From: Thermoanaerobaculia bacterium
GTDB lineage: Bacteria; Acidobacteriota; Thermoanaerobaculia; Multivoradales; J023
Length of the DNA stretch: 64,000 nucleotides
Direction: 5' to 3'
Assembly: GCA_028066595.1 (NCBI GenBank)
Contig: JALCBJ010000005.1
Location: 43,933 to 107,932, forward strand
The notes beneath the pieces are model-generated. The model had not been told where the DNA came from, did not search any database, and was given only the letters and a program-made list of their open reading frames with translations. The translations under genes were made by a program, and so were the position numbers. Each line of letters starts with the position of its first letter. Position 1 is the stretch's first letter. Shown piece by piece: positions 1-64,000 of this stretch.

Positions 1-912
1 GTCGTCGCCGAGCGATATGCCGAAGGCTTCACAGCGTCCTCGCGGTTTCCAGGCTGGTCGATGACCAAGAGCGTGACGAACGCGCTGGTGGGGCTACTGG
101 TACAGGACGGCAAGCTCGACGTGCAGGATCCGGCTCCGGTGTCCGAGTGGCGCAACGACTCCCGCAGCGCCATCACGCTGGATCAGCTGCTCCGGATGTC
201 GAGCGGTCTCCGGTTCAACGAGGACTACGGAATGGTGACCGACGTCACTCGCATGCTGTTCGTCGAGTCCGATGCCGGCGCTTTCGCCGCGCGCTCGCCG
301 CTGGCTCATCCGCCCGATCAGGTTTGGGACTATTCGAGCGGTACAACCAACATCGTTACCCGCATCGTGCGTGACCACTCAGAGGGCGATCCGAGCTTCG
401 CCCGCCGTCGACTATTCGGCCCCCTGGGTATGGATAGCGCGGTGATCGAGCTCGACGCGGCCGGGACTTACCTCGGTTCGTCGTTCCTCTACGCTACAGC
501 GCGCGACTGGGGACGTTTCGGGCAGCTCTTCCTACAGGATGGTGTGTGGAATGGAGAGCGACTCCTGCCCGAGGGCTGGGTCGCCTACAGCACCACGCCC
601 ACTCCCCAGGCGTCGCAGGGACGCTACGGATCCCAGTGGTGGCTCAACCACGGGACGCCGGGCCGCCCTGAAGATCGTGCCTTTCCTTTGCTGCCGGCCG
701 ACGCCTACTGGGCCGACGGCTATGACGGCCAGATGGTGATGGTGGTGCCGTCGAGGGATGCGGTCGTCGTTCGTCTCGGCCTGACCAAGGACGAATCGGC
801 CTATCCGGCGGAGGAGATCCTGGCGGGCGTCTTGGCGGCCTTGGATGCCAAGACTCTCCTGAATTCGAGCCTGGAAGACGACGAGGCCGCGGCACCTCAA
901 GGCCAGCGGTAG
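1..912 (+). CDS. serine hydrolase, beta-lactamase/PBP-like (5' partial; start is upstream of the window)
   Basis: The reading frame is open from base 1. An SxxK motif (W-S-M-T-K) lies at ~58-72. The remainder resembles class C beta-lactamase-fold esterases. Confidence 0.65.
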   Translation, partial: VVAERYAEGFTASSRFPGWSMTKSVTNALVGLLVQDGKLDVQDPAPVSEWRNDSRSAITLDQLLRMSSGLRFNEDYGMVTDVTRMLFVESDAGAFAARSPLAHPPDQVWDYSSGTTNIVTRIVRDHSEGDPSFARRRLFGPLGMDSAVIELDAAGTYLGSSFLYATARDWGRFGQLFLQDGVWNGERLLPEGWVAYSTTPTPQASQGRYGSQWWLNHGTPGRPEDRAFPLLPADAYWADGYDGQMVMVVPSRDAVVVRLGLTKDESAYPAEEILAGVLAALDAKTLLNSSLEDDEAAAPQGQR

Positions 913-1955
913 AAGACGATGTCGATCGCCATGCCTCCGCCGAAGGCCGCCAGGATCAATAGATCGCCGCGTTGAAATCGGCCGGCGCCTGCGAAGTGGG
1001 CGAGGGTGATCGGAATCGACGCCGACGAGGTATTTCCTCGCTGGCGGATACGCGTCAGCACATGCCGAGCCGGTATTCCCAGGCGCTTGCCGATCTGCTG
1101 CACCATGCCGAGATTCGAGTTGTGAGGTAGAAGGTAGGTCGTTTCTCCCTCGGCGGCCTCGCCGTGCTTGGCGCGGTGCTCTTCGAGCATCTCGGCGATG
1201 ACTTTGGATACCGTTCGGATGGCGTAGCGGTGAATATCGCGTCCGAACTCGAGCATGGACGCATCTGGCTGTTCGAAGCTCTCGTGATCGGGGTGGGTAC
1301 CGACTTTGAGACTTCGGGTCCAATGAGCGAACTGGCCGTCCGAGACGGCTCGGTCCGCCACCACGCCGAATCCCGGATCCCCATCGGGATCGTGCTCGAG
1401 CACCACGGCACCGCCGCCGTCGCCCCACAAGCAATGAGAGAGCGAGCTGGGTGCGTTGAGCCGGCTGCCAATACACTCGCCGACGGTAACCAGACCCCAG
1501 CGCATGGACTTCGTGCGCATTCGTGCTCCGGCCAGTACCAGGGCGTCGAGCCAGGATGCACAGGCGAGGGAGATATCTCTTGCCTCGCAGCCTTCGGGCG
1601 GGATACCCAAGGCTCCCTGCACTTCGCAGGCACATGCCGGGAAGACGTTGTCGGGGCTCGAACCCCCGCTGTGGACCAAGCTGAGATCCTCGGCCTGGAA
1701 TGCATCGCCCGTGCGATGCCCCGCATCGGCGATGGCCTCGCGAGCTGCCTCCAGAGCGTGCTCCGTCGCACCTTTGGTCGACCACCATCGAGTGCGGATG
1801 CCGATCAGGCTTTCGGTGTCGTCGCCGTTCTTGCCTCGTGTATCGATGCCATGTTGCCGAAGAACCGCCAATACAGTTTCGTTGTCGACGAGCTCCGAGG
1901 GCACGGGTGACGATTCACCGGTACCGACGATATGGAGGCTTCCGGACTGACTCAT
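897..1955 (-). CDS. 3-oxoacyl-ACP synthase III-like (FabH/KAS III family)
   Basis: ATG start at 1953-1955 (printed 'cat'). The C-terminal '...LLPHNSNLGMVQQIGKRLGIP...' matches the HxN region of KAS III. Length 352 aa. Confidence 0.7.
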   Translation of the reverse strand: MSQSGSLHIVGTGESSPVPSELVDNETVLAVLRQHGIDTRGKNGDDTESLIGIRTRWWSTKGATEHALEAAREAIADAGHRTGDAFQAEDLSLVHSGGSSPDNVFPACACEVQGALGIPPEGCEARDISLACASWLDALVLAGARMRTKSMRWGLVTVGECIGSRLNAPSSLSHCLWGDGGGAVVLEHDPDGDPGFGVVADRAVSDGQFAHWTRSLKVGTHPDHESFEQPDASMLEFGRDIHRYAIRTVSKVIAEMLEEHRAKHGEAAEGETTYLLPHNSNLGMVQQIGKRLGIPARHVLTRIRQRGNTSSASIPITLAHFAGAGRFQRGDLLILAAFGGGMAIDIVFYRWP

Positions 1956-2398
1956 GGTTCTGGCCTTCTAAGGGGAGAGACGTTGAGATCGACCCCATCG
2001 AGAAGGGATGGAATGGAATCGAGAAGGGATGAAATAGAGGAGCGCAAGGTACCAGTGTCGGGTTCCGCCTGCCGGTTCGCGACAGAGTTCTGACATTGCG
2101 TCGGTCGAACTGGTGGAGGCATGACTGTGCACCAGAGGTCTCAACCCATGTCCTCGGAGGAGGACACGACACGGATGTTCGGGATCGGAACGAGCGGCCG
2201 CCGCGTTCGTCGGGGAGGCTGGACAGCATGGCCGGGCCGTCGTCGAAGCCTGAGAGGCCTGCAGTTTTGGCGCTCTCGGTCTTCGAAACGTCGGACTTGT
2301 GATGGGTTGGTACCAACCTTGCTCTGGAGTCTGACGTCGGGCTCGAGCGTTCGAGCTGCTTGATGACCGGAAGGTATGACCCAGTAGGAGAAGTAGCC

Positions 2399-3037
2399 AT
2401 GACCTATCCCCGCTCTCATCTCCATCGAATTCCCTTCTACCTGGGAGCGCTCGTTCTCGGCCTGACCTTGGCGAGCCCTGTATTTGCGTACCACCCGGAA
2501 ACCTCGCAGATGCGTGCCGTCCGGTCGTTGGCCCATGAGCTGGAAAGCGCGGCTCGGCATGCCTACCGGCTGGCCGAGCGGTACGAGCACCACTACGATC
2601 GCCGTGAACAGCGTGCTCTGCGCGCGCTGTATGGACTGGAGGAGGCGGCGGAGGATTTCCGCCGGCAAGTCGACCACTACCGGCGGGATCCCTACCGTAC
2701 TGAACGGTCCTATCGCACCTTCGAACGATGCTACGCCGACGCCTATCGAGCGTTCTTCGGTTTGCACGCCTTCCGCAGGGTCGAGCGAGCCTTCTATCGA
2801 GTCGACGACCTGATGAAAGACCTCCGGTACTACTACACCGCTCCGAGCTATGGTCATGGAAAGGGTCGCTATGACCGCGGCTACCGCGACTACGGCGAGT
2901 ACCGCCGCCACGGCGAGTATCGCCGCCATGGTCACTACCGTCGCCATCCTCGTAGTCATCATCGCCACCATAGAGGCAAGCACTACCGCGGTTGCGGACA
3001 CGACGGGCATTTCTCGATTCGTCTCCGGTTTCCCTGA
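2399..3037 (+). CDS. hypothetical secreted His/Arg/Tyr-rich protein with C-terminal GEYRRHG-type repeats
   Basis: AGGAG RBS sits 8 nt upstream of the ATG at 2399. There is an N-terminal hydrophobic signal/TM segment. The C-terminus reads YGEYRRHGEYRRHGHYRRHPRSHHRHH, encoded by near-identical 18-nt repeats at ~2890-2940. Confidence 0.5.
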   Translation: MTYPRSHLHRIPFYLGALVLGLTLASPVFAYHPETSQMRAVRSLAHELESAARHAYRLAERYEHHYDRREQRALRALYGLEEAAEDFRRQVDHYRRDPYRTERSYRTFERCYADAYRAFFGLHAFRRVERAFYRVDDLMKDLRYYYTAPSYGHGKGRYDRGYRDYGEYRRHGEYRRHGHYRRHPRSHHRHHRGKHYRGCGHDGHFSIRLRFP

Positions 3038-3297
3038 TGCCGTGAACCCGAGATGACGCGGGCCGGAAGGCCCCCGGACGCCTGGATCGAGAGATCCAGG
3101 CGTTTTTCGTGGGTCCACCGGTTGGGAGCTCGCGATCCGTCGACACGAATGGGCAGGACGGTGCGGTTGGCAGTTGGGTAGGCCTGATAAACTGCCTAGC
3201 AAGCCAAGCAGTCCACGGCCGTTCCACGCAGCGGCCGATCCATCGGATCGTCACGACTAGGTCGTCGACACCAGTAGGCCTTGGAGGAGGAGTACGG

Positions 3298-4581
3298 ATG
3301 ACGGACGGACATTCCGCGGACGCCGTGGCGGAGAGCGAGCCGGTTGAAGTCGCGGTGGGAGACGCCGGCCGCTGGTCGGACGACACGTTCCTCGACCGGA
3401 TTCGTGACAGCGTCGACGATCGCGCCGACCGAGCGGTGCGTGAGCTACGAGCGGACGAGTTGACCGCTTCTTCCAGCGGCAAGATCTTCGCCGCCATGGC
3501 GGCCGAGCCCGGGACGTCCGGTGGTTTGAAGCCCGAGGATCTGCCCGGTCCCATGGCCGACTTCTTCGAGGATACGGAGGCGGTTCACCGCGAGATGCTG
3601 CCGGGCATCGACGAGGAAAGAATGCGCCGCGGCAAGGAGTTCTTCCACCGATATGCCGCTCAGTCGTGCCTGGTCATGCTGGCCTCCAGCCTGCCCAATG
3701 GCTATGCCGCGCCATGTCTGTCACGGGTCTTGACCGTTTCGGACGACCTCAGCCACCATCCCTATCAGCGATTGCTCGGCGTCCTGCAACTGCTCGTCAA
3801 CATCACGAATCACGACAGTCATGGCCACGAGGGCTACGGATTCGTGACGGCGCAGAAACTGCGGCTGCTTCATGCCGGGATCCGGGCGATTGTCCCGCGA
3901 GTCCGCACCGGCTACGTCGAGCGATTCGGCCAGGCGGTCAACCACGAGGATATGCTCGCCACGATCATGGGTTTCTCGCACCTGGTGGTCGAGGGCTGCC
4001 GCACTTTCGGCGTCGACGTCACCGAGGAGGAGGCGGAAGACTATTGGTACCTGTGGCGTCAGTTCTCTCGCATGATGGGAATCGCGCCGACTACCGATCC
4101 GATGTCGGAGGAATTCGTTCCGCAGACGTATGCCGACGCGAAGACCTTCTACGACGCCTACACCCGTCGGCAATACGAACAGGATGCGAGCAAGAATCCC
4201 GAGGGAGCACTGCTGGCGCAGCAGAACCTCAAGATGATGAAGGACCTCATCCCGGGCTGGCTGCGCGTCTTGGGAGCAGGGCGAATGCCTCTGATCGCGA
4301 TGCAGCAACTACTCGGCGACCACGGCATGCGGCGGGTCGGCATCCAGCCGCTCTCCGGCCACCTTGCCGACCGTAGGCTCTTCCACGCCCTGTTGGGTCT
4401 GGTCCTCAGGGGAGAAAGGAAGTTTCCGTCGTTCACGGAACGCCTCGCGATGCTGATCCTGGGGGAGATGATCGAGGGTGAGATGGGTGGCGAGGTGACT
4501 TTTCTCATTCCCATGACGGTCGGAGACATGGAGCTCCTGACTCAGAGAGACGGCGTCGCGGTTCGACAGGAAGGACATTGA
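3298..4581 (+). CDS. hypothetical protein, possibly DUF2236/MpaB-like oxygenase family (tentative)
   Basis: GGAGGAGG RBS precedes the ATG at 3298. The protein is 427 aa and soluble. The family assignment is from memory of that fold only. Confidence 0.4.
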   Translation: MTDGHSADAVAESEPVEVAVGDAGRWSDDTFLDRIRDSVDDRADRAVRELRADELTASSSGKIFAAMAAEPGTSGGLKPEDLPGPMADFFEDTEAVHREMLPGIDEERMRRGKEFFHRYAAQSCLVMLASSLPNGYAAPCLSRVLTVSDDLSHHPYQRLLGVLQLLVNITNHDSHGHEGYGFVTAQKLRLLHAGIRAIVPRVRTGYVERFGQAVNHEDMLATIMGFSHLVVEGCRTFGVDVTEEEAEDYWYLWRQFSRMMGIAPTTDPMSEEFVPQTYADAKTFYDAYTRRQYEQDASKNPEGALLAQQNLKMMKDLIPGWLRVLGAGRMPLIAMQQLLGDHGMRRVGIQPLSGHLADRRLFHALLGLVLRGERKFPSFTERLAMLILGEMIEGEMGGEVTFLIPMTVGDMELLTQRDGVAVRQEGH

Positions 4582-4582
4582 C

Positions 4583-5320
4583 ATGCCGGCAGAAACAGCA
4601 AGCTACGGCTCCGAGCAAGAACACAAGACGTTCCGCTTCATCGTCATTTGCATCTTCGGCATGGCGGCGCTCAACATTCCCGCCTCTCTCGGTGGCTGGG
4701 GCTGGAAGGCGGCCTACTTCAACACCGTTCTCGTGCTCACGCTGACCATCGCATACGCGTTCTGGAAGAAGGAACGTCGTCTCGGCACATGGATCCTCGT
4801 AGGCATCGGAGCCGGCTTCACCGAGCTGGCCGCCGACTGGTGGTTGGTGAACAAGACCCTCAGCCTGGTCTACGCGAACGACGAACCGATGATCGTAGCG
4901 TCACCTGCCTACATGCCGGGTGCCTGGGCCCTGGTCATCCTACAGATGGGGATGGTGGCCCATTGGCTGCGAGGACGGATGTCGGTGCCGGCCGCCATGG
5001 CGGTCGTGGCACTCATCTGCGGCCTCAACATCCCACTCTACGAGCACCTGGCCAAGGGCGCCAACTGGTGGTTCTACCAGGACACCCCGATGATCTTCGC
5101 CGCACCGTACTACATCATCATCGGAGAGATGATCCTCGGTGCACCGCTGGTCTGGATCGCCGGTGTGATCGATCGCAGAATGGAGCAGGGTCAGGCGTTG
5201 AAGTGGGGTTTGCCCCTCGGTGTCCTCGAGGGTGTGATCATTTTCGTCGCCTACGTCATCGCCTGGTGGCTGGTGGGACCGTGCACCGGCGCGGTGATCC
5301 AGTTCTCCTGTGGTGGCTGA
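4583..5320 (+). CDS. polytopic membrane protein (unknown function), co-operonic with the upstream gene
   Basis: Its ATG is 1 nt after the upstream stop, with an AGGAAGGA RBS. About 6 hydrophobic helices are predicted. Trp/Tyr-rich. Confidence 0.5.
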   Translation: MPAETASYGSEQEHKTFRFIVICIFGMAALNIPASLGGWGWKAAYFNTVLVLTLTIAYAFWKKERRLGTWILVGIGAGFTELAADWWLVNKTLSLVYANDEPMIVASPAYMPGAWALVILQMGMVAHWLRGRMSVPAAMAVVALICGLNIPLYEHLAKGANWWFYQDTPMIFAAPYYIIIGEMILGAPLVWIAGVIDRRMEQGQALKWGLPLGVLEGVIIFVAYVIAWWLVGPCTGAVIQFSCGG

Positions 5321-5341
5321 CTCGACTCAGAAAGGAACTCC

Positions 5342-5713
5342 ATGCAACTCGGAGCGTTTTCCGTCAGCCTGACCGTGAAGGACCTCGCCGCGTCGAAGGC
5401 GTTCTACGAGACCCTCGGCTTCGAGGCGCTAGGTGGCGACGAGTTGCACAACTACTTGATTCTCAAGAACGGCGACACCATCATCGGCCTGTTCCAAGGG
5501 ATGTTCGAGAGGAACATTCTGACCTTCAACCCAGGTTGGGATCAGAGCGCCCGACAGCTCGATGACTTCACTGACGTACGCGAGCTGAAGCGCCGTTTGA
5601 AGGAGCAGGGTCTCGAAGTGGAACAGGAAGCGGGCGACCCGGAGTCGGGCCCGGCGAGTTTCGTTGTCGTCGATCCGGACGGTAACCCGATCCTCGTAGA
5701 CCAGCACGTCTAG
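5342..5713 (+). CDS. VOC/glyoxalase-bleomycin resistance family protein
   Basis: 123 aa. The '[25 protein letters not shown]' N-terminus is typical of glyoxalase-like folds. Confidence 0.6.
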
Positions 5714-5735
5714 CAGCTCGAGGGGTGTTGCCGGT

Positions 5736-6302
5736 CTACTGAGTCAGTCCGACGAGCACACAGACGAAGACGATCGCGACGGGTAGGGTCGCTATGCCGG
5801 CCAGATAGAAGCCGGCCTGTTTCCACCGCCGAGCCACGGATGTGGAGTCTCCGGTTGCGTGCGTACTCGTACGATGCGATTCGCCGCCGCCCGACAGCGT
5901 CTGGCTCGCCGGCTCGGACTTCGAGGAAGGAGCTGTCCACCGGTAGCCTCGCCGCGGGACGGTGAGGATGAAATCTCCGCTTCGCGGATCGTCTTCCAGC
6001 GTGCTGCGTAGTTGGCGGACGATCTGGTACAGGCCGGTCTGCCATTCGATCGCAGAATCGCCCCCCAAGTGCTGGCGGAGCTCCTGTCGAGTCACCAGCC
6101 GGTGCCGATGTTCGATCAGATACTGCAGGGCCCTGGCCGCCAGGGGGCGAATCGGACAGGGTCGCCCCGCTCGCAGAAGCTCGCCGGTCTGTCGATCGAA
6201 GGCGAAATCGCCGAAGTAGATCGGATCGGTTTCTTGTGTTCCCGTGTGTCCGGCGGGCGATTCCTCGAGCTCGTCGAGGGATGCTGTGATCTGGATGGTC
6301 AT
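5736..6302 (-). CDS. membrane-anchored winged-helix transcriptional regulator (CadC/ToxR/OmpR-type DNA-binding domain) with no periplasmic domain
   Basis: trans_reg_C-like signature '...LVTRQELRQHLGGDS...FILTVPRRGYRW'. A single C-terminal TM helix ends the protein (…LPVAIVFVCVLVGLTQ*). Confidence 0.65.
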   Translation of the reverse strand: MTIQITASLDELEESPAGHTGTQETDPIYFGDFAFDRQTGELLRAGRPCPIRPLAARALQYLIEHRHRLVTRQELRQHLGGDSAIEWQTGLYQIVRQLRSTLEDDPRSGDFILTVPRRGYRWTAPSSKSEPASQTLSGGGESHRTSTHATGDSTSVARRWKQAGFYLAGIATLPVAIVFVCVLVGLTQ

Positions 6303-6448
6303 GATGTGCCTCTGGCAGGAACTACGGACGGGGAACCGAGTGTGTTCCCTCGGTCGGAGCGCCGAGCTGCCGGCAACCGGACCGTAGAGGACCAGAAATC
6401 AGGAAAACGTCAGACATCCACGGGCAGATTCCGCTCACAATCGGACGC

Positions 6449-7246
6449 ATGAAAGGCGAGACATCCGTGCAGAGATGGTTTCCGTGGCTCGGCGCTGCCA
6501 CAGCCGGCGTCGTGCTTTGGCGAGTCGTCGCAGTGGCGTTCCCCCATACAGCGAGCTCGGACCCGCAAGCGGTTCGTTGGGCGGCCGGGCTCATGGGGCT
6601 CTGGTTCATAGTCTGGGGACTCTGGACGTTTCACCGCGCGCGGACGGCGCCGTCGCTCGTGTTCGCCGGGTATGGACTGACCGCGGGCCTTCATTGGGGA
6701 GGGCCGATCGGGATCGGATCGGCCGGCTTCCAGAACGTCTTGCTCGCCTTCTACATCGTCGTCAGCTCCGGGCTGAACTCGTCGCTATTTCTCCATCTCG
6801 CGATCGTGGTACCACCGTCTAACGGGACGATACGCCGTCGAGTGACTCTCTTGGGTCTGTACCTGCCACCGCTGATCGGCGTCATGCTGACCATGCTGCT
6901 GGCCGTAGCACCGTCGGATGCGGGACTCCTGCAGCCTCTCCTTATCCTGTTCCCGGTCGTTGTCCTCTTCACACTGATCGGAGGTGGCCTGTGGATCCGT
7001 CGTCTGATCGTCGCCGATTCGATCTCCCGGTGGTCGCATCGGCTGCCGCTCGTGGTGGCCGCGCTGATCCTCGGTTGGCTTCCACACGCCTTCGCCTCGA
7101 CCGGTCTCGGACCCGGTCCCGAGGCTGCTGGCTGGTTCAATCTGCCGTTCGCGGTGATCCCGGTAGCGATCGCTTTCTCGCTGGCGTGCCCCCGCGCGGC
7201 AGCCGGCAAAGAGCCGGCAAGTGCGAAGTCCGCCGGCGAGACGTAG
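6449..7246 (+). CDS. polytopic membrane protein (unknown), divergent from the CadC-like regulator
   Basis: 265 aa with about 7 hydrophobic segments. No recognisable motif. Confidence 0.45.
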   Translation: MKGETSVQRWFPWLGAATAGVVLWRVVAVAFPHTASSDPQAVRWAAGLMGLWFIVWGLWTFHRARTAPSLVFAGYGLTAGLHWGGPIGIGSAGFQNVLLAFYIVVSSGLNSSLFLHLAIVVPPSNGTIRRRVTLLGLYLPPLIGVMLTMLLAVAPSDAGLLQPLLILFPVVVLFTLIGGGLWIRRLIVADSISRWSHRLPLVVAALILGWLPHAFASTGLGPGPEAAGWFNLPFAVIPVAIAFSLACPRAAAGKEPASAKSAGET

Positions 7247-7254
7247 GCCGCGCC

Positions 7255-7614
7255 CTATGTGTCGCGGTGAACGGTGTCGGGCGCGAAGGCCGGCATGCAG
7301 ACTGCGACGTATTCGGCACCGTCCTCGGGAGTCGAATAGCGCACCCATTCCCCAGCATGGGCGATGACCGCCTGCCCAGGGCCGACGTCGAGAGTTCCGT
7401 CCTTCGATTCGACTCGCAGGGAGCCCGCGAGGACCAGGGTGTACTCGTCGAACTCTGGCGTCTGTCCTGGCTCGACCCAGCCCGGTGGGCTCTTCATCCG
7501 TGCGATGCTGACGACCGGAGTGTCCGTGTTGACCCGGCCGACAAACTCCTCGATGCGTTTCGGTTTGTTGCCAGCGGCTTCGACGACGGAGGGCTGGGAG
7601 ACCAGGGTGGGCAT
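7255..7614 (-). CDS. cupin domain protein
   Basis: ATG at 7612-7614 with a GGAGG RBS. The small beta-barrel signature 'GEWVRYSTPEDGAEYVAVC' is present. The longer ORF-track N-terminus overlaps Nif3 and was discarded. Confidence 0.55.
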   Translation of the reverse strand: MPTLVSQPSVVEAAGNKPKRIEEFVGRVNTDTPVVSIARMKSPPGWVEPGQTPEFDEYTLVLAGSLRVESKDGTLDVGPGQAVIAHAGEWVRYSTPEDGAEYVAVCMPAFAPDTVHRDT

Positions 7615-7634
7615 GGAGGCTCCTCGAGAGTTTG

Positions 7635-8390
7635 TCAGACAGGGTTCGGAACGTCGATGAATTCGACTTCGAGGCCGAACTTCTCGGTTACCAGCTCGCC
7701 GAGCCGTCGGATTCCGAGTCGTTCGGTGGCGTAGTGCCCGGCCGCCAAGTAGTGGATTCCGTTCTCTCGGGCGACGTTCATCACCCATTCGCTGCTCTCG
7801 CCGGTGATGTAGGCATCGAGTCCCAGTCCGAGTGCCGCGTACATCTCACTCTGAGCACCTCCAGAGACGATGCCCAGGGTCGAAATGTCGTCCGGGCCGG
7901 CTCCTTGGAGAAGTGGTTCCTGGCCGTAGATCTCCGTACACCGACGAGATAGCTGGTCGGGTGAAACGGGTTCGGGGAACCGACCCCAGAATCCGATGTC
8001 TTCACCCTCGTACGGTGCGAAGGACTGGATGTCCTGGAGACCGAAGGCAGCAGCCGCTAGCGCGTTGTTGCCCACCTCGGCGTGGCGATCGAGGGGGAGA
8101 TGGTAGGCGATGAGATTGATCTCGTGCTCCAGGAGCGTCTTGACACGGCGATACTGCATTCCCGTCAATACCAGGGGCAGGCCCTTCCAGAAGATGCCGT
8201 GGTGGACCAAGACTGCATCGGCTCCAGCTTCCGCGGCACGGTCGAAGAGCTCCTGGCAAGACGAGACCGATGTGACGATCTTGTGGATCTGATCCCGCCC
8301 TTGGACTTGGAGACCATTGGGGCCAAAGTCAGCCTGGCCGGGCGAGTTCAGATAGTCGTCGAGGAAAGCGACGAGCGCACGTGTCTTCAT
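7635..8390 (-). CDS. Nif3-family dinuclear metal centre protein (YqfO/YbgI-like)
   Basis: 251 aa. The conserved 'VLVHHGIFW' and 'HYATERLG' Nif3 motifs are present. CAGGAGCTCC RBS. Confidence 0.8.
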   Translation of the reverse strand: MKTRALVAFLDDYLNSPGQADFGPNGLQVQGRDQIHKIVTSVSSCQELFDRAAEAGADAVLVHHGIFWKGLPLVLTGMQYRRVKTLLEHEINLIAYHLPLDRHAEVGNNALAAAAFGLQDIQSFAPYEGEDIGFWGRFPEPVSPDQLSRRCTEIYGQEPLLQGAGPDDISTLGIVSGGAQSEMYAALGLGLDAYITGESSEWVMNVARENGIHYLAAGHYATERLGIRRLGELVTEKFGLEVEFIDVPNPV

Positions 8391-8434
8391 GGAGCTCCTG
8401 GGGGAAGTGCGGGGTCGTCAGGCGAGCGTACGAT

Positions 8435-9550
8435 TCAGGCCGCGCCGCGCGCTGCAGCCGCGCTGGCTCTTTCCGCCGAGCGGGCGTCCATCATCTCCTG
8501 ACGTACCTCGTCGAAGCGATCGGCGCAGGCGAGGAACGTATCGACCAAAATCGGGTCGAAGTGCAGGCCGCGGTCTACGCGGATCCGCTCTACGGCTTCG
8601 GTGTGCGGAATGGACTGTTTGTAAGGACGTGGACTCGTGATCGCGTCGTAGGCGTCGGCCACGGCGACGATGCGGGCCGCGAGTGGGATCTGCTCTTGGG
8701 CGAGGCCGGCAGGGTAGCCACCCCCGTCCCACCGTTCGTGGTGACTGTACGCAATCTCCATCGCCATGGTCAGGAACGTCGGACCACGGAAACGTTTCAG
8801 CACCGAGCGCAGAGTATCGCCACCGATCGTCGTGTGGGTGCGCATGGTTTCCAGCTCTTCTGGTGTCAGCGGGCCCGGTTTGCGCAGGATCGAGTCGGCG
8901 ATGCCCACCTTTCCGATGTCGTGTAGGGGAGCCGATTTGAACACCCACTCGACGAACTCGTCGTCGATCTCATTAGCGTAAGGACCGTCTCGCACGTTGT
9001 CGGCGAGCAGACGGCTGTACTCCTGCATGCGTTCGAGGTGCAGTCCCGTTTCCGAATCGCGACTCTCCGCCAGCTTGGCCAGGGTCATCAGCGCGATGTC
9101 GCGGGTGCGCCGGATCTCTTCGGTCTGCTCCTCCACCATGTGCTCGAGATCGCGCTGATAGTCGCGGTTCTCGCGAATCAGCTGTCGGCGCTCCAGAGCG
9201 CGCTCGGTGGTGTTGCTGAGATCCTCTAGCTCGAAGGGCTTTGCCAGGTAGTCATAGGCCCCGGCGCGCAGGCATTCCCGAACCGTGCCGAGGTCCTGTA
9301 GGCCGGAGACCATCACCACCTGGACGTCCTGGTCGATCTGCTTGATTTGACGCAACAGGTCCATGCCGGAGATGCGCGGCATTTCGATGTCGAGCATGAC
9401 CAGGGAAGGCGGGTTGGCGCCAGCGACCTCGGCCAGGGCCTCCTCGTGGTCGCCGGTGTGGCGGGCCGTGAGACCGAGATACTGGAGCTGAGAAGCGACG
9501 AGGGCCCGAACCGATGGTTCGTCGTCGACGATGAGGACGAAATCTTCCAT
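8435..9550 (-). CDS. response regulator with HD-GYP phosphodiesterase output domain (RpfG-like)
   Basis: REC domain (LIVDDEPSVR...MLDIEMP) followed by HD-GYP (HHERWDGGGYP). ATG at 9548-9550. Confidence 0.8.
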   Translation of the reverse strand: MEDFVLIVDDEPSVRALVASQLQYLGLTARHTGDHEEALAEVAGANPPSLVMLDIEMPRISGMDLLRQIKQIDQDVQVVMVSGLQDLGTVRECLRAGAYDYLAKPFELEDLSNTTERALERRQLIRENRDYQRDLEHMVEEQTEEIRRTRDIALMTLAKLAESRDSETGLHLERMQEYSRLLADNVRDGPYANEIDDEFVEWVFKSAPLHDIGKVGIADSILRKPGPLTPEELETMRTHTTIGGDTLRSVLKRFRGPTFLTMAMEIAYSHHERWDGGGYPAGLAQEQIPLAARIVAVADAYDAITSPRPYKQSIPHTEAVERIRVDRGLHFDPILVDTFLACADRFDEVRQEMMDARSAERASAAAARGAA

Positions 9551-9643
9551 GTAACGAGACGCGCGACAGAGATCGCGCTGGGAACTGTGCCAGTTTACAA
9601 CAAGGGCGCTCGCCGCGTCGTAGGACACGCCCAGACGCAAGAA

Positions 9644-9681
9644 AGCCGGACACTGCGAGTACCTCGCAGGTCCGGCTTTCG
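9644..9681 (-). terminator. hairpin aaagccggac...gtccggcttt downstream of pnp (bidirectional-looking)
   Basis: A 10-bp GC stem is flanked by an A-tract and a T-tract, immediately 3' of the pnp stop. Confidence 0.4.
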
Positions 9682-9721
9682 GCGTTACGATGCGGTGTTT
9701 CGGTGTTCGAAACGGTGGTCG

Positions 9722-11989
9722 TTAGCGGCGACCGCCCCGGCCGCCGCGTCCGCGCCCACCGTCGCGTCCGCGTCCGCCACGTCCTCCGTCTCGGCCACCG
9801 CTCCGGCCGCCGCGATCGCCGCCGCCATCCCGGCTGCCGCCTTCGTCTTTGAACTCCTGGAGCGGATCATTCGCTTCGTCGTAGTTCGGATCGTCGAGAA
9901 GAGCGGCGCGGCGGGACAAGCGTATGCGCCCCTTGTCCGAATCGATCTCCAGAACCTTGACGCGCACCTGGTCTCCTTCACGCATGAAGTGGTTCACGTC
10001 CTTGACCCGGAACGGGGCCACCTCGGAGACGTGCAGCAGACCTTCGGTGCCAGGCAGGATCTCGACGAAGGCGCCGAATCCTTCGACCCGCGTGACGATG
10101 CCCTCATAGGTCTTGCCCACTTCAGGCACCTCGGTGAGGCGCTCGATCATTTCGATGGCGCGCTTGGCGGCCAGGCCGTCCGGCGCGGCCACGGTGACCT
10201 TGCCGTCGTCGACCTCCACTTCGCAGCCGGTCTCTTCCTGGATGGCGCGGATGGTCTTGCCGCCCGGGCCAATGATGTCGCGCACCTTGTCGCGCGGTAC
10301 CTCCAAGGTGTAGAGGCGTGGCGCCAAGGCCGAGATCTCCTCGCGGGGCTCGGGTAGGTGTGCTTCCATCCGATCCAGGATGTGCTCGCGACCAGCCTTG
10401 GCCTGGGCCAGTGCAGTACCCATGATCTCCTCGGAAACACCCGTGATTTTGATGTCCATTTGGAGGGCCGTGATGCCGTCGCGGGTACCTGCGACCTTGA
10501 AGTCCATGTCGCCGTGATGATCCTCCTGGCCGGCGATGTCGGAGAGGACGGCGAAGTCGTCGCCGCGCTTGATCAGACCCATGGCCACGCCGGCCACGGG
10601 TGCCAGGAGCGGCACGCCGACGTCGAACATGGCCAGGGACCCGCCACACACCGTCGCCATGGACGAGGAACCGTTCGACTCCAAGATGTCGGAGACGACG
10701 CGAATGGTGTACGGGAAGTCGTCCTCGTGGGGCAGCACCGGTGTCAAGGCGCGGCGAGCCAGGACTCCGTGTCCGATCTCGCGACGGCCGGGTCCGCGCA
10801 GAAAGCGACATTCACCGACGGAGAAGGGCGGGAAGTTGTAGTGCAGCAGGAACTTCTGCATCGAGTCACCGGCGTAGTCCTCGATGATCTGCGCATCGCG
10901 GCGGGTACCGAGGGTGGCGGTGGCCAGGGCCTGCGTCTCGCCACGGGTGAAGATCGCCGAACCATGGGTTCGGGGCAGCACCTGGGTGTCCATCCAGATG
11001 TCGCGAATCTCGTCGAGGGCACGACCATCGAAGCGTCGCTTGCTCTGCAGCACCGCTGCGGCCAAGAGATCCTCTTCTAGGTCCGAGATGATCTTCTTGA
11101 CGGAGGACTTGATGTCATCGAAATTCTCGTGCTCCTCGTACTGGGCGAGGTAGCCGTCGACCACCTCACGCACCGCTGCAGCACGGGCAAACTTCTCCAC
11201 GGTGTGGAGAGCCCGGTTCAGATCGTCCTTGATCTTGTCGGAGACGTCAGCATAGAGGTCCTGAGGATAGGCCTCGGGCTCGTCCCAGACCGGCTTCTCT
11301 TTGCCGATCTCGGCAGCGAGCTCTTTCTGTGCGGCGATGATCTTCTGTAGCTCTTCGTGACCCCGAAAGATGGCGTTGAGCACCACGTCTTCCGTCAGCT
11401 GATTAGCACCAGCCTCCACCATGGTCACAGCATCCTCGGTACCGACCACGATCAGATCGAGGTCGGACACGTCGCGCTCCGAGTTGGTGGGATTGAACAC
11501 CAGCTCACCGTCGATCAATCCGACGCGGACCGCTCCCACGGGGTGGTAGAAGGGGATGTCGGAGATGGTCAGGGCCGTGGACGCACCGTTGATGGCCAGG
11601 ACGTCGGGATCGTTCTCCTCGTCGGCGGAATAGATGAAGGAGATGACCTGGGTCTCAGCGTAGTAGCCCTTCGGGAACAGTGGGCGTAGGGGTCGGTCGG
11701 TCAACCGGGCGGAGATCGTCTCTTTCTCGCTCGGGCGTCCTTCGCGCTTGAAGAAGCCGCCCGGAATGCGGCCTGCGGCAGCGCTCTGCTCTCGGTATTC
11801 GATGGTCAGTGGCAGGAAGGGACGGGGCTGCTTGGGGTTGCCCGACATGCAGGCGGTGGTGAGGACCACGGTGTCGCCGCAGCGCACCATGCAGGAGCCG
11901 TTGGCCTGTTGTGCGACGTAGCCGGTTTCCAAGACGAGCTTGGAGTGACCGATCTCGATCTCTCGGGTGACTTTCGTTCTTTGAGGCAT
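9722..11989 (-). CDS. pnp: polynucleotide phosphorylase with a C-terminal Arg/Gly-rich (RGG) tail
   Basis: Full-length PNPase architecture (two RNase PH domains, KH, S1). It ends with about 45 aa '[25 protein letters not shown]...'. Confidence 0.95.
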   Translation of the reverse strand: MPQRTKVTREIEIGHSKLVLETGYVAQQANGSCMVRCGDTVVLTTACMSGNPKQPRPFLPLTIEYREQSAAAGRIPGGFFKREGRPSEKETISARLTDRPLRPLFPKGYYAETQVISFIYSADEENDPDVLAINGASTALTISDIPFYHPVGAVRVGLIDGELVFNPTNSERDVSDLDLIVVGTEDAVTMVEAGANQLTEDVVLNAIFRGHEELQKIIAAQKELAAEIGKEKPVWDEPEAYPQDLYADVSDKIKDDLNRALHTVEKFARAAAVREVVDGYLAQYEEHENFDDIKSSVKKIISDLEEDLLAAAVLQSKRRFDGRALDEIRDIWMDTQVLPRTHGSAIFTRGETQALATATLGTRRDAQIIEDYAGDSMQKFLLHYNFPPFSVGECRFLRGPGRREIGHGVLARRALTPVLPHEDDFPYTIRVVSDILESNGSSSMATVCGGSLAMFDVGVPLLAPVAGVAMGLIKRGDDFAVLSDIAGQEDHHGDMDFKVAGTRDGITALQMDIKITGVSEEIMGTALAQAKAGREHILDRMEAHLPEPREEISALAPRLYTLEVPRDKVRDIIGPGGKTIRAIQEETGCEVEVDDGKVTVAAPDGLAAKRAIEMIERLTEVPEVGKTYEGIVTRVEGFGAFVEILPGTEGLLHVSEVAPFRVKDVNHFMREGDQVRVKVLEIDSDKGRIRLSRRAALLDDPNYDEANDPLQEFKDEGGSRDGGGDRGGRSGGRDGGRGGRGRDGGRGRGGRGGRR

Positions 11990-12072
11990 CTTTTTTCTTC
12001 TTTCGTTTCTTCTTTCGACTGGCAGTGGAATGCCGTTTCACTTCTCACGGGAAGCTACGACTTCGTGGGGCC

Positions 12073-12137
12073 TGCGGCGAACCGAATCGGACGGCGGCGC
12101 CGCAGGTTCGAGGCGATTGTCGAACGGGGGTTCGAAC
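12073..12137 (-). promoter_or_regulatory. rpsO terminator / pnp leader hairpins (candidate RNase III-type processing structure)
   Basis: There are two strong stems, ctgcggcg/cgccgcag and ggttcga/tcgaacc, in the rpsO-pnp intergenic region. This matches the known rpsO-pnp intergenic architecture. Confidence 0.45.
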
Positions 12138-12142
12138 CTCGG

Positions 12143-12412
12143 TTACTTACGCAGACCGTGCGTCTCGAGGGTCTTGCGATAGCGCTCGATGTCCTTCTTC
12201 TTCAGGTAGTCCAGAAGGCGACGGCGCCGACCCACGAGCTTCAACAAGCCACGGCGTCCATGATGGTCCTTGCTGTGGATCTTGAAGTGCTCGGTGAGCT
12301 CGACGATGCGATGGGTCAGAAGGGCGATCTGTACCTCGGGTGAACCGGTATCACCCTCGTGGAGCTGATGCTCCGTAATGATCTTCGACTTGACTTCGGG
12401 TTGCTGGGCCAA
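12143..12412 (-). CDS. rpsO: 30S ribosomal protein S15
   Basis: 89 aa typical S15. TTG start with an AAGGAG RBS 7 nt upstream. Confidence 0.9.
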
Positions 12413-12536
12413 AGGCTTACTCCTTTTGGCGAGCGGACGGTGTCCGCCACTTGGTTGGTTGTTCGGTTTGGTTGGTTGGGTGTGGCTACGAAACAGGGAG
12501 ATTCTGGGGCGGCTTGCGGTGACGTCGATACTGAGG

Positions 12537-13511
12537 TCAGTCCGCGGCTCGAAAGACTACCTTGGGCTGGATGACGCCGACCTTACCGGTGCCGATGCGC
12601 TCTACCACCGAGCCGACGGCGATGAACTCACGACGCTGGTTGGCGATCTTGATCCAGTCGCCTTCCTGACTGTCGAGGTCTCGAACCAGCACGGTCTGGC
12701 CGTGGCGGATACGTTTTTCTTGTTGGGCGTCGACCTGGACTCCACCGAAGGGAAGAGTGATGTCATCGAATGGGATCCAGGCTTCACCCAGGTCGGCCAG
12801 GTGTGGCTCGTCGCCGGCTTCCACACATCCGTCCATACGAGTCTTCAGCTGCCGGATGGTCGTAGCGTCGTCGAGTTGAAAGGAACCGATCTGCGTGCGC
12901 CGCAGGGCCGAGAGCGTAGCACCGGTGCCGAGAGCTCGGCCCAACTCGTACACCATGCTGCGAGCGTAGGTGCCCGACGAGCAGCTGAGCAGGAAGTCGA
13001 GATCCTCTCCTTCACACCACTCGCCGGTAGCGCGGAAGTCATAGATCATGACCTCCTTCGATTCGACCTCGACCTCCTCGCCGGCTCGCGCCAGCTCGTA
13101 GAGCTTCTTGCCGCCCACTTTCTTCGCCGAGTATGCGGGAGGACGGTGTTCTTGAACACCCAGGAAGCTCGCCATGGTTTCGTCGATCGCGTCCCGGGTG
13201 ACACCGTCGACGGGCTGCTCCGCCGTCACTTCGCCCGTGATGTCGTAGGTGTCCGTCACGACGCCGAGTCGTGCGGAACCTTCGTAGATCTTCGGCGCCC
13301 GGATCAAGAAACGAGTCAGCCGCGTCGCGTTGCCGACCGTCAACAGCAGCAGGCCTGTAGCAGCCGGGTCGAGGGTGCCGCAATGCCCGATTTTCTTCTG
13401 CCGCAGAATTCGCCGCGCCTGCGCCACGATGTCGTGGGAGGTACAGCCTTCGTGTTTGTCGACCAGCAGCAGGCCGTGGCGCTGCGGTCCTTGGTTTCTC
13501 TTTCGTCCCAT
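12537..13511 (-). CDS. truB: tRNA pseudouridine(55) synthase
   Basis: Catalytic '[11 protein letters not shown]' motif, followed by a PUA-like C-terminus. Confidence 0.9.
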
Positions 13512-13516
13512 GTCGA

Positions 13517-14575
13517 TCAGGCGTCTGATGTTCCGGAATCGGTCTCGATATCCCGAGGCGTGGCGTCGACCCGCTCGGCGGCGGCATGATCAGCCAACCG
13601 AATCGCCTCACCAAGTTCCTGCACCACCTCAGAGCGGAGCCCGCCGAGTTGCCGGTCGGGTTCGGCTGTGAAGCCTGCGGCGTTCTGGTGTCCGCCGCCA
13701 CCGTGGCGTCGGGCGACGCGTTCGACGCTGACCTCTCCACGACTGCGCAGCGAGGCTTTCCAGCGGCGGTCTTCGAGCTGGCGAAACAGAGCCACGGCCC
13801 GGACACCCGCGATCGAGCGGGGTATGTCGATGAGACCCTCGGAGTCACCCGGCTGGGCCGAAGCAGCAGCCACCATGTCGTGATCGACATGTACCGTCGC
13901 AACCTGGCCGTCATCGTGTAATTCCAAGGTTTGGAGGACGGCGCCCTGCAGGCGCACCGCCGATTCGGGGCGTGATTCGTACAGCCACTGCGCGACCTTG
14001 TCCGGGCCGGCACCTTCGCGCACCAAGGCCGCAGCTGCGTCGAATGCTTGCGCGGTAGCGTTGGAGTGGCGGAAGCCCCCTGTGTCGGTGACCAAGGCGA
14101 GGTAGAGGCAGTCGGCCGTGGCCGGATCTACGTCGACATGTAGGGCCTCGGCGATACGGTGGACCAGGACGCCCACGGCCGGCGCTGCCGTGTCGACCCA
14201 ATTGACATGGCCGTAGGGCTCGTTGCCCAGATGGTGGTCGACGTTCAACACCGGTAGCGCTGCAGCCTCGACGGCGTCAGCAATGCCGCTGCGCTCCAAA
14301 CTGGGACATTCGAGTACGACGACGGCATCGAACTGGTCGGGAAAACCGCGGGGTGGATCTGTTCCGACATGGACGCGATCGGCACCGGGCAGCACCGAGT
14401 AGAGCCCTGGTACGGGATCTCGTAGCCATACCACGCTCGACTTGCCCAGCTTGCGCAATACCCGTGTGAGACCGAGCGAAGAGCCCACCGCATCGCCGTC
14501 GGGATTGATATGGCTGGTGATGAGGAATCGGTGACCGCGGCGCAACCGGTCCAGGAGTGCGTCAGGTGCCTTCAT
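13517..14575 (-). CDS. nrnA: DHH/DHHA1 phosphoesterase (NrnA-like bifunctional oligoribonuclease/pAp phosphatase)
   Basis: DHH motif (HINPDGDAVGS) and DHHA1 GGGH motif. The ATG at 14573-14575 overlaps the rbfA 3' end. It occupies the usual rbfA-truB position. Confidence 0.7.
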   Translation of the reverse strand: MKAPDALLDRLRRGHRFLITSHINPDGDAVGSSLGLTRVLRKLGKSSVVWLRDPVPGLYSVLPGADRVHVGTDPPRGFPDQFDAVVVLECPSLERSGIADAVEAAALPVLNVDHHLGNEPYGHVNWVDTAAPAVGVLVHRIAEALHVDVDPATADCLYLALVTDTGGFRHSNATAQAFDAAAALVREGAGPDKVAQWLYESRPESAVRLQGAVLQTLELHDDGQVATVHVDHDMVAAASAQPGDSEGLIDIPRSIAGVRAVALFRQLEDRRWKASLRSRGEVSVERVARRHGGGGHQNAAGFTAEPDRQLGGLRSEVVQELGEAIRLADHAAAERVDATPRDIETDSGTSDA

Positions 14576-14936
14576 CGACGGGCTCCTCGTCCGTTGCGGG
14601 TTGGAGGCCCGCCAACAACTCGTTGATGCGCTGACTATGCTCCGCCCCGCGATCCAGCTCGAAGTGCAGCTCTGGGGTTTGGCGCAGACGAAGCCTGCGA
14701 GCCAGATGACTCCGAACCCAACCTTTGGCTTGGCGCAATGTCTCCACGGCCTCTTCGCGTTTGGAGAGGTCGTCGCCGAGAACCGAGACCAAGATCTTGG
14801 CGTGGCTGAAATCACGCGTCACCTCGACCGCCGAGATCGACGCCAGCTGAATGCGTGGGTCCTTCATCTCCATACGCAGGATCTGTGACAACTCGCTGCG
14901 GATCTGGTCCGCAACCCGTTCGGTTCTCTGGCTCAT
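14562..14936 (-). CDS. rbfA: ribosome-binding factor A
   Basis: 124 aa. Typical RbfA KH-like sequence. Confidence 0.9.
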   Translation of the reverse strand: MSQRTERVADQIRSELSQILRMEMKDPRIQLASISAVEVTRDFSHAKILVSVLGDDLSKREEAVETLRQAKGWVRSHLARRLRLRQTPELHFELDRGAEHSQRINELLAGLQPATDEEPVDEGT

Positions 14937-14967
14937 AGGTTCGATCAGGCTTGTTTCAGTCGGGGGA

Positions 14968-15258
14968 TCAGGCGACTTCGAGAATCTCGGGCTGCCATCC
15001 GATCGCCATGCCCTCGCCGGGTTCGTCGACGATGGACCGGATGGAGTCGAGGAGCCGCCAGGCCTCGCTCTCGTTCTGGGCGATCAAGCAAAGACCGATC
15101 TCGGCTCGTTGGTGGAGGTCGTGATGATCGGTTTCGGCTATGGAGACTTTGAACCGCTTGTGAATGCGGTCGACCATGCCCCTCACCACCTTACGCTTCT
15201 GCTTGAGGCTTCGGGAGTGAGGCAGGTGTAGCTCGAATATCGACACGCCGATCACCAT
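14968..15258 (-). CDS. DUF503 protein (YlxP-like), conserved between infB and rbfA
   Basis: 96 aa. Position and sequence are typical. Confidence 0.7.
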   Translation of the reverse strand: MVIGVSIFELHLPHSRSLKQKRKVVRGMVDRIHKRFKVSIAETDHHDLHQRAEIGLCLIAQNESEAWRLLDSIRSIVDEPGEGMAIGWQPEILEVA

Positions 15259-15299
15259 CTCGCATCACCTCGGGAGCCGTGAGTCGGCGCGCGGCGACC

Positions 15300-17891
15300 T
15301 CAGAGGGTGGCCGCAACCTCCTCCTTCGTAAACGCTTCGATCAGGTCTCCCGGCTTGACGTCCTGGAATCCCTCGAGGCCGATACCGCATTCGAAACCCG
15401 AGCGGACTTCGGCGACGTCGTCTTTGAAACGCCGCAGCGAAGCGAGCTTGCCTTCCCACACCACCACGTTGTCCCGTAGCAGGCGAGCCTGCGCGCTGCG
15501 CGGAATCACACCATCGAGGACATGACAGCCGGCGACGAGCCCGATCTTCGGTACCTTGAACAGCTCCCGCACCTCGGCGGTGCCTTGCTGGACTTCCTGG
15601 AAGGTCGGGTCGAGGAGACCGGCCATGGCGGCCTTGATCTCGTCGAGCAGCTCGTAGATCACGGTGTGCAGGCGAATGTCGATGCCTTCCTGTTCCGCCA
15701 GCTGCGAGGCATTGCGTTCGGGGCGAACGTTGAATCCCACGACCACGGCATTCGATGCCGACGCGAGGAGCACGTCGTGGTTGGAAATGGCACCGACCGC
15801 GGCGTGGATCACCTTCAAGTTGACCTTGTCGGTGGAGAGCTTCTCCAGCGAGTCCTTGAGTACTTCGACGGAACCGTGGACATCGGCCTTGACCACCACC
15901 GGCAGCTCCTTGACCTCGTCCTTGCCCATCTGGTCGAAGAGGTTTTCCAACGAGATCTTGCCGATCTTCGGTGCCAGCTCCGCTTCGCGCTCCCTCTGCT
16001 GGCGGAACGACGAGATCTCGCGCGCTTTGGACTCGTCTTCGTAGACCTGAAGCAGGTCACCTGCGCTGGGAACGCCGCCGAAACCCGTGACCTCGACCGC
16101 GGTGGCCGGTCCGGCGGCGTCGAGCTTCCGCCCGCGGTCGTCGATCATGGTTCGTACGCGTCCCCAGGTGGAACCGGCCACGAAGACGTCGCCTTTCCTC
16201 AGGGAGCCGTCCTGCACGACGACCGTGGAGATGATGCCACGGCCCACCTCCTTGCGCGCTTCGAGAACGACGCCGCGAGCCGGCAGGTCGGGGACCGCCT
16301 TCAACTCCAACATCTCGGAGGTCAGCAAGAGCATTTCCAGGAGATCGTCGATGCCCTGGCGCTGGAGCGCCGAGACCTGCACCGATACCGTGTCGCCGCC
16401 CCAATCCTCCAGCAGGAGCTCTGCATCGGCTAGCTCCTTCCGGAGCTTCTCGACGTTCGCGTTGGGCTTGTCGATCTTGTTGATCGCCACCACGATCGGT
16501 ACGTCCGCCGCGCGAGCGTGGTCGATCGCTTCCAAGGTCTGTGGCATGACACCGTCGTCGGCGGCCACCACCAGGATCACGATATCCGTGACCTTTGCGC
16601 CACGGGCACGCATCATGGTGAACGCTTCGTGGCCAGGAGTATCGAGGAAGACGATCTGCCGTTCCCCAACGTCCACGTGGTAGGCGCCGATGTGCTGGGT
16701 GATGCCGCCGGCCTCGCCTTCGGCCACCTTCGTCTTGCGGATGGCATCGAGAAGGGAGGTCTTGCCGTGGTCGACGTGGCCCATGACCGTGACCACCGGA
16801 GCCCGGGGGTGCTTCTCCAGATCGGTCTGCTCTTCCTCGGCCTGCAGCTGGATTTCTTCCTCGAAGGAAACCTCCATCACATCGACACCGACTTCCTGCG
16901 CCAGCTGTGTGGCCGTTTCGACGTCGAGCACGTGATTGATGGTGGCCATGACACCGCGCTGCAGCAGTACTTTGATGAGGTCCTTGGCCTTGACGCCCAG
17001 TTTCTCGGCGAACTCACGCACCGTCATGCCGGGCGTGATGGTCACCGTACCTTCTGGTTTGTTCTCTTTGAAAACCAGACCCTGCGCGCTCTTCTCTTCC
17101 TGCCGGCGTTGAGCCCTGCGTTTTCCACGTTCGGACACTGCCTGACGATGGCCCTCGCCGGTACGTGCCGCCTTGGGAGCGTTAGGCGGAAGGGCGATGA
17201 TCCTGGCGCGGTTCTTGTTTCGTCGTTTCGGTTCGGGCTTGGGACGAGCCGCCAGCTTCTTCTGCTCGGCGGCCTTCTGAGCCAGGGCCTTTTTCTTCGC
17301 GGCCTCGGCAGCAGCCTTTTCACGAGCTATCGCTTGTGCCTTCTCGGCGGCGATGCGTTTGCGTTCGGCCTCAGCCTCCTCGCGTGCGGCCTTGGCGGCG
17401 GCCGCTTTCTCGGCTGCCTCCTTGGCGGCAGCCTCGGCCTCTGCCTTTGCCGCCTGGGCACGTTTCTTGGCTTCCTCGTCCGACTTGTCGGCAGCGGCTT
17501 CGGCCGCGGTCTTCTTGGCGGCCTCCGATCTCTCGGCAGCCGACTTGGCTTCGGCAGCCGCTTGATCGGCCTTGCGCTTGACCTCGAGCTCGCGGATTTT
17601 TGGCTCGACGCGATGGATCATGGCTCGCCGTTGGGGACGCAGCGGACCCGGCGCACTACCAGTGGACCGCTGGACCTGCGGCGGCTCTTCTTCCTGTCCA
17701 TCGTCACGAAGGATGACCTCCCTCGGAGGGGGCATGCGCTTGCCCTGGAGAATCGCCTGAATGACGTCGCTGTCGATCGTTGGATTGTCGCCGCCTTCGA
17801 GGCGGACGCCGATCGAACGCAACTTGAACATGAGGTCCTGCTCCGGCAGGTTCAGCCGGCTGGCCAGGTCTCTGAGCCGAATCTTGCTCAT
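15300..17891 (-). CDS. infB: translation initiation factor IF-2
   Basis: Ala/Glu/Lys-rich N-terminal region, G-domain ([12 protein letters not shown]) and a C-terminal beta-barrel. Confidence 0.95.
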
Positions 17892-17967
17892 CGTCTTCGT
17901 CGCTATCCTTTCCTATTGCGTGGGAGGCTGGTCGGCTGCTCGTGAGATGGGGAGGCCGCGTTTCGGA

Positions 17968-19506
17968 TCACTCTTCGGAGTCCGAGTCGTCTCCCTCACT
18001 TTCGAGGAACTCACGGGCAGCGGCTTCCTCCGCGGCTCGCTGCTCTTCGCTCTCGGCCAGCGCGCGTGACAAGGCTGCCATGAAGTCGTCACCGAGGTCG
18101 GCGTCGCTATCTTCTTCGTCCGATGACTCGTGCTCTTCCTCGGCCTCCTCGACGACTTCGAGCTCGGGCTCGACGTCTGCGCTCAGGCGATCCGATACCC
18201 AATCCACGAGTGCCTGAGCGGTCTTCGGACCGATGCCTTCGATCGCCGTCAAGTCCGTGATGTCGGCATCCGCCAACTGACCGTAGGTGGTGAAGCCGGC
18301 CTGTTGGAGCCCTTCGGCGCCGCGTGCTCCGATGCCTGGAGCTGCGTCCCAGTCGACCTCTTCGTCATGGCTGTACGCCGTGGGTTCCGCGAGCGGGCTT
18401 TCTGCCATCGCATCTTGGAGCATCTTGGCCAGGGCGTCGGCGACCTCGTCCTTGACGTCGGACTCGGACTTGATGTCGATACGGGCACCGATCAGCTCGG
18501 AGGCAAGACGTACGTTCTGCCCGCGCTTACCGATGGCCAGGGACAGCTGTTCGTCTTCGACGATCACATCGAGATGCGGCACCTCGCCGTGATGGGTAAC
18601 CGATACACGGGTGATCTTGGCCGGCGCGAGGGCGCTCTGAGCGAAGGTCACGAGGTCATCCGAGAACTCGATGATGTCGATCTTCTCGCCGCGAAGCTCG
18701 CGGATGATCGACTGCACGCGCGACCCCTTCATGCCGACGCAGGCGCCCACCGGATCGACGTCCCGCTCGCGGCTGGACACCGCGACCTTGGCCCGTTCGC
18801 CCGGAGCGCGAACCGCGTTGCGGATGACCACCGTGCCGTCGTAGATCTCGGGCACCTCCATCTCGAAGAGCTTCACCAGCAGTCTCGGATCCGTTCTGGA
18901 GAGGACGATCTGCGGTCCCTTCGGCTGGGTGTGGACATCGACGATCACGGCGCGAATTCGCTCGCCTTGGCTGTAGCGCTCGTGGCGCGACTGTTCGGAC
19001 TTGGGTGCGATGGCCTCGGTGCGACCGAGGTCGACGATGATGTCGCCGCGCTCGAAACGCTTAACGGTGCCATTGACGATCTCACCCAGGCGGCCGATGT
19101 ATTCGTTGTAGATCCTCTCGCGCTCGGCTTCGCGAATACGTTGATACAGCACCTGCTTGGCACTCTGTGCGGCGATTCGGCCGAGGCCATCGGTGGAGAT
19201 GGGCATGTGGATTTCGTCGCCCACCTCGGCATCAGGCTTCTCTTCGCGTGCTTCTTCGACGGTCCATTCGGCTAGAGGATCCTCTACTTCTTCCACCACC
19301 TGCTTGACGATGTAGGCCTTGAAGCCCTGGGTGGCAGGATCGAACTCGGCACGCACCGGTTCTTTGATCCGGTGCTCCTTCTTCGCCGCAGAAGCCATGG
19401 CATCTTCGAGGGCGGAGATCAGCCGCTCCATATCGATGTTTTTCTCGCGTACCGCCTGCTGCAGCGACGTGGTCAGGTCGAAATCGGGGGTCTTGGCTCT
19501 AGGCAT
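17968..19506 (-). CDS. nusA: transcription termination/antitermination factor NusA with acidic C-terminal tail
   Basis: S1, KH and AR domains. ATG at 19504-19506. The C-terminus is very acidic (DSD/EE-rich). Confidence 0.9.
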   Translation of the reverse strand: MPRAKTPDFDLTTSLQQAVREKNIDMERLISALEDAMASAAKKEHRIKEPVRAEFDPATQGFKAYIVKQVVEEVEDPLAEWTVEEAREEKPDAEVGDEIHMPISTDGLGRIAAQSAKQVLYQRIREAERERIYNEYIGRLGEIVNGTVKRFERGDIIVDLGRTEAIAPKSEQSRHERYSQGERIRAVIVDVHTQPKGPQIVLSRTDPRLLVKLFEMEVPEIYDGTVVIRNAVRAPGERAKVAVSSRERDVDPVGACVGMKGSRVQSIIRELRGEKIDIIEFSDDLVTFAQSALAPAKITRVSVTHHGEVPHLDVIVEDEQLSLAIGKRGQNVRLASELIGARIDIKSESDVKDEVADALAKMLQDAMAESPLAEPTAYSHDEEVDWDAAPGIGARGAEGLQQAGFTTYGQLADADITDLTAIEGIGPKTAQALVDWVSDRLSADVEPELEVVEEAEEEHESSDEEDSDADLGDDFMAALSRALAESEEQRAAEEAAAREFLESEGDDSDSEE

Positions 19507-19551
19507 GGAGGTGTCTTTTCTTGGTTGGAGCTGGTGGGGCGGAGCTCGTAG

Positions 19552-20070
19552 CTAGAACTCGACTTCCAGTCTGGCGAGCTGAACGTCCGCCACCGGAATC
19601 TCGATCCGCTGGGCGGACGACGCAGCGGACTCGGACGTTTTGGCGGCGGGCTTGCCCGCAGAGGCTTCTTGAACGTGGAGGACGCCGCCGTCGGACACCT
19701 CTTCGTCGTATCCGACGAGGCGTCCCACGACGGTCCGCTTGGCCCGTTCGGGCCCGCTCAGGAACGTCACGCGAACCAGGTGTTCCGAGAAGCGGCGGTA
19801 GTCACGAGGACCGTAGAGCTTTCGGTCGAGTCCCGGCGAGCTCACCTCGAGCGTGTATTTTCCGTGGCCGAAGTCATGGACATCGAGAAGAGGCGAGGCT
19901 TGCTTTGAGACGGCCTGACAGTCGTCGAGGGTTACGCTGCCTTCTTCTCGATCGAGAACTAGCCTCAGATTTCCGTGGTCGAACGAGACTTCGAGCAATT
20001 CGCACCCCTGGCTTTCCGCAATTGCGGCAAGCTCGGAGCGTAGCTCCGGATCGATGCTCGAGTTCGCCAT
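19552..20070 (-). CDS. rimP: ribosome maturation factor RimP
   Basis: ATG at 20068-20070. Typical RimP N- and C-domains. Confidence 0.85.
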   Translation of the reverse strand: MANSSIDPELRSELAAIAESQGCELLEVSFDHGNLRLVLDREEGSVTLDDCQAVSKQASPLLDVHDFGHGKYTLEVSSPGLDRKLYGPRDYRRFSEHLVRVTFLSGPERAKRTVVGRLVGYDEEVSDGGVLHVQEASAGKPAAKTSESAASSAQRIEIPVADVQLARLEVEF

Positions 20071-20777
20071 GGGGTTGATGTCGTTCCGGTTTCTCTGGGC
20101 TGGGTTTCGGCCGCGTGGATGCGCGTGACCACGCGTCGCAGGCCGAGGCACTGCGGGAGAGTCGTCCGACGTTGAGCGGGATGGGCGGTAGCCGAAAGAG
20201 ACAGACCGCGCATCTCAGTGCTCGACTCGATCGCTGGACCGTCGATCACAAGACCGCAGTGTCATGTCGATACCTTTCGGTCGGGGTCCGTCGGAGGCGG
20301 GAGCCGGGAGACTCTCGAAGTCGCCGGCCGTATGCTCCGGTGGCGGGTACAATTCCACCGTCCAGACCATTTAGCTGGCTCGACCACTATAGACGACGCT
20401 GCGAGGAGGCGCAAGCCGACAACGGGCGCGCGATGCCATACGCTGTAGGGTCCGGCAGAGGCGCCAGCCGGCTCCGACACGAGTTCTTCGGAGAGAGTCG
20501 GTATGTGCCAATTTGACGCGTCGCCGTGGGACCGTCGGTGTCTGAGAAACCACGTGTATGCGGGGCGACGAAGCTGTCGGAAGATCAGAGAAGGACCTCG
20601 CCGCGATGGAATTCTTGGCAGTCGTCTTGCATTACAGGAAGTGTCGGCGCCTCGCATCCGGCCTCGCGAGCGATGACGTCTTGACACTCTCTTCGCCATA
20701 CAGGCTCGACACCATGGTCTCAACATACGTGGCGGCCGCGGCCAGCTTGCCGTATCGCCCACGCCAAGGAGGGCTCG

Positions 20778-22304
20778 ATGAGCTTCCAGTCCGAAATCAA
20801 CCCGAGTCATGAACCCACGAGAATTCCCGGCCGTCGGTTCGTCACCCTACTCTTGGTCGCGGCGGCCGTCGCGCTAGGGCTGACCCTCGGTGGCATCTAT
20901 GATCTGGCACCCGACAGTTTTGCCCAGACAGGAGCCACGGCGGTTCGCGTTTCACCGAGCACGGTCACCGGTGGCCTACCGAGTTTTGCCGAGTTGGCGG
21001 ACGCCGTGTCACCTGCCGTGGTCTCGATCCAGGCTGTGAAGATCGAGCGGGGGTCGCAGCGCGGCAACGCCTTGGAGTTCTTCTTCGGCCCTCGCGGGCA
21101 ACAGCCGCAGGGTCCTCAGCCGGAAGGCCGGAGGGCCGACTCGGCGGGCTCGGGATTCTTGATCAGCGCAGACGGTTTGGTCGTGACGAACCATCACGTG
21201 ATCGAGGGAGCAGACAATCTCGTGGTGTTCCGTGACGGTGAGGAGTTTCAGGCAGAGCTGGTAGGCGACGATCCCGCTACCGACATTGCGCTCCTGCAGC
21301 TCGAGACCAACGAGGAGCTGCCGTATTTGGAGCTGGCTGACAGCGATCGGGTCCGAGTCGGCGACTGGTTGATGGTGATCGGCAGCCCGTTGCAGCTCAA
21401 CAACTCGGTATCGGTAGGCGTCGTGTCGGCCAAGGGGCGGAGCATCAACATCACGCCCGATCGCAGCCTCGAGAACTTCATTCAGACCGATGCGGCGATC
21501 AACTTCGGAAATTCCGGTGGTCCGCTGGTCAATCTGCAAGGGCAGGTGATCGGTATCGCGACGGCGATCAACTTTGGTGCCGAGAACATAGGCTTTGCTG
21601 TCCCGGTCAACATTCTCTCGTCCATCCTGCCGCAGCTTCGCGAGACCGGAACGGTCAGCCGTGGCTACATCGGTGTGGATATCACCAATCTGGACGAGGA
21701 GACGGCGGCAGCTTTCGGTTTGGATCAGCCCCGCGGTGCCTTGGTCAACACGGTGCGGCCGGACACGCCGGCGCAAAAGGCCGGGCTCGAGCATGGCGAC
21801 ATCATCGTCCGTGTCGACGACGAGGAAGTCGTCGAGAATCGCGATCTCATCGACTATGTGTCGGCTCTCCGTCCGGGCACGAAGGTTCAGCTGCGTGTGC
21901 TGCGAGGCCGCGAATACCAGAACGTCGAGCTCGAGCTCGGTCAGCGCCCTGGAAGCGGCGAAGCTGTGGCTCAGATACAACCGGAGGAGGAAGGTGCCAT
22001 CGAGTGGCTGGGGATTCAGTACCAGGATGCCACCCCGCAGATCCGGTCCCAGCACAACATGCCCGAAGATCTCGAAGGGGTTCTGATCACGGTAGTGGAG
22101 CCCGACAGTCCGCTATATGACAAGAACGTCCGTCCACTCGATGTGCTGACAGAAGTCAACGGCCACAAGGTCGAATCTGTCGAAGCCTTCGAGGATGCCG
22201 TCGAGAGTGTGGAGTCGGGCGGCTTCCTGCGCCTCTACTTGACTCGGTTCGATGCGCGCTCCGGCGCTTCGCGGGCCTACTTCGCCATCGTCCGCGTGCC
22301 CTGA
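20778..22304 (+). CDS. htrA: periplasmic serine endoprotease DegP/HtrA family (trypsin domain plus 2 PDZ)
   Basis: Signal/TM N-terminus. Catalytic 'GNSGGPLVN' motif. AGGAGGG RBS. Confidence 0.85.
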   Translation: MSFQSEINPSHEPTRIPGRRFVTLLLVAAAVALGLTLGGIYDLAPDSFAQTGATAVRVSPSTVTGGLPSFAELADAVSPAVVSIQAVKIERGSQRGNALEFFFGPRGQQPQGPQPEGRRADSAGSGFLISADGLVVTNHHVIEGADNLVVFRDGEEFQAELVGDDPATDIALLQLETNEELPYLELADSDRVRVGDWLMVIGSPLQLNNSVSVGVVSAKGRSINITPDRSLENFIQTDAAINFGNSGGPLVNLQGQVIGIATAINFGAENIGFAVPVNILSSILPQLRETGTVSRGYIGVDITNLDEETAAAFGLDQPRGALVNTVRPDTPAQKAGLEHGDIIVRVDDEEVVENRDLIDYVSALRPGTKVQLRVLRGREYQNVELELGQRPGSGEAVAQIQPEEEGAIEWLGIQYQDATPQIRSQHNMPEDLEGVLITVVEPDSPLYDKNVRPLDVLTEVNGHKVESVEAFEDAVESVESGGFLRLYLTRFDARSGASRAYFAIVRVP

Positions 22305-22311
22305 GCCCGAG

Positions 22312-23682
22312 ATGGCAAAGGAGGGCGACAACCAAGGTACGGTTCTCATCGTCGACGACGAGGAGTCGATACGAGACAGCCTGCGGATGATCTTGGAATT
22401 CGAGGGCTACAGGGTCGACGAAGCCGTCAGCGGCTCGTCGGCCCTGGCGCGGGTCGCCGAAGGCGCGCCGGAAGCGGTTCTGCTTGACGTCAAGATGCCG
22501 GAGATGGATGGTCTCGAGGTGCTCTCGGCATTTCGCGAACGGGGCTACGAGATGCCGGTGTTGATGATCAGCGGCCATGGTGACGTGCGGACGGCTGCAG
22601 ATGCCACGCGCCGAGGGGCTTTCGACTTCTTCGAGAAGCCACTACAGCGCGACAAGGTGTTGGTGGGGATACGCAACGCAATAGACACCTACCGATTGAA
22701 GAGCGAGAACCGAGTTGCACGCCACGAGCCCGACGAGCTGATCGGCGCGTCGCCTGCGCTCGAAGGTCTACGCGCCACGATTGCCAAAGCGGCCCCTACT
22801 CCCGCCACAGTGCTTGTACGCGGCGAGTCGGGTACAGGCAAGGAGCTGGTCGCGCGCGCGATCCACCGACTGTCTCCTCGTCGCGACCGGAGCTTCGTGC
22901 AGGTCAACTGCGCCGCCATTCCGGACGAGCTCATCGAGTCGGAGCTGTTCGGCCACGAGAAGGGCAGTTTCACGGGTGCGTCCAGAAAACAGACAGGAAA
23001 GTTCGTGGCAGCCCACGGTGGCACGATCTTCCTCGACGAAGTGGGCGACATGTCGGCGCGAACCCAGGCCAAAGTGCTGAGGGCACTTCAATACGGCGAA
23101 GTGGAACCGGTGGGTGCCGCCAAGTCCATCAAGGTGGATGTCCGCGTGGTCGCCGCGACGCATCGCGACCTCGAGCAGGAGATCGAGGACGGCACGTTTC
23201 GAGAAGATCTCTTCTACCGCCTCAACGTGGTGCCGGTGCGCACGCCGGCTCTGCGGGAGCACCTGGAGGATCTACCGATCCTCGTCGACTACTTCGTCAA
23301 CCGCTATGCCGAGACGAGCAACTACAAGCCGAAGACGTTCACACAGTCGGCGATCGATCATTTGAAGACGCTTCCATGGAAAGGCAACGTGCGTGAGCTC
23401 AAGAATCTCGTCGAACGGTTGTTGATCTTGGCGCCGAACGACGAGATCTCGAAGGAGGACATCTTCGCTCTCACCGGCGGCGCGAAGGCGGAGATCTCCG
23501 AATCTCTACTCGCACTCAAGACTCTGCGGGAATTCCGCGAGCACAGCGAAAAGCTCTTCCTGCTACACCAGCTCGAGCTCCATGGCTGGAACGTCACGCA
23601 GACGGCCCAGTCGATCGAAACGCCACGGTCGAACCTCTACAAGAAGATGGATCAATACGCCATCAGTCGCGACGACGGCTGA
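22312..23682 (+). CDS. sigma-54-dependent response regulator (NtrC family: REC + AAA+ + HTH)
   Basis: REC 'VLIVDDEESIRD'. Walker A 'GESGTGKE'. GAFTGA-like 'GSFTGA'. C-terminal Fis-type HTH. Confidence 0.85.
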   Translation: MAKEGDNQGTVLIVDDEESIRDSLRMILEFEGYRVDEAVSGSSALARVAEGAPEAVLLDVKMPEMDGLEVLSAFRERGYEMPVLMISGHGDVRTAADATRRGAFDFFEKPLQRDKVLVGIRNAIDTYRLKSENRVARHEPDELIGASPALEGLRATIAKAAPTPATVLVRGESGTGKELVARAIHRLSPRRDRSFVQVNCAAIPDELIESELFGHEKGSFTGASRKQTGKFVAAHGGTIFLDEVGDMSARTQAKVLRALQYGEVEPVGAAKSIKVDVRVVAATHRDLEQEIEDGTFREDLFYRLNVVPVRTPALREHLEDLPILVDYFVNRYAETSNYKPKTFTQSAIDHLKTLPWKGNVRELKNLVERLLILAPNDEISKEDIFALTGGAKAEISESLLALKTLREFREHSEKLFLLHQLELHGWNVTQTAQSIETPRSNLYKKMDQYAISRDDG

Positions 23683-23922
23683 GGCGCGCGGACAGCCTCC
23701 CAGATCGCCACCGCAGGTGGTGTGCACGACAGCTCGCGCCGTAGGGGGGCGCCGTTGGCGATCTCCCTCGTCATTGACCCCCTGCCGAACCCGGCGGTAC
23801 GCTTGATGTCCGCTCGGGATCTTCCTTTTCCCGCCCTCGACGAAGCCCGAGCCTCTCCATTCCGATTCAGACAACGACTGCCGCCGTCGTCCGGATCCCG
23901 GTCGACCTGCGGAGGAGATGCC

Positions 23923-25068
23923 ATGCATATCGAGTTGAGCGACGAGCAGAAAATGCTCCGCGAAGAGGTCCGCCGCTTCGCCGCAGAAGTGGTGAAGCCC
24001 ATCGCGAAGGAAGTGGATGCCGATGGCCTCTTTCCGATCGATTCCATTCGGCAGGCCGGCGAGTTGGGCTTGATGGGTGTCTCCGTTCCCGAGGAGTGGG
24101 GAGGTGCCGGAATGGACCCTCTGTCCTACTGCCTGGCGATCGAGGAAATCAGCGCGGTGTGCGGCTCCACCGGTGTGATTCTCTCGGTCAACAATTCCCT
24201 CGTCTGCGACCCGTTGGTGAAATGGGCCGACGACGAGCAGAAAGAGCGGTGGCTCAAGCCCTTGGCGGCCGGTGAACGTCTGGGCTGTTTCGGTCTGACG
24301 GAGCCGGGTGCAGGGTCCGATGCTGCGGCGCTCCGAAGCTCGGCAGTTCGTGATGGCGACGAGTACGTCATCAACGGCAACAAGGTCTTCATCACCAACG
24401 GCACCCACGCGGATACCGCCCTGATCTTCGCCACGGTCGACCCCGAGGAGAAGCATCGCGGCATCACCGCGTTCATTGTCGACAAGGACACGCCGGGCTA
24501 TTCCCACGGCCATCATGAGTACAAGCTCGGCGTCAACGGTTCCGGGACCACGGAGCTGTCGTTCGAAGACATGCGGGTCCCCGCATCACAACGGATCGGA
24601 GCCGAGGGTGATGGCTTCAAGATCGCGATGTCTACTCTCGATGGAGGCCGTGTCGGGATCGCGGCCCAGGCCGTGGGGATCGCTCGCGGGGCCTTCCACG
24701 AAGCCGTCGACTACGCCAAGGAACGCGAGCAGTTCGGCACCTCCATCTCGAACTTTCAGGCGATCCAGCACTATCTTGCCGACATGTCCACCGAGCTCGA
24801 CGCGGCACGGCTATTGACCTGGAAGGCGGCGTGGGCGAAGGAGAACAGGTCGCGCTATTCCTTGGAGGCCGCACAAGCCAAGCTCTTTTCGTCCGAGATG
24901 GCTCAGCGGGTGACCAACCTAGCCGTCCAGATCCACGGCGGCTACGGGTACATCCGGGAGTACAACGTCGAGCGCTACTTCCGCGATGCTCGAATCACTG
25001 AGATCTATGAGGGCACCAGCGAGATCCAGAAGCTGGTGATCGCCGACTGGATCCTCAACAAGAGCTGA
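23923..25068 (+). CDS. acyl-CoA dehydrogenase (short/branched-chain type)
   Basis: 381 aa. GGAGGA RBS. ACAD N, M and C domains, with 'YEGTSEIQ'. Confidence 0.85.
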   Translation: MHIELSDEQKMLREEVRRFAAEVVKPIAKEVDADGLFPIDSIRQAGELGLMGVSVPEEWGGAGMDPLSYCLAIEEISAVCGSTGVILSVNNSLVCDPLVKWADDEQKERWLKPLAAGERLGCFGLTEPGAGSDAAALRSSAVRDGDEYVINGNKVFITNGTHADTALIFATVDPEEKHRGITAFIVDKDTPGYSHGHHEYKLGVNGSGTTELSFEDMRVPASQRIGAEGDGFKIAMSTLDGGRVGIAAQAVGIARGAFHEAVDYAKEREQFGTSISNFQAIQHYLADMSTELDAARLLTWKAAWAKENRSRYSLEAAQAKLFSSEMAQRVTNLAVQIHGGYGYIREYNVERYFRDARITEIYEGTSEIQKLVIADWILNKS

Positions 25069-25077
25069 GGGCCCGGC

Positions 25078-26223
25078 ATGAGCACCCTCACTTTCGACCT
25101 TGCCGAAGAGCAAAAGCTACTGGTCGAGGAAGTTCGGCGTTTCGCCGAGGAGGAGATCCGGCCCGGCACGGCCGATCGAGATCGAGGCCACGAATTCCCG
25201 GTCGAGCTGATTGCTGAGTTGGGGGAGTTGGGTCTCCTCGGAATGATGGTCGAGGAACGCTACGGGGGACCGGGCTTCGATCCGCTGACGTATTGCTTGG
25301 CTGTCGAAGAGCTGGCGGCGGTTTGTCCCTCCATCTCGGTAACCATGTCGGTGACGAACTCTGTCTGTTGCTGGCCGATCCAGAGGTTCGGAACCGAGGA
25401 GCTGAAGCAGCGGGTGCTGCCGGAGCTGGCGTCCGGCGAAGCTATCGGCGGATTCGGATTGACTGAGCCGGGCTCGGGCTCTGATGCTGGAGCGATGAGG
25501 ACTACTGCGCGTCGAGACGGTGACGAGTGGGTGATCGACGGCGAGAAGGCCTGGATCACGAACGGGGCCTACGGCAAGTACTTCGTGGTTCTGGCACGCT
25601 CCGATGCTCGGGCCGGCACCAAAGGTATTTCAGCGTTCGTCGTGCCGTCCGATGCGCCAGGATTTCGCGTCGGGCAAGCCGAAGAGAAACTCGGCCTGCG
25701 GGCGTCCAACACCACGGCGCTTTACTTCGACGAGTGCCGGATTCCGGCTGCCAACCTGTTGGCCGAAGAGGGTCTCGGCTTCGCGATCGCCATGGCAACC
25801 CTCGATCACTCCCGACTGGGCATTGCGGCCCAGTGCATCGGTATCCACCGCCGTGCCTTGGAGCTGGGCGTCGCCTATGCGCGAGAGAGAGTACAGTTCG
25901 GCAAGCCGATCGCTCAGCATCAGGCAATCCAGTTCAAGCTTGCGCAGATCTCCACGGAGTTGGCGGCTGCCCAGGCGTTGACGTATCACGCAGCTCTGCG
26001 CGAAGACTCACCGGACGCGGGGCGCCACGCATCGCAAGCCAAGCTGTTCGCCTCAGAAGCCGCGAATCGTGCGTGCTGGGAGTCGCTGCAGATCCACGGT
26101 GGCAACGGATTCTGCGAAGACTACGAGATTGCCCGCCTATACCGCGACGTACGCGTGACGACCATCTATGAGGGTACGAGCGAGATGCAGCGGATGGTCA
26201 TCGCACGACACCTCACTCGCTAG
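25078..26223 (+). CDS. acyl-CoA dehydrogenase (second, paralogous)
   Basis: 381 aa. 'YEGTSEMQ'. Tandem with the previous gene. Confidence 0.85.
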   Translation: MSTLTFDLAEEQKLLVEEVRRFAEEEIRPGTADRDRGHEFPVELIAELGELGLLGMMVEERYGGPGFDPLTYCLAVEELAAVCPSISVTMSVTNSVCCWPIQRFGTEELKQRVLPELASGEAIGGFGLTEPGSGSDAGAMRTTARRDGDEWVIDGEKAWITNGAYGKYFVVLARSDARAGTKGISAFVVPSDAPGFRVGQAEEKLGLRASNTTALYFDECRIPAANLLAEEGLGFAIAMATLDHSRLGIAAQCIGIHRRALELGVAYARERVQFGKPIAQHQAIQFKLAQISTELAAAQALTYHAALREDSPDAGRHASQAKLFASEAANRACWESLQIHGGNGFCEDYEIARLYRDVRVTTIYEGTSEMQRMVIARHLTR

Positions 26224-26229
26224 TAGCCC

Positions 26230-28074
26230 GTGGCGCGACCTTCCCCCCAGCCGAGCGGTCGGTCGGTCGCGTCGTTGGTCGCAGTTTCGGGCCTCGCGTC
26301 GGTCTCGGGGGTCGAGCTGTGGCGGCTTGCGGTCTCGTCGTCCACGACGCCGCAGTGGGACATGGCCAAGTACGGCGTATCGGCCCTGCGGCTGGCCGAC
26401 GCCGTGCGTCAGCTAGACCCGCTAGGATGGCTGGCGGAGATCCACGGCCTATCGACGTGGCCGCCGGTCTGGCCGTTGGTCCAATCGGTGGCGTTTCTCT
26501 GCTTCGGTGCCGACGTGTCCGTGGCGCGGGGGCTGGTGGCTGTTTGTTGGGCCTTGGCGGTCGTCGCAGCGTTCTGGGCGGTGCGGCCACTGGTACCGGG
26601 AATCCATGGTGATGCTGCGGGGCTAATGGCAGCAGCTTGGGTTGCACAGGCTCCTCTTCTCCAAGCTCTGGCGACCGTCAACCTCTTGGAGGTCCCTGGA
26701 GTTCTCGGTTTGCTGGTGTGCCTGGGCTGTGCCGCACGGGCGCTCGATCCGGAGGCCGATACAAGGCGCCGGGCCCGCTGGTGGCGCGTTACCTGGATCA
26801 CCTCGTTGTTGCTCTTCTTCCTGAAATACAACTACGGCCTGCTTTGGCTCGCGCCGTTGTTTTCAGCGGAGCTGGTTCGGCGGCGAGGCAGCTGGCGGCA
26901 GCTCGCCAGCTGGCTCTGGATGAAGATCCGCGGTGTTCGCTGGACTCCTTGGACCAGTTTCCTCACAGTAGCTCTAGGCGCGCTGGTAGTCATGCGGTAC
27001 ACAGGCGGTATCGACGTCGAGGTGTTGGGTCGACGGCTGCGCGCTACCTCCGTTGGCAATCCCGCCTACGTGCTGCTCCTCCTCGTGTGCATTCGCTCGA
27101 TGGCAGGCGGGAAGGAGGCCTGGCGCCGTCTCCGGCGCCATTGGCGCGCGGTCGATACGTCCTGGCATGGGCTCGTGAGCTTGCTCGTGGCCCCGATACT
27201 CGGCTGGATGCTGCTACCGCCGCACGTCAAGGAGTTCTTCGGTTTTGTCGAGAACCGCTCGTCGGACCTCGGATTCGGAGCATCGATGGCCTTCTATCCG
27301 CGGGTGTTCGTCGAGCAGTACTCCTCCGGCCAAGGTATGGGTTGGCTCGTCCTGGCACTCGGCGCGGCCGCAATGATCTGGCTGGTCTCGGACGAACCAC
27401 GCCATCGATTGCTCGCGCTGACGACCGTTACGGCCTGGTGTGCGCTCTGGGCCCATCCTTACAAGCTGTCGCGTTTCGGCGTCCAAGCGGCTGTATTGAC
27501 CGGCGCTCTGGCTTCGGTTTGGCTGGTCGCGGTGGATGGTCGACGTCTTCGCGGAGCGTGGGTGTCGGTACCTGCGACAGTCGCTGTATTGGGAGTACTC
27601 GCCCTCGGAGTCGACCGTAGCTTCGTCATGCGGCAACACGAAGTGCGGACCGTTTCTGGAGATTCGGTGGTCGCTGCCGAAGAAGCTGCCCGGGTCGCTC
27701 TGAGAGACGGGATCGTGCTCGGGACCTGGAACGAGTTGAGCCCAGGTTGGGTGGAATGGCGAGCCCGGCGCGCACAGACTGTGACCGCAGGTTGGAGGCC
27801 TGTCACGACCCTAGACCTCGATCGAAGGCAGCGAGCCGAGGCCGTGACTCACCATCTGGAGACCGGAACCTGTAGGCCGGTGGCCTTCATCGACCCGAAG
27901 TGCCAGGGTTGGCTCGAGGAGAATTCCTGGCTGGAGCCTGTCGAAGCTCGGCTCCGATCGGCCAGCAGTCGATGGCGCGCTCGGCCGGCCGCTGCGGGGC
28001 TCGCCGTCTTCGAATGCAGGTCTGGGGGCGACGAATCTGTCGGGCGAGTCCTGGGGCGGGAAAGGAAGCCCTAA
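26230..28074 (+). CDS. polytopic membrane glycosyltransferase, GT39/ArnT/PMT-like (start uncertain: GTG 26230 or ATG 26362)
   Basis: The N-terminal loop '...DMAKYG...LGWLAEIHGLSTWPPVWPLVQSVAFLCFGADVSVAR' resembles the DE...KPPL...LFG...R signature of PMT/ArnT-family enzymes. About 12 TM helices. Confidence 0.5.
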   Translation: MARPSPQPSGRSVASLVAVSGLASVSGVELWRLAVSSSTTPQWDMAKYGVSALRLADAVRQLDPLGWLAEIHGLSTWPPVWPLVQSVAFLCFGADVSVARGLVAVCWALAVVAAFWAVRPLVPGIHGDAAGLMAAAWVAQAPLLQALATVNLLEVPGVLGLLVCLGCAARALDPEADTRRRARWWRVTWITSLLLFFLKYNYGLLWLAPLFSAELVRRRGSWRQLASWLWMKIRGVRWTPWTSFLTVALGALVVMRYTGGIDVEVLGRRLRATSVGNPAYVLLLLVCIRSMAGGKEAWRRLRRHWRAVDTSWHGLVSLLVAPILGWMLLPPHVKEFFGFVENRSSDLGFGASMAFYPRVFVEQYSSGQGMGWLVLALGAAAMIWLVSDEPRHRLLALTTVTAWCALWAHPYKLSRFGVQAAVLTGALASVWLVAVDGRRLRGAWVSVPATVAVLGVLALGVDRSFVMRQHEVRTVSGDSVVAAEEAARVALRDGIVLGTWNELSPGWVEWRARRAQTVTAGWRPVTTLDLDRRQRAEAVTHHLETGTCRPVAFIDPKCQGWLEENSWLEPVEARLRSASSRWRARPAAAGLAVFECRSGGDESVGRVLGRERKP

Positions 28075-28433
28075 GAGGATTCACCCACTCGACCTTTCCA
28101 GGACTCGTCGTCCAACAGACCTCTGTGCCGCAACTCCTCGAACTGCGCGTCATATCGGTCCAATCGGCTCCGGATCTCGTCGAGTGGAAGCGAGGTCGAT
28201 CGATCGTCGAGCGGGTGGAAGAACTCCGCAACGGAAGTACCGGTGGCCGTCAGGATCGCAAGGACGTGGACCAGAGTCAGGGTGATTCTTCCCTGAAAGA
28301 CCTGGCTCAAGTAGCCGCGCGACCAACCACACTGGATCTCTACGGTGCGCTGATTCGTCCCCCGCTCTCGCAGAAGACGCTTCAGATCCTCGCGAGTGTC
28401 GTCGACCTGTTTTTCGATCTCGGTGATGTCCAT
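28071..28433 (-). CDS. XRE-family helix-turn-helix transcriptional regulator (start uncertain)
   Basis: HTH_XRE-like 'QRTVEIQCGWSRGYLSQVFQGRITLTLVHVLAILTATGTSVAEFF'. Confidence 0.45.
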   Translation of the reverse strand: MDITEIEKQVDDTREDLKRLLRERGTNQRTVEIQCGWSRGYLSQVFQGRITLTLVHVLAILTATGTSVAEFFHPLDDRSTSLPLDEIRSRLDRYDAQFEELRHRGLLDDESWKGRVGESS

Positions 28434-28568
28434 CGGTCGTAAATTATACCACAGATCGTTCTTTCGGCGACTTTTATGGGTCATCGTATTGCATTGTACG
28501 TATTGTCGTGCCATCATCGTATGACGCTTGATTACCGCCTGATGCCCCACCTCAGCTTGGAGATGCAG

Positions 28569-28979
28569 ATGGACTCGATGGAAGGACAGATTGTGATTCG
28601 ACTGGCCGGAACCAGACACTCAGCGGCGCCACAGACTCAATTCGTGACGGCGCCTGCGACCGAAGGAACAGAGGTCGTGATCCGTGCCACCGAAGATGTC
28701 CAGCCCGTGTGTTGCGACTCCTGCGGCACCGCCTTCGCAAGCGGTGGTCCCATGGCCTTCGCCTCCGACCGACCTCTGTGCGACAGGTGTGTCTTCGACC
28801 GCGACGCACAACTGGCCATGGTCTTGGCCGCAGTCAGCGTGCTGCGGGCTTTCGGCTCAGCGAAGACATCGGACCTCGACGCGCAGGCGGCACTCGACCT
28901 GCTGCGCTTCGCCCGCCTCTACGAGACCTTCGCCGGGCGACACGGATCGCGCCGGGAGCCGGAGCTCCCAGCACCGTGA
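28569..28979 (+). CDS. hypothetical small protein with CxxC...CxxC (zinc-ribbon-like) motif
   Basis: GGAG RBS 6 nt before the ATG at 28569. Cysteine motif 'CCDSCGTAF...CDRC'. Divergent from the XRE gene across an AT-rich region. Confidence 0.4.
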   Translation: MDSMEGQIVIRLAGTRHSAAPQTQFVTAPATEGTEVVIRATEDVQPVCCDSCGTAFASGGPMAFASDRPLCDRCVFDRDAQLAMVLAAVSVLRAFGSAKTSDLDAQAALDLLRFARLYETFAGRHGSRREPELPAP

Positions 28980-28995
28980 ATATCGCAGCCTCGAC

Positions 28996-29973
28996 TCAGC
29001 CCAAGAGTTCCTCGATGGCAGCGCGTTCTTCGTGCAGCTCGGCTTCGGTGGCATCCATCCGATGCCGACTGAAGTCGTCGATGTCGAGCCCCTGGACGAT
29101 TTCGTAGCGACCATCACGGCAGGTGACCGGATAGGAATACACGATTCCTCCCTCGATCCCATAGGAGCCATCCGATGGTACGGCCATGCTCACCCAGTCT
29201 CCGTCAGCCGTGCCGTCGAGCCAGGTACGGACGTGATCGATGGCTGCCGAGGCTGCCGAGGCTGCCGAGGAAGCTCCGCGCGCCTTGATGATGGCGGCGC
29301 CACGCTGCTGGACGGTCGGGATGAAATCGGTCTCGATCCAATTCTGATCCACGAGCTCTTTCGCAGACTTTCCGGCGACAGTGCAGTGGCTGAGGTCCGG
29401 GTATTGGGTCGAAGAGTGGTTTCCCCAGATCGTCAGACGATGTACGTCCGTTGCATGGTAGCCAGTACGGGCCGCCAGCTGGTTGATGGCTCTGTTGTGA
29501 TCCAGTCGAGTCATCGCCGTGAACTGGCGGTGATCCAGGTCTGGCGCGTTCGAGGCGGCGATCAGAGCGTTGGTGTTGGCCGGATTACCCACGACGAGGA
29601 CCCGGACGTCGCGGCTGGCCTGGGCGTTCAGTGCCTTGCCCTGAGCCGAGAAAATGCGGGCGTTGGCTTGTAGCAGGTCTTTACGTTCCATCCCCGGGCC
29701 GCGGGGTCGAGCTCCGACGAGAAGTGCCACGTCGGCACCATCGAATGCCTCTTCAGGCTCTACGGTCGCCACGATGTCGTGCAACCAAGGGAAGGCGCAG
29801 TCGCGGAGCTCCATCACCACGCCCTGCAGAGCGTCTAAAGCAGGGGGGATCTCGAGAAGGTGCAAGGAAAGCGGTCGGTCGCCTAGCAGCTGGCCCGAGG
29901 CGGCCCGGAAGGCGAGTTGATATCCAATCTGACCGGCGGCGCCCGTAATGGCGACGCGCTGGGGCTGAGTCAT
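28996..29973 (-). CDS. mdh: malate dehydrogenase (NAD-dependent, LDH-like/cytosolic-type family)
   Basis: '[12 protein letters not shown]' NAD motif. 'GNPANTNA'. 325 aa from the ATG at 29971-29973. Confidence 0.9.
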
Positions 29974-30197
29974 GGGGAGGGCTCCTTTGAGCAAAATGTC
30001 GAGGATTTCCTGCGAGTACGATGAAATCGTAACATCGGCCGGTCCCACCAATCCGCGGCGTGCGTAAGTTGTGATGAAACAAGGCCCTACGCCGCTGGCA
30101 GTCATGATAGCTTCGACTCGCCGCATGGTGCGGCGACATAGAACGAGTGTCGAACACGCTAGAATCAGCGTTTCATCCTCAGCCGCTCGGAGCGTTC

Positions 30198-31046
30198 ATG
30201 CCGACCCAAAAGACTGTCCCTCGCTCAATACTCCATCTCGTCGCCTCGCTGGCGATCGCTACGTTCCTGCCGTTGGCTGCGACAGCCCAAGACGGGCCGG
30301 CCTTCGAGAGTCTCGAACTGGACAAGCGCGATGCGCCGGCCAGTCGTTTGCTTCTGCCCTACTACACGGTGGACATGAACAATCCGGCAGGCGCGTCGAC
30401 ACTGTGGGCTTTGCGTAACGAGTCTCTTCTCGACCTCACGGTGACCATCGAGTACTACGAGGCGGATTCGCCCCAAGCCCCACAGATCCCGCCGATCGAG
30501 ATCGTCCTCAGTGGCAAGGAGGTCCGGACGGGCAACATCCGTGACGTTGCCAATTTGGAGGTGGACGGCGACGGTTTTGCCCGGGGCTTCGTGGTCTTCA
30601 CCGCGGAAGGCAACAGGGGAGATCTCTATGGCGACTACTTCGTCATCACGTCCGATCAGGACTTTGCGGAGGGATCGCTGTTGGTCGACGCTACCGATAC
30701 GGTGGACTCCGACCTGTGCAACCTCTTCTCTCTGCGTTTCTTGAAAGGTGGTGGCTTCGGCGGTTCCACCGACGTGATCATCTGGGTGGAATCCGACACG
30801 GCTCCGCTCGCACCTGGGACGGTCACCTACTCTCTGTACAACGCTGCCGGCGAGTTACTCAGCTTCGACAATCTCTTCCTCGATGTCGTCACCACACGAT
30901 TCGATATCGACAGCTTGGCACCAGACAACCTAAACGGCGGCGCTTTGGAGATTCAGTTCGCCGAGGGTGTACGCGGTCATGTGGCGCTGGCCATGGCCGC
31001 TACCGGCAGATACTCGGTCGGCTTCGACGCCGTCTGCAAGAACTAG
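30198..31046 (+). CDS. secreted hypothetical protein
   Basis: Signal peptide 'MPTQKTVPRSILHLVASLAIATFLPLAATAQD'. No recognisable domain. Confidence 0.45.
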   Translation: MPTQKTVPRSILHLVASLAIATFLPLAATAQDGPAFESLELDKRDAPASRLLLPYYTVDMNNPAGASTLWALRNESLLDLTVTIEYYEADSPQAPQIPPIEIVLSGKEVRTGNIRDVANLEVDGDGFARGFVVFTAEGNRGDLYGDYFVITSDQDFAEGSLLVDATDTVDSDLCNLFSLRFLKGGGFGGSTDVIIWVESDTAPLAPGTVTYSLYNAAGELLSFDNLFLDVVTTRFDIDSLAPDNLNGGALEIQFAEGVRGHVALAMAATGRYSVGFDAVCKN

Positions 31047-31633
31047 ATTCTTCGGCGAGGCCTTGGCCCAGATTCGCTCGCCAGATATCCGGCACGCAGG
31101 TTCGAGCGATTGAGACCTCCGTAGGGCATGGCACGCGAAAGTCGTGGAGTGCATGACGGCCGGGTGTGGGTGACGGCTTCCTCGATCGAGCCGCGGCATC
31201 CTCACCGAGGTGACCTGGTTGGGTGACGGTGCCAACTCAAGAGTGAGCGCTCGGTTGACGCTCCGGTGAGGTCGACCGTCCGTCCAGACGACCCGAGCCG
31301 AGCGAGCGGCCATTCACTCGTAGACGGGTGCCCGTCGTCCCGTGCTCCTTGAGCATCTGTGGCGAGAACGATAATCTCGCACTCCTTCCGATGAAGCGGT
31401 CCCCATCCGACCGTGTCCAGCGACCCCGATCTGGCATCCTCGTTGCTTCACGGAACGGCATGTCGTCTGGAGCTGGGTCGCGGACGTCCCCTCGTCAAAG
31501 TCCGATCCGCATCTCCATTTCGGCCCACCGACAGCCTCACTGCCCGCTTCCCCGAGACGCGGTCGCCCTTCGAGCCAAGGAGCCCCAGGTGCTTCGAACC
31601 GACTCGCCACGAAAGACCCCGAATCGTGTCCTC

Positions 31634-34030
31634 TTGAAGGCTCGTTTCATTGTGCTGATGTTTGCGTTGCTGGCGCTACCGGATGTCATCGGGGCACAGA
31701 CCCAGCGCTACGACGGGCTGCCGATCCGGCAAGTGGAGTACGTGGGCAACGAGACTCTGGCCACCGACACGCTCGACTACTACTTGTTCGGCCCCGATCG
31801 CGGCGAGGGCCGCACTCTGGACCTCACGGAGCTGAACGAGAACATCAAGAAGCTGTGGCAACGTGAGCTGATCGAAGACATCGAAGTCGATGCGGAGCCT
31901 GCTACGGACGGCGGTGTGAAACTGACGGTCCGTCTGAAAGAGCGACCGGTCTTGATCGGCGTCGAGTACGTCGGCACCAAACGGGTGAGTCGCAGTGACA
32001 TCATCGAGGCCGCAGATCGCGAGCGGGTTTCGGTATTCGAAGGCCAGCCCCTCAAGTTCGGCGAGTTGGAGCGCATGACACGGGTGCTCCAAGAGCTCTA
32101 CAAGGAGAAGGGATATCGCTTTGCCCAGGTGGACTACGTACTGGAGAGCGTGACACCAGGCCAACAGCGCGTGACCTTCACTGTCGACGAGGGCGACAAA
32201 GTCAAGATTGGCGATATCGACTTCGACGGCAACACGGTGTTCGGAGACTGGCGGCTTCGGCTGACGATGAAGGAGACGAAAGAGTCGGGGCTCATCTCGC
32301 GCTTCACGAAGAAGGACATCTACAATCCCGCGACGATCGAGGAGGACCTCGACAAGGTCCGTGATCTCTATCGACGCCAGGGATACAAGGATGTGCTCAT
32401 CGCGAGGCCGGAGTTGGAGGTCGTGGCCAAGAACCCGGGAGCGCCATCGATCGAGGAGCAGAAGCGTCGCTTGGCGATCACGATTCCGATCGAGGAAGGC
32501 GAGCGGTGGAAGCTCGGAGAAGTCCGCATCGAAGGCAACGAGGTCTTTTCCGACGAGTTGCTCCTAGGGCAGATCGACCGGCCCCGCGGAGGCTGGCTGC
32601 GATCCAAAGTGATCGACGAAGCCGTGGAGAATATCTCCAAGCTCTACTCTTCGATCGGCTACATCTTCGCTCGTGTCGAGACCGAGCTCATCGAGGCGGG
32701 GGACAGCAGCGTCGACGTGGTGATCCACATCGACGAGTCAGATCAGTTCACCATCGGGCGCATCGAGTTCCGTGGCAACACCAAGACCCGCGACAAGGTG
32801 CTGCGACGCGAGATGCTGGTGCAGGAAGGCCGGGTCATGAGCATGACCGGCGTGCAGAACAGCTTGCTCAAGATCCGTCAGCTGAACTACTTCGCCCTCA
32901 ACGAAGAGGAACCGGTCAAGTTCGATTTCGACGCCGAGAACAAGACGGTAGACCTCGAGATTCAAGGTGAGGAAGCCGAGCGGACCGAGCTTCAGTTCGG
33001 CGGCGGTTGGTCGGAGGTCGATGGGTTCTTCGGCCAGTTCTCGATGCGCACGACGAACTTCCTCGGCAGGGGCGAGACGGTAGGTGTCTCCATCCAAGCC
33101 GGCAGCCAGCGCCAGTCCTACGACGTCGAATACCGCAAGCCCTGGTTGCTGGATCGGCCTCAAACGCTCGGAATCCGTCTGTTCAATCAGCAGTACGACT
33201 CGACCGTGCTCACGGGCATCGATTTCGAACAGGACTTCTCGGGCGCTTCGCTCACCTACGGCCGGTCCTTCCGCAGCTTCCAGAGCTTCAGCATGACCTA
33301 CTCGTTCTCTGACGTCACCGAGACGCAGATCGACCGGACGGGAGAAGAGGAGCTACGACGGGTCCTCGATTTCATCACGTCGTCGCTCCGCCCCTTCTGG
33401 ATCCGCAACACCCTCGATAGCACCTACGAGCCCACCCGTGGCCTGCGCACGACGGCGTCGCTCGAATGGGCTGGCGGCGAGCTCGGTGGGGATAGTGCAT
33501 TCATCCGTCCCATGGTGAACCTCACCTGGTTCAGGCCTGTCAGCAGGCAGCCCTTCCGCTCGTCGTTTGGCATCAATTTCGAGGCTGGAGCCATCGAGCC
33601 GACCGAGCTGAACGAAGATGGCAGCCCGAAGATCTTCCCGCAGCAGTTCTTCATCATCGGTGGTGACAACTCGATCCGCGGCTTCGATCGCGGCTCGATT
33701 TTCGTTCGTGAAGACACGCCGGAACGACAGATCCGTCGCGATCCTCAGGGATTCCCGGTGGGTGGCGACAGCTTCCTGCAGCTCAACTTGGAGTACCACA
33801 TCCAACTGGGTGGCCCGTTTCGCGTCGTGCTCTTCGGAGATGCCGGCGGAGTTTTCGGCGACGATCAGACGATCAGCACGGATCTTCTCCGTTATAGTGC
33901 CGGCGCCGAAGTTCGCGTCCGTGTGCCGATTTTTCCCGCGCCCCTGCGATTCATCTACGCTTTCAATCTCGAAGAACTACCGGACGACCGCTTCAACAGC
34001 TTTGACTTCAGTTTGAGCACGTCGTTCTGA
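31634..34030 (+). CDS. bamA: outer membrane protein assembly factor BamA (POTRA x5 + beta-barrel)
   Basis: Signal peptide from TTG 31634 (or ATG 31658). POTRA repeats. C-terminal barrel ending in '...FSLSTSF'. Confidence 0.9.
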   Translation: MKARFIVLMFALLALPDVIGAQTQRYDGLPIRQVEYVGNETLATDTLDYYLFGPDRGEGRTLDLTELNENIKKLWQRELIEDIEVDAEPATDGGVKLTVRLKERPVLIGVEYVGTKRVSRSDIIEAADRERVSVFEGQPLKFGELERMTRVLQELYKEKGYRFAQVDYVLESVTPGQQRVTFTVDEGDKVKIGDIDFDGNTVFGDWRLRLTMKETKESGLISRFTKKDIYNPATIEEDLDKVRDLYRRQGYKDVLIARPELEVVAKNPGAPSIEEQKRRLAITIPIEEGERWKLGEVRIEGNEVFSDELLLGQIDRPRGGWLRSKVIDEAVENISKLYSSIGYIFARVETELIEAGDSSVDVVIHIDESDQFTIGRIEFRGNTKTRDKVLRREMLVQEGRVMSMTGVQNSLLKIRQLNYFALNEEEPVKFDFDAENKTVDLEIQGEEAERTELQFGGGWSEVDGFFGQFSMRTTNFLGRGETVGVSIQAGSQRQSYDVEYRKPWLLDRPQTLGIRLFNQQYDSTVLTGIDFEQDFSGASLTYGRSFRSFQSFSMTYSFSDVTETQIDRTGEEELRRVLDFITSSLRPFWIRNTLDSTYEPTRGLRTTASLEWAGGELGGDSAFIRPMVNLTWFRPVSRQPFRSSFGINFEAGAIEPTELNEDGSPKIFPQQFFIIGGDNSIRGFDRGSIFVREDTPERQIRRDPQGFPVGGDSFLQLNLEYHIQLGGPFRVVLFGDAGGVFGDDQTISTDLLRYSAGAEVRVRVPIFPAPLRFIYAFNLEELPDDRFNSFDFSLSTSF

Positions 34031-34135
34031 TCGAGTCGCCGGTCGTCGCCGGGTGGAGGGACCGGCGTCTCAAGGTGACTCATCGTTCGTCGGCGGTGCT
34101 CGTCGTGCCGCCCACCTGACTCAGGAGAATCATCC

Positions 34136-34705
34136 ATGAACTCGTTTCGCAACCCTCTCGCCCGTGTCCCCCACCTTTCGACCGCCGTCGTCCTCTTAGC
34201 GACCCTCGGCGCCACCTGCTGGCTGGCGCTGCCGGCTACAGCCCAGGAGGCCAGCATCAAGATCGCAGTCGTTGACCTCGAAGCGGTGGTCGCTCTATCT
34301 CCCGGGGGCAAGGCCCTGGGCAAGGAGCTGGAGGACTTCGAGGCGCAGGTGAAGGCCGAAGTAGAGCAGATGCGTGAGTCCGCTCGCGACATCCAGACGC
34401 GCATGCGCGATGGTGCCAATTCCCTCTCCGAAGACAAGCTAGCGGAGATGCAGAAGCAGCTGGAGGACCTCAACATCGCCATACGCCGCCTGGTCGACGA
34501 CAAGCAACGCGAAGGCCAGAAGAAGCAGCAGGAAGGCCTCCGAGAGATCGAGAAGCAGCTCGAACCGGTGTTCAACGCCATCCGCGACGAAGAGGGATAC
34601 GATCTGATCCTCAACCGTGTGCCCGGTGTCGTGGTCATGGCCGGCGAGCGAGTCGACATCACTCAGAAAGTGATCGACCGCCTGGAGGCGGAATCTGCAG
34701 GTTGA
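34136..34705 (+). CDS. skp: periplasmic chaperone Skp (OmpH)
   Basis: Signal peptide. Coiled-coil lysine/glutamate-rich body. Immediately 3' of bamA. Confidence 0.8.
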   Translation: MNSFRNPLARVPHLSTAVVLLATLGATCWLALPATAQEASIKIAVVDLEAVVALSPGGKALGKELEDFEAQVKAEVEQMRESARDIQTRMRDGANSLSEDKLAEMQKQLEDLNIAIRRLVDDKQREGQKKQQEGLREIEKQLEPVFNAIRDEEGYDLILNRVPGVVVMAGERVDITQKVIDRLEAESAG

Positions 34706-34711
34706 GGTCCG

Positions 34712-35836
34712 GTGAGCACCGCTTGGCAGCCGGTCCGAGACGCCTCGGGTAGCTCACGCCGGCTAACTCTCGACGATCTCGCCCGGCGGGTAGATGGTCG
34801 TCTGGAGGGCGTATCGGACCCTGAACAGGAGATCGAGGGCGTCCGTCCTCTCGAGTCGGCGGCGGAAAGCGATCTTTCCTTCGTACATGCGGGTTCCTAT
34901 CTGAAACAGGCAGCATCCAGCCGCGCTGCTGCCTTTCTGATACCCGAGTCCTTGGATCCGACCGCGGTGGCGGCGGAGCTGGGCGAGCGGCCCCGCATCG
35001 TCGTTCGGAGCAGCCAGTTGGCGGTGGCTCAGGCCTTGGACGAGTTCTTCGTTCTACCCCGCCCGTCGCCTGGGGTTCACCCAACTGCGGTGGTCGGGAA
35101 AGATTGTGAGCTCGGTGAAGGCGTTGCGATCGGGCCCTACGCTGTCATCGGAGACGGGTGCCATCTGGCTGACGGCGTTGTGGTCGAAGCACACACGGTG
35201 GTGGGACGCGACTGTGTCGTGGGCACGGACTCGTGGCTCCACGCGAACTGTGTCCTCTACGACGGCAGTGTGTTGGGAGAACGAGTACGTGTTCATTCCG
35301 GCGCCATCGTCGGGGGACATGGATTCGGCTACGCCTCGGTCGCCGGCATTCATCACAAGATTCCGCAAGTGGGTCGCGCGGTGCTCGGTGACGACGTCGA
35401 GGTCGGTTGCGGTTCGGCCGTCGATCGCGCCTTGGTGGACGAGACGCGGATCGGCGAGGGCACCAAGATCGACAACCAGGTCCAGGTCGGCCACAACGTC
35501 CGCACCGGACGCGGCTGCTTGCTTTGCGGGCAGGCTGGTATCGGCGGAACCGCCAGGCTCGGAGATCACGTCGTACTGGCCGGCCAGGTCGGTGTGGTGG
35601 ACCATGCCCAGCTGGGTGATGGCGTCAGCGTAGCTGCAGGATCCAAGGTGCTGCGTAGCGTGGACGCAGGACGGACGCTCGGTGGAGCTCCCCGTGTGCA
35701 GGACATCGGCGATTGGCGGCGTGCTTCGTCGGCTGTGACGCGTTTGCCCGAGTTGCTACGACGGGTCAAGAGGTTGGAGAGGCAGCTCGCAGAGCTATCT
35801 AGCCGTTCCTCATCGGAGTCGGACGACCGCTCGTAA
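34712..35836 (+). CDS. lpxD: UDP-3-O-(3-hydroxyacyl)glucosamine N-acyltransferase
   Basis: GTG start. Left-handed beta-helix hexapeptide repeats. LpxD N-terminal domain. Confidence 0.9.
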   Translation: MSTAWQPVRDASGSSRRLTLDDLARRVDGRLEGVSDPEQEIEGVRPLESAAESDLSFVHAGSYLKQAASSRAAAFLIPESLDPTAVAAELGERPRIVVRSSQLAVAQALDEFFVLPRPSPGVHPTAVVGKDCELGEGVAIGPYAVIGDGCHLADGVVVEAHTVVGRDCVVGTDSWLHANCVLYDGSVLGERVRVHSGAIVGGHGFGYASVAGIHHKIPQVGRAVLGDDVEVGCGSAVDRALVDETRIGEGTKIDNQVQVGHNVRTGRGCLLCGQAGIGGTARLGDHVVLAGQVGVVDHAQLGDGVSVAAGSKVLRSVDAGRTLGGAPRVQDIGDWRRASSAVTRLPELLRRVKRLERQLAELSSRSSSESDDRS

Positions 35837-36040
35837 CAGGTCGGCAGCCTTCCGACGACGAGGTGGCGATCCGATGCTGGTAGGCCGGACTCCTCGAGCT
35901 GCTTCCGTCGATCGCCTCGATCTCCGCGAGCCGCTTTCGTAGCAGGCCGAGGGGTTCTACAATGGCCGTCCCGCAAGACGAGTTCGCTTGGCGGCGATGC
36001 TCTGCCGGCCAAGCTTCACCCGATTCTCCCGGAGATCGAC

Positions 36041-36517
36041 GTGTCAGACACGAACGAAACGAATCACGACGCTGGCGGCGCCATGGACATCGGCTGGATC
36101 ATGAACGTCCTGCCGCACCGCTACCCGCTGCTGCTGCTAGACCGTGTGCTGGAGATGGAGTACGGCCAGCGTGTCGTGGCGCTGAAGAACGTCACGTTCA
36201 ATGAGGCGGTCTTCCAAGGCCACTTTCCCGGTCATCCCGTGTACCCAGGGGTTTACCTGATCGAGGGTATGGCGCAGGCCGGGGGGATCTTGCTGCTGTC
36301 TAAGTACTCGGAAGAGGAGAGAGCTTCCAAGCTGCTCTATTTCACGGCTATCGAGCGGGCCCGCTTTCGACGACCCGTGGTGCCGGGAGATCAGGTGCGT
36401 TTCGAGATCGAGGTCGTTCGCCACCGGGGCAACGTCGGAAAGCTGACCGGCAGAGCGCTGGTGAATGGAAACGTTGCAGCGGAGGCGAAACTGTCGTCCA
36501 CGATGGTGGACCGCTGA
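36041..36517 (+). CDS. fabZ: 3-hydroxyacyl-ACP dehydratase FabZ
   Basis: 'LPHRYPLLLLDRV' and 'HFPGHPVYPGV' hotdog-fold motifs. GTG at 36041 with GGAG RBS (alternative ATG at 36083). Confidence 0.9.
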   Translation: MSDTNETNHDAGGAMDIGWIMNVLPHRYPLLLLDRVLEMEYGQRVVALKNVTFNEAVFQGHFPGHPVYPGVYLIEGMAQAGGILLLSKYSEEERASKLLYFTAIERARFRRPVVPGDQVRFEIEVVRHRGNVGKLTGRALVNGNVAAEAKLSSTMVDR

Positions 36518-36525
36518 GGCGCACG

Positions 36526-37365
36526 GTGGTCGATATCGACACGAGGTCGCGCAAGGAGACCCAGATCCACCCCACCGCGGTAGTGGATCCCGAAGCCGAG
36601 CTCGGCGTCGGAGTGGTATTGGGGCCGCATGCGGTCATAGGTCCTCGGGTCGAGGTGGGCGATCGATGTGTCGTCGATGCCGGTGCCTATCTTCGGGGTC
36701 CGCTGAGGCTGGGCGAGGAGAACCGGATCTACAGCGGAGCCTGCATCGGCTTTGATCCTCAGGACCTGAAGTTCGGCGGTGAGGAGACCTGGCTCGAGGT
36801 CGGCTCCAACAATCACTTCCGAGAGCATGCGACCGCTCAAAGGGGCACCGGGAAAGGCGGCGGAGTCACCAGGATCGGCAGTCATGGACTGTTCATGGTC
36901 GGCGCCCACGTGGCCCACGATTGCCTGGTCGGCGATCACGTCATCTTTGCGAATCAGGGCACTCTCGCGGGGCACGTGGAAGTGCAGGACCATGCCACCG
37001 TGGGAGCTTTCGCCTCGGTGCACCAGTTTTGCCGTGTCGGTGCCTATGCCTATATCGGGGGCTACTCGGTGATCACTCGCGATGTGCTTCCGTTTGTCAA
37101 GACTGTAGGGATCAAACCCGCCTGCTACGGACTCAACAAGATCGGCCTGCAGCGCAAGGGCTTCGGCGAAGACGAGCTGCAAGGGTTAGAGCGCGCCTAT
37201 CGGCTGTTGGTTCGTTCGGGACTGCGGAGGCGGGACGCGTTGGAGCAGATCGAAGACGAGCTGGGTGCCCAGCCGCGTGTTCGTTTCCTGCTCGATTTCG
37301 TCACCTCGTCGCAGCGAGGTGTGGTCGCAGAAACACCACGGAAGAAAAGCGGGCGCGGAGCCTGA
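36526..37365 (+). CDS. lpxA: acyl-ACP--UDP-N-acetylglucosamine O-acyltransferase
   Basis: GTG start. 'IHPTAVVDP' plus hexapeptide repeats. Confidence 0.9.
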   Translation: MVDIDTRSRKETQIHPTAVVDPEAELGVGVVLGPHAVIGPRVEVGDRCVVDAGAYLRGPLRLGEENRIYSGACIGFDPQDLKFGGEETWLEVGSNNHFREHATAQRGTGKGGGVTRIGSHGLFMVGAHVAHDCLVGDHVIFANQGTLAGHVEVQDHATVGAFASVHQFCRVGAYAYIGGYSVITRDVLPFVKTVGIKPACYGLNKIGLQRKGFGEDELQGLERAYRLLVRSGLRRRDALEQIEDELGAQPRVRFLLDFVTSSQRGVVAETPRKKSGRGA

Positions 37366-37390
37366 GATCAGCAGATAAGGACCCCCCAAC

Positions 37391-38398
37391 ATGAGCAAGA
37401 AGAAGTCGACCGTGCACGACACCCGACCGGTCGGGCCACGGGCGCCGGACGGCAAGCCGCGACTGCGGGTCGGTGTCGTCGGTACCGGCCATATGGGCAA
37501 AAACCACGTGAGGGTGCTGTCGGAGATCCCCGACGCCATGCTCGTGGGCATCTACGATCAGAAACCCGAAGTCGCAGCGGAGCTCGCTCGGCGCTTCGAC
37601 ACCACCTCGTTCGCCAGTCCAGAAGACCTCTGGCAGGAAGCAGATGCGGTGGTGTTGGCTGTGCCCACCTTCGCCCACGTCAACCTCGGCGTGGAGCTAC
37701 TCCAGCGTGGCTTGCACGTTTTGGTGGAGAAACCGATTGCGTCGAGTCTGGAAGAGGCCGACCAGCTGATCGCGGCCTGTGGCCCCGAGCAGATTCTGTC
37801 CATCGGACACGTGGAGTTTTACAACCCGGCCGTGCAGGCGGTGCTCGACCTGGAGGTCGTTCCACGTTTCATCGAGGCGCAGCGGCTTTCGCCATTCACA
37901 CCTCGTAGCCTCGACGTCGACGTGTTGCTGGATCTGATGATCCATGATCTCCAGTTGCTGCACGCCATGGACCCGAGCCCTGTGAAAGAGGTTCGCTGTA
38001 CTGGCATCGACGTCCTTTCTTCCAAGGTCGACATCGCGTCAGCGCGTATCGAGCTGGAGTCGGGTGCCACCGCCAACATCACCGCATCACGGGTCAGCGG
38101 CGAGCCGGTGCGCAAGCTGCGCGTCTTTGCTCATCACCGCTATTTCTCAGTCGACTACCGCGAACAGGACGTGAAGGGTTTCGGCCTGGTGAAGAAGGCG
38201 GACGAGAGCCGCGTCATCGTTCCGGAGGAAGTACCGGTCGAACGAGCCGAGCCCCTTCGGGCCGAGCTCGATGCGTTCGTCGCCGCCTGTCGCGGCACAC
38301 CGGACGTCCGATATGTCGATGGCCCGCAAGGACGTAGGGCGCTCGAGACCGCTTTGGCGGTCCGCGATGCCATCGGCGCACCGTCCAACGGAGGATGA
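37391..38398 (+). CDS. Gfo/Idh/MocA-family NAD(P)-dependent oxidoreductase inside the lpx cluster (GnnA-like candidate)
   Basis: Rossmann 'VGVVGTGHMGKNH'. 335 aa. It lies directly after lpxA, where gnnA sits in some lineages. Confidence 0.65.
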   Translation: MSKKKSTVHDTRPVGPRAPDGKPRLRVGVVGTGHMGKNHVRVLSEIPDAMLVGIYDQKPEVAAELARRFDTTSFASPEDLWQEADAVVLAVPTFAHVNLGVELLQRGLHVLVEKPIASSLEEADQLIAACGPEQILSIGHVEFYNPAVQAVLDLEVVPRFIEAQRLSPFTPRSLDVDVLLDLMIHDLQLLHAMDPSPVKEVRCTGIDVLSSKVDIASARIELESGATANITASRVSGEPVRKLRVFAHHRYFSVDYREQDVKGFGLVKKADESRVIVPEEVPVERAEPLRAELDAFVAACRGTPDVRYVDGPQGRRALETALAVRDAIGAPSNGG

Positions 38399-38403
38399 CA
38401 CCT

Positions 38404-39327
38404 ATGAGCAAGTTCACGGGTTCCGTGCCGATCGGCGTCATCGGCGGCAGCGGTCTCTACACAATGGACTCTCTGGAAGTCTTGGAAGAGCGAGTCGTCG
38501 AGACACCGTTCGGTCAGCCATCCGACGCTTTGATCATCGGCCGCCTGGAAGACCTGGAGGTCGCCTTTCTGTCGCGCCACGGCCGCGGCCACCGTCTGAT
38601 GCCTTCCGAGTTGCCGTTTCGAGCGAACATTTGGGCGATGAAGTCGATCGGGGTGCGCTACTTGATCTCAGTGTCCGCCGTCGGATCGTTGCAAGAGGCC
38701 TACGCTCCGCGACACGTGGTAGTACCCGATCAGTTCATCGATCGCACACGCCACCGCCCCGACACGTTCTTCGGTGATGGATTGGTAGCTCACGTCGGAT
38801 TCGCTGATCCGGTGTGTCCGGTGCTCACCGATCTGATGGCGGACGCGGCAGAGGAGGCGTTCGAGGATTCTGGTAGCACGCCGGAAGAGGTCTCCGTACA
38901 CCGTGGAGGAACCTATGTCTGCATGGAAGGTCCGCAGTTCTCCACCCGAGCCGAGTCCTTTCTCTATCGCTCCTGGGGTGCGGACATCATCGGTATGACC
39001 AACTTGCAGGAAGCCAAGTTGGCTCGAGAGGCGGAGATCTGCTACGGGACCTTCGGCATGGTCACCGACTATGACTGCTGGCACGAAACCGAAGAGGATG
39101 TTACCGTCGAAGCCGTTCTCGAGATCCTGCGCGACAACGCCGCGACCGGACAAGCTGCCGTTCGCGGCACCGTTCGGCGCCTCGCCGAGGCGGGTCTCGA
39201 GCCGCGGGGAGACCATACGTGTCCCGATGCCCTGCGGACCGCCCTCATCACTCAACCTGACGTCGTACCCGCCGAAGCGGTCGAGCGACTTCGCCCGATC
39301 CTCGGCCGGTACTTTTCCGGGAGCTGA
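38404..39327 (+). CDS. mtnP: S-methyl-5'-thioadenosine phosphorylase
   Basis: PNP/MTAP fold: 'IGVIGGSGLY', 'MTNLQEAKLAREAEICYG'. The ATG at 38404 is better spaced from GGAGG than the one at 38395. Confidence 0.8.
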   Translation: MSKFTGSVPIGVIGGSGLYTMDSLEVLEERVVETPFGQPSDALIIGRLEDLEVAFLSRHGRGHRLMPSELPFRANIWAMKSIGVRYLISVSAVGSLQEAYAPRHVVVPDQFIDRTRHRPDTFFGDGLVAHVGFADPVCPVLTDLMADAAEEAFEDSGSTPEEVSVHRGGTYVCMEGPQFSTRAESFLYRSWGADIIGMTNLQEAKLAREAEICYGTFGMVTDYDCWHETEEDVTVEAVLEILRDNAATGQAAVRGTVRRLAEAGLEPRGDHTCPDALRTALITQPDVVPAEAVERLRPILGRYFSGS

Positions 39328-39402
39328 TCCGGCCAGCGGCCTGCCGTTCGAGGCAAGCTGGTATCCACGTCAATCCCACGGGTCGCCCCCTGAGGTTCCT
39401 GT

Positions 39403-40158
39403 TTGCGTATCCTGGTCACCAACGACGACGGAGTTTTCTCTGAAGGGCTGAAGTGCCTCGCACAGGCGATGACCGAAATCGCCGAAGTCGTCGTGGTGGC
39501 TCCGGATCGGGAGCAGAGTGCGTCGGGTCACTCGCTGACGTTGCATCGCCCGCTGCGCATGCGCAGGCTGCGTGAACATTGGTATTCCGTAGACGGTACG
39601 CCGACCGATTGCGTCAACATGGCGGTGCAAGGCGTGCTCAAGGAAGCTCCGCCGGACTTGGTGGTGTCGGGAATCAACTACGGCGTCAACATGGGTGACG
39701 ATGTCACGTATTCGGGAACGGTCTCGGCCGCCTTCGAAGCCAACATGCACCAGCTCCCTGCCGTTGCCTTCAGCCAAGAGGTGGGGGAGGGCTTCGACTT
39801 CGAACGTTCAGCGTCTTTCGCCCGTGAGCTGGTAGAGGTCCTGACCCGGGAGGATCTCCCCCAAGATCTGCTTCTCAACGTCAACTTTCCGGCGGAACGC
39901 TGTCGAGGTATCCGGTGGACCCGACTCGGCAAGCGCTACTACCAGCAGACGGTCGTCGAGAAGCTCGACCCCATGGGTCGCAAGTACTACTGGATCGCCG
40001 GCACCCCGCGTTGGGAAAGCCAGTCGGGAACCGATCACGAGGCGGTGACGGAAGGCTTTGCGTCGGTGACACCCCTCCACCTCGATCTCACCGACTATCG
40101 GAGCCTCGAGGAGTCGGCGCCGTTGCGCGACCGGCTCGAGCACCTGGAGTTGCGGTGA
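39403..40158 (+). CDS. surE: 5'/3'-nucleotidase SurE
   Basis: TTG start giving 'LRILVTNDDG'. Classical SurE N-terminus. Confidence 0.9.
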   Translation: MRILVTNDDGVFSEGLKCLAQAMTEIAEVVVVAPDREQSASGHSLTLHRPLRMRRLREHWYSVDGTPTDCVNMAVQGVLKEAPPDLVVSGINYGVNMGDDVTYSGTVSAAFEANMHQLPAVAFSQEVGEGFDFERSASFARELVEVLTREDLPQDLLLNVNFPAERCRGIRWTRLGKRYYQQTVVEKLDPMGRKYYWIAGTPRWESQSGTDHEAVTEGFASVTPLHLDLTDYRSLEESAPLRDRLEHLELR

Positions 40159-40229
40159 GGCCGGCGGTGGCGAAGGAACCAGTATCGAGCGCGGGCCGGT
40201 CTCGAGATCCCTTCGCCTATCGGCGAGAG

Positions 40230-40850
40230 ATGATGGTGCGAAAGCACCTGGAAGGCCGTGGGATCAAGGATCCACGGGTTCTCGAAGTCATGCGACAGGT
40301 GCCTCGCCACCTGTTCGTGCGAGAGACGCTGCAGACCCAGGCATACGCTGAGCACGCCCTGCCGATCGAGCAAGAACAGACGATCTCCCAGCCCTATATC
40401 GTGGCGCGGATGACCGAGGCCCTGGATGTCGAGCCCCACCATTCGGTTTTGGAGATCGGAACGGGTTCCGGCTACCAGACGGTTGTTCTAGCCTACCTGG
40501 CAGGTAGGGTCTATTCTCTCGAGCGCGTTCCGGAGCTGGCGCGAAAAGCCATCGAGCGGATCCGCCCGTTCCGACTCGACAACGTGAAGATCCAGGCTTT
40601 CGATGGAACCGTAGGCTGGTCCGACGTGGCGCCTTTCGATCGCATCCTGGTCACCGCTGGTGCGCCGGAGGTGCCGGAACCCCTGCTGGATCAGCTGGCG
40701 ACGCCCGGCAGGCTGGTGATCCCCGAGGGAGATCGCAACGAACAGACACTCGTGGTCTACGACAAGACGCAAACTAACCTCCACCGCACCGAGCTAGAGC
40801 CCGTGGCCTTCGTGCCGCTGATCGGGCGACACGGCTGGTCGGCGGATTGA
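40230..40850 (+). CDS. pcm: protein-L-isoaspartate O-methyltransferase
   Basis: 'EIGTGSGYQT' SAM motif. An alternative GTG start at 40155 overlaps the surE stop. Confidence 0.85.
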   Translation: MMVRKHLEGRGIKDPRVLEVMRQVPRHLFVRETLQTQAYAEHALPIEQEQTISQPYIVARMTEALDVEPHHSVLEIGTGSGYQTVVLAYLAGRVYSLERVPELARKAIERIRPFRLDNVKIQAFDGTVGWSDVAPFDRILVTAGAPEVPEPLLDQLATPGRLVIPEGDRNEQTLVVYDKTQTNLHRTELEPVAFVPLIGRHGWSAD

Positions 40851-40864
40851 TTTGAGGAGACTCC

Positions 40865-41167
40865 ATGGCGGAAGAAAAGAGAGCGATCAGATTCATGGTG
40901 GAAGGGCGGGTTCAGGGAGTGTCGTTCCGGTTCTACACGCGCGAGAACGCGGATCGGCTCGATCTGGTGGGATACGTCCGCAACCTCTCGGACGGCCGGC
41001 TCGAGGTCGTCGCTTACGGCACGGAGAAACACCTCGATGGGCTGGAAAAGAAGCTCCACAAGGGGCCGCGGATGGCCCGCATCGAGTCGATCGAGCGCGA
41101 AGAAGTCAGCGCCGAGGAATTGAAGGAGCTCGAGCAGCGAGACATCTTCGAGATCAAGCTCAACTGA
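40865..41167 (+). CDS. acyP: acylphosphatase
   Basis: 100 aa. '[15 protein letters not shown]...[14 protein letters not shown]' motifs. GAGGAG RBS. Confidence 0.8.
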
Positions 41168-41186
41168 CGTTCGACCAGAAACGCAC

Positions 41187-41705
41187 ATGGCTGAAGTACT
41201 CAAAGGGCTGATCCGCGAGATCCCCGATTTCCCGAAACCGGGCATCAACTTCTACGACATCACGACTCTGCTCAAGCATCCGGGCGGCTTGCGGACGACA
41301 GTCGACGAATTCGCACGCCTGTTCCACGGTCGCGTGTTCGACAAGGTGGTAGGCATCGAGTCGCGTGGCTTTCTCTTCGGGCCGCAGCTGGCGTATCAGT
41401 TCCATGCCGGTTTCGTACCCGTACGCAAGCCCGGCAAGTTGCCCGCGGAAACCGCCGAAGAACGCTATGAGCTGGAATACGGCATGGATCAGCTAGAAAT
41501 GCACCGCGACGCCGTCGAGGAGGGTGAGCGGGTATTGATCGTCGACGATGTCATCGCGACGGGAGGTACCGCCGTGGCCACAGCGAAGCTCGTGGAGTCG
41601 TGCGGTGGAACGGTCAGCGGGTTTGGATTCGTCGTCGAGCTGTCATTCTTGGCCGGACGCGAGCGGCTCTCTGGTTATGACGTCCAATCCTTGGTGAGCT
41701 ACTGA
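41187..41705 (+). CDS. apt: adenine phosphoribosyltransferase
   Basis: PRPP-binding '[13 protein letters not shown]'. 172 aa. Confidence 0.9.
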
Positions 41706-41736
41706 CGGCGTACGTGGCGGACCGCACTGCCGGCGA

Positions 41737-41764
41737 TGGCGACAGCGCTCTGTCCAGGTATAAT
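41737..41764 (+). promoter_or_regulatory. candidate sigma-70 promoter (perfect TATAAT -10) about 120 nt upstream of tRNA-Arg
   Basis: TATAAT at 41759-41764 in an otherwise ~67% GC context. The TGGCGA -35 at 16-nt spacing is weak. Confidence 0.3.
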
Positions 41765-41883
41765 CCCGGCCCCGGGCGAGGCGGTCTCATAGTCCGGGCC
41801 GCGTCCACAGCCGGTGGGCTGACCCTCGGAGTCACGGTTGATGGCTCGGTCCTGTGCTTAGACGCGGCGTCGCCCAGCTCGAA

Positions 41884-41960
41884 GCGGCTGTAGCTCAGGT
41901 GGATAGAGCAGGAGTTTCCTAAACTCAAGGTCGGAGGTTCGAGTCCTCCCAGCCGCGCCA
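41884..41960 (+). tRNA. tRNA-Arg (anticodon CCT) with encoded CCA
   Basis: Folded by eye into a cloverleaf: acceptor GCGGCTG/CAGCCGC, D-arm GCTC..GAGC, anticodon loop TTCCTAA, T-arm GGAGG-TTCGAGT-CCTCC, 3' GCCA. Confidence 0.75.
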
Positions 41961-42066
41961 TCCAACCCGCGAACTTTCCGAACTCTCTCCGTGCGAGATC
42001 CCAACCCAAGCTCTCTCGAATACAAATTTCCGGCCATCCGGTCCGCCGGCACCGCAGGAGCCAGCC

Positions 42067-42783
42067 ATGAGTGAACGTCTGACACGCAAAGAGATCAAGC
42101 ACGACATCCGCGAGGACGAGGTCCAGTCGTTCCTACTCACGGCGGTCGAGAAGGTGATGGAGCGACCGAAGTTCTATGCTGGCCTGCTCGGCGCCTTCCT
42201 CGGTATCGGCGTCGTGATCAGTGCCGTCACGGCCTATCTCGATCATCGAGCTGACCAAGCCAGCTTCGAGTTGGCGGAAGCGATACGAGTCTACGGTGCG
42301 ACCGTGGATGCGGAGAAGCCTGATCCGAACGACCCGATCGCGCCGGTCTTTGCCAGTGAAGAAGAACGCCTGGAGGCGGTCAAGGAGAAGCTCGGCCAGA
42401 TCAGCAGTGGCACGCCCGCGGAGCTCGCGAAACTCTACGAGGCCGACATCGCCCTGGACAATGGCGATTCCGAGACCGCCCGTCAGATTTGGCAGGATTT
42501 CCTGAAGGGCCGCTCAGACCACGCCTTGGCGCTCTCGGTACGGCTCAACCTGCTGGCTCTCGATCGAGCCGAAGGTAAGGCCGAGCAAGTGGCCGATGCC
42601 TTGCAATCGCAGCTCGATTCCGTAGAAAAGGAACTACCCGAGGACGTTCTGCTCTTCGAGCTCGCCCAGACCCGCGATGCCCTGGGGCAGAGCGACGAGG
42701 CACAGGAGCTGTACCAGCGATTGGTCGACGAGCATCCGCAGTCTCCGTATACCGCGGAAGCTCGTCGCAACACGGCGAGCTGA
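42067..42783 (+). CDS. membrane-anchored TPR-like protein (YfgM-like architecture)
   Basis: Short cytoplasmic N-terminus, one TM helix (FYAGLLGAFLGIGVVISAV), then a helical TPR-like periplasmic domain. Confidence 0.5.
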   Translation: MSERLTRKEIKHDIREDEVQSFLLTAVEKVMERPKFYAGLLGAFLGIGVVISAVTAYLDHRADQASFELAEAIRVYGATVDAEKPDPNDPIAPVFASEEERLEAVKEKLGQISSGTPAELAKLYEADIALDNGDSETARQIWQDFLKGRSDHALALSVRLNLLALDRAEGKAEQVADALQSQLDSVEKELPEDVLLFELAQTRDALGQSDEAQELYQRLVDEHPQSPYTAEARRNTAS

Positions 42784-42794
42784 AGACCAGGCGG

Positions 42795-44276
42795 TCAGTC
42801 GACCCGCTGCCAACCTCGTTTTACGCCTTTCTCGATCATCTGCTCCGCCAACCGGGCTGCGGTCTCGCCGTCGGGTGCCAGCCGGACCTCCCGCTGGAGC
42901 GGCTCTTTTCGGCCGGGGCTATAGTCGGTCCAATGCACGACCCAGGCGGGGAATTCGGGGTCGACGTCTTCCTTGTTGGTCTTCCAGACCAGGAGCTTAC
43001 GAACCGCCTTCCGACCCTTCGTCTCCTTGACATAGACCTCTCGGCGTTGGACTTCGCTCTCTGGCCGCTCGATCCTGGCCACCTTTTCGTCCAGCTCTTC
43101 GAGCTGAACCCGTTCCAGGATCTGTCGTGCCCGCACATCGGTGACGTTGACTTCCTTGTCGTCGCGCCTTCGGACGAAAATCGGATGAATCATGCTCGCG
43201 CCGTTCTTTAGCTGAATGGGTGTCCATCCGGTCTGCGCTTCGAAGTCGAGCACCATACGGCGGATAGGCCGACCCTGTCCGTCGTCGACCTGCAGGTCTG
43301 TGACTTTGACCTCGACCACGACCTTGGGCTCCACGAAACGATAGAGCGCACCCGTCGAGCTGGCGAATCGATACTTCGACTCCGCAACGTCCGGGCGCAG
43401 CGCCTGAAACAGCTCTGCGCGGAATGCATCCGTTCCGAGATTGCCACAGGAGCCGAGAACCTGGAACTGTCCGTCTTCCCTCAGAAGAGCGAGGAGAATC
43501 GAGCGGACGTGGTCGGCAGCGTCCGTCTGCTCGGTGAAACCGATGATCGCTGCGTCGAGGTGGAAGACAGGTTTCAGCTTGTAGATGCGGCCGTCGTCCT
43601 GGCGAACGACCAAACCTTCGCCCTTCCCACCCTCGACCCAATCGGAAAAGCGTTGCTGTACTTCCTCGTAGGTATGAACCAGGTCGGTTCGGATCGCCTG
43701 GGCGCGCTGGCCGCCGTCGAAGAGCCGTTGCAGAACGGACAGCCGCTCACGGTATTCGGCGGGCGGATCCGGCGTCTCGGCGTCCCCGCCGGCCACGAGA
43801 TCGAAGGCGAAGAATCCAAGGCGCGCGACGTCGGCGTCTCGGCCTCCTCCGAGGGCAGCCCCAAGGTCGCCAACCCGGGGTCGACCGCCCTTGCGAAGCG
43901 CGAAGAGCTCGCCAGGGACCAGCAGCCAGCCACTCTCGCCGCCGTGAACCCTCGGGACCACGCGCTGCTGAATTTCTTTCATCAGGGGTAGCTCTCCGCC
44001 CAGGACCTTGCCGTTCGGTGCGATGAGAACGGGGTCCTCTTTCGAAGACGCGTCGATTGCCAGATACCAGAGCTGACCATCGATCTTTGGCGAAACGAGC
44101 ATGGGAGCATTGGGCAGCCGCCCGATCTCCTCGGGAGAGATGGCGCGGTAGCGACCGGCGACATTGCGCTTGTAGCCCGATGCACGAGCGGCCAGGTCAG
44201 AGTCGGTGATGCTGCCGGCGGGTGCCAAGAAGCCGTCACCCAATGGTCTCGCGCCGTCTCGGTGGTAGAAGGTCAC
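42795..44276 (-). CDS. ATP-dependent nucleic-acid ligase (nucleotidyltransferase + OB fold) with ~100-aa C-terminal extension
   Basis: Motif I 'SPKIDGQ' (KxDG). Motif III 'VPGELFA'. IIIa 'FFAFDLV'. IV 'EGLVVRQ'. V 'YKLKP'. VI-like 'IHPIFVRRRDDK'. GTG start overlaps the upstream stop (GTGA) per the ORF track. Confidence 0.7.
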   Translation of the reverse strand: MTFYHRDGARPLGDGFLAPAGSITDSDLAARASGYKRNVAGRYRAISPEEIGRLPNAPMLVSPKIDGQLWYLAIDASSKEDPVLIAPNGKVLGGELPLMKEIQQRVVPRVHGGESGWLLVPGELFALRKGGRPRVGDLGAALGGGRDADVARLGFFAFDLVAGGDAETPDPPAEYRERLSVLQRLFDGGQRAQAIRTDLVHTYEEVQQRFSDWVEGGKGEGLVVRQDDGRIYKLKPVFHLDAAIIGFTEQTDAADHVRSILLALLREDGQFQVLGSCGNLGTDAFRAELFQALRPDVAESKYRFASSTGALYRFVEPKVVVEVKVTDLQVDDGQGRPIRRMVLDFEAQTGWTPIQLKNGASMIHPIFVRRRDDKEVNVTDVRARQILERVQLEELDEKVARIERPESEVQRREVYVKETKGRKAVRKLLVWKTNKEDVDPEFPAWVVHWTDYSPGRKEPLQREVRLAPDGETAARLAEQMIEKGVKRGWQRVD

Positions 44277-45010
44277 GGACGATCCGCTTTCTGCTCGGCG
44301 GCTGTGTCTTCAGGTCGAGGCTCAGGCAGCTTCAGCTCCATATTGGAGAGGTGAAGGAGCAACATGTATTTCTCTCCGTCGACCCGGCCTTCCAGGAAGC
44401 CCCGATACGGTGTGCCGTTGCGTTGAAACACGAGGGGGTCCCGGCCCTTGGGTCCAGCGCCGACGATCACCACCTCGTCCGCCTGATCGAGTTCCTGCGC
44501 CATGCCGTGGAGGTAGTCGTAGGTGAGGCCGTCATAGTGCCGAACCTGCAATGTTCTGGCCACTGCGAACCGGCGTACGAGCTCGCCACGAGGGAGACGC
44601 CTGCCGGTCCAGCGGATCGGCAACTCCTCATTGACGTTCGGCTCTACATCTTGCGGTGTGCGGCGCTCTTTCTCGTCGCCAAGAGGATCCAGGATGACTT
44701 CTACCACCTCGGGAGGTGCGTGCAGCACGTCTCCCTCGGCGGAAAGATAGATCTGCATGGTCTCGCCGACGCTGCGCCCGACCTGTTCGAGATCCACTTC
44801 CGGATCGCCGGTGACGAGCGCTTCGCCGTAGTCTTCGCCGAAGCGCTCCAAGAGCTCCTCGTGCAAACCGGTTTCTGTAGCTGCAAGGTAGCGATGAAAC
44901 GAGACATCGTGACCCGGCAGGCCAAGGCGGTAGCGTTCGGCTGCCGCGAGACCGGCGAAGTCGACGGTGGCATCGCGACCCGCAGCATTGGTCAGGTGCA
45001 TCTTACGCAT
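44273..45010 (-). CDS. hypothetical protein (unknown fold), translationally coupled to the ligase
   Basis: 245 aa with no recognisable motifs. ATG at 45008-45010. Confidence 0.45.
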   Translation of the reverse strand: MRKMHLTNAAGRDATVDFAGLAAAERYRLGLPGHDVSFHRYLAATETGLHEELLERFGEDYGEALVTGDPEVDLEQVGRSVGETMQIYLSAEGDVLHAPPEVVEVILDPLGDEKERRTPQDVEPNVNEELPIRWTGRRLPRGELVRRFAVARTLQVRHYDGLTYDYLHGMAQELDQADEVVIVGAGPKGRDPLVFQRNGTPYRGFLEGRVDGEKYMLLLHLSNMELKLPEPRPEDTAAEQKADRP

Positions 45011-45040
45011 CGGCCAGCGGCTCTAATAGTGTCCTGTGCA

Positions 45041-45646
45041 CTAGAACATCTCGAAATCGAGTTCGTCGTCCAGGTCGTCTGCCCCGTCATCGACGTCCGG
45101 TAGCCGATGGGGCTCGCACCAGTCGGGGGAGGCTGGCTCACCGACCAACGTGAACACATCGCCTTCAGGATTGGCCACGAGAAAGGCCTGGCCCATCTTC
45201 CAGCCGCCGCGGTAGCTGAACGGCAGACGATAGATGTCGCCGGCTCGGAGGGACTCGTGCAGAGCCTCGTCGAAATCCTCCGGGGCGAGGGAATAGACCG
45301 ACTGCACACGTTGGTCCAGGAGGTCTTGTGGGTCTACCGGCCCTTCCAGCTCGACCGGTTCCCCCAGTGTCGACGGTACTTTTTCCAGAGGCTCCCCACC
45401 CTCACCGATCCCTTGCAGATCGCCGAACGGAATCCAATGGCCGTCGCCATCGAAGTAGCCTTGGGCCGTCATTCCGAGGCGCAGCAGCAGTGATCCGTCA
45501 TCGGTAAGAGATGCCCGATTGCAGGGCTCTCCGGCTGGATCGAGGTGGATACGCCGACGTCGGCCGTACAGCCGGCTGCGATCGATCTTGCGGAAGCCGA
45601 AGCTCGAGTTCCTGCCATCTCGTGTGACCACGATGGAGCGTGCCAT
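45041..45646 (-). CDS. hypothetical protein with acidic C-terminus
   Basis: 201 aa ending 'DVDDGADDLDDELDFEMF'. Its start is 46 nt downstream of the giant kinase gene stop. Confidence 0.4.
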   Translation of the reverse strand: MARSIVVTRDGRNSSFGFRKIDRSRLYGRRRRIHLDPAGEPCNRASLTDDGSLLLRLGMTAQGYFDGDGHWIPFGDLQGIGEGGEPLEKVPSTLGEPVELEGPVDPQDLLDQRVQSVYSLAPEDFDEALHESLRAGDIYRLPFSYRGGWKMGQAFLVANPEGDVFTLVGEPASPDWCEPHRLPDVDDGADDLDDELDFEMF

Positions 45647-45692
45647 GATCTTCCCTCGGGGATGGTGCCGTTCGAGGGCGTAGCTTATCGTT

Positions 45693-48600
45693 CTACAGCT
45701 CGATCTGTGCCGAGCCGCGAATCTTCAGCTCTTCGTAAGAGACCTCTGGTCGACTGTAGCGAAGACGTAACCCATCGATGCCCGGGCGCACCAAACACCA
45801 GCTCTGTTCGTGGAACAGGGGTACGAGATAGGCGTGCTCGGTCAAGCGGCGTTCGAACTCCAGGTACAGTGTGTGCCGTGCCTCGCGGTCGCTCTCGAGC
45901 AATGCTCGGTCCGCGAGGTGGCTGAGCTCCAGGTCGTCCCATTGGCGGGCCGTCGGGCCGTGCGCGATGGCCTGGGCGAACGATGCCGGGTCCGGGTAGT
46001 CGGCGATCCATCGATTGAAGACCACGTCGATTGCACCAAGGGAGGTCGAACGGAGTGTCTCCGAGAAATCTGCATGGGTGGGCACTACACGAACACCGAC
46101 GATCTCCAGCGCACCACGGATCTTGCGCCAGAGCTGGCGGTACTCGGCACCGTAGCCGGGATGGAGCGCAACGTTCAGTGTCAGTCCGTCGAGTCGCTCG
46201 GCGCCGGCGGTCGCAGATGCATGGGAGGAATCGGTCGTCGGATCAGAGAGCCCCAGGAGGCTCGGCGGGACTAGCCGGTTCGCCGGCCGACCCAACCGGC
46301 CCAGGGTTGATGGCAGCTCGGACCGAATGTTCGAAAGGAGAGCGGCCAGACTGCGCCGACAACCCGGGTCTGCCAGAGGGCCACGGACAGAAGTCAGTGT
46401 CGCAAAATAGGTAGAAAACGAGGGCTGCTCCATCAGACCCGCGGCATAGTCTGGCCGCCGGCTGAATGCCTCGAGATCCTCGGCAGCGAGTGTCGAGACC
46501 ATCGACAGCCGGCCTGAAGCGAAATCCTCGGCGGCTTGTTCTGGTTCGGTGCCCAACTCGAAGACCATCTCCGCGACCTTGGGCAGAGCGGGCTGGCGAT
46601 AGTCTCCGTTCGCTACCAAGTCGACCCGGCGACCCGGTTGGAAGTCTACGAGTCGAAAAGGCCCCGTCCCCGCGGTACCGTGACGCCAGGTAGGGCCAAA
46701 TTCCTCGGTTCCTTCCGGCACGATGGCCGTGGCGGCGTTCGACAGTAAGGCGGGGAAGTGCGGCACAGGTCGAACGAGAATCAGCTCCAACAGGTGCTCA
46801 CCGACGACCTGCACTCCGGTCAAGTCACCTCTTTCTTCTGCGGTCTCGCGGGCGCCTTCCAGAGCATCCAAGAAGCAATGCAGATCGGGGCTGCCGTGGG
46901 TCAGCAAGCGTCGAAATGAGTAGCGGACGTCGCGAGCCGTGAGGTAGCGACCGTTGTGGAATCGCGTCTTTCGTAGAGTGACGCGCCACCGCCGTCCACC
47001 GTCGTCCGACTCGAGATGCTTCGCGAGATGGGGCACCGCGTTCGCGGTCTCGTCGAGACGGGTCAGAGGCTCGAAGATGTTGGATACCACTTCGGCCGCA
47101 TCCACGTGGACGCACCATGCGGGATCGAGGGTGTCGACGTGTCCACCGAGAGCTACCACCAGACGACCGTCGCGGCGTTCAACCTCGTCCGGGCGGTCTC
47201 TTGGTCGCAAGCTCAGGCGGCTGTAGTTGACGAAGGGCGGCGTGGGGGAGGTTGCAAGGCCTCGGACCCGAGACGACATCAGTCGATACTCGACGTCATG
47301 AAATAGCGGCTGCACCAGATGTCGTCCGAGCAGGAGCTGCTCGAGGTGTCGGTATCGCCTGGTGCGCTCCTCGGAGTCCTTACAGAATCTGGCCTCTTCG
47401 ATCTGGGTGTCCAGCTCCCCGGAGGCGAAGAGAGATCGAAACAGGCCCGCCGAGGAATGGAAGGCGCCATAGAAGAATCCGTCGGGATCAGGATAGTCGG
47501 GCCACCAACGAGCGAATACCAGGTCGAAATCGGCTGGCTCGTTCATCTGACGAGCGAATTCGGCGATCGATACCTGGTGCCTATCGACGTCGATGCCGAG
47601 CCGGCTCCAGGCCTGACACAGAGCATCGGCGATGGGGCGATATTGATCGCTGAAGGCAGGGTGTTCGATCGCCCTCAGCCGAAGGGGCAGAGTGTGGAGG
47701 AATTCCATCGCTCGCAGCGCTTCGTCGTGCGGCATGGTGTCGGGGCGACCGTCGGCATGGTGATCGGAGATTCCTGGAGGCAGCCACCCCACGAGGGGCG
47801 TGGCGAAGCGAGGCAACGTCTTCCAGACGATCTGGGTTACGTCGACAGATGTGGCCAGCACGCGGCGTAGCTCCGGATCCCCCAGCGCCGGACCCCGAGG
47901 GTTGAGCAAGGTGAAGTAGACGTTGTTCTGAGGTGTGTCCGCTAGCCGATCGCTTCCCGGGCGTCTTTGGAACTCGGCTACGTCGGATGGAGAGAGATCG
48001 CGAGCCAGATCGAGCTCGCCTCGGCGCCAGGCAGCCGCAATGTCTCGGCTGTGGCGAAAGAACTCGACTTCCATTCGATCGACGAAGGGGTGGAGAGGAT
48101 GAGAGTCGTTGCGGGTCAGGACCAAGCGCTCTGGGCTACGGTGTGCGAGGCGAAATGCTCCGGTACCGATCGGTGGTGTGTCGCCGTCGTACCGGAGCGC
48201 GACCGCGATGCGTGGATCCGACAACAGCGCCGGGAATGCGGCCAGGGGGTCGCGAAGCCGGATCAACAACTCTTTCTCGTTTGGAGCGGCGACCTCGGCT
48301 ACCACGTCGAGCGCCGCGGGTCGTCTGCCAGCCGCAAGACGAGCTGCCTGGCGCAGCGAGGTCTGAACTGTCGTTGCGGTCAGTGGAGTACCGTCGCTGA
48401 AGGTTCGCCTCGTGTCGATTCGAAAGCGATAGGTCAGGCCATCGTCCGAGCACTCCCAAGAGGGTCCTAGGCACGGGTGAAGTGCACCGTCGGCGCTCGC
48501 GCGGAGGAGGGGCTCGAATATCAGTTGGGAGATCTCGGCGTCCTGCGCCGAAATCGCGTCCGTCGGATCGAGCCCGGTGAACGAACGGATCATGGCCACT

Positions 48601-51470
48601 CGAAGTGTGCCGCCGGGTGCTTCCGGTGAATCGGTCCAGGTTTCGGCACGTAGGCGGGCCGCCTCGCCCAAGAGCTGGCGTCCCTCTTCGCTCTGGCCAG
48701 CCAGGTTCCGGACCGTGCCGCCGAGGCTGAGTAGGGATCCAAGTGTTTCGCGCGCCGGCTCGCCTGCCAAGCGAGCCCATCCGATTCCGAGCTCGAGCCA
48801 GGATCGGGTCTCTTCGATCCGTTGGGCTCGCCAAGAGGTCTCGGCAAGAAAAAGGGCGATGTCGGCCATCGTGGCGGCAGATTCCTTGGTGGCTTCAAAG
48901 TCGCTCTCTTCTTCCTGGAGCTCCATTGAAAGGCGGTCGAACATTTGCTGACCTTCGGCCATCGCTTCTGAAATCAGACCCTTCGCGGCCAGGGCTGTGG
49001 CGCGTGCGCGCCGGAGCTCGATCTCGACGTTGACCTGGGCTTCGTCAACGAATCCGAGAGCTAGGTCGCAGGCGGACAGGGCATCGTCCCAGTGGCAGGT
49101 CGCGACGAAACGGCGGGCCTGCATCGAGCCGTAGCGAAGAGCTTCCGACGCCACACGAGCTTCTGCGAAATGGTGCAGCAGCTCCAGCGCCCTTCGACGG
49201 ACCTGTCCGGAGGGCCGGCGGGATAGGGATCGTGCCCGACGTAGATGGAGCCGCCGGCGTCGTTCGGCTGGTATTTGGCGATACACCACCTCGCGCACGA
49301 TGCCATTGGTGAAACGTAGGTTCCGCCCGCGCCGTCCGGAAGGGTGCTTCTCCAGCAGGCCCCGGGCGATCAATGTGTCGACAGCCTTCTCAAGATCCTC
49401 GGTGGAGAGCTCGAGGGGAAGCTCCGATGATTCGTTCTCGGTAAGAGCCGCAATGGCTACGAGATCTTCGAGGTCGCGCTCCATGACGTGATGACCCAGG
49501 ATCGACGCTGCTTCTACGACCAGCAGTGGTCGCTCTCTCAGCCTTTCCAACTTGGCCTCGACTGCCTGACGAACGCTCGAGGGTAGAACTCCGGCAAGCG
49601 GTAGGCCATCGGCAGTTCTCGTGGCGCCCGAAACGCGGAGCTCGTCTCCCCGACCCGGAGTAGGCTCCTCCGATTTCGCCAGGGCGTGGAGTAGCTCGGA
49701 GGTGAAGAACGGACTTCCGTTCGTGGCCTCGAAGATCCTGCGGATCAAGTCCGGGTCTGCAGGCGCGCCGAGTACTTCTTCGACCAACTCGGTGTGTTCA
49801 TCGACTCCTAGAGGGCCGAGATGAATCTCCCGGAAGCGCGGATCGGCTCGCAGCCCACCGATCGATCGGGCCAGTGGATGCGTCCGCGGCACCTCGGTCG
49901 GACGATAGGAGGCGACCAAGAGAATCGGCGCCGAAGACAGGCGGCGAAGCAGATACTGGAGGAAGCCGACCTCCATATTTGCCTGGTGAATCTGTTCCAT
50001 CACGAGAACGCACGGCCGCCCATGGGCCATGCGGCCCAAGGTGCGCGCGATCAGCTCGCCGTGCTGGTTCGGTTCGTCGGAATGACCCGGCCGCTCGACT
50101 CCGCGAGCCGCTTCGCGAATCGCGGGCACTTCCGCGAGTGCCGGAAACGCCGCAGAGAGCTCCGCTGCCAAGCTGCTCAGGTCTGGCGGGATACGGTCGG
50201 TCGGCTCGATGTCGCCATCTGCGGATCCGTTCGAGCCCAGTCGCCCAGGATCGGACTCCATGTTAGAGGAGCCACCAGAAGAGGCCTCCGAGACCGCTTC
50301 ATCAAGCTGTAGGAAGTAGTCCTCGACCAGCTCGTAGAAGGCGCCGTACTTGTTGGGGCCTTCTGCTTCCGCGAAGCTTCCGTGGAGAACGAGCGCGTGC
50401 CGACTCCGCGCTTCGTCCTCTAGAGCCTCGAGAAGCCGTGTCTTGCCCGATCCCGTGTCGCCGGAGACGAACACCAACTGCAGCGCACCAGGCTCGGCTC
50501 GCTCCAAGGCACGTCGTAGTTTTTCGAGTTCCTGATTCCGGCCGATCAGTGGTGGCTCGGACTTCCTGGCCCGGCGGCGCCGGTGCCGGTGTCCGGCCGG
50601 TCTCGTATCGGTCTCGTCGATGCGTCCACCGACTGCGCGCAGCGCTCGGGCGAGCTCGCTACCGGTTTGGATCCGATCCTCGGGATCTTTCTCCAAACAA
50701 GTGCGGAGCACGTCCAGGAGCAACGGATCCGTGAAATCCGCTTCCGGAAACTCAGGCGTCTCGTGGACGATGCGGTAGAGAACCGAGGGCGAGGCGCCAC
50801 CAAACGGTGGTCGGCCGAAGAGGCTCTCGTAGAGAATGATCCCGACGGAATAGAGGTCGGAACGACCGTCGAGGTCCGGATTCGACAGGATCTGTTCGGG
50901 ACTGAGATAGGCCAGTGTACCGGGCAAGATACCGGTCTTGGTGAGTCGGGTCGAAGTGCGGCACAACGCCAGCCCGTAGTCCATCACCTGGACGCGCCGC
51001 ACCGCCTCCACACCCTCGCCGCCATCGAGTGCGATCATGAGGTTCTCGGGTTTGATGTCGCGGTGCACAACGCCGCGACTAGCGCTGTGGTCGAGCGCTT
51101 CAGCGACTCGAGCCAAGATCTCCAAGATCTGGATCAGGGGAGGTGGTCGGTCGTGCAGCAGGCGGTGCAATGTCTCTCCCTCGAGGAGGGGCATCACAAA
51201 AAAGAGCTGGTCTTCGTCCCGTCCGAAGTCGTAGATCGGAACGACGGCTGGATGATCGAGTCGGCCCACCAGCCGAGCTTCGCGCTGGAACCGCCGGATC
51301 GCGTCCTTCCTTAGGCCTTCTGCTGCCAGCACCTTGACTGCGACCTCTCGATGCAATGCTCGATCGGTCGCGCGATACACGGTGGCCATGCCACCTTGTC
51401 CGAGCTCGGCCCGCGTCTCGTAGCGACCCGCCAAGCAACGTCCGATCACGGAGATCCGCCTGCAGGCCAT
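45693..51470 (-). CDS. giant multidomain protein: Hanks-type Ser/Thr kinase + STAND/AAA_16 NTPase + TPR-like helical region + two tandem family-5 solute-binding-protein (DppA/OppA-like) domains; predicted cytoplasmic
   Basis: Kinase: 'GQGGMATVYRA', 'HRDIKPENLM', 'DYGLA', 'GTLAYLSPE'. NTPase: Walker A 'GDTGSGKT'. SBP5 starts 'GGTLRVAMIRSFTGLDPTDA' and 'RLVVALGGHVDTLDPAW'. No signal peptide or TM helix anywhere. ATG at 51468-51470; the 390-nt in-frame extension to 51860 is low-complexity and contains a hairpin. Confidence 0.8.
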   Translation of the reverse strand: MACRRISVIGRCLAGRYETRAELGQGGMATVYRATDRALHREVAVKVLAAEGLRKDAIRRFQREARLVGRLDHPAVVPIYDFGRDEDQLFFVMPLLEGETLHRLLHDRPPPLIQILEILARVAEALDHSASRGVVHRDIKPENLMIALDGGEGVEAVRRVQVMDYGLALCRTSTRLTKTGILPGTLAYLSPEQILSNPDLDGRSDLYSVGIILYESLFGRPPFGGASPSVLYRIVHETPEFPEADFTDPLLLDVLRTCLEKDPEDRIQTGSELARALRAVGGRIDETDTRPAGHRHRRRRARKSEPPLIGRNQELEKLRRALERAEPGALQLVFVSGDTGSGKTRLLEALEDEARSRHALVLHGSFAEAEGPNKYGAFYELVEDYFLQLDEAVSEASSGGSSNMESDPGRLGSNGSADGDIEPTDRIPPDLSSLAAELSAAFPALAEVPAIREAARGVERPGHSDEPNQHGELIARTLGRMAHGRPCVLVMEQIHQANMEVGFLQYLLRRLSSAPILLVASYRPTEVPRTHPLARSIGGLRADPRFREIHLGPLGVDEHTELVEEVLGAPADPDLIRRIFEATNGSPFFTSELLHALAKSEEPTPGRGDELRVSGATRTADGLPLAGVLPSSVRQAVEAKLERLRERPLLVVEAASILGHHVMERDLEDLVAIAALTENESSELPLELSTEDLEKAVDTLIARGLLEKHPSGRRGRNLRFTNGIVREVVYRQIPAERRRRLHLRRARSLSRRPSGQVRRRALELLHHFAEARVASEALRYGSMQARRFVATCHWDDALSACDLALGFVDEAQVNVEIELRRARATALAAKGLISEAMAEGQQMFDRLSMELQEEESDFEATKESAATMADIALFLAETSWRAQRIEETRSWLELGIGWARLAGEPARETLGSLLSLGGTVRNLAGQSEEGRQLLGEAARLRAETWTDSPEAPGGTLRVAMIRSFTGLDPTDAISAQDAEISQLIFEPLLRASADGALHPCLGPSWECSDDGLTYRFRIDTRRTFSDGTPLTATTVQTSLRQAARLAAGRRPAALDVVAEVAAPNEKELLIRLRDPLAAFPALLSDPRIAVALRYDGDTPPIGTGAFRLAHRSPERLVLTRNDSHPLHPFVDRMEVEFFRHSRDIAAAWRRGELDLARDLSPSDVAEFQRRPGSDRLADTPQNNVYFTLLNPRGPALGDPELRRVLATSVDVTQIVWKTLPRFATPLVGWLPPGISDHHADGRPDTMPHDEALRAMEFLHTLPLRLRAIEHPAFSDQYRPIADALCQAWSRLGIDVDRHQVSIAEFARQMNEPADFDLVFARWWPDYPDPDGFFYGAFHSSAGLFRSLFASGELDTQIEEARFCKDSEERTRRYRHLEQLLLGRHLVQPLFHDVEYRLMSSRVRGLATSPTPPFVNYSRLSLRPRDRPDEVERRDGRLVVALGGHVDTLDPAWCVHVDAAEVVSNIFEPLTRLDETANAVPHLAKHLESDDGGRRWRVTLRKTRFHNGRYLTARDVRYSFRRLLTHGSPDLHCFLDALEGARETAEERGDLTGVQVVGEHLLELILVRPVPHFPALLSNAATAIVPEGTEEFGPTWRHGTAGTGPFRLVDFQPGRRVDLVANGDYRQPALPKVAEMVFELGTEPEQAAEDFASGRLSMVSTLAAEDLEAFSRRPDYAAGLMEQPSFSTYFATLTSVRGPLADPGCRRSLAALLSNIRSELPSTLGRLGRPANRLVPPSLLGLSDPTTDSSHASATAGAERLDGLTLNVALHPGYGAEYRQLWRKIRGALEIVGVRVVPTHADFSETLRSTSLGAIDVVFNRWIADYPDPASFAQAIAHGPTARQWDDLELSHLADRALLESDREARHTLYLEFERRLTEHAYLVPLFHEQSWCLVRPGIDGLRLRYSRPEVSYEELKIRGSAQIEL

Positions 51471-51632
51471 CTGCCGTCGGTGCGCTCTTCCAGGTCCGAG
51501 ATGCCGACCGTTCGGTTGGTATCTAGCGCGTACGACACTCTCATCGAGCTCTTGATTCGATGACCACGGTCTTCGACCCTCAGGGTGCTCGGCTCCTGAG
51601 AGGGACCCGTTTCCTACGCCCAGATACAACGA

Positions 51633-51681
51633 GGCCCCCTCCGGTTGGCGTCCCGCGAGGGACGGTCGGAGGGGGCTTTTT
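51633..51681 (+). terminator. orphan intrinsic-terminator-like hairpin (GC stem + TTTTT) on the plus strand, in the 5' region of the giant kinase gene
   Basis: gccccctccg...cggagggggc followed by ttttt, with a nested gtccc/gggac stem. No plus-strand gene is evident upstream. Confidence 0.3.
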
Positions 51682-52030
51682 ACCCCGAGCCCCCCTCGTG
51701 GTAAAAGCAGGTCCGAAGACCGTGAAGCGTAGATTCCAAGGCGTTGCAGTGGGCCGTTGGAGCCGAATGAAGAGAAGTTGTCGCGAAGTCTCGGGTGATG
51801 CCCCCCAGCGACCACCCTCGCCTCCGCGACGCCATTTAAGAACTGCATTCGGCGTGCCAACTTCTCCGCCGAGAGTCGGAAATCTCGTATCCGCCAACAG
51901 ATCCGAAGAGCGCTATCCGAGGAAGTGTGTTGATTTTCAACGGATTTCGACGCATCTTAGCCCGAAGAAAGAGATCGAGGCGGTCTCATCATGCGACGGA
52001 GCTTGGCGTAGAACACTTGGTTTCTGGGTC

Positions 52031-52086
52031 AAAAACCGTGGGAGTTTTTCCCATGTGGGGAGTTCCTCCAGGTTGGAGTAACTCCC
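52031..52086 (-). terminator. candidate terminator of the ABC-2/sulfatase-like operon (two hairpins, second followed by a T-tract on the minus strand)
   Basis: Hairpins ggggagtt..aactcccc and tggga..tccca, then cggttttt on the minus strand. They sit 30-80 nt past the 52113 stop. Confidence 0.35.
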
Positions 52087-52112
52087 CACGACCGACGTGC
52101 CGACCCGTTTGC

Positions 52113-54401
52113 TCAGAGGTAGCCGAGGGCTTCGAGGCTCCGGCGCGTCTCTTCGTCGAGATCGACGCCTTGGTCTTCGTGTGCCGCGGTCTCGCGACAG
52201 TCGCCAAGCTGCCGACGGATGAGCGAGCCAAGGAAACCCAGACGTACCGGATGCTGCGACGAAAGGTCGTACTTCTCGCCCGGATCGTGTGAGGCTTCGT
52301 AAAGCTGCCATCGACGTTCGGGGCGCAATCCGGTCTCGGGATCGCAGCCCGCTCGGAACTCCACGATCGCTTTGAAGCTACCGCGGAGGATGGAAGCCCG
52401 CTCCGCCCCGTCGAGGTGGAGGTGGCTGAACAGGGTACGCGGGTGAGAGTGCTCCGGAGAGGGCAGCAGGAGGTCGATTCCACGAGCTCCGGCAGGAACC
52501 GGAGCGCCGACCCGTCGCAGGATCGTTGGCAGGATGTCGATGTGCTGCACCGACCGGTCTATCTTTCGCGGCTCGACACCAGGCCAGTGCAGGGCCATCG
52601 GTACCCGAAGCGACTCCGAGTGGAGAGCGCGGCCGTGCTCCAGGTTGCCGTGTTCGAGAAATTCTTCGCCATGGTCGGAAACGAAGAGCACGGCCGGCTC
52701 GTCGATACCTCGGCTCGAAAGCGACTCGAGGAACTGCCCGAAGGCCTCATCGGCCGCAGCGATCTCTGCCTGGTAGAGGCGGTGTAGCTCTTCGAGCACT
52801 GCGGCCGATCGAGGAATCCTGCCCTGTCGCAAGTCGTTCAGGCGTCGGAGCGAATCCTGCGCCCGTGCGGCCGACGTTCCAGGAGCCATTCGCTCGCGCC
52901 ATGCAGCCGGCGGATCGTAGGGCGAGTGAGGATCGAGGACGTGAACGTAGACGAAGAGTGGGCTGGCGGCCAGATCGTCCCCCAGCGCTTCCAGCCGGCG
53001 CTCTACCGCACGGTTTACTTCGAAGGCATCCGCTTCCTCACCCAGATATTCGAAATGGTCGAATCCTCGGTCGAAGCCAAAGGTCTTGGTGAGGTTCGGA
53101 TTGGTGACGACGGCCTCGGTCCGCCATCCGTTGCGCTGGAGTATCTCTGGCAGGGCCGGCAGGTCGTCCCGTAGACGGTCGTCCCGGTCGATGGCGCCGT
53201 GGCTGGGTGGCCACATTCCAGTGAAGATCGAGGCGACCGAAGCCTTGGTCCAGGAAGACTGTGCGACGGTATGCCGGAACACTACCGACGTGGAAGCGAA
53301 TGCATCGAGGTGAGGTGTGGGTACGGGGCCCGCCGTCCATGTGTCTCGTGCCCAAGCCGAGAGATGATCGGCCCTCAACGTGTCGACCACATAGAGGACG
53401 AAGACCCGCGGGACCTGCAGATCGGGCACCACCGAATCGGGTGTCGGGTCGGCGATGGAGGCTTCGGACGTTGTTGTCGAAATCCGAGGCCGAAGCAATA
53501 CGATGCCGTCGGCGGGAACGTCACTACCGTGTCGATCGGGCAGAGCCGAGAATCGGAGTCGCACGAGCCCACGGTCACCGAGCGGAACAGGCCGAAGAGG
53601 TGTTTCGGTGAGATCTAGATCCGACGTCCGGAGCGCCTCGCTGTCTCCAGCTGTAGCCGGGGTAGGCGCGGGGACGTCGCGAGACACCTGGATCGCGAGT
53701 CGCCCGGAACCGCGAAGGCTGAGGTGATCCACCTCGAGGAACGAGCGCTCCGTGAGTTCCAGGAATACATCCAGCCGACTGTCCCAGGGCAGAATGATGC
53801 GATCGTCTTCGACCACCGGACGCCCACTTCGACCGACTGGGCGACCGTCGGCGAGGGCGATACCCGTCCAGGCCGCCGCCAGCCGTCGCGAATCGCGAGA
53901 CGACGTGACATCCGACGGCTTGGTGGCGCGCGAGAACACAAGTCGCAGTGCGTTGTCACCTGTCTGCCACAGCCCAGCTGGCACGTCGACACGGTACTCA
54001 CCGAGGCCCGGTGCCATGTCGAAGTGGCCGACGCTCTGCCAGCCCCCGACGCTGTTTCTGATTTCGACACCAACGGACTGCGAAGGCGCGCCCTGCCAGC
54101 GGTACGGCCAGCCGCGTAGTACGAGCACTTCGTCCCTGGGCTCGAGTACGGTCCAGGCGATCTCCGACGCCTCGCCCACAGCCCACACGAACGGGCGGCC
54201 AGCCGAGTCCCGTTCGGGGTTGGCCCAGCCGGATCGTAGGTGAAGGGCCGGGTTCGATAGATCGAGCCGATGGGTCGCTGCTGCGGAATCACCCCACTTC
54301 GCGACATCGGTCAGTGAGGCAACCGGAGTCAACGGAGGTGACTCGGAATGGCAGCCCGCGAGCACCGACAGCAGCAGGAGGAGCCAGGTCAGCCGGGTCA
54401 T
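52113..54401 (-). CDS. lipoprotein with two N-terminal beta-rich domains and a C-terminal sulfatase-like alkaline-phosphatase-superfamily domain (Thr-type, no CxPxR)
   Basis: Lipobox 'LSVLAGC'. 'VVDTLRADHL' metal/nucleophile motif. 'FVSDHGEEF'. ATG overlaps the upstream permease stop (ATGA). Confidence 0.7.
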   Translation of the reverse strand: MTRLTWLLLLLSVLAGCHSESPPLTPVASLTDVAKWGDSAAATHRLDLSNPALHLRSGWANPERDSAGRPFVWAVGEASEIAWTVLEPRDEVLVLRGWPYRWQGAPSQSVGVEIRNSVGGWQSVGHFDMAPGLGEYRVDVPAGLWQTGDNALRLVFSRATKPSDVTSSRDSRRLAAAWTGIALADGRPVGRSGRPVVEDDRIILPWDSRLDVFLELTERSFLEVDHLSLRGSGRLAIQVSRDVPAPTPATAGDSEALRTSDLDLTETPLRPVPLGDRGLVRLRFSALPDRHGSDVPADGIVLLRPRISTTTSEASIADPTPDSVVPDLQVPRVFVLYVVDTLRADHLSAWARDTWTAGPVPTPHLDAFASTSVVFRHTVAQSSWTKASVASIFTGMWPPSHGAIDRDDRLRDDLPALPEILQRNGWRTEAVVTNPNLTKTFGFDRGFDHFEYLGEEADAFEVNRAVERRLEALGDDLAASPLFVYVHVLDPHSPYDPPAAWRERMAPGTSAARAQDSLRRLNDLRQGRIPRSAAVLEELHRLYQAEIAAADEAFGQFLESLSSRGIDEPAVLFVSDHGEEFLEHGNLEHGRALHSESLRVPMALHWPGVEPRKIDRSVQHIDILPTILRRVGAPVPAGARGIDLLLPSPEHSHPRTLFSHLHLDGAERASILRGSFKAIVEFRAGCDPETGLRPERRWQLYEASHDPGEKYDLSSQHPVRLGFLGSLIRRQLGDCRETAAHEDQGVDLDEETRRSLEALGYL

Positions 54402-55186
54402 GACGAGGCCGACGAATAGGCGCGCAGGCCGCGCTGCCAAAACCAGGCCACAAAACTGAAGAAAAGTAGGGTCACCGTCACGACGTGGGCCCAACCCAGG
54501 GCGGACGGCGCGTCGAAGAGAGCGTGAGCCGGGAAGGAACTGGCGAATGCCACCGGTAGGATCGTGAGCAGTGTCCAGCGTAGCCACGGGTGATAGATCT
54601 GATGGGGGCGGTCCGAGAGCTTGTTGAGGGACCAGCTGATCTCGTCGAGACCGCGTGACGAATGAAGCCAGAACACGGGAATGATGAAGGCCATGCGAAC
54701 CAGATAGTAGAGGAGGCTTCCCACCAACAAGAGCACACCGAAGCGCAACAGATCGAACAAGCCGAGGGTTTGAGGGAAGCGCCAGAGGGCCCAGGTCATG
54801 AAAGCCACGGCCATCGCCAGGTTGAGGAAGCTATTGGCGGCGAACTCCCGCAGACTGAGAAAAAAGAGCGACGACACCGGGCGGACGAGGTAGTAGTCGA
54901 GGTCTCCACGGTTGACGTAGATCGGCAGCCACCACAGATTGTTCGAGAACACCGTCATGTGGATCGCGTCCACCAAGAAGACGCCGCCGATAAAGACGTA
55001 GATCTGATCGAGTGTCCAGCCGCCGAGGAGGTCTGTGTGGTCATACAGAACGGTGAAGAACGCGAACTGGACGACGTAGAAGACGAGGTCCATGAAGATA
55101 CGAAAGAAGAAGTCGAGGCGGAACTCGAGTGCCCGCGAGAACGAGAAGCGCAGGAAGTAGCCGTAGAGCTTCAGATAGCGCAGCAT
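54398..55186 (-). CDS. ABC-2 family transporter permease
   Basis: 262 aa with 6 TM helices. N-terminus 'MLRYLKLYGYFLRFSFSRALEFRLDFFF' is typical of this family. Confidence 0.7.
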   Translation of the reverse strand: MLRYLKLYGYFLRFSFSRALEFRLDFFFRIFMDLVFYVVQFAFFTVLYDHTDLLGGWTLDQIYVFIGGVFLVDAIHMTVFSNNLWWLPIYVNRGDLDYYLVRPVSSLFFLSLREFAANSFLNLAMAVAFMTWALWRFPQTLGLFDLLRFGVLLLVGSLLYYLVRMAFIIPVFWLHSSRGLDEISWSLNKLSDRPHQIYHPWLRWTLLTILPVAFASSFPAHALFDAPSALGWAHVVTVTLLFFSFVAWFWQRGLRAYSSASS

Positions 55187-55211
55187 GGTTGCCTGTTCAC
55201 GTGGGTGCTCA

Positions 55212-56057
55212 TCAGATTCCTACTCCGGTGTAGGTCTTCTGGCCGCGCTTCCAGACGATCGCTGCCAGCAGGCTCATCACGACGCACCATCCCGCCAAGA
55301 GCGCCATTCCCATCCACCATTCCTGCTGCGAGACTTCTCCGAGGAGAGTGCGCGTGGGGAACGAGAAGAAGAATCGGAACGGTAGCCAGCTGAGAAACGC
55401 TTGGGTCGCTTCGGGAAAGACTGCCAAGGGAATCATCATGCCGCCGAGGATCTCGGCCGTGAACCGCAGCAAGACGTTGAGGCTCCACACATTGTCGGAC
55501 CAGAACGAGACGAACTGGATCGGTAGCCGGGTGACGAACCACAGCAGATTGGCCAGTAGCACAGCGGGGACTGTCAGGGCGACGGTCGTCGCACTGATCT
55601 CCAGGTCGGCGGAGACGATGTTGGCGAATGGCAAGGCGAAGAAGGCCAGAATCGCTCCGACCTGCAGAAGAGAGGGAAGGAGAGCTCCTACCTGCTCAGC
55701 GTACTTGAAGCCCGTGTAGGGTGCCGGATAGAGCAGGTATCGCGTCAGGCCACCCTCGTAGATATCCTGGGACACGGTGATATCGCGTTCGCGTCCGCGT
55801 GCCAGCCGACCTACCATGAGCACCACCACGTAGTAGATCACCATGTCCGGCAAGGTATAGCCGGCGATGACCTCCTGTCCCGAGCCAGCGAAGATGGCCT
55901 TCCAGAGGAAATATGCGACCGCGAGCTCGACGGCGAAAGCGGCGAAGGAGTTGAGCCAGAAGTCGACGCGATAGCTCATCTGCTTTCGCGCTTCCATGGA
56001 CAAGACCTGCCAGAAGAGATCGGGGCGCCAACGAGCGGCGAGCGAGGTGCGGACCAT
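55212..56057 (-). CDS. ABC-2 family transporter permease (start 56057 overlaps ATPase 3' end by 82 nt; alternative ATG 55979 gives ATGA coupling)
   Basis: 6 TM helices. N-terminus 'MVRTSLAARWRPDLFWQVLSMEARKQMSYRVDFW' looks native. Confidence 0.65.
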   Translation of the reverse strand: MVRTSLAARWRPDLFWQVLSMEARKQMSYRVDFWLNSFAAFAVELAVAYFLWKAIFAGSGQEVIAGYTLPDMVIYYVVVLMVGRLARGRERDITVSQDIYEGGLTRYLLYPAPYTGFKYAEQVGALLPSLLQVGAILAFFALPFANIVSADLEISATTVALTVPAVLLANLLWFVTRLPIQFVSFWSDNVWSLNVLLRFTAEILGGMMIPLAVFPEATQAFLSWLPFRFFFSFPTRTLLGEVSQQEWWMGMALLAGWCVVMSLLAAIVWKRGQKTYTGVGI

Positions 56058-57064
56058 CCTGAGAGCTCAGTCCTCGCGGGCTCGTTGGAGCCGCTCGATG
56101 ATGTTGCCCAGGGCTCCTCTTCGATCGACAGGTCGGCCACGTCGAGGCATTCCATCAGTGCTGCTGCTGCCCGTGGTGCGCGTTCGCGCGGCACCTCGAG
56201 GGCGACCACGCCGTCCTCCGCTCCTACGCGCCGTGCCTCGACGTCCTCCACCAGCCTCTCCAGACGGAGGGTGTCTTCCGGTGCAGGAGAGCTATGAAGC
56301 ACGGCGGTCAACCGTTTGAACCGTGCGAAGCTCTCGACTACTTTGCGTCTTGAACCGTCGTACACCAGCCGCCCCTCGCGAAGGATGAGGATCCTTTCGC
56401 ACAGGCTTTCGATGTCATCCATATAGTGCGATGTGACGATCATCGCGGGTTGGAACCGTCGACGATATTCGAGGACGAATTCGCGGACGGCGCGTTGGGC
56501 GCTGAGATCGAGGCCGATGGTGGGTTCGTCGAGGTACACCACCCGCGGCGAGTGCAGTAGCGCAGCGATCAGCTCCATCTTCATGCGCTCGCCCAGGGAC
56601 AGACGCCGCAATTGAACGTCGAGCTGATCGGTGGCTTCCAGCAGATTCGCCAGGTAGTGGAGGTTCTGGCGATATAGATCTCGCGGTATCTGATAGATCC
56701 CGCGGAGCAGCAAGAACGCATCGGCCGCCGGCAGGTCCCACCAGAGCTGAGCCTTCTGGCCCATGATCAGAGCGATCCGTCGCCTCAGCTCGTTGTCGCG
56801 CCGCCAAGGTTGGTGCCCGAGCACCCTGGCTTCGCCCGACGTAGGATGGACGACGCCTGCGAGCATCTTGACCAGTGTCGTTTTGCCGGCACCGTTGGCG
56901 CCCACGAGCCCGACGACTTCTCCCTCTTCGACACGGAACGAGACTTCGCGCACCGCGTGTTTCGCTACCTTGTGGCGCAGCACGAGGGATTTCATGGATT
57001 GCCAGAGGCCAGGTGCCTTGCGGTGGACGTAGAACGTCTTGCTGAGTTGGTCGACCGAGATCAT
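55976..57064 (-). CDS. ABC transporter ATP-binding protein with C-terminal extension
   Basis: Walker A 'GANGAGKTT'. Signature 'LSLGERMK'. Walker B 'VVYLDEPT'. Confidence 0.85.
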   Translation of the reverse strand: MISVDQLSKTFYVHRKAPGLWQSMKSLVLRHKVAKHAVREVSFRVEEGEVVGLVGANGAGKTTLVKMLAGVVHPTSGEARVLGHQPWRRDNELRRRIALIMGQKAQLWWDLPAADAFLLLRGIYQIPRDLYRQNLHYLANLLEATDQLDVQLRRLSLGERMKMELIAALLHSPRVVYLDEPTIGLDLSAQRAVREFVLEYRRRFQPAMIVTSHYMDDIESLCERILILREGRLVYDGSRRKVVESFARFKRLTAVLHSSPAPEDTLRLERLVEDVEARRVGAEDGVVALEVPRERAPRAAAALMECLDVADLSIEEEPWATSSSGSNEPARTELSGWSAPRSPLVGAPISSGRSCPWKRESR

Positions 57065-57280
57065 CGCGACGCGTACGCTACCGTACCTCTCCGTCTGGAG
57101 GGCACCTTCTCGCCATTCACGGGTCGATGCGTGCTGTTGGGCTAGAATCGGCAGGCCGTCGGGTCACGTCGTCTCCGTCCCTAGCAGCCTGCCAACCGCT
57201 CAGGCAACACGGCCGACCCACGAGAAACGACCCGCCGGCTCGCCGGTATTCGACCGGGCCCCCGACGCAGCCGCGTTCCT

Positions 57281-58669
57281 ATGCGTCTGATCTCAGGTTT
57301 CACAGTCCGAACCGCAGGAGGTACTCCCTTGAGACTTCGTAACGTGCTTCTCTGCTTGCTCCCCCTCGCCTTGCTGGCGACGGCGGTGGTAGCGCAGGAC
57401 AAGATCTTCCCCTACGACGTTCACGAAGAGGTGCTCGACAACGGTCTGTCAGTCGTGGTCGTACCCATGGACTCCGGTGGCCTGGTGGCCTACTGGTCCA
57501 TCGTCCGTACCGGATCCCGAGACGAGTACGAACCTGGACGCAGCGGTTTCGCTCACTTCTTCGAGCACATGATGTTCCGCGGTACCGAGCGTTTTCCGGC
57601 CGATGTCTACAACGGCAAGGTCACGGAGATCGGCGCCGACGCCAATGCCTTTACTTCCAGCGATCTCACCGCCTACTACTTGACGATCGCGGCGGAAGAC
57701 CTGGAGACCGTGGTGGACCTGGAGAGCGACCGCTTCCGGAACCTCGCGTATAAGAAAGGCGATTTCCAGACCGAGGCCGGGGCCATCTACGGCGAGTACC
57801 GAAAGAACTTCGCCAACCCCTTCTTCCAGATGAACGAGAAGATCAGTGAAGTGGCGTTCACGCAGCATACCTATGGTCACACGACGATGGGTTATGAAGC
57901 CGATATCCAGGCTATGCCCGAGCTCTACGACTACTCACTCACGTTTTTCGAGCGCTACTACCGGCCGGACAACATCGTGCTGCTGATCGTGGGTGACGTG
58001 GAAGTGAACGCCACCATGGACCTGGTCCGCCGCTACTATGCGGACTGGGAAGCGGGATACGTGGCGCCGGATGTGAAGCCCGAGCCGGAGCAGACAGAAG
58101 AACGCTCTGTGGACATCGAGTATCCAGGAGCCAGTTTCCCGATCATCTGGTTGGCCTACAAGGGTCCGGCATTCGACGCCGCCGACCGTATGCAGGCCGC
58201 AGGCCGTGTGTTGTGCTCGCTGGCGTTCGGCGAGACCAGCGAGTTCTACCAACGAATGGTGCTCGACGAGCAGCGTGTGGAGTTCGTCGACTGCTCTCTC
58301 GGTACGTCCCGTGATCCGGGCCTGATCAACGTCATCGCTCGTCTCAAATCGAAGGACGAAGCGGAGATCGAAGCCGTGATTGGCGAGATCGGCTCGACAA
58401 TCGACAGATTCAAGGAAACGGCTCCCGACGCTCAGCGGGTGACCGACCTGCAGTCGCGTCTTCGCTACGGATTCTTGATGAACCTCGATACGCCTTCGAA
58501 CGTCGCAGGCAATCTCGTGCGTCTACTTTCGGTCACCGGACAGTTCTCCAGTATCGAAACCATGTATCAAACCCTCGCTGAAGTGACGCCAGACGACGTG
58601 AAGGCCGCGGCTGGTGAGTTTTTCGTCGGGGAACGGCGGACGGTCGGTGTGCTGCGAGGTGCCAAGTGA
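57281..58669 (+). CDS. M16 family zinc peptidase (pitrilysin-like, catalytic subunit)
   Basis: Inverted zinc motif 'HFFEHMMF'. Signal peptide. A TTG at 57329 with GGAGG 7 nt upstream is an alternative start. Confidence 0.8.
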   Translation: MRLISGFTVRTAGGTPLRLRNVLLCLLPLALLATAVVAQDKIFPYDVHEEVLDNGLSVVVVPMDSGGLVAYWSIVRTGSRDEYEPGRSGFAHFFEHMMFRGTERFPADVYNGKVTEIGADANAFTSSDLTAYYLTIAAEDLETVVDLESDRFRNLAYKKGDFQTEAGAIYGEYRKNFANPFFQMNEKISEVAFTQHTYGHTTMGYEADIQAMPELYDYSLTFFERYYRPDNIVLLIVGDVEVNATMDLVRRYYADWEAGYVAPDVKPEPEQTEERSVDIEYPGASFPIIWLAYKGPAFDAADRMQAAGRVLCSLAFGETSEFYQRMVLDEQRVEFVDCSLGTSRDPGLINVIARLKSKDEAEIEAVIGEIGSTIDRFKETAPDAQRVTDLQSRLRYGFLMNLDTPSNVAGNLVRLLSVTGQFSSIETMYQTLAEVTPDDVKAAAGEFFVGERRTVGVLRGAK

Positions 58670-60213
58670 TGAGTCGACTCAGAAACTCCTACACCCTCTT
58701 GCTTGCCTGCACGCTGTCCCTCGGCCTCGCCGCTTGCGCGCCTCCGGACGATCCTCAAGCCGGACCGTTCGACGACTACGCCGGCAACGCTGTGCTCCTG
58801 CCCGTGGAGAATGACCCCACCGTCACGTTCGCCGTTTGGTTCCAGAGCGGAACGCAGGACGATCCTGTAGGCAAGGAAGGTCTCGCTCGGCTGACCGCTT
58901 CGATGATCTCAGACGGTGCCACGGCGGAGAACAGTTACCAGGACATCCTGAAGAAGCTCTATCCGATCGCTTCCGGCTACGGCGTCCGTGTCGACAAGGA
59001 AATGACGGTGCTCACGGGCCGCACCCACCGGGACAATCTGGATCTCTTCTTCCAGCTGTACAGCGATGCATACCTTCGACCAGCTTTCGACGAGGCGGAT
59101 TTAGATCGCTTGAAGAAAGATCAGCTGAACAACCTCGAGACGAGCCTGCGCTACGCGGCCGACGAGGAGCTCGGCAAGGCGGCGCTCGACCTGGCGGTCT
59201 ATTCCGGCACGCGCTATGCCCACCCGGTATCTGGCACGGTCGAAGGCCTCCGATCGATCACTCTCGAAGACGTCAAGAACTTCTACGTCCAGAACTACAG
59301 CCGACGCAACGCAGTACTGGCTTTGGGCGGCGGTTTCGACCGCGCCCTGCTCGATCGGTTCGAGGCGACCCTCCAGCAGATGCCACAGAGCCCTGCGCCG
59401 GCGGAGCCGGAGATCGCGACGGCCACCCTCGAGGGACGCAAGGTGACACTGGTATCCAAGCCCGGTGCGGACGCGTCCATCAGCTTCGGTCGCCCGGTGA
59501 CGGTGCGGCGTGGCACGCGCGACTTCTATGCTCTGTGGATTGCCAACTCGTGGCTGGGGGAACATCGCAACTCGTCCAGTCACCTGTACAACGTCATCCG
59601 CGAAACCCGCGGTATGAACTACGGTGACTACTCGTACATCGAAGCCTTCCCCCAGGGCGGCTTCCGCTCGATGCCGCCAACGAATGTAGCCCGCGACCAT
59701 CAGAAGTTCGAGGTGTGGATTCGGACGCTGCCCAACGAGCAGGCCGTGTTCGCTCTGCGTGCCGCCTTGCGTGAGCTGGACATGCTGATCGACAACGGGT
59801 TGAGCGAGGAGCAGTTCCAGCTGACCCGTTCCTTCCTGTCGAAGTATCACTTGCACTTCGCCACCACGACTGCGGAACGTCTCGGGTATCTGATCGATGA
59901 CCGCTTCTACGGCATCGATGCACCTGGGCACTTGACCACCTTCGGCGAGATGATGAGCTCCATCACCCTCGACGAGGTCAACGCGGCGGTAAAGAAGTAC
60001 CTCCAGACCAACGACCTGGAGATTGCCATCGTCACCGGCGACGCCGAAGGCTTGACGCGTCAGTTGACTTCGGGTGAGCCCACCCCCATGTCCTACAGCA
60101 TCGAGAAGCCGGCGGAGGTCCTCGAAGAGGACAAGATCATCGAAGCCTACGCGCTGCACATCTCGGAAGACGCTGTGACGGTGATCCCGGTCACGGACAT
60201 CTTCGAGAACTGA
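58666..60213 (+). CDS. M16 family peptidase-like lipoprotein (non-catalytic partner subunit)
   Basis: Lipobox 'LGLAAC'. M16 and M16_C folds without HxxEH. The start overlaps the upstream stop. Confidence 0.7.
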   Translation: MMSRLRNSYTLLLACTLSLGLAACAPPDDPQAGPFDDYAGNAVLLPVENDPTVTFAVWFQSGTQDDPVGKEGLARLTASMISDGATAENSYQDILKKLYPIASGYGVRVDKEMTVLTGRTHRDNLDLFFQLYSDAYLRPAFDEADLDRLKKDQLNNLETSLRYAADEELGKAALDLAVYSGTRYAHPVSGTVEGLRSITLEDVKNFYVQNYSRRNAVLALGGGFDRALLDRFEATLQQMPQSPAPAEPEIATATLEGRKVTLVSKPGADASISFGRPVTVRRGTRDFYALWIANSWLGEHRNSSSHLYNVIRETRGMNYGDYSYIEAFPQGGFRSMPPTNVARDHQKFEVWIRTLPNEQAVFALRAALRELDMLIDNGLSEEQFQLTRSFLSKYHLHFATTTAERLGYLIDDRFYGIDAPGHLTTFGEMMSSITLDEVNAAVKKYLQTNDLEIAIVTGDAEGLTRQLTSGEPTPMSYSIEKPAEVLEEDKIIEAYALHISEDAVTVIPVTDIFEN

Positions 60214-60224
60214 CGGAGAGAACC

Positions 60225-60713
60225 ATGAAGCTCAATCGCTACGCTCTCGCTGCGTTCGTTCTACTTGCTCTCGCCCTGCCGCCGACGGCCACCGAAGCCA
60301 CCGATTCGGTCTCCGGAACGTACGGCGAAGCGCCGACCTTGGAGGACGTCACGCCGATCGCCGATATCGTTGCCAATCCCGAAGCTTTCCAGGGCCGAGA
60401 AGTCCTCGTCGAAGGAAAGGTGCAAGGCGTGTGCGCCAAGGCCGGCTGTTGGATGGAACTCGCCGACGGTGAGGGTCATGAGGTTCGCGTCAAGGTGGAA
60501 GACGGTGTCATCGTCTTTCCGGTAGCGGCGGTGGGCGTCAATGCCGCCGCCCAGGGTACGGTCTCGGTGCACGACATGAGCCGCGACGAGTATCTCGGCT
60601 GGCAGCGTCACCTCGCGGAGGAGATGGGCGAGGAGTTCGATGAGTCGTCCATCGGCGAAGGTCCCTATCAGCTCGTGCAAATCGCCGGAACCGGCGCCCA
60701 CATCGACGGCTGA
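60225..60713 (+). CDS. secreted DUF4920-like protein
   Basis: Signal peptide. 'GKVQGVCAKAGCWMEL' cysteine pair typical of DUF4920. Confidence 0.55.
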   Translation: MKLNRYALAAFVLLALALPPTATEATDSVSGTYGEAPTLEDVTPIADIVANPEAFQGREVLVEGKVQGVCAKAGCWMELADGEGHEVRVKVEDGVIVFPVAAVGVNAAAQGTVSVHDMSRDEYLGWQRHLAEEMGEEFDESSIGEGPYQLVQIAGTGAHIDG

Positions 60714-60775
60714 GAACGGTCGCGCTGTCGGTTTGAGTCGGCCGGTCTGACGATCAGTAGAGGCTCAACGAGCTC

Positions 60776-62473
60776 CTAGTCGTTGACCCGGGCGATCTGC
60801 AGCGCGAAACCCAGTTCCGTCAAGCGGTCAAGGGTTCGGCAAACTTCGATCTTGGCGAAGAGCGGAAGCACTCTGCGCGGATCGAGAACTGAACCGTCCG
60901 GCCCGAACCAGGACTTCTCGACGATAACCAGGATGACCGTCTGGTCAGGACGCCGGGGAAACCTCAGCGGAACGACCTGCAGAAGCGGGTCTGGATTCTT
61001 CCGGTCTTGTCTAGCGGCGCTGCGGATCTTTCTCCGAGCCTGTTTCCTGAAGTCCCGGCTGCTGCACAGCAGCTCGGACGATACTGTTGCCTGGCCGCAT
61101 ACGTAGCTGATCGACCCCGAGCCTTTTCCCTTCTTGACGTGAAGGAGCTTTCCGTCAGCGGTCAGTACGTCGCAGAACTCGATGGCCGTCGTTCGCCTCG
61201 GGATGGTGATGACGTTTCGAGCATCCATCATCAAGCGGCCCGCGGGCGCTCCGATCGCCGTGTTGTAAGCCCGTTCATCGATGCGCTGACCGTCTCCATA
61301 GCTCCGGGCCGGAGCTTCGCTGAAAGAGATTAGGGAGAGACTCTCCGCCGCAGTAGCGTCGATCGAGGAGATCTTCTCGTCGAGGGAATCGACGAACCGG
61401 TCCGAGATTCTAAAGACGCTGCCCTCGCTCAGAGCGAAGCTGTCGTCGCCAACGACAACGACTCCGTCGAGCCAATCTCGCAGACGGACCTCAAGTTTGA
61501 TCTCATCGTCGGAATCGATCATTCGCAATCGATGCTTGTTGAACTCGTCGAGATCGAGTCTCGTCAGTCGGTCCAAAGAGGCAAGGAGCGAGCGATAGTC
61601 GCCAAGGTCGAGATCGCCGAGCACATGGCCTCCGCGGGCACTGTGACCAGAGACGCCAAGGATCGAAAACGAGAGTTGAGAGAGGTCTTCGGGACCAGGG
61701 GGTGAGAGCCCCAGTTCTGCGATGGATCCGGAACGGATCGCTCGCACGGCTTGGGACCAGACCCGTTGTCGTTCTTTGGAGTCGTGTACGAGCTCAAAGT
61801 TGTCTATGAACTCGAAGTGCTTCTTGTAGTCCGTTCTCGAGAAGTCGTCTTCGAGACGTTCACAGAGCTCGGGCAATTGGGAGAGCGAACCCCGCCAGCT
61901 GAGTTTGAGGGCGTCTCCCCCCGAGATATTGGGACCCCACTTGTCCCGATTGACTCGGACCTGAACTCCGCGAAGAATCTGGCGGCCCGGATTGAATCCG
62001 AATTCTTCATGAGTGATAGCAGCGCTGGACATGGCGTCCGATGTGATCCCTCTGGTCAGATCCTTCGATCTTTCCCCTCGGAGGAGCTTTCCTCCCTCGA
62101 GGAGATCATGGGATCTCTGGTCATATAGAAGATTCAGGGCTATGCGCCGGCCCCAACCGCGGTAAATCCGATTGGGAAGTACCAATGTGTGGCCCTGTGG
62201 GCCAAAGGGGACCGCATAGTTGTGCTCTCCTCTACTAAGGAGGAGGACGCCACGTGGCGACTTGTTCTCGTAGTCGGGAATGTCGTCGAAGTGCTCCTGG
62301 ATTGCTGACCACCACGGTGGCACCTTTTCTGAGATCTCTGGGTACCAGAATTCTGCACCCGGAAGAGTGTCCGAACCTTCGGCAGCTCTCAACCTGGAAG
62401 GTCGACTCAGATAGTCCTGAAGGTCTGTCGAGCTTCCGCGGAGACGGTATACACTGATCGGCAGTGCAGGCAT
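60776..62473 (-). CDS. large orphan hypothetical protein in a lower-GC segment (possibly TIGR04141/DUF6119-type sporadically distributed family; not confirmed)
   Basis: 565 aa. GC is visibly lower than the flanks, and there is an AT-richer 300-bp upstream intergenic region. No catalytic motif recognised. Confidence 0.5.
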   Translation of the reverse strand: MPALPISVYRLRGSSTDLQDYLSRPSRLRAAEGSDTLPGAEFWYPEISEKVPPWWSAIQEHFDDIPDYENKSPRGVLLLSRGEHNYAVPFGPQGHTLVLPNRIYRGWGRRIALNLLYDQRSHDLLEGGKLLRGERSKDLTRGITSDAMSSAAITHEEFGFNPGRQILRGVQVRVNRDKWGPNISGGDALKLSWRGSLSQLPELCERLEDDFSRTDYKKHFEFIDNFELVHDSKERQRVWSQAVRAIRSGSIAELGLSPPGPEDLSQLSFSILGVSGHSARGGHVLGDLDLGDYRSLLASLDRLTRLDLDEFNKHRLRMIDSDDEIKLEVRLRDWLDGVVVVGDDSFALSEGSVFRISDRFVDSLDEKISSIDATAAESLSLISFSEAPARSYGDGQRIDERAYNTAIGAPAGRLMMDARNVITIPRRTTAIEFCDVLTADGKLLHVKKGKGSGSISYVCGQATVSSELLCSSRDFRKQARRKIRSAARQDRKNPDPLLQVVPLRFPRRPDQTVILVIVEKSWFGPDGSVLDPRRVLPLFAKIEVCRTLDRLTELGFALQIARVND

Positions 62474-62781
62474 TCGATAACCTCATGCAGAGTTTCTTCC
62501 AGAAAGACACTCTTTCATCAGTGCAGATGCTCCCTTGCAGAAGGGATGCAGTTATTTTGCGACAAACAGCCTATCAGCTCACCCTGTTCTGCCGCACGAG
62601 GCCAGCGCGACGACCATGGGCCCCTGACCGAGTCCACCAGGCCGAAACCGATCGTGAGCTCGACGCGATCGTCGAAGTCGGGGCTTCTGGTGGCCTCCTG
62701 GAGTCGCAGCCCAAGCTCGATGGCCGACGCATTCGAATCCGGCGGTCTGGGTGGTCGACGGTCGCGAGTAGCTGACTCTCT

Positions 62782-64000
62782 TCAGCCACTCCGCACGCGA
62801 TGAACGCGCATCAGGTTGGTGAGCGGCCGCTGGTCGATGGGGTCGCCCATGAGGATGGTGATGGTGTCACCGGGCCGGGCGAGTTGCTTTTCCACCAGGA
62901 TCCGATCGACCGACGCCACGACCTCGTCGTGGTGGTTCACTTCATATTCGAGGAGCACGGGGCGGGCACCCCACACCAGCTGCACACGCCGCGCGACCTC
63001 CTCGTTGCGCGTGAATACTGTGATCGGGGTGTTGGGGCGATAGCGGGCGATCATGCGGGCGGTGAAGCCACCTTGGGAGAACGCGACAATGTGTTTGCAG
63101 TCGATACGGTCGACGGCGTAGACGGCGGCAGCGGAGACGACCTCGGGGATCTCGAGATGAAGATCTCTGCCGGCGTTCAGGTAGGGCTGTTCCGAGCTGC
63201 CGGGCAATAGGTGAGTTGCCGCCGGTTTGTCCTTCGGATCGTAAGCTTTGGGCCTGCGATAGTGCTCCGCTTCCTCGATGATCCGACACATGGTGCCGAC
63301 GGCCTCGACCGGGAACCGGCCGGCTGCTGTTTCACCCGACAGCATGAGCGCGTCGGCGCCATCGAAGACCGCGTTGGCCACATCCGAGGTTTCCGCACGG
63401 GTCGGACGCGGCTGCTGCATCATCGACTCGAGCATCTGGGTGGCAACGATCACCGGCTTGCCGTAGCGTCGACCCGAGGAGATGATCTGTTTCTGCATCA
63501 CCGGGACGCGATGGGGCGGGACTTCGACACCCAGGTCGCCGCGTGCGACCATCACCGCATCGGCGGCCTGCACGGTCGGATCGAGGCGCTTCATTACCGC
63601 TGCGCGTTCCAATTTGGCGATGAGCGGTAGGTTGCCCCGATGTTCCTCCATCACGCCGCGGATGGCTTCCAAATCTCCAGGACCGCCGACGAAGCTGACA
63701 GCTATGAAGTCGGCGTCGTGCTCGACGGCAAACGCGATGTCAGCGCGATCTTTGTCGGAGATGGTGAAGGGTAGGTCGGTATCCGGCAGGTTGATACCCT
63801 TGCGGGTCGATACCTGACCACCGAAGACCACGGTCGCAAGCACTCTCCTGTCGGCGCGCTGGACGACCTCGAGCTCCACTAGGCCGTTGTCGATCAGAAC
63901 CCGCTCACCCACCTGTAGGCTGTCGAGGAATTCTGATTCCTCCACAGGCAAATCGACCTCTCCGACGCCGAAGGTGACCTCCTCGCCGGCTTCCAACATC
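62782..64000 (-). CDS. pyk: pyruvate kinase (3' portion; the N-terminus lies beyond the window end)
   Basis: 'MVARGDLGVE', 'VIVATQMLESM', 'SGETAAGRFP' PK motifs. The ORF runs off the window at 64000. Confidence 0.9.
   Translation of the reverse strand, partial: MLEAGEEVTFGVGEVDLPVEESEFLDSLQVGERVLIDNGLVELEVVQRADRRVLATVVFGGQVSTRKGINLPDTDLPFTISDKDRADIAFAVEHDADFIAVSFVGGPGDLEAIRGVMEEHRGNLPLIAKLERAAVMKRLDPTVQAADAVMVARGDLGVEVPPHRVPVMQKQIISSGRRYGKPVIVATQMLESMMQQPRPTRAETSDVANAVFDGADALMLSGETAAGRFPVEAVGTMCRIIEEAEHYRRPKAYDPKDKPAATHLLPGSSEQPYLNAGRDLHLEIPEVVSAAAVYAVDRIDCKHIVAFSQGGFTARMIARYRPNTPITVFTRNEEVARRVQLVWGARPVLLEYEVNHHDEVVASVDRILVEKQLARPGDTITILMGDPIDQRPLTNLMRVHRVRSG

Follow-up and report, generated by a model that had tools for sequence, protein, structure and literature searches.

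A predicted cytoplasmic Hanks-type kinase with a STAND NTPase module and two tandem SBP5 domains as putative ligand sensors in Acidobacteriota

The gene and its domains

The stretch of DNA that was analysed (64,000 nucleotides, called the window), from an uncultured bacterium of the Thermoanaerobaculia, carries on its minus strand the gene for a protein which combines an N-terminal Hanks-type Ser/Thr kinase, a STAND-type NTPase module, a helical arm and two C-terminal substrate-binding domains of the SBP_bac_5 type (SBP5). All coordinates are collected in Table 1. The longest ORF on the minus strand (45693-51860) has 2,055 codons from a TTG. The version with 1,925 residues starts at the ATG at 51470, and its N-terminus, MACRRISVIGRCLAGRYE, aligns with the start of the family consensus, MIGTxLxxRYE. 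The coordinates given in an earlier note, which left the strand unstated, are thus correct. All 1,925 codons lie in one frame without interruption, and the composition proposed from this ORF (kinase, STAND NTPase, helical part and two SBP5 domains) was confirmed by Pfam, by PDB sequence search and by AlphaFold2. The protein is 100% identical to P0001, which is carried on a 174-kb ENA contig, and NCBI MDA8016498.1, from a Thermoanaerobaculia MAG, is a member of the P0001 cluster. NCBI labels the protein as DUF2791 P-loop protein, and other database names in the family are "ABC transporter substrate-binding protein" and "oligopeptide transport system substrate-binding protein".

Neither a TM helix nor a signal peptide was found in the 1,925 residues, the highest 19-residue Kyte-Doolittle mean being 1.25. 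No hydrophobic segment is conserved in 120 homologues either; windows of at least 1.6 are scattered and occur at inconsistent positions of the core. The protein is predicted to be soluble and cytoplasmic, and the claim that it has no export signal or membrane anchor was upheld.

Table 1. Features of the kinase-STAND-SBP5 locus in the window.
Feature	Position	Strand	Remarks
Kinase-STAND-2xSBP5 protein, complete CDS	45693..51470	-	ORF list and translation; 1,925 aa plus stop
Hanks-type Ser/Thr kinase domain	50616..51422	-	residues ~17-285
STAND-type NTPase module	49311..50558	-	residues ~305-720; Pfam AAA_16, motifs, predicted secondary structure
Helical repeat arm joining NTPase to putative sensors	48636..49304	-	residues ~723-945, 11 helices
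SBP5 domain 1	47229..48620	-	residues ~951-1414; motif R1321-W-W-P-D1325-Y-P-D-P-D
SBP5 domain 2	45756..47192	-	residues ~1427-1905; motif R1820-W-I-A-D1824-Y-P-D-P
Conserved two-hairpin element, 5' region	51633..51705	-	232 nt upstream of ATG
Candidate sigma-54-like -24/-12 sequence	51844..51859	-	upstream of the conserved leader; read from sequence
Downstream gene 1	45041-45646	-	same strand as kinase gene
Downstream gene 2	44273-45010	-	same strand as kinase gene
Downstream gene 3	42795-44276	-	ATP-dependent DNA ligase C-terminal domain

The kinase is of the PknB-like Hanks type and has the bilobal kinase fold. Pfam Pkinase (PF00069) matches residues 17-268 (3e-43, 148.5 bits against a cut-off of 31.7), and the motifs GQGGMATV, K46, E64, H136-R137-D138...N143, D164-Y-G and S190-P-E are all present, with catalytic residues that are invariant or almost so in 100 homologues. 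By its sequence the domain is intact in its catalytic motifs, which bears out its description as a complete Hanks kinase.

For the NTPase module, Pfam AAA_16 matches residues 307-519 (3.4e-19, 70.4 bits against a cut-off of 32.6). The Walker A motif reads G337-x2-G340-x-G342-K343-T344, and G337, G340, G342 and K343 are invariant in 100 homologues, so that the proposed Walker-A AAA_16 module is well founded. As the Walker B-like motif, hhhhE492, has one acidic residue only, which is followed by Q or N (Q in this protein), ATP hydrolysis may be slow or absent. A GxP-type motif is also conserved, which is N-G-S-P-F-F here and EGNPFF in the family. The predicted secondary structure consists of a beta-alpha P-loop core (331-551), helices (556-600) and a further region of helices with a beta-hairpin (631-720). 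While the pattern of residues 556-720 fits helical and winged-helix modules, structure searches with the N-terminal model matched kinases only, and the putative winged-helix-like part is read solely from secondary-structure prediction. Residues ~398-466 are a disordered insert in the NTPase, with pLDDT below 50 at 402-421. Sequence and profile searches of the PDB with residues 300-950 retrieved no STAND structure. The description of the protein as MalT-like holds for its domain logic but not for sequence homology, as a profile comparison in which the E. coli MalT sequence alone served as template was not significant (hhalign probability 8.9%).

The arm is all-helical at high pLDDT in the model. 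Pfam returned nothing for the helical region (511-950), even at E<=10, and a TPR-like profile match, to IFIT1, is marginal (E 0.02). Of the proposed TPR-like region, the helical character was confirmed while the assignment to TPR is weak. The arm is homologous in 154 representative clusters (50% identity) at E<=1e-10, kinase-AAA_16-TPR proteins among them.

That the protein ends in two full-length SBP5 folds is agreed upon by all four approaches which were used. Pfam SBP_bac_5 matches in two stretches (1.1e-93, 314.8 bits), and in the PDB sequence search both copies align to nearly the whole length of binding proteins of 490-520 residues. An AlphaFold2 model of residues 941-1925 reached a pLDDT of 90.9 and a pTM of 0.82, and each half of it was matched by Foldseek to solved SBP5 proteins with target-normalised TM scores of 0.80-0.87. 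Such a pTM for a two-domain model of 985 residues suggests that both SBP5 modules form a single packed unit. The nearest solved relatives are AapF, NikA, CtaP, AgaA and YliB for domain 1, and 8upi, MppA and OppA for domain 2. Between each other, the two domains share 29.5% identity over ~500 residues (E 3e-36).

The R-W-W-P-D-Y-P-D-P-D motif of domain 1 is conserved to at least 90%. The motif of domain 2 aligns with W-C-A-D-Y-N-E-P of OppA, the W-x-x-D-Y segment matching W416-D419. The Asp of this segment is kept in both domains, with a conservation of at least 90% in domain 1 and at least 80% in domain 2. OppA-type SBP5 proteins bind peptides mostly via backbone contacts, and in OppA and DppA the Asp of W-x-x-D-Y (Asp419 in OppA) anchors the alpha-amino group of the ligand. 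The conserved Asp suggests for the SBP5 pair a putative ligand which is peptide-like or otherwise carries a free amino group. W-x-x-D-Y-x-D-P is also a general motif of the SBP5 fold, a caveat for any ligand that is read from it.

Family, neighbourhood and upstream region

The kinase-STAND-2xSBP5 family is large, already deposited and auto-annotated. When other genomes were surveyed, the architecture was found to recur in at least 120 full-length homologues (34-45% identity, 99% coverage), nearly all of them from Acidobacteriota MAGs. They were assembled independently of each other (ENA, NCBI, JGI and Logan), some of them on contigs of 1.8 to 4.5 Mb. There are 432 matching stretches in species-representative genomes; the best 78 loci, which lie in named genomes and have the architecture end to end, are almost all from Acidobacteriota. 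Conservation is unbroken across every domain junction in an alignment of 100 homologues. There is thus no frameshift or chimera, and none of the refuting conditions which the earlier note had named was borne out.

The cassette of NTPase, arm and SBP5 domains is combined with a variety of outputs. It was found with an OmpR-type winged helix (Trans_reg_C, P0155), with an XRE-type HTH (HTH_3, P0204), with SIR2_2 plus a kinase at the N-terminus (P0164), with two kinase domains (P0006) and without any N-terminal domain (P0131). The sensor end varies as well: some members have a single SBP5 (P0135, P0192), which is of the domain-2 type, and in the relatives P0232 and P0237 TPR_12/TPR_MalT repeats take the place of SBP5. 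The modular design of effector, NTPase and sensor, with effectors and sensors that are exchangeable, is that of STAND proteins. P0145, which had been taken as a variant with SBP5 domain 1 only, was rejected as it is a partial gene.

Several copies per genome occur, and some genomes have tandem arrays of 2 to 4 paralogues. In one such array (L006), identities decrease along the protein, from 91-98% in the kinase over 73-84% in the NTPase and 59-75% in the arm to 56-70% in SBP5 domain 1 and 52-67% in SBP5 domain 2. The SBP5 domains, with dN/dS values of 0.35-0.69 compared to 0.04-0.15 for the kinase, are the fastest-diverging part of these tandem paralogues. As dS is also lower in the kinase region (0.23 versus ~0.6), gene conversion may account for part of this gradient.

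Three further genes follow downstream on the same strand, as had been noted before, and the ligase among them was recovered as an ATP-dependent DNA ligase C-terminal domain. An operon of these genes with the kinase gene was considered and rejected. P0003 and P0004 are not followed by them, and in L011 they are set apart from the kinase gene by a gene for 721 residues on the opposite strand, so that the three are no conserved partners. Related loci were analysed for recurrent operon partners by BLAST clustering (610 ORFs, 83 loci) and by a Pfam census (104 flanking ORFs), with ORF calls GC3-filtered against long antisense ORFs, and only generic kinases and ABC ATPases were obtained, so that no recurrent neighbour hints at a pathway. 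Neither FHA/PP2C genes nor defence genes recur nearby, and none of the 25 Pfam families that are commonest in the 104 flanking ORFs is an Opp/Dpp permease family. As these permeases were not found in the census, the SBP5 domains are, on the evidence of sequence, not transporter receptors. The only ABC genes in the window are those of an ABC-2 exporter upstream of a sulfatase gene. In the family, the flanking genes are such as those for glutamine synthetase, peroxiredoxin, a tRNA synthetase and MFS transporters, and in the closest sub-clade synteny with the sulfatase gene is kept although the proteins are only 42-45% identical.

The 5' region contains a conserved two-hairpin element, in which an invariant hairpin of 29 nt, TTTACCACGAGGGGGGCTCGGGGTAAAAA, comes before a second, GC-rich hairpin that shows compensatory changes. 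The 29-mer is identical in the four distinct loci of the closest sub-clade. The consensus fold has 3 compensated pairs. The MFE of the element is -46.2 kcal/mol (z -2.3). Rfam has no match to this leader, and JGI metagenome contigs contain no exact copy of it. Further upstream, TGGCACgccgaATGCa is tentatively considered to be a sigma-54-like promoter sequence. At the aligned place, L011 has a perfect TGGCACG-N4-TTGCT, and L002 and L009 are without it.

Proposed function and rival explanations

We consider it fairly probable that the protein is a ligand-gated STAND switch, with the SBP5 pair as cytoplasmic sensor and the kinase as output. The N-terminal Hanks kinase would be controlled by the AAA_16 NTPase with its helical and putative winged-helix parts as nucleotide switch, and the helical arm together with the two tandem Venus-flytrap domains would form the sensor. 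Without ligand, sensor and arm would keep the NTPase as a closed, ADP-bound monomer. A small cytoplasmic ligand, probably peptide-like or another free-amino molecule, would enter one or both SBP5 clefts and the flytrap would close. The arm would then be let go, ADP would be exchanged for ATP and the protein would oligomerise. In the oligomer, clustered kinases might trans-autophosphorylate the activation-loop threonines T177 and T179, which are conserved, as in PknB, and could then phosphorylate unlinked substrates. The earlier note had read the SBP5 domains as ligand-sensing inputs, and this gains indirect support since the same cassette is reused with other outputs, since relatives have TPR sensors at the position of SBP5, since SBP5 diverges fastest between tandem paralogues and since there is no ABC permease partner nearby. 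Ligand sensing itself is inferred.

Tandem arrays in which the effector is conserved and the C-terminal sensor is divergent, and which occur in several copies per genome, would also be expected of an immune or conflict receptor resembling Avs or bacterial NLR-like proteins. In such a receptor, the SBP5 pair would sense a peptide or protein from phages or competitors, and an abortive or defensive response would be carried out by the kinase or, in certain relatives, by SIR2. SIR2_2, which is found N-terminally in one relative, is a common defence effector domain, and both a weak Pfam match to BrxC_BrxD at the P-loop and the NCBI name DUF2791 P-loop protein point in the same direction. However, all PADLOC matches are uninformative on defence, because they are confined to residues 9-364 and are almost entirely due to the generic kinase, with none in the arm or in SBP5. 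The flanking genes are ordinary housekeeping genes, without defence genes among the most frequent families, and this also holds for the context of the SIR2 variant. The sulfatase synteny is better explained by vertical inheritance than by a defence island that moves between genomes, and the variants with HTH outputs indicate gene regulation. We thus consider an immune function to be quite unlikely. It is equally to be asked if the SBP5 domains bind proteins instead of a small ligand, be it as a substrate-recruitment module, for example one that clamps peptides or unfolded termini of the proteins phosphorylated by the kinase, or as a scaffold for oligomerisation, with an NTPase that responds to something else. 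The backbone-mediated peptide binding of OppA-type proteins would suit such a role, the tandem pair may, judging by its high pTM, be a rigid body, and the sequence alone names no ligand. However, the same SBP5 cassette occurs on DNA-binding outputs, which need no kinase substrate, the domains sit where relatives have TPR sensors, and both copies still have the cleft motifs that define the fold. These points make a recruitment module or scaffold improbable.

The transporter-type names of family members might raise the suspicion of an artefact, that is a mis-assembly or fusion of a kinase with a transporter SBP, a pseudogene, or a binding protein which is exported and serves an ABC importer. The single open frame, the same fusion in independent assemblies with contigs in the Mb range, the continuous conservation over all junctions and the lack of a signal peptide, a TM segment and nearby Opp/Dpp-type permease or ATPase partners all argue against this, and its probability is vanishingly small.

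If the ligand-gated switch is taken further, Acidobacteriota might possess a diverse set of "flytrap receptors" in the cytoplasm, in which SBP5 pairs are mounted on NLR-like STAND switches, in arrays of up to four and with kinase, SIR2 or DNA-binding outputs. We regard this extension as rather doubtful. If true, it would represent an undescribed class of intracellular receptors which survey peptides or amino-bearing molecules, possibly derived from phages or competitors, and Hanks kinases would have, within the same protein, a ligand sensor open to experimental identification. Most bacterial Hanks-type kinases have no recognisable ligand-binding input, and few folds are as easy to de-orphanise as the SBP5 fold, for which thermal-shift screening and crystallography can be used. 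A passage of PMC6069109 acknowledges the activators of these kinases as an open question. Having kinase, STAND switch and SBP5 in one polypeptide could make the path from signal over switch to phosphorylation directly testable. The recruitment of a transporter SBP5 fold as sensor of a STAND NTPase with several outputs would add a fold other than repeat domains to the sensors known from this superfamily. The soil Acidobacteriota, a phylum that is dominant yet poorly understood, carry the family in abundance. The labels of its members ("ABC transporter substrate-binding protein", "DUF2791 P-loop protein") mislead, and metagenome surveys that rely on them would count too many peptide transporters.

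Comparison with known systems

The order of an N-terminal Hanks kinase, an AAA_16 STAND NTPase and a helical region in a soluble, cytoplasmic protein is shared with PknK from Mycobacterium tuberculosis and with kinase-AAA_16-TPR proteins such as P0232. While those have C-terminal repeats of the TPR/MalT type, two SBP5 Venus-flytrap domains are found here. The arm of the kinase-AAA_16-TPR_MalT proteins is detectably homologous to the arm of our protein; it is to these relatives that homology was detected, and the likeness to PknK itself is one which we presume. With MalT, AfsR/SARP-type and GutR-type STAND factors, the protein has a common logic, by which ligand sensing at the C-terminus acts on an NTPase switch and from there on an attached output. 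P0155 and P0204 represent transcription-factor versions of the NTPase-arm-SBP5 cassette, comparable to MalT and AfsR. In contrast to MalT, AfsR and GutR, the output here is an N-terminal kinase and the proposed sensor is SBP5 instead of superhelical repeats.

As to the sensor fold, OppA, MppA, DppA, NikA and AapF (SBP family 5, cluster C) match over their full length with TM scores in the range given above at 18-22% identity, and W-x-x-D-Y is kept. Unlike these receptors, the domains have no signal peptide, lipobox or adjacent permease and ATPase; two of them stand in tandem, joined on their N-terminal side to a kinase and an NTPase. In SgrR and DsvR, a cytoplasmic SBP_bac_5 domain without export signal is the presumed ligand sensor of a regulator (PMC13060122), which provides a precedent for the cytoplasmic SBP5 sensor proposed here. 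SgrR is a one-component protein with an HTH and a single SBP5, and has neither the NTPase nor the kinase of our protein. The latter matches the SgrR NCBIfam model only weakly (3e-11, 42.7 bits against a cut-off of 476) and has no HTH, and thus does not belong to the SgrR family. The novelty that had been claimed for the kinase-STAND-SBP5 fusion stands insofar as literature searches found no published description of it, but was overstated in view of this precedent and of the large family already deposited.

Avs and bacterial NLR-like proteins have the order of effector, NTPase and sensor in common with the family, as well as the diversification of sensors between paralogues and one relative with a SIR2 effector. 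The family differs from them in having no defence-model match in arm or SBP5 and no defence-island context, and its sensor fold is one that binds small molecules. The flytraps of BvgS and EvgS are of a different SBP family, and the histidine kinase through which they act spans the membrane. There, two tandem flytraps in the periplasm feed a protein kinase (PMC4352136). A tandem flytrap input to a protein kinase is thus what our protein would have in common with BvgS and EvgS, but its flytraps are predicted to be cytoplasmic and would act via a STAND NTPase on a Hanks kinase.

Identity and domain structure of the fusion protein

The longest minus-strand ORF of this region is a single frame beginning with TTG. 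Within it, an ATG at 51470 yields a protein of 1,925 residues with an N-terminus matching the family start MIGTxLxxRYE, so the extent of the gene had been placed correctly in the earlier note. The 130 codons ahead of this ATG do not resemble coding sequence, and relatives have nothing that corresponds to them. Pfam matches, all above curated cut-offs, are Pkinase (residues 17-268, 3e-43), AAA_16 (307-519, 3.4e-19) and SBP_bac_5 in two stretches (1.1e-93). NCBIfam agrees, with a PknB-like kinase followed by OppA/NikA/GsiB/DppA-like matches in two separate regions, and also matches SgrR weakly. The claimed complete kinase, AAA_16 module and SBP5 pair are thus confirmed, as is the absence of signal peptide and TM helix, since the Kyte-Doolittle mean over 19 residues is nowhere above 1.25.

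The possibility that the ORF is a chimera of a kinase and a transporter gene had been raised. A search of 5.8 billion proteins found a fully identical copy on an ENA contig of 174 kb and at least 120 homologues with the same Pfam set (99% query coverage, 34-45% identity, 1,853-2,166 residues). Their assemblies derive from ENA, NCBI, JGI and Logan, some with contigs as long as 1.8 and 4.5 Mb, and conservation is uninterrupted across all domain junctions. An assembly artefact is thereby refuted. The proposed survey of other genomes (one per species) gave 432 matching stretches. The 78 best loci belong almost without exception to Acidobacteriota MAGs (Thermoanaerobaculia, Blastocatellia/Pyrinomonadaceae, Vicinamibacteria, Chloracidobacterium), about ten of which have two or three loci each; none of these 78 is from a cultured isolate. 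There is no second copy in the 64-kb window. The gene is not unique; it belongs, as an unremarkable member, to a large family that is deposited but uncharacterised.

Both SBP5 domains are full length (residues ~951-1414 and ~1427-1905). Modelling of residues 941-1925 (pLDDT 90.9, pTM 0.82) bore out the two SBP5 folds, with target-normalised Foldseek TM-scores of 0.87 to AapF, 0.84 to MppA, 0.83 to 8upi, 0.82-0.83 to NikA and 0.81 to OppA. By sequence, domain 1 is nearest to AapF, NikA, CtaP, AgaA and YliB, and domain 2 to 8upi, MppA and OppA. The two are 29.5% identical (E 3e-36); because each resembles the corresponding domain of relatives more than it resembles the other, the duplication is old. 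Both keep a W-x-x-D-Y-x-D-P segment, which HMMER aligns with W-C-A-D-Y-N-E-P of OppA. In OppA/DppA structures the Asp of this segment (OppA Asp419) binds the alpha-amino group of the ligand; this is a hint at the ligand class and no proof.

In the NTPase, Walker A residues G337, G340, G342 and K343 are invariant in the family and Walker B reads hhhhE492. The family motif EGNPFF, of the GxP type that AAA_16 regulators normally carry, reads NGSPFF here. Predicted secondary structure places a P-loop alpha/beta core at 331-551, a helical bundle at 556-600 and, as a module that is only predicted, a winged-helix-like unit at 631-720. Profile match, motifs and modular architecture support assigning the protein to the AAA_16 STAND group; a test for homology to MalT itself was negative. 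A Ser/Gly/Asp-rich insert in the P-loop domain (residues ~398-466) is predicted to be disordered, with pLDDT below 50 at 402-421; most relatives are without the insert, and the disordered part is specific to this protein. The region between NTPase and SBP5 domains (the arm, 723-945), described earlier as helical and TPR-like, does consist of helices, eleven in number, while its TPR-like signal is marginal and Pfam gives no match.

Features of the window and of related loci
Feature	Locus	Position	Strand	Remark
Downstream gene trio	window	42795-45646	-	201, 245 and 493 aa
Kinase gene	window	45693-51470	-	ATG start
Longest ORF	window	45693-51860	-	TTG start
P-loop insert	window	50073-50279	-	Ser/Gly/Asp-rich
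ENA-called ORF	window	51560-52081	+	173 aa, spans leader
Leader element, whole	window	51633-51705	-	two hairpins
Leader hairpin	window	51677-51705	-	29 nt, TTTACCACGAGGGGGGCTCGGGGTAAAAA
Sigma-54-like -24/-12	window	51844-51859	-	TGGCACgccgaATGCa, upstream of leader
Sulfatase-family lipoprotein	window	52113-54587	-	762 aa as called; lipobox LAGC after internal Met
ABC-2 exporter	window	54398-57064	-	ATPase and two membrane proteins; upstream of sulfatase
Leader element	L002	9728-9752
Leader element	L009	9807-9831
Leader element	L011	4440-4464
Four-gene array	L006	1-21129
Two-gene array	L008	10001-21478
P0164	L091	1267-7821		SIR2_2 and kinase on cassette
P0155	L092	9001-14142		OmpR/SARP-type winged helix on cassette
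P0204	L093	4927-10113		XRE-type HTH on cassette
P0006				two kinase domains on cassette
P0131				cassette without N-terminal domain

Genomic surroundings and a possible leader

Conserved neighbours, for which a search had been proposed, were not found: nothing is conserved beside the kinase gene family-wide, and neither clustering of ORFs from 83 loci by BLAST nor a Pfam census of 104 flanking ORFs gave a family present in more than four neighbours. The most frequent families include no Opp/Dpp permease, no FHA or PP2C protein and no defence gene.

In the sub-clade of the window locus and its three closest relatives, a sulfatase lies directly upstream in all four loci at 560-660 bp (640 bp in the window), with kinase proteins only 42-45% identical. 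Between the two genes, 190-270 nt upstream of the kinase gene, the 29-nt hairpin does not vary among the four distinct loci; after it comes a long, GC-rich hairpin in which base changes are compensatory. The motif matches nothing in Rfam and nothing exactly in JGI metagenomes, and more distant loci of the family lack it; it may be a sub-clade-specific leader, attenuator or small RNA. In a fifth related locus (L053) the sulfatase is only ~200 bp upstream and the motif is lacking. At the position of the sigma-54-like sequence, L011 has a perfect TGGCACG-N4-TTGCT; L002 and L009 have none. The plus-strand ORF across the leader is probably spurious, as it matches no family and no such ORF is called in related loci.

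The three same-strand genes after the kinase gene, including a ligase, are present as claimed, yet only one of P0002, P0003 and P0004 shares them: in L011 (200, 242 and 500 aa) an opposite-strand gene separates them from the kinase gene. The two smaller window proteins have no Pfam, NCBIfam or PADLOC match; the third has a DNA-ligase C-terminal domain and a weak, sub-threshold adenylation domain. The trio forms an uncharacterised module associated with a ligase and has no relation to the kinase.

Exchangeable modules and the proposed sensor role

With the arm as query (residues 560-950), 154 clusters (50% identity) were retrieved at E<=1e-10. Kinase plus two SBP5 domains is the main class; proteins of 1,332-1,393 residues with complete ends carry a kinase and one SBP5 of domain-2 type, and the NTPase-arm-SBP5 cassette occurs with other outputs (see table). 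In related kinase-AAA_16 proteins, TPR_12/TPR_MalT repeats take the SBP5 position. Swappable outputs on a constant NTPase-sensor core, and swappable sensors on a constant NTPase, are a hallmark of STAND signalling.

In the head-to-tail arrays, stop and start codons overlap in some gene pairs. Identity within arrays falls from 91-98% in the kinase through 73-84% (NTPase) and 59-75% (arm) to 56-70% (SBP5-1) and 52-67% (SBP5-2); rough Nei-Gojobori estimates put dN/dS at 0.04-0.15 in the kinase and at 0.35-0.69 in the SBP5 domains. Gene conversion may contribute to this gradient, because dS is somewhat lower in the kinase.

Tandem arrays, sensor divergence between paralogues and the SIR2 variant would also suit an immune-type STAND receptor. 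We consider this unlikely: every PADLOC match falls inside residues 9-364, a stretch that is nearly all kinase domain, neighbourhoods are housekeeping rather than defence islands, sub-clade synteny suggests vertical inheritance, and the HTH outputs suggest regulation. These HTH variants also fit poorly with SBP5 domains that serve as scaffold or substrate-clamp, an equally doubtful proposal. A transport role is excluded, since export signal and permease partner are both missing.

Modularity, array divergence and the missing export signal and permease together support a ligand-gated STAND switch with the SBP5 pair as its sensing input, as the earlier note had proposed, as far as computation goes. 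Ligand binding would close the SBP5 cleft and release the arm; arm release would permit nucleotide exchange and oligomerisation, which would gather the kinase domains for trans-autophosphorylation at T177/T179. Beyond the sensor position of SBP5 we infer every step from analogous MalT-type and NLR-type proteins and from PknB.

Relation to known systems

No public name of a family member conveys the kinase-STAND-sensor architecture: they read 'ABC transporter substrate-binding protein', 'oligopeptide transport system substrate-binding protein', 'AAA family ATPase' or 'DUF2791 family P-loop domain-containing protein', the last carried by MDA8016498.1, a Thermoanaerobaculia MAG protein of the same cluster. 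Full-text searches, which cover few subscription journals, and a look into a 2026 STAND survey gave no account of a kinase or STAND protein fused to SBP5. Among cytoplasmic SBP5 sensors the nearest precedent is SgrR/DsvR, with HTH and SBP_bac5 (PMC13060122). In BvgS/EvgS, tandem flytraps feed a kinase but are periplasmic (PMC4352136). The family gives a tractable way to reach the signal that activates a Hanks kinase. It shares its working logic with PknK-type and MalT/AfsR-type STAND regulators, for which this sensor fold has not been described, and brings a small-molecule-binding fold into the STAND sensor repertoire.

What the first reader, a model, noticed from the sequence alone, without database searches (positions are those of the whole stretch)
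60776..62781. Lower-GC orphan gene plus AT-rich upstream region inserted between DUF4920 and pyk: candidate horizontally acquired standalone module
The 565-aa ORF and its 300-bp upstream region (62474-62781) have noticeably lower GC than the ~67% flanks. The gene is convergent with the M16/DUF4920 operon and sits just downstream of the pyk stop. Nothing else mobile is nearby. The protein has no recognisable catalytic motif, but its size and composition recall sporadically distributed single-gene families found in defence islands (a TIGR04141/DUF6119-type protein is my best guess, unverified).
Basis: partly seen in the sequence, partly recalled or inferred. Interest (0 to 1): 0.5.

Follow-up and report, generated by a model that had tools for sequence, protein, structure and literature searches.

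The report
Acquired DUF6119 nuclease-like gene, variable locus
The flagged gene is a horizontally acquired, stand-alone member of the uncharacterised DUF6119/TIGR04141 family, probably a DNA-cutting anti-phage or anti-plasmid protein, sitting in a gap that is empty or holds a different restriction gene in related bacteria.

Summary
It has the lowest GC of any equal-sized stretch in the 64-kb window (58.0% against 62.4%) and the least typical codon usage among the credible genes. The flanks are about 62% GC, not 67%. Only the 87 bp just upstream of the start codon are AT-rich.

Related Thermoanaerobaculia-like contigs (about 80-82% DNA identity) show that the gap between DUF4920 and pyk varies. 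It is empty in three contigs, holds an Mrr-type restriction nuclease gene in one, and holds DUF6119 here. This gene is therefore accessory, not core.

A confident AlphaFold model (pLDDT 94) shows a C-terminal restriction-endonuclease-like (PD-(D/E)xK) domain. It carries a family-invariant signature, E400, E432-x2-D435, H445-x-K447, Q461.

Family members have no conserved partner gene. They recur inside or beside type I restriction-modification operons and near other immune-type genes. The family is absent from PADLOC v2, and I found no paper on its function.

Best reading: a single-gene nuclease-type defence candidate, with function inferred rather than shown.

The parts
60776..62473 (-). Intact 565-aa DUF6119/TIGR04141 gene (ATG start, stop included)
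   Evidence: ORF list. Pfam and NCBIfam match it end to end. It is 100% identical to an NCBI MAG protein. AlphaFold2 model has pLDDT 94.1 and pTM 0.88.
61304..62473 (-). N-terminal and middle region (about residues 1-390). Beta-rich domains joined by helices, with no NTPase or other known motif. Proposed sensor or DNA-binding part (inferred).
60779..61303 (-). C-terminal restriction-endonuclease-like (PD-(D/E)xK-type) domain, about residues 391-565
61091..61276 (-). Putative active-site block, E400 ... E432-F-C-D435 ... H445-V-K447 ... S452 ... S456-Y457 ... Q461
   Evidence: Translation checked. E400, E432, D435, H445, K447 and Q461 are invariant in 125 cluster representatives. The query has Y457 where 124 of 125 have H.
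62474..62560 (-). AT-rich (44.8% GC) 5' leader with GAGG about 8 nt before the ATG and a small palindrome TCCCTTCTGCAAGGGA (62531-62546). Presumed own promoter and RBS brought in with the gene (inferred).
   Evidence: Sequence. GC. No sigma-70 consensus or Rfam hit.
62561..62781 (+). Host-like GC (64.7%) spacer next to the pyk stop. 62635-62724 (+ frame) looks like a relic of the 3' end of a GH114-family gene that follows DUF4920 in relatives L186-L188.
   Evidence: blastn 74% over 73 bp, E 3e-6. tblastn 16 of 30 aa, E 4e-4. GH114 lies downstream of DUF4920 in L186/L187/L188.
60714..60775 (.). 62-bp spacer between the convergent stops of DUF4920 and DUF6119. Homology to relatives ends at 60713.
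   Evidence: blastn against L090/L092/L189. No similarity to the relatives' intergenic DNA.
60225..60713 (+). DUF4920 gene, left anchor of the variable site
62782..63999 (-). pyk (pyruvate kinase, 3' part; runs off the window), right anchor of the variable site

Best explanation
The 60714 to about 62560 segment is a roughly 1.85-kb horizontally acquired single-gene cassette. It lies in a rearrangement-prone gap between the convergent 3' ends of DUF4920 and pyk in a Thermoanaerobaculia genome.

The cassette encodes a divergent but intact DUF6119/TIGR04141 protein. Its C-terminal third is a metal-dependent restriction-endonuclease-fold (PD-(D/E)xK-type) domain with a variant signature, E...E-x2-D...H-x-K...Q. 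Its N-terminal two thirds have no enzymatic motif and most likely recognise the target or regulate the nuclease.

The most likely role is a stand-alone nucleic-acid-degrading immune effector against phages or plasmids, either Type IV-restriction-like or abortive-infection-like.

Shown: family membership, intactness, atypical composition, presence/absence polymorphism of the locus, fold resemblance, invariant residues, and recurrent restriction-modification and defence neighbourhoods.

Inferred: nuclease activity, DNA as the substrate, the sensor role of the N-terminal part, and the defence function itself.
For: - Membership.
- Composition: lowest GC in the window and least typical codon usage.
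- Locus polymorphism at about 80-82% DNA identity. Homology stops exactly at the DUF4920 and pyk stop codons. The site is empty in L092/L093/L189 and holds an Mrr_cat gene (60% GC in a 67% GC locus) in L090.
- Invariant E400, E432, D435, H445, K447 and Q461 fall on the helix and strands where PD-(D/E)xK catalytic residues sit.
- Contexts:
  - hsdM-hsdS-DUF6119-hsdR-SprT on three alphaproteobacterial plasmids, and hsdMSR-SprT-DUF6119 on S. meliloti pSymB.
  - Next to an Eco57I-type methylase plus XhoI, or a Dam methylase plus McrBC, on metagenome contigs.
  - Near TIR, NACHT or NB-ARC genes on other plasmids.
  - Among 144 neighbours of 69 non-redundant loci, the commonest Pfam families are Helicase_C, N6_Mtase, ResIII, DEAD, SNF2, Methylase_S, Type_ISP_C, TIR_2 and PLDc_2. 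None of these is among the 25 commonest families of a 96-protein control.
- No conserved partner gene.
Against: - No experiment exists, and I found no paper on the family.
- No sequence-profile link to any nuclease family or solved structure.
- The beta-3 motif is H-x-K, not (D/E)-x-K.
- This particular protein has Y in place of a His kept in 124 of 125 relatives, and M in place of a Q kept in 114 of 125. It could therefore be impaired.
- No PADLOC model matches it or nine other family members.
- In this genome no restriction-modification or other defence gene lies within +/-10 kb.
- Only a minority (roughly 10-15%) of neighbours in metagenome loci carry defence-type domains. The neighbour control used different taxa.
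Confidence: 0.55

Rival explanations
1. Accessory to type I restriction-modification, or a guard of it (PrrC- or TgvAB-like logic). DUF6119 would normally work with, or monitor, a type I R-M complex, and the copy here is an orphan that has lost that partner.
For: It sits between hsdS and hsdR with overlapping or abutting reading frames on three plasmids, and directly after hsdR-SprT on a fourth. T1RM-embedded genes have been shown to be independent defence systems (TgvAB, PMC11411939; guilt-by-embedding, 10.1101/2024.01.29.577857).
Against: HsdR-, HsdM- and HsdS-sized neighbour clusters each occur in only 4 of 69 metagenome loci. Other contexts have no type I system. There is none within 10 kb here.
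Confidence: 0.15
2. An accessory gene of mobile elements with a non-immune DNA-transaction role, such as recombination, repair, or nucleoid or plasmid maintenance. The nuclease-fold domain would process or bind DNA for the element.
Against: hhalign against RdgC gives probability 0.3%. No mobility gene lies at this locus. The family is rare on plasmids (29 of 72,556 records), absent from GenBank phages and nearly absent from IMG/VR (6 loci). Restriction-modification neighbours are the commonest annotated class.
Confidence: 0.15
3. A decaying or inactive passenger. The gene was acquired, but this copy no longer works.
For: It carries a unique H457Y change at a position where 124 of 125 relatives have His, and Q148M. 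It has no partner or defence neighbours. Its closest homologue is only 40% identical.
Against: The reading frame is full-length with no frameshift or truncation and matches the HMM end to end. All nine invariant residues are kept. The model is confident throughout. A plausible RBS is present.
Confidence: 0.12
4. A core, vertically inherited gene whose lower GC reflects amino-acid composition or chance.
For: The GC drop is modest (4.4 points), and GC1 and GC2 are in the normal range.
Against: Three related contigs have an empty site and one holds a different gene there. No DUF6119 lies next to the M16 pair in 80 species-level relatives. The ORF has the lowest GC in the window and low GC3.
Confidence: 0.02

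Closest known systems
DUF6119 (PF19614) / TIGR04141 'sporadically distributed protein' family
   Same: Full-length HMM matches far above the curated cut-offs, the same length class, and all family-invariant residues.
   Different: It belongs to a divergent long-form subclade of 565-580 aa, only 20-28% identical to most members and 40% to its nearest relative. It has Y457 and M148 where the family has H and Q. The family itself has no assigned function.
Single-chain Type IV / Type IIS-like enzymes with a C-terminal PD-(D/E)xK domain (Mrr, MspJI, FokI/BspD6I cleavage domains, NucS)
   Different: No sequence similarity and no Mrr_cat or other nuclease Pfam hit. The motif is H-x-K rather than (D/E/Q)-x-K. 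There is no evidence on specificity or dependence on DNA modification.
HamA (Hachiman), SduA (Shedu) and Hna nuclease domains
   Different: HamA needs the HamB helicase, and Hna carries its own helicase. DUF6119 has no NTPase domain and no conserved partner. It matches no PADLOC model.
Genes embedded in type I R-M operons (PrrC anticodon nuclease; TgvAB of V. cholerae VPI-2)
   Same: The same position between hsd genes on several plasmids. The precedent that such embedded genes are independent defences comes from PMC11411939 and 10.1101/2024.01.29.577857.
   Different: The proteins are unrelated. From general knowledge, PrrC has an ABC-ATPase plus an anticodon nuclease, and TgvAB is GmrSD-like. 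The copy in this window is not embedded in anything.
RdgC (nucleoid-associated, recombination-associated DNA-binding protein)
   Different: Profile comparison is negative (probability 0.3%) and there is no Pfam RdgC hit. This is a lead only.

Membership tests
DUF6119 / TIGR04141 | Score above the curated cut-off of the family HMMs over the full model length | tested here: met
   PF19614: 298 bits (cut-off 27), HMM positions 1-523 of 524. TIGR04141: 255 bits (cut-off 35), positions 1-516 of 516.
DUF6119 / TIGR04141 | Family-invariant residues retained (W54, G91, G108, E400, E432, D435, H445, K447, Q461) | tested here: met
   All nine are present. Two near-invariant positions differ, Q148M and H457Y.
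PD-(D/E)xK (restriction-endonuclease-like) superfamily | Core alpha-beta-beta-beta-alpha-beta fold resembling solved nucleases | tested here: met
   [not shown]
PD-(D/E)xK (restriction-endonuclease-like) superfamily | Catalytic D ... (D/E)-x-K on beta-2 and beta-3, with an acidic residue from helix 1 | tested here: inconclusive
   D435 lies at the start of beta-2, H445-x-K447 in beta-3, and E400 in helix 1, all invariant. His replaces the usual acidic residue. A residue-level structural superposition was not available.
PD-(D/E)xK (restriction-endonuclease-like) superfamily | Sequence or profile similarity to a recognised nuclease family | tested here: not met
   No Pfam hit other than DUF6119 at E up to 10. 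No PDB sequence hit.
Catalogued anti-phage defence systems (PADLOC-DB v2.0.0) | Match to a model of a known or candidate defence protein | tested here: not met
   No hit for the window protein or for nine diverse family members.
Defence-island / R-M-associated gene (guilt by association) | Homologues recurrently next to or inside known defence systems, above background | tested here: met
   Four of ten annotated plasmid contexts lie in or next to type I R-M. Three more lie near TIR, NACHT or NB-ARC genes. Metagenome neighbours are enriched in R-M and helicase domains compared with the control. No formal genome-wide score was computed.
Mrr-type Type IV restriction endonuclease | Mrr_cat (PF04471) catalytic domain | tested here: not met
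   No Pfam hit. The Mrr_cat gene is in relative L090, not in this window.
Classical genomic island / mobile element | Integrase, tRNA target, direct-repeat or inverted-repeat boundaries | tested here: not met
   No integrase within +/-10 kb, no tRNA, and only chance-level repeats.
Horizontally acquired accessory gene | Atypical composition plus absence from the same site in close relatives | tested here: met
RdgC family | Profile similarity to RdgC (PF04381) | tested here: not met
   hhalign probability 0.3%. No Pfam hit.

The most novel reading that the evidence does not exclude
DUF6119/TIGR04141 has about 4,400 clusters at 50% identity. It could be an unrecognised, widespread single-protein immune family whose effector is a variant restriction-endonuclease fold using an E/E-x2-D/H-x-K/(S-H)/Q site, possibly with C434, H445 and H457 contributing a metal site. 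It would often be nested inside type I R-M operons as a second line of defence. If so, the DUF4920-pyk gap in these Acidobacteriota is a miniature defence hotspot that swaps single nuclease genes (Mrr or DUF6119).
Probability: 0.45. Interest if true: 0.6.

Novelty: new member of a known kind. Interest (0 to 1): 0.4.

Why it matters
The result gives a named but function-less family, found sporadically across bacteria, a concrete and testable hypothesis. That hypothesis is a stand-alone defence nuclease with a defined set of candidate catalytic residues. Cultured organisms that carry it inside type I R-M operons are available for testing, including Sinorhizobium meliloti, Agrobacterium, Paracoccus and Mesorhizobium.

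The result also documents, from metagenome contigs, a small chromosomal site where different single-gene nucleases replace each other between conserved housekeeping genes. This is how defence genes are expected to turn over in poorly sampled phyla such as Acidobacteriota.

It does not reveal a new kind of system. Single-protein PD-(D/E)xK defence nucleases and R-M-embedded defences are both established themes.

Tried and rejected
- Synteny through species-level genomes. A genome-contig scan with the M16 peptidase returned 80 loci, at most 65% identical. None had DUF4920, pyk or DUF6119 nearby, so the scan was uninformative. The answer came instead from DUF4920 homologues and their contigs.
- A second word-index homologue search with the 6-sequence profile returned the same six proteins.
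- Foldseek of the full model against the PDB found nothing significant.
- Profile searches against PDB sequences found nothing meaningful.
- Pfam scans of the three separate parts at E up to 10 found only DUF6119.
- RdgC homology is not supported by hhalign.
It was redone using full-length session proteins as alignment rows.
- No target-site duplication or terminal repeats.
- No Rfam family.
- No consensus sigma-70 promoter or terminator in the upstream region.
- No similarity between the window's intergenic DNA and that of the relatives.
- No conserved neighbour family.
- No hit in GenBank phages.
- Literature searches for DUF6119, TIGR04141, PF19614 and 'sporadically distributed protein' found nothing on function. 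The supplements of the guilt-by-embedding paper do not list these identifiers.

Full report
**What is there.**
- The window holds a 565-aa ORF at 60776-62473 on the minus strand.
- It is convergent with a plus-strand M16-M16-DUF4920 block (57281-60713).
- It lies 308 bp downstream of pyk on the same strand; the pyk stop is at 62782.
- The same arrangement appears in two assemblies of the source. One is a 174-kb ENA scaffold and the other a 21-kb Logan contig, which argues against a local mis-join.
- NCBI holds the identical protein from a Thermoanaerobaculia (Acidobacteriota) MAG.

**Composition.**
- The window averages 62.4% GC and the ORF is 58.0%. The ORF ranks in the lowest 0.6% of 1698-bp sliding windows, and the ten lowest windows all overlap it, about 3.3 SD below the mean.
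- GC3 is 0.67, against 0.70-0.82 for its neighbours.
- Its synonymous-codon score is the lowest among credible genes.
- The 308-bp upstream stretch is not AT-rich as a whole (59% GC). It splits into two parts:
  - An 87-bp AT-rich leader (62474-62560, 44.8% GC), with GAGG about 8 nt before the ATG.
  - A 221-bp host-like part (62561-62781, 64.7% GC).

**Identity.**
- The protein is a full-length DUF6119 (PF19614, E 1.4e-88, HMM 1-523/524) and TIGR04141 (E 1.2e-75) member.
- An exhaustive profile search finds 4,365 cluster representatives at E<=1e-3, of which 1,954 are at E<=1e-30.
- This copy belongs to a small long-form subclade. Its nearest relative is 40% identical, and most members are 20-28% identical.
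- PADLOC v2 has no model for it or for nine other members.
- I found no paper on the family's function.

**Is it acquired?**
- Species-level genomes were too distant to help.
- Contigs carrying DUF4920 proteins 72-87% identical to this one gave the answer.
- At about 80-82% nucleotide identity, homology to the window stops exactly at the DUF4920 stop (60713) and resumes at the pyk stop (62779-62781).
- Between those anchors the relatives differ:

| Contig(s) | Content between DUF4920 and pyk |
|---|---|
| L092, L093 | 117 bp, empty |
| L189 | 43 bp, empty |
| L090 | 1,227 bp with an Mrr_cat gene (60% GC in a 67% GC locus) |
| This window | 2,067 bp with DUF6119 |
| L186, L187, L188 | DUF4920 is followed by a GH114-family gene instead of pyk |

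- A 30-residue, plus-strand stretch of the window (62635-62724) resembles the C-terminal part of that GH114 gene (16 of 30 aa, E 4e-4; 74% over 73 nt). It ends in a stop a few bases from the pyk stop.
- The site has therefore been rearranged repeatedly. The foreign piece is probably 60714 to about 62560.
- There is no integrase, tRNA or flanking repeat, so the mechanism of insertion is unknown.
- A core-gene explanation is excluded.

**Structure and candidate chemistry.**
- With a 125-sequence alignment, AlphaFold2 gives pLDDT 94.1 and pTM 0.88.
- Foldseek finds no whole-chain match in the PDB.
- I modelled residues 385-565 alone (pLDDT 93.1) and searched again:
  - The nuclease hits stayed and rose: N.BspD6I 7.9, NucS 7.5, R.BspD6I 7.2, FokI 7.2, CdiA-CT EC869 7.0.
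  - Further nuclease hits were SfsA, HamA, Hna, NgoMIV, Shedu, OkrAI, Bse634I, BamHI, BstYI, Can2, Cas4, LlaBIII, BglII, PspGI and Cfr10I.
  - RdgC disappeared from the list.
- The nuclease fold is therefore in the C-terminal third.
- The secondary-structure order is helix (E400), strand, strand (preceded by E432-F-C-D435), strand (H445-V-K447), helix (S452...S456-H/Y457...Q461), strand. This is the canonical core.
- E400, E432, D435, H445, K447 and Q461 are invariant in 125 representatives and nearly so in 66 further metagenome sequences.

**Caveats on the structural reading.**
- Z stays below 8, and some unrelated alpha/beta folds score similarly.
- His replaces the usual acidic residue of the (D/E)-x-K motif.
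- No sequence-profile link to any nuclease family exists.
- This copy uniquely has Y457 where 124 of 125 relatives have His, and M148 for the usual Gln.
- The N-terminal two thirds carry no known motif.
- The RdgC resemblance is not backed by hhalign (probability 0.3%).

**Genomic company of the family.**
- On three alphaproteobacterial plasmids the gene sits between hsdS and hsdR, in the order hsdM-hsdS-DUF6119-hsdR-SprT.
- On S. meliloti pSymB it directly follows hsdMSR-SprT.
- Metagenome homologues lie next to an Eco57I-type methylase plus XhoI, or between a Dam methylase/DUF87 and McrBC.
- Other plasmid copies lie near TIR plus deaminase, a NACHT giant, or a DNA methylase plus NB-ARC/TPR genes. 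One copy lies beside hydrogenase maturation genes.
- A subclade member sits between a DDE transposase and a Phd/ParE pair.
- For 69 non-redundant metagenome loci I called the two nearest ORFs on each side, 144 proteins in all:
  - The commonest Pfam families were Helicase_C, N6_Mtase, ResIII, DEAD, SNF2, Methylase_S, Type_ISP_C, TIR_2, PLDc_2, NOV_C and Eco57I.
  - PADLOC matches were to type I and type IIG methylases, DrmD and BrxH.
- The same procedure on 96 neighbours of the M16 loci gave only housekeeping families among the 25 commonest.
- No neighbour family recurs in more than 4 of 69 loci, so DUF6119 has no obligate partner.
- The family is rare on plasmids (29 of 72,556 records), absent from GenBank phages and nearly absent from IMG/VR (6 loci).

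**Interpretation.**
- The best-supported reading is a horizontally acquired, single-gene, nuclease-type defence candidate.
- Precedents for independent defences nested in type I R-M operons are TgvAB (PMC11411939) and the guilt-by-embedding study (10.1101/2024.01.29.577857). The supplements of that study do not list these identifiers.
- An Mrr-type nuclease occupies the same chromosomal gap in a relative. This fits a small hotspot that exchanges single nuclease genes.
- Still inferred: nuclease activity, the substrate, the trigger, and whether this copy with Y457 is active.
- Rivals, in order of weight, are an accessory or guard of type I R-M that is orphaned here, a non-immune DNA-transaction role on mobile elements, and an inactive passenger.

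**Verdict.**
- The gene is a new, divergent member of a known but uncharacterised family.
- Interest is moderate. The result gives a testable function for a sporadic family and a neat locus polymorphism, but not a new kind of system.

Noticed in passing
window 62635-62724 (+ frame; within + ORF 62464-62775): A 30-aa stretch resembles the C-terminal part of a GH114-family gene that follows DUF4920 in relatives L186-L188 (16 of 30 aa, E 4e-4; 74% nt over 73 bp). It is probably a relic of a gene displaced when the locus was rearranged.
   Followed up: partly
L090 8735-9370 (-), between DUF4920 (8001-8366) and pyk fragments (9597-10681): A relative carries an Mrr_cat restriction-nuclease gene in the same DUF4920-pyk gap. 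It is also lower in GC (60% against 67%). Its C-terminus and the neighbouring pyk look frameshifted in this long-contig assembly.
   Followed up: partly
window 61103-61105 (codon Y457) and 62030-62032 (codon M148): The window protein has Tyr where 124 of 125 family representatives have His (motif S-H-L-F-A-Q becomes S-Y-V-C-G-Q), and Met where 114 of 125 have Gln. These may be functional drift or inactivation.
   Followed up: partly
L094 4152-5873; L095 6875-8602; L096 6875-8542 (plasmids of Actibacterium, Paracoccus albus, Mesorhizobium): A conserved operon, hsdM-hsdS-DUF6119-hsdR-SprT-like metalloprotease, with abutting or overlapping reading frames. DUF6119 is embedded in a type I R-M system.
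   Followed up: partly
[not shown]
   Followed up: yes
window 62531-62546: Palindrome TCCCTTCTGCAAGGGA in the AT-rich leader of the DUF6119 gene. It could be an operator or an RNA hairpin. No T-run follows it.
   Followed up: no
window 45693-51860 (-): A giant ORF (2,055 aa by ORF call; 1,925-aa product on record) combines Ser/Thr protein kinase, AAA_16 (STAND-like ATPase) and SBP_bac_5 domains, about 9 kb from the finding.
   Followed up: no
L193 4649-7641 (Paracoccus aminophilus pAMI8): Here DUF6119 overlaps the end of a 446-aa hypothetical gene and follows an ATP-binding protein plus S8 peptidase pair. This may be a different multi-gene arrangement in one subclade.
   Followed up: no
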